Positions 1 through 34,955 of a stretch of 34,955 bases of DNA are shown piece by piece. Below the pieces are notes generated by a model. It was not told where the DNA came from. It did not search any database and was given only the letters and a program-made list of their open reading frames with translations. Position 1 is the stretch's first letter. Every line of letters starts with the position of its first letter. The translations under genes were made by a program, and so were the position numbers. Source of the DNA: Nitrosopumilaceae archaeon (GTDB lineage: Archaea; Thermoproteota; Nitrososphaeria; Nitrososphaerales; Nitrosopumilaceae); the NCBI GenBank assembly GCA_021296165.1, contig JAGWAW010000003.1:1-34955 (forward strand). Direction: 5' to 3'.

Positions 1-633
1 GTACACCTGTCTGGATAGGCTTTTGGGGGTCAGATTTGAGGCATTTGGATCAATCACCCGTCTTTGCGGGAGGAACCATGTCACCATGAAATCAGTGGAC
101 AGCAAGATGGACTCGTCTCTGGAGAACGATGCAGAAATCCTCAAAGTCTTGGGAGGCATGCGGGGCGGCGGTCTGTTGCGCATTACCGGATAGGCCTGCG
201 ATGCCGTACGGGTTCCCGCAGGGGACTGGTGCCACCACATCGGCCGTTCAAGTCGTAAATGTAGGTGCACGAGTGCCACGACATGGCAGATGGGCCGGCG
301 CCCGATTTTGCGCTGGAACGTGAACATTGGCGCCGGATGCGGGATCGCAGGACATGCACAGGGTCTATCCAAGATGCGGGCGCATCACGCCCGCGCGGGT
401 CCGCCGCATGTGCTATCGTGGCTGGCAGCATGGCCTCCGTCCGAGCGGCCGCGCGCATTCGTCTGGGAATGTCCTATCTTCGCGAGCCGCGTTGGGCCAT
501 GCGCCGGGGGGCTGCAACGGGCCCGGACCGTGGCCACAGCCGGTCTTGGATATGCGCCTCGGATACACCTGTCTTGGCGTCCGTCCGTGCATGCCCATCG
601 CGCGGGGGTGTCCGTGGGGCAGTCCATGCCCTA

Positions 634-1296
634 TCATGTGCCGCGTATGATCTCGCCGACCTGCGGGGAGCACTCCTCCATGTCCTTGAACGAGTCTATG
701 GAATGCCACCGGGCGTTGGGGAACCTTGCGACCCCCAGCCCGCCGGCCGCTGCCCATTGGGGGAATAGCGTTCGCTCTATGTCGCCCCTCTCGGGGAGCC
801 TGTCCAGGACGTCCCGCTCCAGGCGGTATATCCCGGCGTTCATCCACATGCCGGGCAGCGGGGCCTTTTCGCCGAAGCCGGCCACCCTGTCGCCGTCCAG
901 CTCCAGCACCCCGTACTGCGTCCGCAGCGGCACCGAAGCTATGTGGTTGGGCGGTATGGCGCCCATGTCTATGTCGGTTATGATGTCGCCGTTCAGGACG
1001 TAGAACTCGCCCCGTATGAGGTCTGAGGCGTTCCGTATGGCTCCGGCCGTCCCCAGGGGCTCGTCCTCTGCTGACACGGCCACCCGGCCGTGTCCCATGC
1101 GCTCCAGGTAGTTTTCGATCATCTGGGTCTTGTACCCGGAGCACACCACCACGTCGCGTATGCTGAACCTGTCCAGATAGCGCAGCTGCCACTCCAGCAG
1201 GGGTACGTTGGCCAGCGGCGTCAGGGGCTTGGGGACGTAGTCTGTTATGGGCCTGAGCCTCTGGCCCCTGCCGCCGGCCAGTATCACCGCTTGCAT
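634..1296 (-). CDS. sugar-phosphate nucleotidyltransferase (NDP-sugar pyrophosphorylase family)
   Basis: 220-aa ORF. N-terminal MQAVILAGGRGQRLRPITDYVPKPL matches the GxGxRL/PKP signature of glucose/mannose-1-phosphate nucleotidyltransferases. TATA-like AGATTATATCC lies about 25-30 nt upstream on the minus strand. Confidence 0.85.
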   Translation of the reverse strand: MQAVILAGGRGQRLRPITDYVPKPLTPLANVPLLEWQLRYLDRFSIRDVVVCSGYKTQMIENYLERMGHGRVAVSAEDEPLGTAGAIRNASDLIRGEFYVLNGDIITDIDMGAIPPNHIASVPLRTQYGVLELDGDRVAGFGEKAPLPGMWMNAGIYRLERDVLDRLPERGDIERTLFPQWAAAGGLGVARFPNARWHSIDSFKDMEECSPQVGEIIRGT

Positions 1297-1381
1297 GGGG
1301 GTGGTAAGGCGGCGGGCGGATATAATCTGATATGGTGCCGGGCCGGCAAAGGGATTTTAGCTGCCGCCGGGGGTCCTCCCC

Positions 1382-2020
1382 GTGGTGCGGATGTATGTTA
1401 TGGCGGCGGTTGCGGCGGCCGGCGTGGCGGCGCTGGCCGCCGTATATGCCACGGGGACCGCGCCGGACCCGGCGGGCACCGCCGCGCTGGAGGCGGGGGG
1501 CTCGCCGCCGCTGGGGGACGCGGGCGCCCCGCTCACCATGATAGAGTGGGGCGACTACCAGTGCACCTTCTGCTATAGGTTCCACCAGAACACGCTGGAC
1601 TCTCTCATGGAATACGTGGATTCGGGGGAGTTGCGCATCATATTCCAGGACTTTCCGCTCAACGGACACGACTCGGTGCTGGCCGCCCAGGCCGCCCGGT
1701 GCGCCGCCGACCAGGGCCTCTTCTGGGAGTACCACGATACGCTATACCAGAACTGGGGCGGCGAGCGGACCGGCTGGATACGCCCACCGGTCCTGTACGG
1801 CTTTGCACTGAACGTGGGCCTTGACATGCGCATGTACGGCGACTGCGTGGGGGAGGGGCGCCACCTGGGGAATATCCGCGAGTCGTACAGATTGTTCCAG
1901 GAGGCGGGCATCGACGCCACCCCGTCATTTGTCATACACGACGGCGAGCGGTCCGTCAAGATAGTGGGTAACCAGCCCGCCGAGACGTTCGTCCGGACCA
2001 TAGAGCAGATGCTCCGGTAG
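1382..2020 (+). CDS. DsbA-like thiol:disulfide oxidoreductase, membrane anchored
   Basis: 212-aa ORF with a hydrophobic N-terminal segment. Thioredoxin-fold CxxC (WGDYQCTFCYRF) and DsbA-like C-terminal ATPSFVI motif. GTG 1382 lies about 26 nt after GATTTTAG; ATG 1391 is an alternative start. Confidence 0.8.
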   Translation: MVRMYVMAAVAAAGVAALAAVYATGTAPDPAGTAALEAGGSPPLGDAGAPLTMIEWGDYQCTFCYRFHQNTLDSLMEYVDSGELRIIFQDFPLNGHDSVLAAQAARCAADQGLFWEYHDTLYQNWGGERTGWIRPPVLYGFALNVGLDMRMYGDCVGEGRHLGNIRESYRLFQEAGIDATPSFVIHDGERSVKIVGNQPAETFVRTIEQMLR

Positions 2021-2040
2021 CATGTGTGGCTCCCTACAAC

Positions 2041-2049
2041 CTATATTGA
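2041..2049 (+). promoter_or_regulatory. TATA-like box for aRF1 (leaderless spacing)
   Basis: CTATATTGA is centred about 26 nt upstream of ATG 2071. Confidence 0.45.
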
Positions 2050-2070
2050 ACGCGGCCGCTCCCGCCGCCC

Positions 2071-3336
2071 ATGCCACAGAAGCACGACTCAGTCAGGCTG
2101 TACCGCCTGCGCAAGATGCTAAAGCACCTCTCCGACAAGTCCGGACGGGGAACGGAGCTCATATCGGTGTACATACCCAAGGGCAAGCAGATGCACGAGA
2201 TCATAAACATGCTCCGCAACGAGCAGGGCACCGCCTCCAACATAAAGTCGGACCTGACCCGAAACCACGTGGTGGACTCGCTGGGCAAGGTCATACAGCG
2301 CCTGAAGCTGTACAAGAAGACGCCCGAGCGCGGACTGGTGGTCTTCTGCGGCGCCCTGCCGCCGGAGGAGGGCGGCCCGCTGGGCAGCGAGGAGCTGAGC
2401 ATATTCGTGATAGACCCAATCAAGGACCTGAAGCAGTACCTGTACCGGTGCGACGACCACTTCCATGTGGAGATACTCCGGGACATGCTCAAGGACGACA
2501 CCGCCATAGGGTTCCTGGCCATAGACGCCAAGGATGCGGGCTGGGGGCTGCTGCGGGGGGACAGCATCGAGGAGCTGGACCACACCGGCTCGGGGGTGGC
2601 CGGCAAGCACCGGCAGGGGGGCCAGTCGGCCAAGCGGTTCCAGAAGCTCCGGGAGATGGAGCTGACATACTACTTCAACCGGGTGGCCGCCATGACCCGG
2701 GAGTACTTTATAGACATACACCGGGTGAAGGGGCTCATAGTGTCGGGGCCCGGGCCCACCAAGGAGGAGTTCATCAACGGAAGCTACCTGGAGTACAGGC
2801 TGCAGAACATGATACTGGCCACCATAGACTCCTCGTACTCGGGGCGCGAGGGGGTGCGGGAAGCCTTTGAAAAGTCCGGCGACATACTATCCGACTTTAG
2901 GCTGATGGAGGAGAAGAAGCTCGTAGACCGCCTCTTCCGGGAGATAAGCACCGGCTCGGGCCTGGCCTCGTACGGGCTGCGGGAGGTGCTCTCCCATATC
3001 CAGAACAACGCGGCGCAGACCGTGCTGGTGACCGACGACACGGCCATGCACCGGGTGACCGGGGTGTGCCGGAGGTGCGGCAGCGAGCAGAGCCGGCTGG
3101 TGGAGCGGCCGGAGGTCATCCCCCTCAAGAACCAGTATGCCACCGAGCCGTGCCCCGACTGCCGCTCCCTGGAGGTGGAGAGCGCCGAGCAGGATTTGGT
3201 GGACTATCTGGCCCTGATATGCTCAAAGGTGGGGACCGCCCTGGAGGTGGTATCTGGCAAGGCAGAGCACGGCGCCAAGCTGACCAACCTGGGCAAGGTG
3301 GCGGCCATCCTGCGGTACAACCCGGCGCACTCCTGA
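2071..3336 (+). CDS. prf1: peptide chain release factor aRF1
   Basis: 421-aa ORF with the NIKS motif (TASNIKS) and GGQ motif (HRQGGQSAKRF). The C-terminal domain contains a zinc-ribbon insert (CRRCG...CPDC). Confidence 0.95.
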   Translation: MPQKHDSVRLYRLRKMLKHLSDKSGRGTELISVYIPKGKQMHEIINMLRNEQGTASNIKSDLTRNHVVDSLGKVIQRLKLYKKTPERGLVVFCGALPPEEGGPLGSEELSIFVIDPIKDLKQYLYRCDDHFHVEILRDMLKDDTAIGFLAIDAKDAGWGLLRGDSIEELDHTGSGVAGKHRQGGQSAKRFQKLREMELTYYFNRVAAMTREYFIDIHRVKGLIVSGPGPTKEEFINGSYLEYRLQNMILATIDSSYSGREGVREAFEKSGDILSDFRLMEEKKLVDRLFREISTGSGLASYGLREVLSHIQNNAAQTVLVTDDTAMHRVTGVCRRCGSEQSRLVERPEVIPLKNQYATEPCPDCRSLEVESAEQDLVDYLALICSKVGTALEVVSGKAEHGAKLTNLGKVAAILRYNPAHS

Positions 3337-3346
3337 ATGACAAGAC

Positions 3347-3356
3347 TAGAATAAAC
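3347..3356 (+). promoter_or_regulatory. TATA-like box for the LLM oxidoreductase gene
   Basis: TAGAATAAAC is centred about 27 nt upstream of in-frame GTG 3378. Confidence 0.4.
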
Positions 3357-3377
3357 GCGCCCCGCACACGGGGGGCA

Positions 3378-4325
3378 GTGACATCGTACGGCCTGGGGTC
3401 CCTGCTGGGTGTGGACGAGTTGATGCGGTGCGCCTCGCAGGTGGGTCCGGACGACTCCGTATGGATACCGGAGACCTGGGGGATGGAGTGTATGGGGATG
3501 ATCTCGGCAGTCGCCCAGAAGAGTCCCTGCCGCCGCATAGGCTCCTCCATACTGAACGTGTACTCCCGGAGCCCGGCCGCCCTGGCCATGGGGGCGGCCA
3601 CACTGGACGCGCTCTCGGGCGGGCGGTTCGTGCTGGGCCTGGGGGCCAGCAGCCCGGCCATAGTCAGGGGACTGCACGGGATGGAATACGAGAGGCCCGT
3701 GCGGCGCGTCCGCGAGTGCGTTGAGATTGTGCGGATGGCGCTGGAGGGGAGGCGCATCGACTATGCCGGGGAGGTGTACGATCTCCGGGGGTTCTCCCTG
3801 CTGGTGAAACCGCCCCGGGGAAGTGTCCCGGTGTATCTGGCGGCGGTAAACCCCAGGATGATGCGGCTGGCCTGGGAGGTGGCCGACGGCGTCATACTGT
3901 ATTTGAGGCCGCCCGGGGAGATCCGTGATACGCTGCGTACCATGGGGGGCCGCCGCATCGGCGTGGCCTGCCAGATAATCACGGCCGTCTCCCGCGACGC
4001 GCCGGCCGCGTACGAGCGGGCACGCCGCACACTGGCATTCTATGTGTCGGTGGGTGCCATATACAGGGAGTTTCTGGCGGCGCACGGCTACGCCGAGCAG
4101 ACCCGCTCCATACACTCCGAGTACCGGAGGGGTGGCCTGGGGGCCGCCCGCCGGGCCGTGCCCGACACGATGCTCCACTCCCTGACCGCCTGCGGCACCC
4201 CCAGGGAGTGCGCCGCCACAATAGAGGAGTTTTCGGCGGCGGGCGTCGACGAACCCATACTGCAGTTCAACCCGGTGGGCGACGTCTCCGAGTCGTTCGA
4301 GCTACTCAGGAGGGTGTCGGGCTGA
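3378..4325 (+). CDS. luciferase-like monooxygenase family / F420-dependent oxidoreductase
   Basis: LLM-family layout: N-terminal (V)TSYGLGS...DSVWIPETW, then GGRFVLGLGAS, then C-terminal GTPRECAATIEEFSAAGVDEPILQF. The track ORF starts at 3066, inside aRF1. It is trimmed to GTG 3378 on homology and TATA spacing; ATG 3423 is an alternative. Confidence 0.8.
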   Translation: MTSYGLGSLLGVDELMRCASQVGPDDSVWIPETWGMECMGMISAVAQKSPCRRIGSSILNVYSRSPAALAMGAATLDALSGGRFVLGLGASSPAIVRGLHGMEYERPVRRVRECVEIVRMALEGRRIDYAGEVYDLRGFSLLVKPPRGSVPVYLAAVNPRMMRLAWEVADGVILYLRPPGEIRDTLRTMGGRRIGVACQIITAVSRDAPAAYERARRTLAFYVSVGAIYREFLAAHGYAEQTRSIHSEYRRGGLGAARRAVPDTMLHSLTACGTPRECAATIEEFSAAGVDEPILQFNPVGDVSESFELLRRVSG

Positions 4326-4336
4326 GCGGGGTGGGC

Positions 4337-5422
4337 ATGGCGGCGGCGGCGCAGACCGCCTTTGCCGACGGGGAGCGGCCCATATCCGAGCTGCTGCTGG
4401 AGCCGTCCGCGGACATACTGCAACATGCGGGCGACACTCCGATAGACTGCGTGCTGGTCTCCACCAATGACACCGCCAGATACCTGGCCGCCGTCCTCTC
4501 GGAGCTCTGCGGGGTCACGCCCCGCATATCCGGTACGATGGAGAGCATGTGCAGCTCGGGCGGGGCGGCCCTGATAACGGCGTACTCCTACGTGCGGTCC
4601 GGCCTGGCCAGGACGGTTCTGGTGGCCGGGGCGGAGAACCCCGGCAGCCCCGGCTCGGTGCTGGACTGGGACGTGTCCCGGGGGCAGTTTCAGAGCCCCA
4701 TATACTGGGGGTCTATACTGACAAAGTCGTACATGCGCCGGTACGGCGTGTCCCGGGAGGATCTGGCGGCCGTCGCAGCAAAGAACCGCTCCCAGGCGCA
4801 GGACAACCCACATTCGCTGCACGGCTCGCCCTGCACCATATCGGACGTGCTGGCCTCGCCGCAAGTTACGGAGGATTTGAACCTGCTGGACTGCTCCCAG
4901 TTGTGCTCGGGCTCGGCGGCGGTACTGGTGGCCGACGATGCAACCTGCCGCCGCATCACCGACACGCCGGTGTGGATCCGCGGACTCTCGCAGTATACGG
5001 CCTCGGCGGGGTTCGGAGCCGGCGGCTCGTACCACCAGATAGTATCGGCCGGGGAGGCGGCCAGGGCCGCGTACGCGATGGCGGGAATATCCGCCGGCAT
5101 GATAGACGTGGCCGAGGTGCACGACGCCTTCTCGGTATGCGAGCCGATGGCGCTGGAGTCGCTGGGGATGGCCCAGCCTGGCCGGGGGGCGGGGCTCTCC
5201 GGCGAGCTGTACGGCACCGGCAGCCGCCGCGTGAACCCCCGGGGCGGGATACTGGGGGCGGGCCACCCGCTGGGCGCCACCGGGCTGGCCCAGGCCGCCG
5301 AGGTCTTTGCGCAGCTCCGGGGCGAGGCCGGAAGGCGGCAGGTGGAGAACGCCCGCACCGGCGTCATACAGGGCATGTCGGCGGCCGGGACCGGCTCGGT
5401 GGTGGTGGTGATGGAGTCATGA
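4337..5422 (+). CDS. thiolase (acetyl-CoA C-acetyltransferase, archaeal SCP-x-like type)
   Basis: Contains a nucleophile Cys context (ESMCSSGGAAL), the DCSQLCSGSAAVLV motif and C-terminal GHPLGATG. Thiolase-like sequence (GVGLSGVG) continues upstream of the first canonical start (GTG 4331 / ATG 4337), so the 5' end is uncertain. Confidence 0.85.
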   Translation: MAAAAQTAFADGERPISELLLEPSADILQHAGDTPIDCVLVSTNDTARYLAAVLSELCGVTPRISGTMESMCSSGGAALITAYSYVRSGLARTVLVAGAENPGSPGSVLDWDVSRGQFQSPIYWGSILTKSYMRRYGVSREDLAAVAAKNRSQAQDNPHSLHGSPCTISDVLASPQVTEDLNLLDCSQLCSGSAAVLVADDATCRRITDTPVWIRGLSQYTASAGFGAGGSYHQIVSAGEAARAAYAMAGISAGMIDVAEVHDAFSVCEPMALESLGMAQPGRGAGLSGELYGTGSRRVNPRGGILGAGHPLGATGLAQAAEVFAQLRGEAGRRQVENARTGVIQGMSAAGTGSVVVVMES

Positions 5423-5736
5423 GCATAGAGCCGTACCTGCGGCGGGGGGTCTTTGCCGTGCCATACTGTGACGGGTGCGGGCGGTGGGTGTGGCCGCCAT
5501 CGGCGCGGTGCGGCGTATGCCGCGGCGCGACGCGGGCGCGGCCCTACTCGGAGCGCGGCTCCATACTGGAGTGCTCGTCCCGGGAGGGCGTGGTCTTCTG
5601 CATGTGCGAGTTTCCCGGCGGCGTGCGGGTGATGGGAAGGCTGGCGGCAGGACCCCGCCGGGCCGGCTCCACCGTCGTGCTGTCGGGCTGCGGCATGGAC
5701 GGGGACGCGCCATTCTTTGAGGTCACGTCCGTGTAG
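5419..5736 (+). CDS. DUF35 zinc-ribbon/OB-fold protein (thiolase-associated)
   Basis: 105 aa. Zinc ribbon CDGCG...CGVC followed by an OB-like segment. There is an ATGA start/stop overlap with the thiolase gene, the usual archaeal thiolase-DUF35 arrangement. Confidence 0.8.
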   Translation: MSIEPYLRRGVFAVPYCDGCGRWVWPPSARCGVCRGATRARPYSERGSILECSSREGVVFCMCEFPGGVRVMGRLAAGPRRAGSTVVLSGCGMDGDAPFFEVTSV

Positions 5737-6530
5737 CGGGTCGCGGCGCAGATGTAGGGGGTCTCTCGGCTCTGATCAAATGTCCAGACCGTCGGCAGGC
5801 TTATGATCCATCTGGTGAGCAGCCCGAACCTTTGGATCAGCGGCCCCCAGCCGTACCTGTCCGGTGGTGTTCCGTGCCCGGGCCGGGGATGGCTGCCGGC
5901 CAGCACGAACCGCACCCCATCGGTGCGGGGCACCCCCCGCACCACGGCGGCGGCCAGCAGATCCCCCATCTGGGGGAGCCCCCCGGTGAAGACGGCCGGG
6001 GCATCAAACCCCAGCGACGCATAATCGAATGTTGTGGCATCGGCGCACCGCACGTCCAGGGTCATCCCCGCATGTTTTGCTATGTCGGTTTGCAGCGACG
6101 CCAGAGACTCGTCTATCTCTATGGAGCAGGCGTCCATCCCCAGCATCCTGCCGCAGAGGGCTATGCGCCCATCGCCGGATCCGACATCTATTATCTGGGT
6201 GCAGCCGGATCTCCTGGCGGCCAGCGCCAGCATGTATGCGGAGAGGAGCCATGTGGGATAGAAGGGCTGGGCGCTGCCCGGGTTCTTCATGCTGTCTATC
6301 CAGTAGTGGCTTATGTCGCCCTCGTATATGGTGCACCGCACACCAGAAAGGGTGGCGTCGTACCTGTTGTGGTAGATGGGATTGGCCCGGGCCAGGCGGT
6401 GTATGCCGGCCGTCTCCATGCCGTGGTATGCGCCGCACGGCACCGCCTCCTGTATGTGGGATCTGCCCCTGTACACCTTGAAAAAGTCCCGCTTGATCAT
6501 GCAAAAGTCCCGGGCCGCCTCCGAAAGCAC
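5544..6530 (-). CDS. class I SAM-dependent methyltransferase
   Basis: Motif I IIDVGSGDGRIALCG is followed by an acidic residue (SIEID). The start is placed at GTG 6530, about 27 nt downstream of CCTTTTATCG; ATG 6500 and ATG 6629 are alternatives. The 3' end runs 193 nt antisense into the DUF35 gene before the first stop. Confidence 0.6.
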   Translation of the reverse strand: MLSEAARDFCMIKRDFFKVYRGRSHIQEAVPCGAYHGMETAGIHRLARANPIYHNRYDATLSGVRCTIYEGDISHYWIDSMKNPGSAQPFYPTWLLSAYMLALAARRSGCTQIIDVGSGDGRIALCGRMLGMDACSIEIDESLASLQTDIAKHAGMTLDVRCADATTFDYASLGFDAPAVFTGGLPQMGDLLAAAVVRGVPRTDGVRFVLAGSHPRPGHGTPPDRYGWGPLIQRFGLLTRWIISLPTVWTFDQSRETPYICAATRYTDVTSKNGASPSMPQPDSTTVEPARRGPAASLPITRTPPGNSHMQKTTPSRDEHSSMEPRSE

Positions 6531-6631
6531 GGAACTGTATCCCCCGCCCCCGCGATAAAAGGTGATCTGGTATGGGGCCGTCCCCGGCCCCGGAGTGCAC
6601 TGGACCGGTGCCGGGCGCACTGCCAACATAC

Positions 6632-6640
6632 ATTTTTTAA
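6632..6640 (+). promoter_or_regulatory. TATA box for ahbA/B-like gene
   Basis: ATTTTTTAA is centred about 29 nt upstream of TTG 6665. Confidence 0.5.
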
Positions 6641-6664
6641 CCGAACGGCGGGCGGTGTGCTCAG

Positions 6665-7666
6665 TTGGCCGGGCTGGATACATTCGACAAGGACCTTCTC
6701 AACGAGATACAGTGGAGCTTTCCGCTGTCCTCGCGTCCCTATCACGAGCTGGCCGGACGCTTGGGTGCGGACGTCGGCGAGGTGATGGAGAGGGTAAGGC
6801 GGCTGAAGGCAGCCGGCATAATACGCCAGCTCAGCGCCATATTCGACACCAGGAGGCTCGGCTACAAGAGCTCACTGGTGGCGATGAGTGTCGCACCCGA
6901 CCGGCTGGTGCAGGTTGCCGCCAGCATCAGCGAGCACCCCGGCGTCAGCCACAACTACGAGCGAAACCACGACTTTAACCTGTGGTTTACCATCGCCGTC
7001 CCGCCGCACTCCAGCATACAAGATGAGGTGAACCGCTTCTCGAGGCTGGAGGGGGTGAGTGCCACGCGAATGCTTCCCACGCTGAGAATGTTCAAGATCG
7101 GCGTGAAACTGGACATGAACGAGTCCAAGAAGCGGGAGGTGAAGCCGTCCGAGGACAAGAAAAAGATCCGGGACGAGCCGTTTGCAAACACCGAGCGCGA
7201 CCGGAGCTTCGTCCGGGAGCTGCAAAAAGACCTGCCGGTGGTCGAGAGGCCGTTCGCCCAGATGGCCCAAAACCTGGGGGTTGCAGAGGAGGACCTGTTC
7301 AGACAGGCCAGAGAATACGAGGCGACAGGAGTGATGCGCCGGTACGCGGCCATTCTCCGGCACCGGGACGCCGGGTTCCTGGCCAACGGCATGATAGTGT
7401 GGAAGGTCCCCGACGACATGATACCGTCCATCGGGGAGATGCTGGGGGCATTCCCGCAGGTCAGCCACTGCTACCAGCGCCCGGCATACCCGGACTGGCC
7501 GTATACCGTCTTTTCCATGATACACTGCCGCACCCGCGAGGAGGCCGCCGAGACGGCCAGGACGATACAGTCGCAGATCGGGATAAGCGAGTACCGCATA
7601 CTCTTCAGCGAGCGCGAGTTCAAAAAGAGCCGCGTCGAGTATTTCATGGAGCCGGCGGCCGCCTGA
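6665..7666 (+). CDS. ahbAB: siroheme decarboxylase, fused AhbA/AhbB (NirDL/GH-like, two Lrp/AsnC-type modules)
   Basis: 333 aa with two tandem homologous halves: LDTFDKDLLNEIQ...HPGVSHNYERNH...FNLWFT and RSFVRELQKDLP...FPQVSHCYQRP...YTVFSM. TTG start. Confidence 0.85.
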   Translation: MAGLDTFDKDLLNEIQWSFPLSSRPYHELAGRLGADVGEVMERVRRLKAAGIIRQLSAIFDTRRLGYKSSLVAMSVAPDRLVQVAASISEHPGVSHNYERNHDFNLWFTIAVPPHSSIQDEVNRFSRLEGVSATRMLPTLRMFKIGVKLDMNESKKREVKPSEDKKKIRDEPFANTERDRSFVRELQKDLPVVERPFAQMAQNLGVAEEDLFRQAREYEATGVMRRYAAILRHRDAGFLANGMIVWKVPDDMIPSIGEMLGAFPQVSHCYQRPAYPDWPYTVFSMIHCRTREEAAETARTIQSQIGISEYRILFSEREFKKSRVEYFMEPAAA

Positions 7667-7722
7667 CAGTATTGCGCTGCCGGATGTCCACCGCACCGTC
7701 TCCGGATAGTATTCGCTGCGCA

Positions 7723-7745
7723 TTTTTTGGGCGAGGTCTTTTGGC
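7723..7745 (+). terminator. oligo-T tract downstream of ahbAB
   Basis: TTTTTTGGGCGAGGTCTTTTGGC lies about 57 nt after the stop codon. Archaeal termination typically uses T-runs. Confidence 0.35.
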
Positions 7746-8040
7746 TTTGCGGTATTGGGGGGATGGCGCAAAGTTCCGTGTCGGGAGCATCTTGGTGTGC
7801 GCCATTATGCGCCGCCGTGCCGTGCTCCCGGAAATGGGATAATTTGACCGCGCCGGATTGGCCCGGCGCCGCCGCAGAACCCGCCCGACCATAACGTCTA
7901 AAATTCCGCAGGAATAAGATGCTACGCGCGGAGGCGACAGCCGGATGTGACAGATTTGCACGGGCGTGTGTCAGGGGAACCGATGCTTCGGAATTTTCAG
8001 ATGGCCGCAGCAGACGGGAGGCGCATACGCGCATATGGCA

Positions 8041-8550
8041 CTATTTCTTGGCATCTTCCAGCTCTATTGCCATCATGAACGCGTCCTCGCCGTCCCTGTA
8101 GTACGACTTTAGCTGCTGCTTTATGACGAACCCCAGGTTCTCGTACAGCCGGATGGCCCCATTGTTGCTGCACCGCACCTCCAGGTACATCTCCACGCAC
8201 TTTCTTGTTCTTGTGCCCTTGACGGCCTCGTCCACCAGGACCTTGCCTATCCCCCTCTTGCGGTGCTCGGGCAGCACGGCCACCGATACCAGGTGGCCCT
8301 TCTTGACAAATCCCAGCCGTCGAAACGATGAAAAACCGTACTCGGTCTTACACATTATATAGCCAGCATGAACGTCTCCCACCAGCGCCACCAAAAACGC
8401 CTCTGGCAACTCGGCCATCAGGCTCTCGTAAAAGTAGTCCGAGTAGTGCTCCGGGAGCGTCTTGAGGTTTATCTCCATGACGGGGATCAGATCCCCGTGC
8501 GCGGCGCGGCGGTATACGCAGCCGTTCTCCTCCCGCAGTATGGCCTGCAC
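8041..8550 (-). CDS. GNAT N-acetyltransferase (RimI/Ard1-like protein N-terminal acetyltransferase)
   Basis: 169 aa. Acetyl-CoA binding motif VAVLPEHRKRGIGKVLV and the downstream motif NNGAIRLYENLGF. GTG start. Confidence 0.85.
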   Translation of the reverse strand: MQAILREENGCVYRRAAHGDLIPVMEINLKTLPEHYSDYFYESLMAELPEAFLVALVGDVHAGYIMCKTEYGFSSFRRLGFVKKGHLVSVAVLPEHRKRGIGKVLVDEAVKGTRTRKCVEMYLEVRCSNNGAIRLYENLGFVIKQQLKSYYRDGEDAFMMAIELEDAKK

Positions 8551-8576
8551 GTTTTCGGCAGATCCGCGTGATTTAT

Positions 8577-8960
8577 TTAATCATGCCATAGGGCGGCCCG
8601 GCCCGGGCCGTACTCCACGTGGCCGCTGTTCTTAATCAGGCTGGCCGAGCGCACGAACACGTCGCATCCTTCATCGGCGCACGCGTCGCCGGCGGGCAGC
8701 ATGCCCATGCCTCCCCGGGCCGTCACCATGTGGTGTAGCAGCGGCAGCAGGGCGGCCCGCCCCCCGTGGGCCTCCCTCTCGCCCAACACCCAGAACATCT
8801 CGGTTGCCTCCGGGTACAGTACGCTGGCGCGCAGGCGTCTCCCCTCTTCGGTGTAGTGGCCCACTATGGTCAGCCGTCCTCTTGCCAAGCGGTTCACCGC
8901 TCGGGCAAACCCCAGGCACAGGCGGCACCTGTCGTCGTACAGCATCACCGGGGGCTTCAT
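8577..8960 (-). CDS. DCC-family thiol-disulfide oxidoreductase (DUF393)
   Basis: N-terminal VMLYDDRCRLCLGFARAV matches the DCC motif. The track ORF (to 9071) is trimmed to ATG 8960, which sits 21-30 nt downstream of a TATA box. Confidence 0.7.
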   Translation of the reverse strand: MKPPVMLYDDRCRLCLGFARAVNRLARGRLTIVGHYTEEGRRLRASVLYPEATEMFWVLGEREAHGGRAALLPLLHHMVTARGGMGMLPAGDACADEGCDVFVRSASLIKNSGHVEYGPGRAALWHD

Positions 8961-8980
8961 ACAGTATGGTACCCTCCGGG

Positions 8981-8990
8981 GAATAAAAAA
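8981..8990 (-). promoter_or_regulatory. TATA box for DCC-family gene
   Basis: The minus strand reads TTTTTTATTC, 21-30 nt upstream of ATG 8960. Confidence 0.45.
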
Positions 8991-9069
8991 CCTGCCCGCC
9001 CCGCCGGGCGCCGCTACGCGCCCCAGACAAATCCAAGTACACAAATTGGGCGGCGCGCGGTGATCAAAC

Positions 9070-10446
9070 ATGGGGTGGGAGGATGCCTACCGGAAGAAGA
9101 CACCACTCTCCGGGGATCTGTTCGGGCGCTCGAAGCGGCTCCACGTGAACGGCGTCTCGCACAACATTAGGTTCTTTGAGCCGTACCCATTTGTGACCGC
9201 GTCCTCGCACGGCAAGAGCCTGGTGGACGTGGACTCGAACAGCTATACGGACTATTGGATGGGCCACTGGGCTCTGGTGCTGGGCCACCGCCACCCTGCC
9301 GTGGAGGCGGCCCTCGCCGCCCAGCTCTCCAGGGGGTGGATGTACGGCACGGTCAACGAGCAGACCATTGAGCTCTCGCAGATGATATCGGATGCCGTGC
9401 CGGCGGCCGAGCGCATCCGCTACACCGCCTCGGGCACCGAGGCGGTCATGTACGCCTCCCGGCTTGCCCGGGCAGCGACGGGCCGGGACGTGATCGCCAA
9501 GGTGGACGGCGGCTGGCACGGATACGCCTCCGACATGCTGAAGACGGTGAACTGGCCCTTCTCGGAGCCGGAGAGCACCGGCTGCATACACGACGACCGT
9601 ATCGTATCCATACCATACAACGACACCGAGCGGGCCGTATCGATACTGGAGGGCGTGGGCGACCGGCTGGCCGGCATCGTGGTGGAGCCGGTCCTGGGGG
9701 GCGCCGGGTGCATACCGGCCCAGGCCGACTACCTGCGCGGGCTGCAGGAGTGCGCCCGCAAGAGCGGCGCCCTGCTCGTGCTGGACGAGATCGTGACCGG
9801 GTTCCGGTTCGGGCATGGGTGTGTGTATGAAGAGATGGGACTGGATCCTGATCTGCTGACGCTGGGCAAGATAGTGGGGGGAGGCATGCCCTTGGGTGTG
9901 CTGTGCGGCAAGGAGGAGATAATGGAGATCGCCAACGCCAAGGCCATGTCCCGGAAGGAGAGGTGCTACATAGGCGGCGGGACATTCTCGGCCAACCCCG
10001 CATCCATGGTGGCTGGCGCGGCCACGCTGCGGGAGCTCAAGGAGTCGCCGGCCATCTACGAGCGCATCAACCAGATGGGCAGGGACGCCCGGGCATCGCT
10101 GGGGCGCACACTGGAGGGGCGCGCCCAGGTGACGGGCAGGGGATCGCTGTTCATGACGCACTTTACCGAGTCCGGGTCGGTGGTCGACGCGGCGGGCGCG
10201 GCCCGGTGCAGCGGGCAGTCGCTGGTGCGGTACCACATGCATATCATGGCATACGACGGGATATTCATCCTGCCCGGCAAGCTGGGGGCGTTCTCCTCCG
10301 CCCACACGTTCGATGACGTGCGGGATCTGGCCGAGGCCACCGAGAGGTTCGCGGCCGCGGATACGGAATCCATCTCCCCTGCCTCCCCGCAGGACGCCCG
10401 GGAGAGGATGGCGCGCGAGGCCATAGCCAAGTTCCACTCGCTATAA
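9070..10446 (+). CDS. hemL: glutamate-1-semialdehyde 2,1-aminomutase
   Basis: 458-aa class III aminotransferase with [21 protein letters not shown] and a PLP-lysine context [16 protein letters not shown]. Confidence 0.9.
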
Positions 10447-10478
10447 GACTAAAATCGGTGTCCGCGTTATGCAGCCCG

Positions 10479-11297
10479 ATGGGTCTGTTTTCTAGAAGGG
10501 ATCCCGAAGAGTTGATGCGCCATGCCGCCCTGTTGATGGAGAAGGGCCAGCCGAAGGGGGCGGTGGGTCTCTACAACCAGGTACTGAAGCAGGATTCTGA
10601 CAACCGTGAGGCTCTCCACCAAAAGGGTATAGCCCTCAACCAGATGAAAAAGTACAACGACACGGTGACGTGCGCCGATGCGACGCTGGCCATATATCCG
10701 GGGGATGCGGTGGCCTACAACAGCAAGGGGGTGGCGCTGGCCGAGATGGGGAATACTCAGGCGGCAGCCGAATGCTATGACATGGCCATGGACTCTGATC
10801 CGCGGTACTATGAGTCCTACTTCAACAAGGGGGTGCTGCTGGCCAGGCTGCACGATCTGCCTGAGGCCTTGGAGCTGATGGAGAAGGCGGTGCGGCTGAA
10901 CCGCAAGAATCCGGTCCCCATACTACACAAGGCCATCATACTGGGCAAGATGCACAAGAACAAGGACGCGCTGGGGCTGCTGGAGCGGCTGGAGCGCCGG
11001 TTCGGCCCACATCCTGACGTCGCGTTTCAGCGCGGCGTCCAGCTGGCCGAGATGGGGGATCACCGCCGGGCCATCGAGGTGTTTGAGGGATTGCCCGGCA
11101 AGCACGGAGACAACGCGGTACTGCTGTATTCGCTGTCCCGCAGCCGGGCAGCCCTGGGCGAGGGCGAGGCGGCACTGGACCTGCTGAAGAGGGCCGTGTC
11201 CAAGAACCCCAAGGCGGTTCGCGCCTGGGCGCGGAAGGAGGCGGCCTTTTTACCGCTCCACGGCGATGACAGGTTCCGGAAGCTGGCAAAGATGTGA
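10479..11297 (+). CDS. TPR-repeat protein
   Basis: Repeated 34-residue A/Y/G-patterned units (AVGLYNQVLKQD..., AVAYNSKGVALAEMG..., AAECYDMAMDSDPRY...). ATG 10479 is preferred over GTG 10458 on TATA spacing (ACTAAAATCG). Confidence 0.8.
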   Translation: MGLFSRRDPEELMRHAALLMEKGQPKGAVGLYNQVLKQDSDNREALHQKGIALNQMKKYNDTVTCADATLAIYPGDAVAYNSKGVALAEMGNTQAAAECYDMAMDSDPRYYESYFNKGVLLARLHDLPEALELMEKAVRLNRKNPVPILHKAIILGKMHKNKDALGLLERLERRFGPHPDVAFQRGVQLAEMGDHRRAIEVFEGLPGKHGDNAVLLYSLSRSRAALGEGEAALDLLKRAVSKNPKAVRAWARKEAAFLPLHGDDRFRKLAKM

Positions 11298-11504
11298 TCC
11301 CCTTCGGTGCGCCGGTGGCCGGCGCGCGTTCGGGGTTATGGCGTGCAATTTGGGGTGCGTGGGTGATTATTTACTATCTCTGTAAATCACTACAGTCGAG
11401 CGCGAATCTATTGTAAAGTTGATAATTGCAAATATTCCCCATGAAACGGCAAATTGTTTTTTGCGACGTTTATTTCAACAACTGTGCGCCCGCATCATGT
11501 ACCG

Positions 11505-11807
11505 TCACTCGGCAGTAAGAGTGTCGTCTACCAACCCGGTCACGAATCCACCAAACTCATCGTCGCGAAATTTTATTGTGTCAAAATTGGACGTGGAATT
11601 GGCATAGCCCTGGCACTTTATGTGGTAGCACATGCCTGCGGGGCCCCCAAAGTAGTATGCCGGGCAGGTGCAATATCCGCGGTGAGGATCCACCCAGTGC
11701 TCGGCCTTGCGGCCCACCACCGTCCACACCTGGCGGCCGCTGGGGAGGAATATGTGCTGCTTTACCCTGCCCTCGGCCACCGCCTCCTTGATTCCCAGCG
11801 TACCCAT
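11505..11807 (-). CDS. SWIM zinc-finger domain protein
   Basis: 100 aa with a CxC...CxH signature (YCTCPAYYFGGPAGMCYH). Confidence 0.65.
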   Translation of the reverse strand: MGTLGIKEAVAEGRVKQHIFLPSGRQVWTVVGRKAEHWVDPHRGYCTCPAYYFGGPAGMCYHIKCQGYANSTSNFDTIKFRDDEFGGFVTGLVDDTLTAE

Positions 11808-12269
11808 ATCCTATACGGCGTAAATATGCGTCATATTTCAATCGTCCCCACTGTCACCCGCGCGGATTCGGCGCATCCGGGCGACCGATCAGACTCTTGC
11901 AAAATCGGCTGGTCCGTCATCCCCCACCCGCAACTTCCCCGTCCGCCCGGAGGGATGCGCCATTCCGCACGAGCCTGCCCAAGCCGGGTATTGGGCAGGA
12001 TGGGGCGCGGATGTCGCACCGGCGGCGCCCGGCCGGGGCACGGGCGGCGCGGTCCGCGCAAAAACTTCAAAAAATGCCGTCAACGTGGCTTGCAAGAGAA
12101 CTCGAATGCACAATGGCGCCGGATTCTAATCAAAACTATTATGTTTAGTTCGGGCTGCCAGTCCGCCCCTCTGGGTTTTAGCGCCGCCGGGGACTCCCAG
12201 AATGGCCGGACCGGGCAGGCCCGCGCCAAATATTCCGGCATGTGCGGGGGAGCGGCGCCCCTCACACAG

Positions 12270-12275
12270 AAAAAA
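12270..12275 (-). terminator. T6 run just downstream of carB stop
   Basis: The minus strand reads GACGATTTTTTCTG about 20 nt after the TAG at 12296-12298. Confidence 0.35.
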
Positions 12276-12295
12276 TCGTCGCGCACCGCTGCAGA

Positions 12296-15200
12296 CTATA
12301 TCTGGTAGGGCTTTATCGGATCCCTGGTGGTCTCGTGGGTTCTCATCCACTCCAGGGTGTTCACGAACGCCTCGGCCAGCTCGATGGTAGTAAGCACGGG
12401 GATGCCCAGCTCCAGCGCCTTGCGGCGTATCTGGTACTCGTCCTCCAGCATCCCGATGTACTTTTCCAGGGTGGCGGTGCTGGGTATGTTTATGATGAAG
12501 TCTATCTTTCTCTGGTATAGCATGTCCGCTATGTTGGGCTGCCGCTCGGGCTCGGATATCTTGTGGACGACCTTGACGGCGCCCAGCCTCTCCTCCAGGA
12601 ACTCGGCGGTGTGTTCTGTGGCCAGTATGTTGAAGCCCATCCCGCCCAGCTTTGCCACGGTGGCCAGCAGCTTCTCCTTGTTGGGCGTGCCGCCCACGGT
12701 GATCAGGGCCGACCCGCCGGAGGGCAGGTTGTACCCCACGGCGCCCAAGGCCTTGGAGAGGGCGTCATAGAAGCTCTCCCCAAAGCAGGCCGCCTCGCCG
12801 GTGGAGTGCATCTCCACGCCCAGCGTCAGGTCTGCACCTTCCAGCTGCATGAACGAGAACTGGGGCACCTTTATCCCCACGGTGCGTATATCGCGCCATC
12901 TGTCGTGGGGAATGGCGGGCAGCCTGCCGCCCATGACGGCGCGGGACGCCAGCGATATGAGGTTCATGCCAACCAGTTTCGAGACGAACGGCATGGAGCG
13001 GGATGCCCGTATGTTCAGCTCTATCACGTACACCTCGCCGTCATGCACCAGAAACTGCAGGTTGAAGGGCCCCCGGATGCGGAAGGTGCGGGCTATCTTG
13101 ATGGTGTACTCGGTGATGGTCTGTACAGTCATGTTGCCCAGCCTCCAGGGCGGGATGCACATCATCGCGTCGCCCGAGTGCACCCCGGCGCTGTCTATGT
13201 GCTCCACCACCGCCCCTATGACCACGTTGTCGCCGTCGGAGACGCCGTCCACGTCCACCTCCAGCGAGTTGAGCATGAACTTTGATATCACGACGGGGTG
13301 GTCCGGCGAGACCCGGGTGGCCTTCTGGGCGTACGTCCTCAGCTCGTCGGCGGACCAGACCACCTTCATGGCGGCGCCTGACAGGACGTAGGAGGGGCGC
13401 ACCAGGACCGGAAACCCCACCTCGCGCGCGAACGTGCGGGCCTCCTCCAGGCTGGAGAACGCCTGCCAGCGCGGCTGCCGTATGTGCAGCTTGTCCAGCT
13501 CGGCGCTGAACTTTGAGCGGTCCTCGGCCCGGTCCACGTCCGACGCCGACGTGCCCAGTATGGGCACGCCGCTGGCTGCCAGGGACGGCGTCAGGTTGTT
13601 GGCCGCCTGCCCTCCCACGCTGGTCACCACCCCGCGCGGATTCTCGAACTCCACTATGTCCATGACGCGCTCGTGGGTCAGCTCCTCAAAGTAGAGGCGG
13701 TTGCATATGTCGTAGTCGGTAGAGACTGTCTCCGGGTTGCAGTTGACCACCGCAACGGGCATGCGGCCGTGCTCCCGTATGCCCCAGACCATGTTTACCG
13801 TGCCCCAGTCAAACTCCACGCTGCTTCCTATGCGGTAGGGGCCGGCGCCCAGCACAATGGCGGCGCGCTCCCCGGCCGGCACTACAATGTCGTGGTCTGC
13901 GCCCCCGTATGTCATGTACAGGTAGTTGGTCGCCGCCGGCCACTCGGCGGCCAGCGAGTCTATCTGCTTCACTTGGGGCAGTATGCCCATGCCCTTGCGG
14001 GTGGCGCGTATCTGGGCTGCGGTCCTGCCGCAGGCCCGGCCTATCTGGACATCCGAGAAGCCGGCGGCCTTGGCGTCCCGCATAGTGGAGCGGTCCGGCC
14101 CGCCCTTCAGGCGGCCTGCCATCTCCACCATGTTTCGTATCTTCTCCACGAACCAGGGGTCTATGGAGGACAGGCGGCTGATCCGGGCCGTGTCAAACCC
14201 GCGCGAGACGGCCGCGGCGACGTTGTACAGTATCGTATCGTCAAAGTGTATCAGCCTCTCCTCCAGCTCCTCCTCGGTGTATCGCTCGGGGCCGAACCGG
14301 TTCAGGATCAGCCCGTCCATTCCCGAGTCCAGCATGCGGATGGCCTTTTGGAGCGACTCCTCAAAGGTGCGTCCCACGCCCATCACCTCGCCCACCGACT
14401 TCATGGTGGGTCCCAGCTTTCTCTCCACCAGGTCAAACTTGGCAAAGTCCCACCGGGGGTGCTTGCACACCACGTAGTCCAGCGACGGCTCAAAGCACGC
14501 GGTGGTGCTCTTGGTTATGGTGTTGGTCAGCTCGTGCAGGTCGTACCCCAGGCCTATCTTGGCGGACATGTATGCCAGCGGGTATCCGGTGGCCTTGCTG
14601 GCCAGTGCCGAGGAGCGCGACAGCCGGGGGTTCATCTCGATGGCCACGTACTTTTCTGACGCGGTGTCCAGCGCGAACTGGACGTTGCACTCCCCCACTA
14701 TACCCACGTGCGAGGCGGCCCGGAGGCTGGCCGAGCGCAGCATGTGGTATTCGCGGTTGTTGATGGTCTGGGAGGGTGCCACCACTATGTTGTCGCCGGT
14801 GTGCACCTTCATGGCGAGGACGTTCTCCATGTTGCACACGATGACGCCGTTGCCCGCCGTGTCCCGCATCACCTCGTACTCTATCTGCTTCCACCCGCCG
14901 ATGTACTCCTCTATGAGCACCTGGCCTACCATGCTCGCCTTTATGCCGCGCTCCACTATCTCGTGTAGCTCCAACTCGTTGCGGGCGACTCCGCCGCCCT
15001 TGCCGCCCAGAGTATATGCCACCCGCACTATCACAGGATAGCCCAGCCTCCTGGCTGTCCGCTTGGCGGTCTCAAAGTCGGTGACCGTATCGCTGGGGAG
15101 GACGGGCACCCCGCACCTTCCCATGGCGTCCTTGAAGAGCTGGCGGTCCTCGGCCGTGCGGATGCCTCCTATGTCTGTACCCAGCACCTGCACCCCGTAC

Positions 15201-15454
15201 TTTTCCAGTATGCCACCCTCGGCCAGTCCGACCCCGCAGTTGAGGGCCGTCTGGCCTCCGTACGAGAGCATTATGGCGTCGGGCCGCTCCTTCTCTATTA
15301 CGGACTCTACGTACTGGGGGGTTACGGGCAGCAGATACACGCGATCGGCAAACCTGGTGTCGGTCTGTATGGTGGCCACGTTGGGGTTTATCAGGACGCT
15401 TCTCAGGCCGTCCTCCCGTATGGCCTTGAGGCATTGGCTACCGGAGTAGTCAAA
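12296..15454 (-). CDS. carB: carbamoyl-phosphate synthase large subunit, main body (from FDYSG onward)
   Basis: The reading frame is uninterrupted from TTT 15454 to the stop at 12296 (1052 codons). It shows both ATP-grasp halves (FDYSGSQCLKA...NPNVATIQTD and EFDWGTVNMV...NCNPETVSTD) and the MGS-like C-terminus. The track ORF begins at internal GTG 15379 only because the true 5' segment is in another frame. Confidence 0.95.
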   Translation of the reverse strand, partial: FDYSGSQCLKAIREDGLRSVLINPNVATIQTDTRFADRVYLLPVTPQYVESVIEKERPDAIMLSYGGQTALNCGVGLAEGGILEKYGVQVLGTDIGGIRTAEDRQLFKDAMGRCGVPVLPSDTVTDFETAKRTARRLGYPVIVRVAYTLGGKGGGVARNELELHEIVERGIKASMVGQVLIEEYIGGWKQIEYEVMRDTAGNGVIVCNMENVLAMKVHTGDNIVVAPSQTINNREYHMLRSASLRAASHVGIVGECNVQFALDTASEKYVAIEMNPRLSRSSALASKATGYPLAYMSAKIGLGYDLHELTNTITKSTTACFEPSLDYVVCKHPRWDFAKFDLVERKLGPTMKSVGEVMGVGRTFEESLQKAIRMLDSGMDGLILNRFGPERYTEEELEERLIHFDDTILYNVAAAVSRGFDTARISRLSSIDPWFVEKIRNMVEMAGRLKGGPDRSTMRDAKAAGFSDVQIGRACGRTAAQIRATRKGMGILPQVKQIDSLAAEWPAATNYLYMTYGGADHDIVVPAGERAAIVLGAGPYRIGSSVEFDWGTVNMVWGIREHGRMPVAVVNCNPETVSTDYDICNRLYFEELTHERVMDIVEFENPRGVVTSVGGQAANNLTPSLAASGVPILGTSASDVDRAEDRSKFSAELDKLHIRQPRWQAFSSLEEARTFAREVGFPVLVRPSYVLSGAAMKVVWSADELRTYAQKATRVSPDHPVVISKFMLNSLEVDVDGVSDGDNVVIGAVVEHIDSAGVHSGDAMMCIPPWRLGNMTVQTITEYTIKIARTFRIRGPFNLQFLVHDGEVYVIELNIRASRSMPFVSKLVGMNLISLASRAVMGGRLPAIPHDRWRDIRTVGIKVPQFSFMQLEGADLTLGVEMHSTGEAACFGESFYDALSKALGAVGYNLPSGGSALITVGGTPNKEKLLATVAKLGGMGFNILATEHTAEFLEERLGAVKVVHKISEPERQPNIADMLYQRKIDFIINIPSTATLEKYIGMLEDEYQIRRKALELGIPVLTTIELAEAFVNTLEWMRTHETTRDPIKPYQI

Positions 15455-15476
15455 CTGGCGGCCGCTTTGGGCGGCT
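15455..15476 (-). other. 22-nt intervening sequence inside carB (candidate BHB-type mRNA intron; alternatively a disabling insertion)
   Basis: The minus strand reads AGCCGCCCAAAGCGGCCGCCAG, lying between the GAA (E) and TTT (F) codons of the invariant EFDYSG motif. Its length is not a multiple of 3. It forms the hairpin GCCGC-CCAAA-GCGGC, flanked by the 4-bp helix GGCG/CGCC and an AAA bulge. Confidence 0.5.
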
Positions 15477-15533
15477 TTCGCCGGCTTCTCCGATCTTTAT
15501 TGCCCCACTTCCCAGGACCAGTATATTCTTCAG
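15477..15533 (-). CDS. carB: carB 5' coding segment (19 codons, LKNILVLGSGAIKIGEAGE)
   Basis: This matches the canonical CarB N-terminus (ILVLGSGPIxIGQAxE) but is in a different frame from the main body. The open stretch has no ATG/GTG/TTG; CTG 15533-15531 lies 4 nt after the carA stop codon. Confidence 0.6.
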
Positions 15534-15537
15534 CGAC

Positions 15538-16662
15538 TCACTTCGCGGCAGGCCGGGGGTCCTCCATTATCCTGTGCAGCTCCTCGAAGACGAATCCGCA
15601 GTCGTGGGGGCCTGGGGAGGCCTCCGGGTGGAACTGCACCGCTATGCAGGGGCGCGTCCTGTGCCGGATTCCTTCGACGGTGTCGTCGTCGGTGTTGGTA
15701 AACCACAAGTCAAATTCCGAGTTGGCCAGCGAGTCGGGGCTGATGGCATAGCCGTGGTTCTGGCTGGTCACGTATACCATCCCGGTGGATACGTCCAGAC
15801 AGGACTTGTTCTGGCCCCGATGACCGTACTTGAGCTTGTATGTCTGGGCGTTGCCAGCCAGGGCAATTATCTGCGCCCCCAAACATATGCCCAGCAGGGG
15901 CACGCCACGATCCATGAGGGCGCGGGCCGTGCGGATGGTCTCGGTGCAGTGCTGGGGGTCCCCGGGGCCGTTGCTTATGACCACGCCGGCGGGCTCGTAC
16001 CCCATGACGTCGGATATGTCCGAGTCGTGGGGGACTCTGACGGCCCGGTATCCCATGCGGGTAACGTGCCGCAGTATGGCGTTCTTGGCGCCCACGTCCA
16101 GCACCACTACGTTGCGCCCCTGGCCGTACCCGGAGTGGTCGGCGGCCGAGGCGCCCTCCACCAGCCGTTCTGTGTCGTACCGGGGGGCCGAGGCCAGCCT
16201 CTCGGCAAGATCCTCCACATCCACGGGGGACTCAGAGACGGCCAAGGCGGACATCTGGACTCCCTGGCTCCGGAGCCTCTTTGTAAGCGAGCGCGTGTCC
16301 ACGCCGGTGATGCCGGATATGCCCTGCGAATACATCCACTCGTCCAGAGTCATGGCCAGGTTCCAATGGCTGGCCGTATAAGAGAGATCGTGCACCACCA
16401 GGCCACGTACCTGTATGCGGCCGGACTCAAAGTGGGCGGGGATGCCATCGGGATCAGTCTCGGCGGGGTCGGGCACGCCATAGTTGCCCACCAGCGGATA
16501 TGTGATGGACAGTATCTGGCCCCCGTATGAGGGATCGGTCAGTGTCTCGGCGTACCCCACCATGCCGGTATTGAAGACTGCCTCGCCAAACGCCATTCCG
16601 GGATGGCCAAACCCCTCGCCCTCCATGACGGTTCCGTCGTCAAGGAGCAGTGTGGCATACAT
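15538..16662 (-). CDS. carA: carbamoyl-phosphate synthase small (glutamine amidotransferase) subunit
   Basis: 374 aa. N-terminal CPSase small-chain domain (GEAVFNTGMVGYAETLTDPSYGGQI) and class I GATase triad context (LLGICLGAQI ... VQFHPE). Confidence 0.95.
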   Translation of the reverse strand: MYATLLLDDGTVMEGEGFGHPGMAFGEAVFNTGMVGYAETLTDPSYGGQILSITYPLVGNYGVPDPAETDPDGIPAHFESGRIQVRGLVVHDLSYTASHWNLAMTLDEWMYSQGISGITGVDTRSLTKRLRSQGVQMSALAVSESPVDVEDLAERLASAPRYDTERLVEGASAADHSGYGQGRNVVVLDVGAKNAILRHVTRMGYRAVRVPHDSDISDVMGYEPAGVVISNGPGDPQHCTETIRTARALMDRGVPLLGICLGAQIIALAGNAQTYKLKYGHRGQNKSCLDVSTGMVYVTSQNHGYAISPDSLANSEFDLWFTNTDDDTVEGIRHRTRPCIAVQFHPEASPGPHDCGFVFEELHRIMEDPRPAAK

Positions 16663-17142
16663 ACCCCTGTGCTCGGACTTTTTTACGGCTATTTTGAACC
16701 CTCGTTGGCTCCTCGAATGTGGCGATTTAAGTGTAAAGGTGGCGGGGCGCGTGTTGCATGAACAAGGTCATGTCCGAGGACGGAAAAATCCGGCATGTTT
16801 GATATGCAGGCGTGGGGGTGCACGCACCAGCTCGGGTTGCCAAGTGCCGCCGAGGATCAAAAGATTCTGGATCTGCCGACTGTGGCCCGGGCAGTGAGTG
16901 GGGCAAGAAGGCGGATCTGATCAACCATTCCGGGGGTGGGGACGGCCCGTTCGGCAGAGGCAGCAAGATGCCGAATTCCTCCGGTAAGGGTGGTGGCCCG
17001 GAGCGAGGCGCAGCTCCGTCAAATACCCGCAATGTCCAGTGGGCAGGCGCAGGGATGTGGATGGCGCACCGTATCGTGGGGTATGCGTGCGCCACGACAT
17101 GAATGGACTACACATTCCTGCCGGAAAGTCGATACCGTCATG

Positions 17143-17152
17143 TTTATTTATT
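17143..17152 (+). promoter_or_regulatory. TATA box for SHOCT-domain gene
   Basis: TTTATTTATT lies 20-29 nt upstream of ATG 17172. Confidence 0.45.
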
Positions 17153-17171
17153 CAACGGGCAGAGCGGGGTT

Positions 17172-17459
17172 ATGGGCGAGAGCGGGTACTTGGGCAAGGC
17201 ACTACGCGGTGCCGACAAAGCATTGCGTGCCGGTGTTGAGACTGCCGACGGCGTGATAGACACGGCCGTAGATGTCGGCACCGGTACTGTCAACAAGGCC
17301 GTCGAGACCGGCAAGGACATCGGCGGCCAGGCCAGGCGCATGGTGGCCGGCAAAACAGAGATAGAGATGCTGGAGCGACTGGGAAACATGTGGCGTGAAG
17401 GGATGCTCACCGACGAGGAGTTCCGGGCCGTCAAGACTAGGATACTGGACAAGATATGA
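17172..17459 (+). CDS. small SHOCT-domain protein
   Basis: C-terminal EIEMLERLGNMWREGMLTDEEFRAVKTRIL matches the SHOCT short C-terminal domain pattern. The track start (17103) is trimmed to ATG 17172 on TATA spacing. Confidence 0.6.
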   Translation: MGESGYLGKALRGADKALRAGVETADGVIDTAVDVGTGTVNKAVETGKDIGGQARRMVAGKTEIEMLERLGNMWREGMLTDEEFRAVKTRILDKI

Positions 17460-17908
17460 AAAAGTCAAACATCTTTGGCTCCGACGGACAGCGCGAGCTC
17501 AACCCGGACTGGTTTACGGGCCGGGTATGGATGAAGGTACTGTCGGAGGGTCTGGGGTTCTCAAAGCAGGACATGTATCACGTGCACTTTGAGAAGGGCG
17601 CCCGGACCAAGCTGCACCGCCACGACGGCTCCCAAGTACTGATAGTCACTGAGGGCCGGGGGAGTCTGGTCACATACGAGTCCGACGGAGCCGGGTCTGA
17701 CTCCTTCGGCATACGGGAGACCGGCACGGTGCCGCTCTCCACCGGAGACGTGGTGTATGTGCCCGAGAACACCCTGCACGCCCACGGCTCCGCCGACGCT
17801 GCCGCGACGTTCTCGCACATAGCCGTGAACAACCTGCCCTGCGGAGTGGGCGAGTATGTAACGGTGTGGTACGAGTCCGACGGGGACCGGGTTACCGGCC
17901 AAATATAG
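17456..17908 (+). CDS. cupin-domain protein
   Basis: 150 aa with cupin motifs (HFEKGARTKLHRHDGSQVLIVTEGRG ... GDVVYVPENTLHAHG). ATGA overlap with the upstream gene. Confidence 0.8.
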   Translation: MKKSNIFGSDGQRELNPDWFTGRVWMKVLSEGLGFSKQDMYHVHFEKGARTKLHRHDGSQVLIVTEGRGSLVTYESDGAGSDSFGIRETGTVPLSTGDVVYVPENTLHAHGSADAAATFSHIAVNNLPCGVGEYVTVWYESDGDRVTGQI

Positions 17909-17944
17909 ACAACGGTTTTTACCGGGTGCCCGCCAATAAGGGGT

Positions 17945-18607
17945 GTGAACACATCCCAGGCCATGTCAATACTGAACGTGGACCGGAATGCGGATCCCGA
18001 CATGATCAAGGCCGCGTACCGCAAACTGGTGCTGGAGCACCATCCGGACCGTAAAAACGGGGACGATGTGCAGTTCAAAAAGATCACTGAGGCGTACCAC
18101 GCCCTCACCGACGGGGATGCCCAGAACGCAGAGCCCGAGGAACCCGCCGCCGAAAAGTCCGGGTGGGGCGCCGGCCCCACAGACCGGGCCAAGTGGGGGG
18201 CAGGACCCACCGATAAGGTGCCCGAGGAGGACTGGAGCAGGTACACTACCGAGTTCGAGGAGGACACGGCGTGGTGGAAGGAGTATGAGAACCGGTTCTG
18301 GAAGGCGTACGAGGGCCGGGTGCGCGGCAACGCCGGCGCCAAGTCCGAGAAGGCCCAGGAGCCCCGGGTGCAGCCTGAACTGCGAGTCGATGTGGATCAG
18401 AGCCTCTGCATAGGGTGCTGCAGCTGTGAGACCATAGCGCCGGATGTCTTTGAGATAAACCGCAACGCAAAGTCCAACCCCAAGTCAAGCGTGAAGGACC
18501 CGCGGGGGGCCGGGGTCAACCGCATCATGAACGCCGCTGAGACGTGCCCCACCAAGGCCATCATGGTGGATAACATGCGGACCGGCGAGCGGATGTATCC
18601 ATTCTAG
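17945..18607 (+). CDS. J-domain (DnaJ-like) protein fused to a C-terminal ferredoxin-like Cys-cluster domain
   Basis: J-domain with HPD (AYRKLVLEHHPDRKNG...ITEAYHALTD). The C-terminal LCIGCCSCETIAPDVF...AAETCPTKAI resembles a single-cluster ferredoxin. The linker has a tandem WGAGPTD(R/K) duplication. GTG 17945 or ATG 17963. Confidence 0.8.
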   Translation: MNTSQAMSILNVDRNADPDMIKAAYRKLVLEHHPDRKNGDDVQFKKITEAYHALTDGDAQNAEPEEPAAEKSGWGAGPTDRAKWGAGPTDKVPEEDWSRYTTEFEEDTAWWKEYENRFWKAYEGRVRGNAGAKSEKAQEPRVQPELRVDVDQSLCIGCCSCETIAPDVFEINRNAKSNPKSSVKDPRGAGVNRIMNAAETCPTKAIMVDNMRTGERMYPF

Positions 18608-19035
18608 CCCCGCAGGCGGGCTAGTATGCCGTCCAGCTCCGGTCCGGAGCAGGCGGCCGACTCCGGAAACATCGAATGTATGGCGCCTCCGGAATCACCG
18701 GCGTACCGGGGCACCAGGTGTACGTGTACGTGGGGCACCTCCTGGCCGGCTCCTTGGCCGTTGTGCACGGCCAAGAGGGTGGCGCCACCCAGCCCGTCGG
18801 TCTTGGGGATCAGTTTGGCGGCCATCTCAAAGACTCCCGTGACCTCGGCGGTAGTCATGTCCTGGATCAGACGGCGGTGCGCCTTGGTCGCCACCAGCGT
18901 GTGGCCGGGGGTCAGAGGGAACGCATCCATAAATGCGGCGGCAGTGTCTGACTCAGATACCATGCGGGCGGGGATCTCGCCTGCTATGATCCGGCAGAAT
19001 ATGCAGCCCGCGCCTACGGCACTATCTCGGCCCAA
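18604..19035 (-). CDS. HIT-family (histidine triad) nucleotide hydrolase/transferase
   Basis: 143 aa with CIFCRIIAGEIP and the histidine triad HVHVHLVPR. TTG start overlapping the upstream gene. Confidence 0.9.
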   Translation of the reverse strand: MGRDSAVGAGCIFCRIIAGEIPARMVSESDTAAAFMDAFPLTPGHTLVATKAHRRLIQDMTTAEVTGVFEMAAKLIPKTDGLGGATLLAVHNGQGAGQEVPHVHVHLVPRYAGDSGGAIHSMFPESAACSGPELDGILARLRG

Positions 19036-19292
19036 GCCAGCCCCTCGCCGTACCGTATCGTCACCGTCTCGCCGGTCTGTGCGTTGCAGTTCTCTATGTG
19101 CTTTGGTATCTCATCGGTGGTGTCCGCCGCACAGACGCCGTTGTCGTTTGAGAGTATGACTACCTCCTCGTACACGTCGGCGCGTATGAGGTTCCAGAAC
19201 GGGAAGACCACAGTGGCTATGACCAGGCCGGCCAGCACCAGTATGCCGCCAAATATCATGGCATACTTGCGGCCGAACGTGGTCTCTCCCAT
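19014..19292 (-). CDS. small membrane-anchored hypothetical protein
   Basis: One clear TM helix (YAMIFGGILVLAGLVIATVVF). ATG 19292 lies 1 nt after the stop codon of the upstream zinc-finger gene; GTG 19310 is an alternative. Confidence 0.5.
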   Translation of the reverse strand: MGETTFGRKYAMIFGGILVLAGLVIATVVFPFWNLIRADVYEEVVILSNDNGVCAADTTDEIPKHIENCNAQTGETVTIRYGEGLAWAEIVP

Positions 19293-19293
19293 C

Positions 19294-19455
19294 TCACCAC
19301 GTGCCTCCACCTACGTCGTTGGGATTGAGCTTCTTCTCTGGGACGTTTCCGTGAGCCTTGTCACAATGCCGCTTCAGCCGTTGGGGTGTGTGCAGCTCCA
19401 GCCCGCACTCCTTGCACTTGGTACTGTCGTCACTCTTCCTGCTTAGCAATCCCAT
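19294..19455 (-). CDS. small C2H2 zinc-finger protein (53 aa)
   Basis: CKECGLELHTPQRLKRHCDKAH fits C-x2-C-x12-H-x4-H. It forms the 3' part of a long antisense track ORF. ATG 19455 is 22-33 nt downstream of a TATA element. Confidence 0.55.
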   Translation of the reverse strand: MGLLSRKSDDSTKCKECGLELHTPQRLKRHCDKAHGNVPEKKLNPNDVGGGTW

Positions 19456-19476
19456 GGATTTTTCGAGCCGGGCATA

Positions 19477-19488
19477 CATTATAAAGGA
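19477..19488. promoter_or_regulatory. shared or bidirectional TATA element between divergent leaderless genes
   Basis: CATTATAAAGGA (palindromic core TTATAA) lies 20-31 nt upstream of ATG 19508 (+) and 22-33 nt upstream of ATG 19455 (-). Confidence 0.45.
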
Positions 19489-19507
19489 TACCCGACGGCG
19501 GCCCGCC

Positions 19508-20653
19508 ATGGACAGGGTAAGGCACGTAACCGTCTTGGGATCGGGCGTCATGGGGCACGGCATAGCCCAGATAGCCGCCATGTCTGGGTATGGGGTGACC
19601 CTCCGGGACATAAAGCGAGAGTTTCTGGACCGGGCCATGGGCAAGATAAAATGGAGTTTGGACAAGATGACATCTAAAAAGAAGATCACTGCTGCTGAGG
19701 CATCAGATATTCTGTCTAGGATAAGGCCCGTGGTGGACATCAACGAGGCCTTGGCCGGGGCAGATCTGGTAATAGAGGTGGTTCCAGAGAATATGGATCT
19801 AAAGCGTACCGTATACGCGGAGCTGGACAGGGTCTCGGCGCCCGACACCATATTCGCGTCCAACACCAGCACGCTACCCATCACCGAAATAGCCGGGGCG
19901 ACCAGCCGCAAGGATATGGTGGTGGGCGTACACTTCTTCAACCCGCCCCAGCTGATGCGGCTGGTGGAGATCATACCCGGCAATGAGACCTCCAGCGACG
20001 TGGTCTCGCTTATGCGGGAGTTTGTGGAGAGCCTAGGCAAGACCCCCGTCCTCTGTCGTCAGGATGTGCCCGGGTTTATAGTAAATCGGCTGTTCATTCC
20101 CATGGTGCACGAGGCCCTCTACTCAGTGGAGCGGCAGGGCATAACACAGGAGGAGATGGATTCGGCGGTGAGGTTTGGGTTGGGATTTCCGATGGGGATA
20201 TTCGAGCTGGCCGACTTTACCGGCTTGGACGTCATACACAAGGCCAGCGAAGAGATGTACAGCCGGGATCAAAAAGTGCTGCGGCAGCACCCTCGTGTCG
20301 AGCAGCTATACCGGGCTGGCAAGCTGGGGCAAAAGTCCGGGGAGGGGTTCTACAAGTACGCGGATGAAAAGTACGAGCGGGTAGCCCTCTCCAAGGAGCT
20401 GGCCAGCAGGTGCGACCCGCTGCAGGTGCTGGCCAACATACTGAACAACGCCGCCTGGCTGATAACCAACCACGCCAGCGACCAAAAGGAGATAGAGCGG
20501 GCCGCAGAGCTGGGCTTGGGACTCAAAAAACCACTCTTCGAGACGGCCGCCAAGTTTGGAATGGATAGAATAGTGGCCGAGCTGGACAGGCTGGCCTCGC
20601 AGCATGGGCAGTTCTACGAGCCGGACGTCCTGCTCCGCACCATGTCTAAATAA
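19508..20653 (+). CDS. 3-hydroxyacyl-CoA (3-hydroxybutyryl-CoA) dehydrogenase
   Basis: NAD Rossmann motif VTVLGSGVMGHGIAQ, then NTSTLPITEIA and GFIVNRL. The duplicated C-terminal domain is typical of the roughly 380-aa archaeal form. Trimmed from track start 19358 to ATG 19508. Confidence 0.9.
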   Translation: MDRVRHVTVLGSGVMGHGIAQIAAMSGYGVTLRDIKREFLDRAMGKIKWSLDKMTSKKKITAAEASDILSRIRPVVDINEALAGADLVIEVVPENMDLKRTVYAELDRVSAPDTIFASNTSTLPITEIAGATSRKDMVVGVHFFNPPQLMRLVEIIPGNETSSDVVSLMREFVESLGKTPVLCRQDVPGFIVNRLFIPMVHEALYSVERQGITQEEMDSAVRFGLGFPMGIFELADFTGLDVIHKASEEMYSRDQKVLRQHPRVEQLYRAGKLGQKSGEGFYKYADEKYERVALSKELASRCDPLQVLANILNNAAWLITNHASDQKEIERAAELGLGLKKPLFETAAKFGMDRIVAELDRLASQHGQFYEPDVLLRTMSK

Positions 20654-21149
20654 GCTCGAATATTCGTTCGACGGCCTCCGCCGCCGATCCGGCCGCCTCT
20701 ACCTCCATGCTGCGGCGATGGTCCAGATGCATGCCGGCGTACTTGTCGGCCATGCCTCCAGTCCCCCGTATGGCCACCATGGGCTTGCGGTACATGTAGG
20801 CGGCGCACATCTCTGAGAGGGTGCCGACGCCGCCCCCCACTACGATTATGCCATGTGCCGCGTGCACGTTCACAAAGTCCCTCATAAGTCCCATTCCGGT
20901 TGGTACAACTATGTCGCAGTATGGGTTGGCCGCCGCCGCGTCATTCTGAGGTATTATCCCCACCGAGATGCCGCCGGCCTCCCGCGCCCCCTTGGACGCG
21001 GCCTCCATCACGCCGCCCATGCCTCCTGTCACCAGCACGGCCCCCCTGCCGGCCACCAGCCGTCCCACCTCGTAGGCTACATCCCGATGCGCGTCTAGGC
21101 AGCCGTTGTCGTTGTGGCCTATCAGCAGTATCTGGGTGCGGCCCGTCAT
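20646..21149 (-). CDS. TIGR00725/LOG-like Rossmann-fold nucleotide-binding protein
   Basis: 167 aa with VLVTGGMGGVMEAASKGA ... PTGMG ... VVGGGVGTLSE, as in the COG1611 family. Confidence 0.8.
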   Translation of the reverse strand: MTGRTQILLIGHNDNGCLDAHRDVAYEVGRLVAGRGAVLVTGGMGGVMEAASKGAREAGGISVGIIPQNDAAAANPYCDIVVPTGMGLMRDFVNVHAAHGIIVVGGGVGTLSEMCAAYMYRKPMVAIRGTGGMADKYAGMHLDHRRSMEVEAAGSAAEAVERIFELI

Positions 21150-21629
21150 GATCCGCCGGCCCGCCCATGCGCTTCTGTCATGCGTTTTCAGACCGACATT
21201 TCCCTATTAAATCCCGAGACGCGACGCAAAATTAGCAGGCGGCGCCCTGCCTGCCTATTGCGTCCCTTAGTGGCCCCAAACCCGCATCAGAATGGCTTGG
21301 CCGACCACTCCACAGACTATGCTGCGGGCGTGCCCGTGTCGTTCCGGCCGGTACCCGTACTGGTTCTTCGGTATGGAGGATCCTGGAGCGGCCCTGCTGT
21401 GGATTCCCGGGGCCGGGTCCGCGCACGGCTTGAGCCTGGTCGGGACGGCGCAGTCCGGCCCCATGTCGGCATGGCATGCCGAGCTGAGCGGCGGTACTCC
21501 GATCTTGCAGCGCCATAACGGGGTCTCGCGTCCGGTCCAGTATCTAATTGTGAGCCGAGCCTCCGGCGTAGCTGGCATCGGGTCCCGCATGTCTGGCACG
21601 CTTAAATCTGCGGCGCAGTCATACTGTGC

Positions 21630-21980
21630 GTGGAGTATGTGCCCCTGGCATCGGTGGCCACCAGGCGGTTTGAGGATACGGCATCGACCAAGGAGGTGCT
21701 GGCCCAGTTGGAGGAGGCGGCCCGCTCAGAGGGTGGATTTCGCATGTCGCCGGATGCACAGTTTGCCATGGGGTGGTGGTTCTATACCATACATGTCAGA
21801 CCGGAGGTGGTGCGGAGCATGTTGGATTTAGGCTTGATACGTGGGAGCGGCACGTCGGCCGCAGACCAGATTATAGCCCGCATACAGGCAGGACTGGACG
21901 CGGCCGGATGCGATGCCCGTGTAAAGCGCGCCTCCAAACCTTCCATATTCGCCAAGTACTGGGCATGGCTCATGAAGTAG
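21630..21980 (+). CDS. hypothetical protein
   Basis: 116-aa ORF of ordinary amino-acid composition. GTG 21630 is about 26 nt downstream of CTTAAATC. No recognisable domain. Confidence 0.4.
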   Translation: MEYVPLASVATRRFEDTASTKEVLAQLEEAARSEGGFRMSPDAQFAMGWWFYTIHVRPEVVRSMLDLGLIRGSGTSAADQIIARIQAGLDAAGCDARVKRASKPSIFAKYWAWLMK

Positions 21981-22453
21981 TGACTGGGCGAGCGCGTGGC
22001 GGCGCAAGATATCTGGGGCGCGGCGCAAAGATTTACGGTACACGCAAAAGCCGCTCCCGGCCAATATCGTTTTCTTGTGTTGGTGCGCGCCGCATTGCTA
22101 CTCGGTAACAAATTTCGTGCGGTGACCTTGCAGCAATTGGAGTCTGCGTTATGGTGTAGGCTCGCCCTGGCATGCGCGGATGGCCGCTCATATGTTTTAC
22201 ATCCCTACAGAAAATCTATCTGCCCGGCGCGCCAATTCCTTTAAAAATTAACCCTGTTGGTACCTATTTTCAGATCCGCGTGAGAAGTGCTGTACTGCTG
22301 GCACGGCCCCGTGCGTGCCCGTATAGTGCCTCCAAGTATCTATCTGGTTCAAAGCCGGCGCGCAGCTTCTCTGGCGCCGACTGGGCGCCCAAACGGCAAA
22401 AAGGCGATCAGGGGATCGTCACCCGAAGACATTTCAGTTGAGATTCCTGCCTG

Positions 22454-22463
22454 TTTTTATATA
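22454..22463 (+). promoter_or_regulatory. strong TATA box for Mrr-like gene
   Basis: TTTTTATATA lies 24-33 nt upstream of ATG 22487, which is in the Mrr-domain frame. Confidence 0.5.
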
Positions 22464-22486
22464 CTGGCGCTTCCGGCTTGAGAAGT

Positions 22487-23803
22487 ATGGGGGTAGGTTC
22501 GTGGCTGGGGCGGTCAAAACACCGGATGCCGGGGCGGCGGCGAGCTGCGCCACGTTCAGACGGAAAGCGGCGGATGGGGACGGACGGAAGTTCAGGTTCA
22601 AGGAAACGGTTTCAAAAAAAATCACCCAATGCCGGATCCTCTAGGGATGCTCGAATCTCCACTACACGCTCCGACAGGAGATCTGGGGATGTGTGGCTCG
22701 GCTCCACCACGGGGCTGGCGTTCGAGGGCGTGTGTGCAGACATACTTGAAGGATGTGGATTCACAGTGCATAGAATGGGCGGGACGGGAGATGGCGGCCG
22801 TGACATCATCATGTGGATTGATCGGAGAAAGGTTGTGGTGGAGTGCAAGCACCAGACAAAACCGGTTGGCAGACCGGTGGTACAAAAGCTGCACTCGGCG
22901 GTCATGACCGAAAAGGCTGTGGGGGGGGTTGTCCACGCTCTCCGTGCCATCCCACGCTGTAATTGATGTGAAAATCACCTCAAAAGGTAAAAGCAACCTG
23001 AACCGAATACAATTCTGCTGGTGGACAGCGGTGGACTATCCGTGTTGGCGCGGATGGCTGGCGTTAGTCTGCACCAAGGAGAGGATCCGTCCACGCGTGA
23101 CACCGACATAAGCGATGTCACCGGCATGTTTGCAGGTCTCAAGAGCTGCCCGGCAGGGGCCACTTCCCTGATGAATGCCAAGGTCACAAGTCAACATATA
23201 GACACGTGTTGGGTAGCAGAAGTAAGGGTAGAGCAGAGATTTCACAATAGCTCTGGTATGCTGGTACACAAGATGAAAAAGAAAAAGACTTACGCGTGCG
23301 GTCCGGACGGAAACATACTGGATGGCAAACTAGCCAAGAAGGTGAAGAAGGGTGGGGATGGCCTTCCCGTCAAGAGAAGCGAGTCGCCTCCTCGAAACGA
23401 TATAATCAGGACTGCGAAGGCAGAGTGTGTTAGGAATGTCAAATACAAGGGAGGTAATGGGTCCACATACGTAAAGAGGTGCGAGCCAACGGAAGGACAC
23501 ATACACGTAAACTTCCACCCGATCGGAGTGCTTCGGACAACGGTAGAGTTGAAATTTCTGAGAACGAAGTACAAGTGGGACATGCCTTGGGACAAGGAGA
23601 TAGCGTGCAAGGCATGTGGGAAACCCAAGGGAGTGCTCAAGCCGCTGCTAATCTGCAACGAGTGCGGAAGAGTGGTGCACGTTAGAACGTGTGGAGGAGA
23701 GTGCGGTAGGTGCAAAAAAACCATTTGTGACTCATGCGCCGTAAAGCGGAAGAAAATAATCAAAACAAGCCGGCTCTGTGGCGACTGCATTTCCTCTGAC
23801 TAG
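22487..23803 (+). pseudogene. Mrr-type (PD-(D/E)xK) restriction endonuclease domain protein with Cys-rich zinc-ribbon C-terminus, frame-disrupted
   Basis: In frame 2 (22487-22966), a basic disordered tail is followed by GLAFEGVCADILEGCGF...GDGGRDI...VVECKHQ...GRPVVQKLHSAV (Mrr_cat core). The domain's expected C-terminal end (TILLVDSGGLSVLARMAG) resumes in ORF 23021-23803, reached only through frame 0 (22929-23111). The first shift coincides with a G8 run at 22921-22928. The C-terminus carries CKACG...CNECG...CGGECGRC...CDSC...CGDC. Confidence 0.6.
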
Positions 23804-24138
23804 TGGCCTCTGACAAATTCCAAGCCGTCTGATTTGGTTGATCAAAGGCAGTGAGCCGGCTTGGATACTTCCCCCAATTCTAGCGCTATTACGGGCAGTA
23901 GGGTAATTATGATCGTTAGGATCTGTCATTTCCTGTAAGATGTCATCATTACGAAGCGGTTCCGAGCCTGATTCACACCGATTAATAGGCATTGTCCATA
24001 ATCCGCTCCAACTCTGTAGTTCTAAAAGCAGCTCCGCCCCTATTTTTTGGGACCATACCATACCAGTATGGGGGTGTCGGTTTGGGTAACAGCCTGCGTA
24101 TCCGCCGCACTGGAAACATTGGGGGCGGAGACTTGATG

Positions 24139-25223
24139 CATAATTAGCAGCAAGGCAGCACTCGGTGAGCGACTACAATCTCTAAGTAGCCTCCCCCGGC
24201 GCGGATGGTTATGAGAATCTTCAAGATCATGTCGAAGGACCCCCGCGCGTTCAGGATGACCACCGGCGTGTCGTTTCCGCAGTTCGATTTGTTGATGCGC
24301 GACATCGAAAAGGTCTACCCGGAGATCGAGAGAGCGAGGCTCGACCGCCCGGGCCGCAAGCGAAGGGTCGGCGCGGGGCGTCCATTCTCACTGCACCTGT
24401 GGGACAGGGTGCTGATGGCCCTCATGTACTGCAGAACATACCTGACCTAAGACGGCATGATCCACCTGTTCGGGCTAGCCAATGGTCTATATCACATAAC
24501 ATCGTGGTGTTGGTCCCGGTCATCCGCCAGTCGATACCACTGCCGTAGAAGGTATACCAGAAGGCCAGGCGGACGGCAACGGTCGAGGATCTGGAGGAGA
24601 TGTTCTCCGGGACGATCGCGCTGACCGACGCCTCCGAGCAGCCCATACTGCAGCCGACGCGGTCCGACATGGAAAAGTCGCACTACTCCGCCAAGGCCAA
24701 GATCCACACCGTCAAGGTCCAGTACGCCACAAACTTTGACGGACTCGTAGTACACAAGACAATCCACTCGCCGGGCCGGCCGTACGACTATCTGGTGTAC
24801 AAGATGAGGCACTCAACATTTCCCGGCGGCCTGCCGTACAAGAATTCAGGGGGTGCGGGGAGGATTGCGCGTGACCATCTGCGCCACTACGCGGATACGG
24901 CATACATTGCCATGGGAAATGCAGTTCCGGGGCTGGACTGTGTCGCCCCGATCAGGCGCAGGCCGGGAGATGACAAGAACCCGGCCGAGAGGGCTTACAA
25001 CCGGGCCCATTCCAGAGTCCGCATACCATACCAGATCGCTATCCGGAGGGTCAAGATCCTCCATACCATGAAGGAGAGGTACAGAAACCGGTTGAAAAAG
25101 TACGATCATACTATGACATCATCTGCGGGCTGGTCAACCAGGCCCTTCTGCTAAAGAGGGGCGGCCTCCTCTGGGAGTCCACAGGGGGCTACCTCACGAA
25201 ATGCCGCTTGATCTCTAATTATG
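24139..25223 (+). mobile_element. decayed IS5/Harbinger-like (DDE_Tnp_4 type) insertion sequence, copy A
   Basis: Imperfect terminal inverted repeats: CATAATTAGCAGCAAGGCAGCACTCGGTGAG at 24139-24169 versus the reverse complement of 25193-25223. About 21 of 31 positions match, including the 9 terminal nt. They enclose the broken transposase. Confidence 0.65.
24205..25154 (+). pseudogene. DDE_Tnp_4-family transposase, inactivated
   Basis: The N-terminal HTH part (RPGRKRRVGAGRPFSL...LMYCRTYLT) ends at in-frame TAA 24448-24450. Homology then continues (DGMIHLFGLANG...) with a frameshift near 24495 and a second stop near 24546. The DDE core is in ORF 24600-25154 (ALTDASEQPI...HYSAKAKIHTVKVQ...YADTAYIAM...NRAHSRVRIPYQIAIRRVK). 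The expected catalytic E is not seen, and there is a further shift near 25110. Confidence 0.7.
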
Positions 25224-25313
25224 GATCCTGTCTCGATACCCGCCGCCGGAGATCAGACGGGTGTGGTGTGCGAACTCGGGCGGTTGCTGGAAGCGCCCCC
25301 TGTCTCATGCACA

Positions 25314-25325
25314 AAGAATATTAAC
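25314..25325 (+). promoter_or_regulatory. TATA-like box for small RHH-like ORF
   Basis: AAGAATATTAAC is centred about 28 nt upstream of ATG 25347. Confidence 0.35.
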
Positions 25326-25346
25326 ACGCCGGCACCCACCACATCC

Positions 25347-25472
25347 ATGCCAGAACGAACCATGCCTGTCTGCTTTACAGACAAGCAGTACAGGATTATA
25401 GAGGAGTATGCCAGAAGCAGGGGCATGCTCAACGCCGGTCAGGCTCTGGAGAGCCTACTGCAGAACCGCTAG
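25347..25472 (+). CDS. small ribbon-helix-helix-like protein (41 aa)
   Basis: MPERTMPVCFTDKQYRIIEEYARSRGMLNAGQALESLLQNR has a beta-strand then helix-turn-helix pattern typical of CopG/RHH proteins. The track ORF (from 25221) is trimmed on TATA spacing. Confidence 0.4.
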   Translation: MPERTMPVCFTDKQYRIIEEYARSRGMLNAGQALESLLQNR

Positions 25473-25566
25473 GATATTCCGGCCTCTTTTATGAGCGGAT
25501 GTCGGCGCCCGCTCATGCCGTATCGCCACCTGCACAGTTAAATCCGTCCCACGTTTCGGTGGTGGC

Positions 25567-25977
25567 GTGGACCTCTTCAGCAGAAAGCCGGCACATTGTG
25601 CCGTGTGCGGCGCGCCTCTCAAGCACCGGCACAAGCCCAAGCGGGAGTGGAATGTCAAGGGGTACCTGTGCGGCGACTGCCACGTGACCAAATCGACGGA
25701 GTTTTACGAGGCCAAGGTCGTACAGCCCTGCGTGGTGTGCGGTACGCGGTACCGTATAGCGGACATGTGGGAGCCGCGATGGCAGTGGGACATGGACGGG
25801 CTGCTCTGCAAGGGGTGCTTTGACAAGAAGGAGGTGGACCACAAGTCCAAGAAGAGCACATGCGCTCACTGTGGAGCTCAGCTTGGCTTTATCCGGTATA
25901 ATCCCAAACCCAAGTGGCGGATGGAGGGCCAGCTCTGCAGAAAGTGCTGGGACGACACAAAGGCCGAGCGGGGGTAA
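25567..25977 (+). CDS. triple zinc-ribbon repeat protein
   Basis: 136 aa with three homologous modules of the form CxxC-x(17-21)-W-x(3-4)-G-x-LCxxC: CAVCG...REWNVKGYLCGDC, CVVCG...RWQWDMDGLLCKGC and CAHCG...KPKWRMEGQLCRKC. GTG start. Confidence 0.6.
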   Translation: MDLFSRKPAHCAVCGAPLKHRHKPKREWNVKGYLCGDCHVTKSTEFYEAKVVQPCVVCGTRYRIADMWEPRWQWDMDGLLCKGCFDKKEVDHKSKKSTCAHCGAQLGFIRYNPKPKWRMEGQLCRKCWDDTKAERG

Positions 25978-26008
25978 ACTTTTGCTCAGCGGGGCAGCTG
26001 ATGGGCCA

Positions 26009-26188
26009 TCATACGGCCTTTACTCTCTTGACTATGAGGGGCCGCATCTTTACAAAGACACGATATCCGCAGATGCACTTTATCTCCGGCAGCCGACTGA
26101 GCTCCTCGTTGGTGGTTTCGGTGCCGCACCTCAGGCACGAGTACCGCACTTCGAATTTGGTCTCACCAGTCTCTGTCTCCGACATCAT
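26009..26188 (-). CDS. rpoP: DNA-directed RNA polymerase subunit P (Rpo12)
   Basis: The C-terminal part of the track ORF, YSCLRCGTE...IKCICGYRVFVKMRP..VKRVKAV, matches the RpoP zinc-ribbon. ATG 26188 is 8 nt after the S10 stop. Confidence 0.75.
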   Translation of the reverse strand: MMSETETGETKFEVRYSCLRCGTETTNEELSRLPEIKCICGYRVFVKMRPLIVKRVKAV

Positions 26189-26196
26189 ACCATCAC

Positions 26197-26505
26197 CTAT
26201 GTGAGCAACAGCTCGATGTAGACGTCGTCGGGGATACGCAGCCGCATTAACTGGCGTATCACCTTGTCGTCGGCGTTGATATCTATAACTCTCCGGTGCA
26301 TCCTCATCTCCCACTTTTCATACGTCTCTGTACCGTTACCGCAGGGAGACTTGCGTGTGGCCACGTGCAGTCGCTTGACCGGAAGTGGTGTGGGGCCCTT
26401 TATGCGTACGCCGGTCTTTCTGCCTATGCCCATTATCTCGCCGCAGACGCTGTCCAGCTTTGGAAGGCTGACACTTGTCAACTTGACGCGGGCAGTTTGG
26501 GCCAT
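26197..26505 (-). CDS. rps10: 30S ribosomal protein S10 (uS10)
   Basis: 102 aa with KGPTPLPVKRL...RKSPCGNGTETYEKWEMRMHRRVIDI. It starts 12 nt downstream of EF-1alpha, the conserved tuf-rps10 order. Confidence 0.95.
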   Translation of the reverse strand: MAQTARVKLTSVSLPKLDSVCGEIMGIGRKTGVRIKGPTPLPVKRLHVATRKSPCGNGTETYEKWEMRMHRRVIDINADDKVIRQLMRLRIPDDVYIELLLT

Positions 26506-26517
26506 CCGAGTCTCTAC

Positions 26518-27816
26518 CTAAGGTGTGTATTCTTCGGTAATTTCTCTGACTACGCCGGCGGCTATGGTTGCCCCCATATCCCGGAGCGCAAACCGGCCCA
26601 TCTCCGGAAACTCCTTGAATGTCTCTATTGGTGTGGGCCGGACGGGCCGTATCTTCACAATGGCCGAATCGCCCACCTTGAGGAACTTGGGGTTTGTCTC
26701 CTCGGCGGCGCCAGTGGCCGGGTTTATCTTTTCGAGGAACTCGGTCATCGTGGCAGCGACTTGAGCCGTGTGGCAGTGCATGACCGGAGTGTATCCGGGG
26801 GCTAGGGCAGTGGGGTGGTGAATAACAATGATCTGGGCCTTGAACTCCTTGGCTACTTTGGGGGGATTGTCAGGTGATCCCATGACATCGCCTCTCTTTA
26901 TGTCCTTTTTATCTACGCCGCGGAGGTTGAAGCCTATGTTGTCACCGGCCTGCGCGGACGGCATCGCGGTGTGGTGCGTCTCAATGGATTTTATCTCTCC
27001 GGGAGCGCCCGAGGGCATTACAACTATCTTGTCGCCAGGCCTCATGGTTCCGGTCTCAACTCGGCCCACCGGAACGGTCCCCACGCCGGTGATTGTGTAC
27101 ACGTCCTGAATGGGCACCCTGAGGGGCTTACCCACCGGCTTCTCGGACATCTTGAAGTCGTCGAACGCCTCCAGCAATGTTTTGCCCTTGTACCAAGGCA
27201 TCTTCTCGGACTTCTTAACTAGATTGTCCCCTTTCCAGCCAGATACGGGGACGAACGGAACCGAGTCGACCTTGTAACCAACCGACCGGACCAGTTTCTT
27301 ACCCTTCTCCACGGCCGCGTTGAAGCCGTCTTCCTTGTAGTCAACCGCGTCCATCTTGTTGATCGCCACGATGATCTGGCCTACGCCCAGCGTCTTTAGC
27401 AGGAACGCGTGCTCGCGGGCCTGGCCGCCGGGAGCTATCGCAGTATCGGTCTCGCCTTCTTTGGCGGAGAGCACCAGTACGGCGCAGTCTGCTTCTGAGG
27501 CTCCGGTAATCATATTTTTAACGAAATCACGGTGACCGGGCGCATCTATTAGCGTGAAAAAGAACTTTTTCGTCTCAAATTTCTGAAATGCCAGATCTAT
27601 TGTAATACCTCTTTCACGTTCGTCTTTTATGTTGTCCATTACCCAAGCATACTTGAAGGTGTCACCCTTGCCAGTCTTTTCGGACTCGGCGGCATGGGAG
27701 GCGATGGTCCTCTCGTCCACCACGCCCAGATCCATCAAGAAGTGGCCCATGGTTGTGGACTTGCCGTTGTCGATGTGACCTGTGATTATCAGGTTCAGGT
27801 GGTCTTTTTCCGCCAT
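26518..27816 (-). CDS. tuf: translation elongation factor EF-1 alpha
   Basis: 432 aa with G1 GHIDNGKST, G3 DAPGHRDF and G4 NKMD. Confidence 0.97.
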   Translation of the reverse strand: MAEKDHLNLIITGHIDNGKSTTMGHFLMDLGVVDERTIASHAAESEKTGKGDTFKYAWVMDNIKDERERGITIDLAFQKFETKKFFFTLIDAPGHRDFVKNMITGASEADCAVLVLSAKEGETDTAIAPGGQAREHAFLLKTLGVGQIIVAINKMDAVDYKEDGFNAAVEKGKKLVRSVGYKVDSVPFVPVSGWKGDNLVKKSEKMPWYKGKTLLEAFDDFKMSEKPVGKPLRVPIQDVYTITGVGTVPVGRVETGTMRPGDKIVVMPSGAPGEIKSIETHHTAMPSAQAGDNIGFNLRGVDKKDIKRGDVMGSPDNPPKVAKEFKAQIIVIHHPTALAPGYTPVMHCHTAQVAATMTEFLEKINPATGAAEETNPKFLKVGDSAIVKIRPVRPTPIETFKEFPEMGRFALRDMGATIAAGVVREITEEYTP

Positions 27817-27837
27817 GCCAGTCCGGCCCTACTGCCA

Positions 27838-27848
27838 GAATATATACC
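27838..27848 (-). promoter_or_regulatory. TATA box for tuf-rps10-rpoP operon
   Basis: The minus strand reads GGTATATATTC, 22-32 nt upstream of ATG 27816. Confidence 0.55.
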
Positions 27849-28021
27849 ATACGACTATGTCCGCCACCAGGGCCCCAGCCGCCTATTGGCGCCGCGCCGG
27901 AGGGTAGGGCGGGAGATGCGGCTGCCGCCGTAGGTTTGGGATGTCGTGGTGGTACAATTGGCGACTCCGTTCCGGATCCCACCGGGTGGCACCGCCGGTC
28001 TCGTCGCCGGATCTGCACCGC

Positions 28022-28950
28022 GAATACTGTGACACACCGGCCGTGCCTGGAGACGCGACTGGTAATTGGCCGCGGGAACGGATGCGGGATCCCATGACCG
28101 ATCTGTAAGATCATATCCCCCGGTCCGGCAAGCCATGCAGCCTGCAAGATAATGCCAAGAAATGCCCGCACGTTCGGGACGGCCGCCGGTATGCCGCCCC
28201 GGCATTCTGATTTTTCGATGCATGATACCAAAAAAGATCATACGGGGGCTAGGCAAGAAACCTCGAACGGCCTGACCATCAGTACCTGGTCGGCTCGGAG
28301 GCTCCCGCCCCCTCTTCTGCGGACGGGGTCCTGCGGCCCTGATGGTTCTGATGGGGGCGCCTGTCTCAAGCAACATAGACATGATGGTTACGATCATGGC
28401 GTGCCTTCTAATCTCCCAAAAAGCCTGCAAACGATCCGGAGGGACGGCACCCCATACTGCAACCGGCGCGGTCTGACACGAGTCTGCGCCATGCCGCCAG
28501 AACCAGAACCCTGGTGGCCGGGTTCTGGCATGCAATCGGCTTCGACGGGCTGATCACCGCCGGAACGGCTTCATACAACACCCGGCGCTTTCCGGCAGAC
28601 TTTCGTGCGGAGAGTGCGGGGTTTGTCAGCTATCACCTGAGACACTGCGTGGACCCGGTGCATGCCTTCATGGGCTAGGGTTACTTGGTGGCCATACTGT
28701 GCCTCCCAGATCAGGCGCAGGCCGGGCAGGGACACAGCCCACAGGCCCATTCCGGGATCTGCATACGCATCAGGAATGCCTCTAGAGTGTCAGGGTGCAT
28801 TATTCCATGAAAGACCGGCACGGTCACCGACTGGAACGGCACAGACACGTCCGCGGCATCGTCGGGGGGTGGCCGACTAGGCCGCCCTGAGGGTGTTTGG
28901 GATCCTCCGAAGAGCCGCGTGACGTATCATAGATCGCGTCTCCGACCGTC
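28022..28950 (+). mobile_element. heavily eroded second copy (copy B) of the same IS family
   Basis: Colinear nucleotide similarity to copy A. 28165-28221 versus 24242-24297 is about 74% identical. 28451-28478 versus 24642-24669 matches 25 of 28. 28709-28726 versus 24950-24967 matches 18 of 18. 28805 onward aligns with 25066 onward. There are net deletions of about 160 nt and no intact reading frame. The ends are approximate. Confidence 0.55.
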
Positions 28951-29147
28951 TTCTGGGTACAGTCGGCGGCTGGGGCATACTCGACCCCTTGGTCTAGGCC
29001 TGATTTCGACGTAATGCGGATGTCTCGGTCTTGCAAGCGGCGCAGAACGGCATCAATTGGCAACATACGGCAGCGTGTGGCGTCGACATGCACGGCGCGC
29101 CTAAAATTAGCGGAGGAGTTGAGCATGTACGGCGGCCGGTTTTCAAC

Positions 29148-29157
29148 AAATAAATCA
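29148..29157 (+). promoter_or_regulatory. TATA box for fbp
   Basis: AAATAAATCA is centred about 27 nt upstream of GTG 29179. Confidence 0.5.
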
Positions 29158-29178
29158 AAGTGCCAATCTAGCCATGTT

Positions 29179-30312
29179 GTGAGGATCACCGTCTCCGCAA
29201 TAAAGGCCGATGTTGGGGGTGTGGGAGGGCATACCCTGCCCAGCGACGGCTTGCTCGGAGCGGTGAGGGATACAGTTGAGGAGTCAGGCGATCTGCTACT
29301 GGACTACTACATAGGGTACTGCGGGGATGATGTACACATCATAATGAGCCACACCCGGGGGATGGACGACTCCAGGATACACTCGCTGGCGTGGGACGCT
29401 TTCATGGCAGGCACGCGGGTTGCCAAGAGCGAGGGGCTGTACGGCGCCGGCCAGGACCTGCTGAGCGACTCATTCTCCGGCAACGTAAAGGGCATGGGCC
29501 CGGGAGCCGCCGAGTTGGAGTTTGAGGAGAGGCCCAACGAGGCATTTGTAGTATTTGCCGCCGACAAGACCGAACCGGGGGCCTTCAACTATCCATTGTA
29601 TCGGCTCTTTGTGGACTCGCTTAGCAATACCGGACTGATAGTCAACAAGTCGCTGGCCGGCGGTGTCCGGTTCAGGGTGATGGACGTGGAGGAAGGGAGC
29701 GTGGCGGAGCTGGACCTGTGGGAGGACAAGCCCACGCTGGAGGCGGCGCTGATGTATCCGGGCCGCTACGTCGTCGAGTCCGTACAAACCAAGGGCGGCG
29801 AGCCAATCGTGGCCGCATCCACCGACCGGCTACACAACATAGCCGGGACGTACGTGGGCAAGGACGATCCCATATGCATAGTACGCACCCAGAAGATGTT
29901 CCCAGCCACCGAGGAGGCCGGAAGCGTCTTCAACAACCCACATCTGGTGGCGGGTAACACCCGTGGAAGTCACAACATGCCCCTGATGCCGGTCCGACTC
30001 AACTCGGCGGCCTCGATCAACTTCTGCATACCTATAGTGGAGGCGGCCGTCTTCAGCATGAAAGGGGGCAGGTTCACCGGTCCGTTTGACGGCTTCTCCA
30101 CGCCTGACTGGGACGCAGTGCGCAGTGTGGCTGCGGAGAGGGCTAGGGCCGTGCGGAGCCAGGGGTTCATACACCCTGCCACGCTGGTGCCATCCGAGCT
30201 GGAGTATGCCGAGGGGTACAGGGCACGGATGGATGTCCTGCGCCAAAAGATGGTGCCGCTGGAGAAGGTCGGCGGGACTGAACTTAAAGATGACTACGAG
30301 GATCCCGACTAG
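29179..30312 (+). CDS. fbp: fructose-1,6-bisphosphate aldolase/phosphatase (class V FBPase)
   Basis: (M)RITVSAIKADVGGVGGH matches the canonical N-terminus. Other motifs include DDVHIIMSHTRG, GNVKGMGPG and NTRGSHNMPLMPV. At 377 aa the size is typical. The track start 29014 is rejected. Confidence 0.92.
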   Translation: MRITVSAIKADVGGVGGHTLPSDGLLGAVRDTVEESGDLLLDYYIGYCGDDVHIIMSHTRGMDDSRIHSLAWDAFMAGTRVAKSEGLYGAGQDLLSDSFSGNVKGMGPGAAELEFEERPNEAFVVFAADKTEPGAFNYPLYRLFVDSLSNTGLIVNKSLAGGVRFRVMDVEEGSVAELDLWEDKPTLEAALMYPGRYVVESVQTKGGEPIVAASTDRLHNIAGTYVGKDDPICIVRTQKMFPATEEAGSVFNNPHLVAGNTRGSHNMPLMPVRLNSAASINFCIPIVEAAVFSMKGGRFTGPFDGFSTPDWDAVRSVAAERARAVRSQGFIHPATLVPSELEYAEGYRARMDVLRQKMVPLEKVGGTELKDDYEDPD

Positions 30313-30313
30313 T

Positions 30314-30826
30314 ATGGCCCGAATACGCCAAACAGCCTTGTCGGTGTGGGGAGGACTGAACCAGCTCTTCACTTGGAAGGTGTATGTACTGACGGCGGTG
30401 GCCACGATTGCCTTCGCCAACGTGGTGCTGGTACTATTTGGAAACACTATCCCCAACGCGTTTTCGATGGTGTTTGGAAACACTATCCCCAACGCGTTTT
30501 GGATGGTATTTGGCAACATGATACCGGGCGTCTTCCAGACGGCCTTCAAGGTGGCGGCCAGCGGCGTGATACTGGGGGCGGTCTTTGTTTTTGCCATGGC
30601 ATGGCTGCTCAAGGCCAAGCCGCACAGCCGGCCCCGGGCCTACAGGGTAGTGATATTCGACGTGTACGGCCGCGAGTCGGCCATAGACGGGCTGCGGCTG
30701 AACTTTCGAAACCACGACGTGGGGTGGAGCTACATGAAACAGTACAAGGCGAGCTACCCGCTGCACAACTTTGCACTCGTATCGGACAGCCCCGAGAGCC
30801 GGCCCACCATATACCGCTACATCTAG
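30314..30826 (+). CDS. membrane protein with internal 12-residue tandem repeat
   Basis: 170 aa with hydrophobic segments (VYVLTAVATIAFANVVLVLF, VILGAVFVFAMAWLL). ATG 30314 is 1 nt after the fbp stop codon. Contains the FGNTIPNAF repeats. Confidence 0.6.
   Translation: MARIRQTALSVWGGLNQLFTWKVYVLTAVATIAFANVVLVLFGNTIPNAFSMVFGNTIPNAFWMVFGNMIPGVFQTAFKVAASGVILGAVFVFAMAWLLKAKPHSRPRAYRVVIFDVYGRESAIDGLRLNFRNHDVGWSYMKQYKASYPLHNFALVSDSPESRPTIYRYI
30437..30544 (+). repeat. 36-bp in-frame tandem repeat (2 near-identical units plus 1 diverged unit)
   Basis: 30437-30472 and 30473-30508 differ at 2 of 36 nt (FGNTIPNAFSMV / FGNTIPNAFWMV). 30509-30544 is a diverged third unit (FGNMIPGVFQTA). Confidence 0.9.
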
Positions 30827-30967
30827 GGTGGCGCGGGTCGCCCACCGTGCAGGGGATCCCGCCACGCCAAGGCACTTTGGACTGAGCGCGGTTTCTCGCC
30901 GCACCCATACCGGTACGGATATCCCGCGCGCCCATATGGCCGCCCGGTAACGAGCCGTCTCAACCCC

Positions 30968-30977
30968 CTTTTATCAC
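30968..30977 (+). promoter_or_regulatory. TATA-like box for DNA ligase
   Basis: CTTTTATCAC is centred about 25 nt upstream of GTG 30997. Confidence 0.45.
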
Positions 30978-30996
30978 AAATCTGAGCAGCGCCGTC

Positions 30997-32742
30997 GTGC
31001 GCTTTGGGGTGCTAGCAGAGACGTTCGGCAGGATGGAGTCCACCAGCAAAAGGCTGGAGCTGACCGCCTACTTGGTAGAGATGTTCAGACAGACGCTGCC
31101 CGACGTGGTGGCGCGCACCGTGTATCTGCTCCAAGGCAAGGTAAGGCCCGACTACGAAGGGGTGGAGCCGGGCGTGGCCGAGAAGATGGCCATGAAGGCC
31201 GTGGCCAAGTCCTCTGGAGTGTCCGTACGCGAGGTTGATGCCCAGTACAAGAAGTGCGGGGATCTGGGGGAGGCCGCCTCGGTGGTTCTGGAAGAGAAGA
31301 CCCAGACAACGTTTCTGGTAGAGGAGATAACTGTGGAGCGGGTCTACGACACGCTGTATCGCATAGCCAAACTGGAAGGGGCTCGCTCCCAAAACATGAA
31401 GATGAAGTACGTGTCCAGCCTTCTGAATGATGCCACGCCTCTGGAGGCTCGCTTCATACTGAAGATACTGCTGGGGACGATGCGGTTGGGGGTGGCCGAG
31501 AACACCATAATGGATGCCTTGGCCGAAGCGTACACCGGGGAGCGATCCAACAGACCGTTCTTGGAGGGGGCCTACAACGTCTCCAGCGATCTGGGCCGGG
31601 TGGCAGAGACGGCTGCCCGGGACGGCATAGTGGGGATACGGTCGTTCCGGGTGGCGCCGTTCAGCCCGGTGCGGCCCATGCTGGCAGAGCGGGTGCGCAG
31701 TGAGGAGGCGGCCGTCGAGGCGATGGCGGGAGGATCCGCCGAGTACAAGCTGGACGGCGAGCGGGTGCAGATACACACCGATGGCACCCGGACGGAGATA
31801 TTCTCTAGGAGGCTGGAGAGGATAACCGACCAGTACCCCGACGTGGTCGAGGCAGTCCCTGCTATGGTTAAGGCAAACCGGGCAATACTGGAGGCCGAGG
31901 CGGTGGCCATAAACCCCGACACGGGGGCATTCCTCCCGTTCCAAGACCTGATGCACCGGCGGCGCAAGCATGGTATAGAGAAGGCCGTATCCGAGTATCC
32001 GGTGTCGGTGAACTTTTTTGACGTGCTGTATCTGGATGGACAAAGCTATCTGGATATCCCGTACACCGCTCGCCGCCGCGCCCTTGCAGATGCGGTGGTC
32101 CAGGGGGAGATGGCCCGGCTGGTTCCAGCTATAGAGGTGACCAGCGTGGAGTCCCTTGCAGACTTTGTGGAGAACAGTATAAACGCCGGAGGCGAAGGCC
32201 TCATGCTCAAGGCCGCCGACAGCGTATACCGGGCCGGCTCCCGGGGCAAGCAATGGCTGAAGCTGAAGCGCGAGTACCAGGACAGCGTGGGGGACTCGCT
32301 GGATCTGGTGGTGGTGGGGGCCTTCTACGGCCGGGGCCGCCGCACCGGCACGTACGGCACGTTCCTGCTGGCCGCATACGACGACGAGAACGATGTGTTC
32401 CAGAGCGTGTGCAAGGTGGGGACCGGCTTCAAGGACGAGGATCTGGACACGCTCCACCAGCTCCTCAGAGACATGACAATCCCCCGGTGCGATCCCCGGG
32501 TGGACAGCGGCATGGAGCCGGACGTGTGGTTCGCCCCCGAGATGGTGATAGAGGTGGTGGCCTCGGAGATAACGCAGAGCCCGGTGCATCGGGCCGCCGC
32601 CGGTATCGTGCGGAAGGGTACGGGTCTGGCCCTGCGGTTTCCCAAGTTTACCGGCAGGGTGCGCGACGACAAGCTGGCCGAGGATGCCTCCACCGCCCAA
32701 GAGGTGGTGGCCCTCTACCGCGGCCAAAAAAAGATCTCGTAG
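30997..32742 (+). CDS. lig: ATP-dependent DNA ligase
   Basis: 581 aa with adenylation motif I EYKLDGERVQIH, plus EGLMLK and the WLKLK motif, and an OB-fold C-terminus. Confidence 0.95.
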   Translation: MRFGVLAETFGRMESTSKRLELTAYLVEMFRQTLPDVVARTVYLLQGKVRPDYEGVEPGVAEKMAMKAVAKSSGVSVREVDAQYKKCGDLGEAASVVLEEKTQTTFLVEEITVERVYDTLYRIAKLEGARSQNMKMKYVSSLLNDATPLEARFILKILLGTMRLGVAENTIMDALAEAYTGERSNRPFLEGAYNVSSDLGRVAETAARDGIVGIRSFRVAPFSPVRPMLAERVRSEEAAVEAMAGGSAEYKLDGERVQIHTDGTRTEIFSRRLERITDQYPDVVEAVPAMVKANRAILEAEAVAINPDTGAFLPFQDLMHRRRKHGIEKAVSEYPVSVNFFDVLYLDGQSYLDIPYTARRRALADAVVQGEMARLVPAIEVTSVESLADFVENSINAGGEGLMLKAADSVYRAGSRGKQWLKLKREYQDSVGDSLDLVVVGAFYGRGRRTGTYGTFLLAAYDDENDVFQSVCKVGTGFKDEDLDTLHQLLRDMTIPRCDPRVDSGMEPDVWFAPEMVIEVVASEITQSPVHRAAAGIVRKGTGLALRFPKFTGRVRDDKLAEDASTAQEVVALYRGQKKIS

Positions 32743-32847
32743 CGGTTCGCGGCGCACGGCCATGCGGCTGCCGTCAGATATTAGGATCGAAATTGCCTCT
32801 CCTCAAAAGGCTTTAAATTATGTATGCTGATATTGTTGAAAGGCATT

Positions 32848-33501
32848 ATGTATAGCGGAGCTTTGGAGGACCAGGCAAAGAGGAAGGCCACCACTATACT
32901 ACAGGATGAGATAACCCGGATACTCCAAGCCACCCGGGATCTTGCCAACCTGCCTGACCTCATGGCAAAGAGGGACAAGGAGGGCATAGCGAACCTACTC
33001 TCTCAGGTGTCGGACATAGAGAACGAGGTGGAGAGCCACCGGCGCAAGATAACCAAGGAGATGGCCGACGTGGGCGGCCTCATAATGAACCGCGAAAACA
33101 TCCTCAACACGGCCTATACCATCGACGAGATCGGCGGCCACATAACCGGCATAGCCTTCAAACTCTCCAACGTCAAGTCGGCAACCCTGAAGAACTCGAA
33201 GCTGGACAAGGATCTGACCGACCTGCTGGACTTGGTGGTGGGTGAGGTGCAGAAGCTCAGCGAGGTGGCCAGGTACATCAACACCAACAGTGCCGAGGCA
33301 ATCTCGCTTGCCCAGGAAACGCAAGAGATTGAACGCGAGATAGACATCAAGTACCGCAAGGCCACCATCAAGGCAATGAACAGCATCAACAACACGGCCG
33401 AGATGATACTCATGAAGGATGTCATAGAGGGGATAGAGGAGATGGCCGACAAGTGCCAAGAGGTCTCCGACCTGTTCATTATGCTGGCCTTCAGCCTCTG
33501 A
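32848..33501 (+). CDS. DUF47/PhoU-like (COG1392) phosphate-transport-regulator family protein
   Basis: All-helical, about 217 aa, with two repeated halves (ENEVESHRRKITKEM... and EREIDIKYRKATIKAM...) and C-terminal IEEMADKCQEVSDL, as in PhoU_div proteins. ATG 32848 is preferred over 32824 because the TATA box TTTAAATTA abuts 32824. Confidence 0.6.
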   Translation: MYSGALEDQAKRKATTILQDEITRILQATRDLANLPDLMAKRDKEGIANLLSQVSDIENEVESHRRKITKEMADVGGLIMNRENILNTAYTIDEIGGHITGIAFKLSNVKSATLKNSKLDKDLTDLLDLVVGEVQKLSEVARYINTNSAEAISLAQETQEIEREIDIKYRKATIKAMNSINNTAEMILMKDVIEGIEEMADKCQEVSDLFIMLAFSL

Positions 33502-33546
33502 GGGAGTGGCGGACCGGGCCGTGCGGCCGCTTTGGGCCTGCTCTGG

Positions 33547-33557
33547 TTCATATATGC
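33547..33557 (+). promoter_or_regulatory. TATA box for endA
   Basis: TTCATATATGC is centred about 25 nt upstream of GTG 33577. Confidence 0.45.
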
Positions 33558-33576
33558 GCCCGGCGACCCGGCGACC

Positions 33577-34110
33577 GTGAAGGGCAGCCTGGTGGAGAAC
33601 CGCATCATAGTGTGGAACGTGGAGGACTCCCGGAGGCTCTTCGGGGAGGGCTACTACGGCAAGCCCATTGGAATAGCCAAGCCCAAACCCGACGAGATAG
33701 ACGCCCCGCTGGTGCTGGATCTCATAGAAGGGCTGTACCTGCTGGAGATCGGCAGGATAGCGGTCTATCAGGGCCGCCGACGGATGACCGCCGACCTACT
33801 GCTGGAGGTGTGCAGGGAGGAGTACCTCGACTTTGAGAAAAAGTACACCGTATACAGGACGTTCCGGGACATGGGATATGTGGTGAACCCGGGAATAAAA
33901 TTCGGGTGCGACTTTGCCGTGTATGAGAGGGGGCCGGGCATAGACCACGCCCCCTATCTGGTGCATGTGTACGGTTCCCGGGAACCGGTCACATCCACCG
34001 GTCTGGTGCTGGCCGGCCGGCTGGCCACCACCGTCAGGAAGCAGTTCATACTGGCTGTGCCCCGGAGTCGGGGAGTGGACTTTATGGCCCTGGACTGGTG
34101 GAGGGCCTAG
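33577..34110 (+). CDS. endA: tRNA-splicing (BHB) endonuclease
   Basis: (M)KGSLVENRIIVWNVEDSRRLFGEGYYGKP is the N-terminal domain. The catalytic domain contains YTVYRTFRDMGYVVNPGIKFGCDFAVYERGPGIDHAPYLVHV. It is 177 aa, a single-unit form. Confidence 0.9.
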   Translation: MKGSLVENRIIVWNVEDSRRLFGEGYYGKPIGIAKPKPDEIDAPLVLDLIEGLYLLEIGRIAVYQGRRRMTADLLLEVCREEYLDFEKKYTVYRTFRDMGYVVNPGIKFGCDFAVYERGPGIDHAPYLVHVYGSREPVTSTGLVLAGRLATTVRKQFILAVPRSRGVDFMALDWWRA

Positions 34111-34112
34111 CG

Positions 34113-34490
34113 CTATCCCTTGATGTGGCCGGCGATGCGGTCGTATATGCGGAACATCTCCGGCGTGATGCCAAATTCCAAGTGGTTCTTCCACTTGCCG
34201 TGGATTCGCACCACGTCCTCTGTAGGTTCCACGAATATGGTGGCATCCGCCACGCTCTGCTCCGCTATCATCCTGTTCAGGTCGGCGTCCTCGTTTAGCC
34301 GCCGGGCCAGCTGCCCAGGACCCTTCCAAGACGCCGACTCCACCGTCTTTTCCGCAAAGCGTCCCTTGGTGGTGAGGCTAGTCCGGGCCAGCAGATCGCC
34401 GGGCCGCGACTCCTTGGCCCGTACTATGCAGTGGGCCTGGAAGCGGTCCATTGCGCCCCAAACCAACGGATTCGGATCCTGCGGCGCCAT
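34113..34490 (-). CDS. hypothetical protein (125 aa)
   Basis: Only the C-terminal part of the track ORF has ordinary composition (MAPQDPNPLVWGAMDRFQAHCIV...). ATG 34490 lies 5 nt after the upstream gene's stop codon. No domain recognised. Confidence 0.5.
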   Translation of the reverse strand: MAPQDPNPLVWGAMDRFQAHCIVRAKESRPGDLLARTSLTTKGRFAEKTVESASWKGPGQLARRLNEDADLNRMIAEQSVADATIFVEPTEDVVRIHGKWKNHLEFGITPEMFRIYDRIAGHIKG

Positions 34491-34495
34491 TCCAT

Positions 34496-34732
34496 TCACC
34501 CCTTCTGTACCACCTGTATCATGTCTATGTTGGAACCGGATAGGGTCAGGGTTCCGCGGTTCGTGACCATTCGGGGGGTCTGGGAGAAATACCGGCTGTA
34601 GTAGTCGCCCCTCTCCAGATCCTCGGTTCCCGTCTCGTTGGCCTCGGCGTCTATGTCCATCTCTTGGAGCATCTTGGCCAGCTTCTCGGGCCACGTCTCA
34701 GCCGTGAAGGTGTCCGGTTCGGAGTCGTGCAC
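34496..34732 (-). CDS. hypothetical small acidic protein (78 aa)
   Basis: The start is placed at GTG 34732, 22-31 nt downstream of CTTTATTTAT. The upstream part of the track ORF runs through an intergenic direct repeat. Confidence 0.4.
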   Translation of the reverse strand: MHDSEPDTFTAETWPEKLAKMLQEMDIDAEANETGTEDLERGDYYSRYFSQTPRMVTNRGTLTLSGSNIDMIQVVQKG

Positions 34733-34753
34733 GATACGGCCATCCGGCCTCCC

Positions 34754-34763
34754 ATAAATAAAG
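34754..34763 (-). promoter_or_regulatory. TATA box for the 34732 gene pair
   Basis: The minus strand reads CTTTATTTAT. Confidence 0.4.
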
Positions 34764-34796
34764 CATGGCGGCAAGCGGTTCTCGTGCAAACGCGGT

Positions 34797-34902
34797 TGCT
34801 GGGACCAGACTGCTCGTTTCTGCCTCCCGAGTGATGCCGTATGAGGTGTGGACCATGCCACCTGAGGGTGCTGGGACCAGACTGCTCGTTTCTGCCTCCC
34901 GA
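34797..34902. repeat. two perfect 34-bp direct repeats separated by a 38-bp spacer
   Basis: TGCTGGGACCAGACTGCTCGTTTCTGCCTCCCGA occurs at 34797-34830 and again at 34869-34902. A weak third similarity (GACCAGA...TCG) lies at about 34930-34947, close to the window end. Confidence 0.9.
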
Positions 34903-34955
34903 CTTTGACAAAAACCGCCTCAAAAATGGCTCTGTGACCAGATGTCGATACGCAG

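What the first reader, a model, noticed from the sequence alone, without database searches (positions are those of the whole stretch)
15440..15494. carB is split inside the invariant EFDYSG motif by a 22-nt element that folds as a bulge-helix-bulge-like substrate: candidate archaeal mRNA intron
On the minus strand the sequence reads ATC GGA GAA GCC GGC GAA (to 15477), then AGCCGCCCAAAGCGGCCGCCAG (15476-15455), then TTT GAC TAC TCC GGT (from 15454). The flanks encode ...ILVLGSGAIKIGEAGE and FDYSGSQCLKAIREDG..., which are colinear with the universally conserved CarB N-terminus (IGQAxEFDYSG) and leave no room for extra residues. The 22 nt put the two parts in different frames, and removing exactly these 22 nt restores E-F. 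The RNA can form a 4-bp helix GGCG (15482-15479) with CGCC (15460-15457). A 3-nt bulge AAA (15478-15476) follows on the 5' strand. Next comes a 5-bp helix GCCGC/GCGGC closed by a CCAAA loop. On the 3' strand, directly after CGCC, lies the unpaired AGU (15456-15454). An outer 7-bp helix AUCGGAG (15494-15488) with CUCCGGU (15446-15440) closes the whole structure. I recall the archaeal splicing endonuclease cutting after the 2nd nt of each 3-nt bulge. Applied here (AA|A and AG|U), that excises exactly the 22 nt demanded by protein homology. The remaining 1052 codons of carB and all of carA are intact, which argues against a decaying pseudogene. Protein-gene introns in Archaea are essentially known only from crenarchaeal cbf5, so a carB intron would be new. 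Caveats: the second bulge is not canonical, because there is no helix immediately 3' of AGU, and a competing AAGC/GUUU pairing exists. This would therefore be a relaxed BHB or BHL form. The insert also looks partly like diverged tandem copies of AAAGCCGSC, so origin by slippage is possible.
Basis: partly seen in the sequence, partly recalled or inferred. Interest (0 to 1): 0.9.

Follow-up and report, generated by a model that had tools for sequence, protein, structure and literature searches.

The report
Conserved mini-intron inside archaeal carB mRNA
The 22-base interruption in this archaeon's carbamoyl-phosphate synthetase gene is real, recurs at the same codon boundary in more than 120 other archaeal contigs, and has the conserved RNA fold expected of an intron removed by the tRNA-splicing endonuclease, which would make carB only the second archaeal protein-coding sequence known to need splicing.

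Summary
**Observation:** confirmed base for base. On the minus strand, 22 nt (15476-15455) split carB between GEAGE and FDYSG.

**Not an artefact or pseudogene:**
- 126 loci carry a 16-34 nt insert at exactly this codon boundary. They comprise 114 metagenome contigs, MAGs and megabase-scale contigs of Nitrosopumilaceae and Nitrososphaerales.
- Insert lengths fall in all three frame classes, and every in-frame-length insert contains a stop.
- Close relatives lack the insert precisely (GAR|TTY).

**Conserved RNA design:**
- A 4-bp helix pairs exon GGCG with intron CGYN, followed by a 3-nt bulge A(A/G)|A and a 4-8 bp hairpin. All five hairpin pairs show compensatory changes.
- A six-pair exon-exon clamp is kept only through pairing-compatible synonymous codons.
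- Cutting after the second bulge nucleotide, as in crenarchaeal cbf5 introns, gives exactly the junction that protein homology requires.
- In two contigs (L159, L173) the same rule also fits a second mini-intron 23 nt upstream.

**Enzyme:** the window encodes a crenarchaeal-type EndA catalytic subunit with the loop lysine tied to relaxed substrates.

**Not shown:** no transcript evidence. The 3' site is relaxed, not a canonical bulge. Exon 1 has CTG where relatives have ATG or TTG.

**Verdict:** new member of a known kind, unreported in the searchable literature.

The parts
15538..16662 (-). carA (CPSase small subunit). It is intact, and its stop codon overlaps the start region of carB exon 1.
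   Evidence: ORF list. Pfam CPSase_sm_chain and GATase.
15477..15551 (-). carB exon 1: 25 codons, (L/M)PRSESLKNILVLGSGAIKIGEAGE. The first codon, at the position homologous to ATG/TTG in relatives, is CTG (15551-15549).
   Evidence: Translation. Exon-1 amino acids are conserved with free synonymous variation across 101 unique sequences.
15455..15476 (-). 22-nt mini-intron, A GCCGC CCAAA GCGGC CGCC AG.
   Evidence: Homologous inserts occur at the same site in 126 loci. The covariance model scores 72.2 bits, E = 6e-17.
12296..15454 (-). carB exon 2: 1052 codons plus the stop.
   Evidence: Pfam CPSase_L_D1/D2 hits on the spliced N-terminus.
15479..15482 (-). 5' strand of central helix H (exon GGCG). 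It pairs with 15457-15460.
   Evidence: In 87 unique sequences the pairs are G-C or G-U, with G*A in 12 at the outermost position. The Gly codon is GGC in 85 of 87 and GGT in 2 of 87 intron-bearing sequences, against GGA 27, GGC 26, GGT 15 and GGG 8 in intron-less carB.
15457..15460 (-). 3' strand of central helix H (intron CGCC).
15476..15478 (-). 3-nt bulge AAA holding the predicted 5' splice site (AA|A), flanked by H and the intron hairpin.
   Evidence: The bulge is AAA or AGA in 82 of 87 unique sequences.
15461..15475 (-). Intron hairpin h': GCCGC / CCAAA / GCGGC.
   Evidence: All five pairs show changes on both sides across relatives. 97% of cells are paired, against 21-56% in slid controls.
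15454..15456 (-). Predicted 3' splice site AG|U, 2 nt after helix H. It lies in an asymmetric internal loop, not a closed 3-nt bulge.
   Evidence: Across relatives this triplet is AAU, AUU, AGU or GUU.
15488..15493 (-). 5' strand of the exon-exon clamp helix (UCGGAG). It pairs with 15441-15446.
   Evidence: All six pairs form in 87 of 87 unique intron-bearing sequences, and only wobble-compatible synonymous changes occur. All six pairs are possible in only 5 of 76 intron-less carB.
15441..15446 (-). 3' strand of the exon-exon clamp helix (CUCCGG).
33577..34110 (+). EndA catalytic (alpha) subunit, the candidate enzyme. It is the crenarchaeal heterotetramer type and has the specificity loop.
   Evidence: Pfam tRNA_int_endo_N and tRNA_int_endo. 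The best solved relatives are A. pernix 3p1z_B (E = 2e-41), S. tokodaii 2cv8 and P. aerophilum 2zyz_B. K35 and K37 align with A. pernix K44 and R46.

Best explanation
The 22 nt are a pre-mRNA intron of the archaeal endonuclease type, in a relaxed bulge-helix-bulge form (HBh' / bulge-helix-loop).

Proposed fold of the carAB transcript:
- The last exon-1 bases GGCG pair with CGCC near the 3' end of the insert, forming a 4-bp helix.
- On its inner side sit a 3-nt bulge (AAA) and a 5-bp intron hairpin.
- A six-pair exon-exon clamp (UCGGAG/CUCCGG) holds the two exon ends together.

Proposed reaction:
- The splicing endonuclease EndA cuts after the second bulge nucleotide (AA|A). It also cuts two nucleotides past the helix on the other strand (AG|U).
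- An RNA ligase, presumably RtcB, joins ...GGC GAA to UUU GAC...
- This restores the invariant GEAGE-FDYSG sequence of CarB.
- Unspliced mRNA terminates a few codons into the insert.

What is shown and what is inferred:
- Shown: the sequence, its conservation, the structure and its covariation, the exon constraint, the match between the rule and the required junction, and the presence of a suitable EndA subunit.
- Inferred: cleavage by EndA, ligation by RtcB, and translation of the spliced product.
For: **1. Same site, many lineages.**
- The genome scan found inserts at E|F in a Nitrosopumilaceae MAG (L008) and a Nitrososphaerales MAG (L012).
114 of those loci have the same design and 6 are chance matches.
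- Megabase-scale contigs L201, L206, L207, L208, L209 (CP066694.1) and L210 also carry it.

**2. It cannot be translated through.**
- There are 75 unique introns of 16-34 nt, in length classes mod 3 of 28, 36 and 11.
- All 67 in-frame-length copies contain a stop.
- The median distance to a stop in the exon-1 frame is 2 codons.

**3. Structure.**
- All 5 inner-helix pairs show double-sided changes.
- 97.1% of cells are paired, against 21-56% when partners are slid, and 0 of 500 shuffles reach the observed value.
- RNAalifold recovers the same helices on the model-fitted alignment A2.

**4. Exon constraint.**
- The Gly codon inside helix H is GGC in 100 of 101 exon-1 sequences, and the one inside the clamp is GGA in 96 of 101.
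- A Gly codon 7 codons upstream of the clamp uses all four codons (35, 29, 28, 9).
- Intron-less carB uses all four Gly codons at the helix-H position.

**5. Exon 1 is under protein-level selection.** GSGAIKIGEAGE is nearly invariant across many synonymous variants.

**6. The cleavage rule fits.**
- The published rule is 'between the second and third residues of the bulges' (PMC2738675), and it yields exactly the homology-required junction.
- It does so again at an independent second intron in L159 and L173.

**7. A suitable enzyme is encoded.**
- The window's EndA alpha subunit aligns with A. pernix EndA, including Lys44 of the specificity loop.
- That loop is what allows cleavage of relaxed and bulge-helix-loop substrates, including a C. 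symbiosum pre-tRNA mini-helix (PMC3241643).
- Thaumarchaeota are reported to have the (alpha-beta)2 type (PMC5829648).

**8. Precise intron-less alleles (GAR|TTY) exist.** They occur in lineages nested among intron-bearing ones and in CarB only about 7% diverged.
Against: - No RNA, cDNA or peptide evidence was available.
- The 3' splice site is not in a canonical 3-nt bulge. It lies in an asymmetric internal loop, so the motif fails the strict hBHBh' definition.
- Exon 1 in the window and in 36 unique relatives has no ATG, GTG or TTG. CTG stands at the conserved start position, so how exon 1 is translated is itself uncertain.
- The EndA beta subunit and RtcB were not looked for.
- Five intron-bearing contigs could not be assigned to a taxon. 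For L100 and L128, CarB is closest to bacterial FCB/CPR-type sequences; L124 groups with them in a rough tree. L159 and L173 yielded no diagnostic neighbouring genes. If any of these are bacteria, EndA would not explain them.
- A second intact carB copy elsewhere in these genomes was not excluded.
Confidence: 0.85

Rival explanations
1. Programmed translational bypassing. The ribosome takes off at the Glu codon, skips the hairpin and lands at the Phe codon, as in phage T4 gene 60. The RNA is never cut.
For: A stable hairpin sits immediately after the last exon-1 codon, and stops lie within the gap.
Against: - There are no matching take-off and landing codons. The take-off codon is GAA or GAG, while the last intron codons are CAA, UAA, AAA, CAG, CAU or UAU.
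- The codon after take-off is AGN or UGU, not a stop.
- Bypassing does not explain the 4-bp exon-intron helix, the fixed 3-nt bulge, the fixed 2-nt spacing after the helix, or the exon-exon clamp.
- Gap length varies from 16 to 34 nt.
Confidence: 0.04
2. The insert is removed from the RNA by something other than EndA, such as another structure-specific nuclease with a ligase, or an unknown editing activity.
For: The 3' site is non-canonical. Some carriers are of unresolved taxonomy.
Against: - The helix-bulge-hairpin geometry and the cut register are exactly those of EndA substrates, at two independent sites.
- A broad-specificity EndA subunit is encoded in the window.
- No other system is known that reads this motif.
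Confidence: 0.06
3. carB is inactivated or shortened. The insert is a tolerated lesion, and either no CarB is made or an N-terminally truncated CarB starts downstream.
For: Gene callers and public annotation produce truncated or mis-framed proteins, for example P0001 MEKPAKAAQSGRQFDYSG... and the 1027-aa ORF starting at VATIQ.
Against: - 1052 downstream codons are intact here and in more than 100 lineages.
- Exon 1 stays open and nearly invariant in amino acids despite many synonymous changes.
- The insert's structure is under selection.
- The first downstream start codons differ between lineages, with called lengths from 992 to 1044 aa. Using them would delete the conserved GSGxxxIG...EFDYSG N-terminal segment.
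Confidence: 0.03
4. Sequencing, assembly or cloning artefact in this window.
For: None beyond the general prior for a frameshift in a GC-rich environmental sequence.
Against: The same element occurs in 126 independent loci from different projects and technologies, with lineage-specific sequences.
Confidence: 0.01

Closest known systems
Crenarchaeal cbf5 pre-mRNA intron (Watanabe 2002; Yoshinari 2006; Yokobori 2009, PMC2738675)
   Same: - A short intron inside a protein-coding sequence, with exon-intron boundaries folded into a mostly relaxed bulge-helix-bulge motif.
- Predicted cuts lie between the 2nd and 3rd bulge residues.
- It disrupts an essential conserved motif, so it must be removed.
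- It is linked to the hetero-oligomeric, broad-specificity EndA.
- Its distribution is patchy, with precise secondary losses.
   Different: - The host gene is carB, not cbf5.
- The host lineage is Nitrososphaeria (Thaumarchaeota), whose cbf5 is listed as intron-less.
- The intron is phase 0, between codons, rather than inside the catalytic Asp codon.
- It is very small (mostly 21-22 nt).
- It has an additional exon-exon clamp helix.
- Some lineages have two introns 23 nt apart.
[quoted passage not shown]
   Same: - One intact 3-nt bulge plus the 4-bp helix, with the second site in a loop.
- Such substrates are cut only by EndA enzymes carrying the specificity loop and its lysine, which the window's EndA has.
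- The size range is similar.
   Different: The substrate is an mRNA with no tRNA body. The exons encode protein, so the pairing partners are constrained by codons.
Haloferax volcanii HVO_1309 5'-UTR bulge-helix-bulge intron (PMC7714728)
   Same: EndA acts on an mRNA, and this was confirmed in vivo and in vitro in that case.
   Different: That intron lies in the untranslated leader of a euryarchaeon and does not interrupt a reading frame.
Ire1/RtcB unconventional splicing of HAC1/XBP1 mRNA in eukaryotes (own knowledge; RtcB role noted in PMC8718801)
   Same: Non-spliceosomal, protein-enzyme splicing of a small intron, in which removal changes the reading frame. Ligation is by RtcB-type ligase in metazoa.
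   Different: The nuclease is Ire1, which recognises paired stem-loops rather than a bulge-helix-bulge. It is a stress-regulated cytoplasmic event.
Phage T4 gene 60 translational bypass (own knowledge)
   Same: A short untranslated gap with a hairpin and stops inside an essential coding sequence.
   Different: Bypass needs matched take-off and landing codons and leaves the RNA intact. Those features are absent here.

Membership tests
Archaeal EndA-type intron, strict bulge-helix-bulge (hBHBh') | Central helix of 4 bp | tested here: met
   The window has GGCG/CGCC, with 4 of 4 Watson-Crick pairs. Across all 123 pattern matches, 101 have 4 of 4 standard pairs and 17 have 3 of 4.
Archaeal EndA-type intron, strict bulge-helix-bulge (hBHBh') | 3-nt bulge at the 5' splice site, closed by helices on both sides | tested here: met
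   AAA lies between helix H and the intron hairpin. The bulge is AAA or AGA in 82 of 87 unique sequences.
Archaeal EndA-type intron, strict bulge-helix-bulge (hBHBh') | Second 3-nt bulge on the opposite strand, closed by an adjacent outer helix | tested here: not met
   The 3' site lies in an asymmetric internal loop. The 5' side is AAGCN and the 3' side is NN|UUYGAYUA. Only alternative weak pairs (AAGC/GUUU, or G13-Y66) close it. It is therefore not a strict-form member.
Archaeal EndA-type intron, relaxed form (HBh' / bulge-helix-loop) | One intact bulge flanked by the 4-bp helix and a second helix, with the other cut site at the symmetric distance (2 nt) from the 4-bp helix in a loop | tested here: met
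   The layout is H + bulge + h', with the second cut exactly 2 nt after H' in all 126 loci. It is the only register consistent with both the rule and the protein. The same layout is seen at the second intron of L159 and L173.
Archaeal EndA-type intron, relaxed form (HBh' / bulge-helix-loop) | Host encodes a broad-specificity EndA, either (alpha-beta)2 with the specificity loop and its lysine, or the epsilon2 type | tested here: inconclusive
   The alpha subunit is present at 33577-34110 and is closest to A. pernix, S. tokodaii and P. aerophilum alpha subunits. K35 and K37 align with K44 and R46. The beta subunit was not searched for. The (alpha-beta)2 assignment for Thaumarchaeota comes from PMC5829648.
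Archaeal EndA-type intron, relaxed form (HBh' / bulge-helix-loop) | Cleavage by EndA and exon ligation actually occur | not testable with these tools
   No transcriptome, cDNA or enzymology was available. A search for near-identical intact and interrupted protein pairs that could have betrayed transcripts found nothing closer than 93%.
cbf5 intron family of Crenarchaeota | Located in the cbf5 gene, within the catalytic Asp codon | tested here: not met
   The host gene is carB (Pfam CPSase_L_D1/D2). The element works like the cbf5 intron but is not a member of that family.
Translational bypass element (T4 gene 60 type) | Identical take-off and landing codons, with a stop directly after the take-off codon | tested here: not met
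   The take-off codon is GAR. The pre-landing triplets are CAA, UAA, AAA, CAG, CAU or UAU. The next codon is AGN or UGU.
Any curated RNA family (Rfam 15), including self-splicing group I/II introns | Match at the family gathering score | tested here: not met
   There were no Rfam matches in the whole window. At 16-34 nt the element is far too small for a ribozyme intron.

The most novel reading that the evidence does not exclude
The carB element may be the visible tip of a wider class of EndA-dependent mini-introns in the protein-coding genes of ammonia-oxidising and allied archaea.

- They would insert and are lost repeatedly. Two independent sites 23 nt apart occur in one gene, and presence or absence differs between lineages only about 7% diverged.
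- Splicing might also serve as a checkpoint that gates CPSase synthesis, and so arginine and pyrimidine supply. Unspliced mRNA yields only a peptide of about 25 residues.
- Together with CTG at the start position and the carA overlap, carB expression in these organisms could depend on several non-standard decoding steps.
Probability: 0.2. Interest if true: 0.92.

Novelty: new member of a known kind. Interest (0 to 1): 0.8.

Why it matters
**State of knowledge.** Introns inside archaeal coding sequences have so far rested on one gene, cbf5, in one phylum. A 2020 study still calls cbf5 the only other example (PMC7714728), and a 2025 paper cites only the cbf5 work (PMC12397907).

**What this adds.**
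- A second host gene, in a different and ecologically dominant lineage: marine, sediment, soil and sponge-associated ammonia oxidisers.
- Over a hundred natural sequence variants that already act as a mutational map of what the endonuclease needs in a non-tRNA substrate.
- A directly testable case, through junction reads, small circular intron RNA, in vitro EndA cleavage and one diagnostic tryptic peptide.

**Practical consequence.** Public gene calls for carB in these genomes are truncated or mis-framed. This can lead to wrong calls of pseudogenes or of arginine/pyrimidine auxotrophy in metabolic reconstructions.

**Evolutionary material.** The second intron and the frequent precise losses give material for studying how such introns arise and disappear.

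Tried and rejected
- **Generic motif scan of the window.** I scanned both strands for the motif (4-bp helix, 3-nt bulge, hairpin of at least 4 bp, partner strand plus 2 nt) combined with an 'excision joins two ORFs' filter. It gave 835 structural candidates on the + strand alone, and many on each strand passed the ORF filter. In 61% GC DNA spurious ORFs are long, so the scan was abandoned as uninformative. Whether other window genes carry such introns is therefore not answered.
- **Taxonomy of the divergent carriers.** The third protein search, meant to place L100, L124 and L128, returned only Bacteroidales partial proteins at 65-68% identity. Pfam and NCBIfam scans of neighbouring genes on L100, L128, L159 and L173 gave no domain-diagnostic markers. 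Only L188 was shown to be archaeal, through archaeal topoisomerase I.
- **Transcript-derived evidence.** I looked for intact proteins nearly identical to interrupted ones. The closest real pair is 93% identical.
- **Other RNA searches.** ARAGORN found no tRNAs and Rfam gave no matches in the window.
- **Slippage or tandem-duplication origin.** TRF finds only a weak 10-nt, 2.4-copy signal, and relatives show none, so this was rejected.
- **Chance matches.** Six pattern hits were inspected and discarded as chance matches or a normal carB read in another frame (L099, L118, L151, L152, L172, L193).
- **Papers not held.** Hallam 2006 (PMC1643844) and Marck & Grosjean 2003 (PMC1370505) are not in the library. 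An earlier mention of carB there cannot be excluded.
Full report
**1. The observation**

- Reading the minus strand and translating all three frames confirms the description base for base.
- Exon 1 (...KNILVLGSGAIKIGEAGE) ends at 15477. The 22 nt AGCCGCCCAAAGCGGCCGCCAG occupy 15476-15455. FDYSGSQCLKAIREDG... starts at 15454 in another frame and runs 1052 codons to the stop at 12296.
- Deleting the 22 nt gives one continuous open reading frame ending in a single stop. Its N-terminus matches Pfam CPSase_L_D1 and CPSase_L_D2. carA, immediately upstream, is intact.
The 22-mer occurs once in the window.
- There are no tRNA genes and no Rfam families in the window.
- Window GC is 61%. The nearest named relatives of its CarB are Cenarchaeum sp. 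MAGs.

**2. It is not private to this sequence**

- A scan of species-representative genomes with the spliced N-terminus returned two loci whose match was 21 nt too long. L008 is a Nitrosopumilaceae MAG at 78% amino-acid identity. L012 is a Nitrososphaerales MAG at 66%.
- Both have a 21-nt insert at the same E|F boundary with an in-frame TAA or TAG. The hairpin has changed on both strands: GCCGC/GCGGC becomes GUCGU/ACGAC and GCUGG/CCAGC.
- L001-L007 (Nitrosopumilus and relatives) read GGAGAATTTGAT with no insert.
Six hits are chance matches or an ordinary carB in another frame. The other 114 share one design.
- Together with genome-derived loci this gives 126 loci and 75 unique intron sequences.
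- The closest database proteins to the window's CarB (80-96% identity) are all truncated or start in the wrong frame and read through the insert (MEKPAKAAQSGRQFDYSG...). Their DNA carries the insert.
- Among the 120 best relatives of the Nitrososphaerales-type CarB, 101 start downstream of FDYSG.
- Megabase-scale contigs L207, L208, L209 (CP066694.1) and L210 carry the insert.

**3. It cannot be decoded as it stands**

- Insert length is 16-34 nt, with 21 nt in 60 loci and 22 nt in 40.
- Unique sequences fall into all three length classes mod 3 (28, 36 and 11).
- All 67 loci with an in-frame length contain a stop.
- Read in the exon-1 frame, unspliced RNA reaches a stop after a median of 2 codons.

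**4. Exon 1 is nevertheless maintained as coding sequence**

- GSGAIKIGEAGE is nearly invariant in 101 unique exon-1 sequences.
- Codons outside the RNA structure vary freely. For example, Gly at position -12 is GGT 35, GGA 29, GGC 28 and GGG 9.

**5. Anatomy and selection on the RNA**

From the 5' end, the design is as follows:
- An exon-exon clamp, UCGGAG/CUCCGG.
- A 5-nt strand, AAGCN.
- Helix H, formed by exon GGCG and intron CGYN.
- A 3-nt bulge, A(A/G)|A.
- A 4-8 bp intron hairpin with a variable loop.
- The H partner strand, then two nucleotides, then |U of the Phe codon.

Evidence of selection:
- In 87 unique sequences, hairpin pairs 2-4 switch between UA and CG, CG and UA, and GC and AU, with almost no unpaired cases. 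Partners slid by one position mostly fail to pair.
- A covariance model built from 19 sequences finds one hit per intron-bearing locus at 54-83 bits. The window scores 72.2 bits. Intron-less carB scores only 15-27 bits.
- On the resulting alignment, 97.1% of cells pair, against 21-56% in slid controls, and no shuffle of 500 reaches the observed covariation. All five hairpin pairs show changes on both sides. Helix H and the clamp change only on one side, through G-U.
- RNAalifold, run on the same model-fitted alignment, returns the clamp, the hairpin and three of the four H pairs.

The exon partners are frozen only where an intron is present:
- The Gly codon in H is GGC in 100 of 101 exon-1 sequences, and the Gly codon in the clamp is GGA in 96 of 101.
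- 76 intron-less carB genes use GGA 27, GGC 26, GGT 15 and GGG 8 at the H position, and only 5 of them can form all six clamp pairs.

**6. Mechanism**

- The arrangement is that of archaeal splicing-endonuclease substrates: a 4-bp helix, a 3-nt bulge on its inner side on the 5' strand, and the second cut at the symmetric distance on the 3' strand.
[quoted passage not shown] Applied here (AA|A and AG|U), it removes exactly 15476-15455.
- Protein homology alone would also allow both cuts to slide by -1 or -2, giving GAG instead of GAA. In most relatives the product is identical in every register.
- The 3' site is not a closed 3-nt bulge, so this is the relaxed HBh' / bulge-helix-loop class. Only EndA enzymes with the specificity loop cut that class (PMC5829648; PMC3241643).
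- The window encodes an EndA catalytic subunit at 33577-34110. Its best solved relatives are the alpha subunits of A. pernix, S. tokodaii and P. aerophilum. K35 and K37 align with A. pernix K44 and R46, and K44 is the residue required for relaxed substrates.
- The same A. pernix enzyme cuts a bulge-helix-loop mini-helix modelled on a C. symbiosum pre-tRNA.
- Ligation by RtcB is assumed from general knowledge and was not checked.

**7. An independent replicate of the rule**

- In L159 and L173 exon 1 is itself interrupted, by 20 nt and 32 nt, after the first base of the codon that follows GSGA. This lies 23 nt upstream of the main intron.
- Both inserts fold as a 4-nt helix strand with 3 of 4 pairs, a 3-nt bulge (AA|A, AC|U), a hairpin, the partner strand, and two further nucleotides.
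- The same cut rule restores GSGA(I/L)KIGEAGE.
- The thermodynamic signal of these short folds is weak (z between -0.6 and -1.0). The support comes from the register, not the energy.

**8. Distribution and history**

- A rough neighbour-joining tree of 250 exon-2 residues places intron-less Nitrosopumilus (L001-L007) inside a large intron-bearing clade.
- The closest intact and interrupted CarB pair is 93% identical.
- One insertion site with a homologous structure, plus scattered exact absences, fits an old gain followed by repeated precise losses, as argued for cbf5. Repeated gain is not excluded.
- L188 is archaeal, because it carries archaeal topoisomerase I.
- For L100 and L128, CarB is nearest to bacterial FCB/CPR-type sequences (63-67%); L124 groups with them in the tree. 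L128's CarA is marginally nearest to Aenigmatarchaeota and Methylarchaceae loci. The taxon of these three, and of L159 and L173, stays open.

**9. Rivals**

- Translational bypassing lacks matched take-off and landing codons. It also does not explain the helix, bulge, spacing and clamp constraints.
- A pseudogene or a truncated protein is contradicted by selection on exon 1, on 1052 downstream codons and on the RNA fold.
- An artefact is excluded by recurrence.
- A nuclease other than EndA cannot be excluded without experiments.

**10. Literature**

- Full-text searches for carB, Thaumarchaeota, Nitrosopumilus or Nitrososphaera together with bulge-helix-bulge or mRNA-intron terms found no report.
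- A 2020 study states that cbf5 is the only other bulge-helix-bulge intron in an mRNA, besides the 5'-UTR case it reports. A 2025 structural paper cites only the cbf5 work.
- The library is incomplete, and two relevant papers were not held.

**11. Verdict**

- The element is a new member of a known kind: an EndA-type pre-mRNA intron in a new gene and a new lineage.
- Open points are the relaxed 3' site, the CTG at the start position of exon 1, the untested beta subunit and ligase, and the unassigned divergent carriers.

Noticed in passing
window 15549-15551 (minus strand); also L008, L201, L205, L206, L210: Exon 1 of carB has no ATG, GTG or TTG. CTG stands exactly where intron-less relatives have TTG or ATG (MPK...). 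It lies 13 nt upstream of the overlapping carA stop. 36 unique intron-bearing sequences share this, and others have ATA, TTT or GCG at that position. A C5 or A6 run lies just upstream in the carA/carB overlap. CUG initiation, termination-reinitiation or a +1 shift from carA are all conceivable, and none was tested.
   Followed up: partly
L159 and L173 (minus strands), 23 nt upstream of the main carB intron: A second mini-intron of 20 nt and 32 nt interrupts exon 1 after the first base of the codon following GSGA. It has the same helix-bulge-hairpin design and leaves a 23-nt micro-exon.
   Followed up: partly
Public protein records P0001-P0023, P0121 (MYB30893.1 and others), P0048 (MCV0398657.1), P0039: carB of intron-bearing genomes is deposited as N-terminally truncated or mis-framed protein, named as a normal large subunit. 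For example, MEKPAKAAQSGRQFDYSG... reads through the intron in the exon-2 frame. This is a systematic annotation error.
   Followed up: yes
L100, L124, L128: L100 and L128 are intron-bearing carB genes whose protein is closest (63-67%) to bacterial FCB/CPR-type CarB; L124 groups with them in a rough tree. Their source organisms could not be identified. In L100, carB is preceded by a 353-aa ORF with a weak LAGLIDADG_3 match instead of carA.
   Followed up: partly
L112 (LUMV01001155.1), about 3650-3790: The carA C-terminal motif ...AVQFHPEASPGP runs directly into IGEAGE of carB exon 1. The end of carA and most of exon 1 are missing. This is either a natural deletion or an assembly join.
   Followed up: no
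L014 (DAIDAO010000052.1) and loci L031-L080: A record titled 'bacterium' (L014) groups with thaumarchaeal-type carB in the tree. Many Bacteroidota, Ignavibacteriota and Calditrichota CarB are about 58-60% identical to the thaumarchaeal protein, as close as many archaeal ones. This hints at a mislabelled bin and at old inter-domain transfer of carB.
   Followed up: no
window 15464-15487: TRF reports a weak 10-nt period (2.4 copies, 85% matches) spanning the exon-intron border. It appears to be a by-product of the GC-rich helix strands in this lineage and is absent from relatives.
   Followed up: yes
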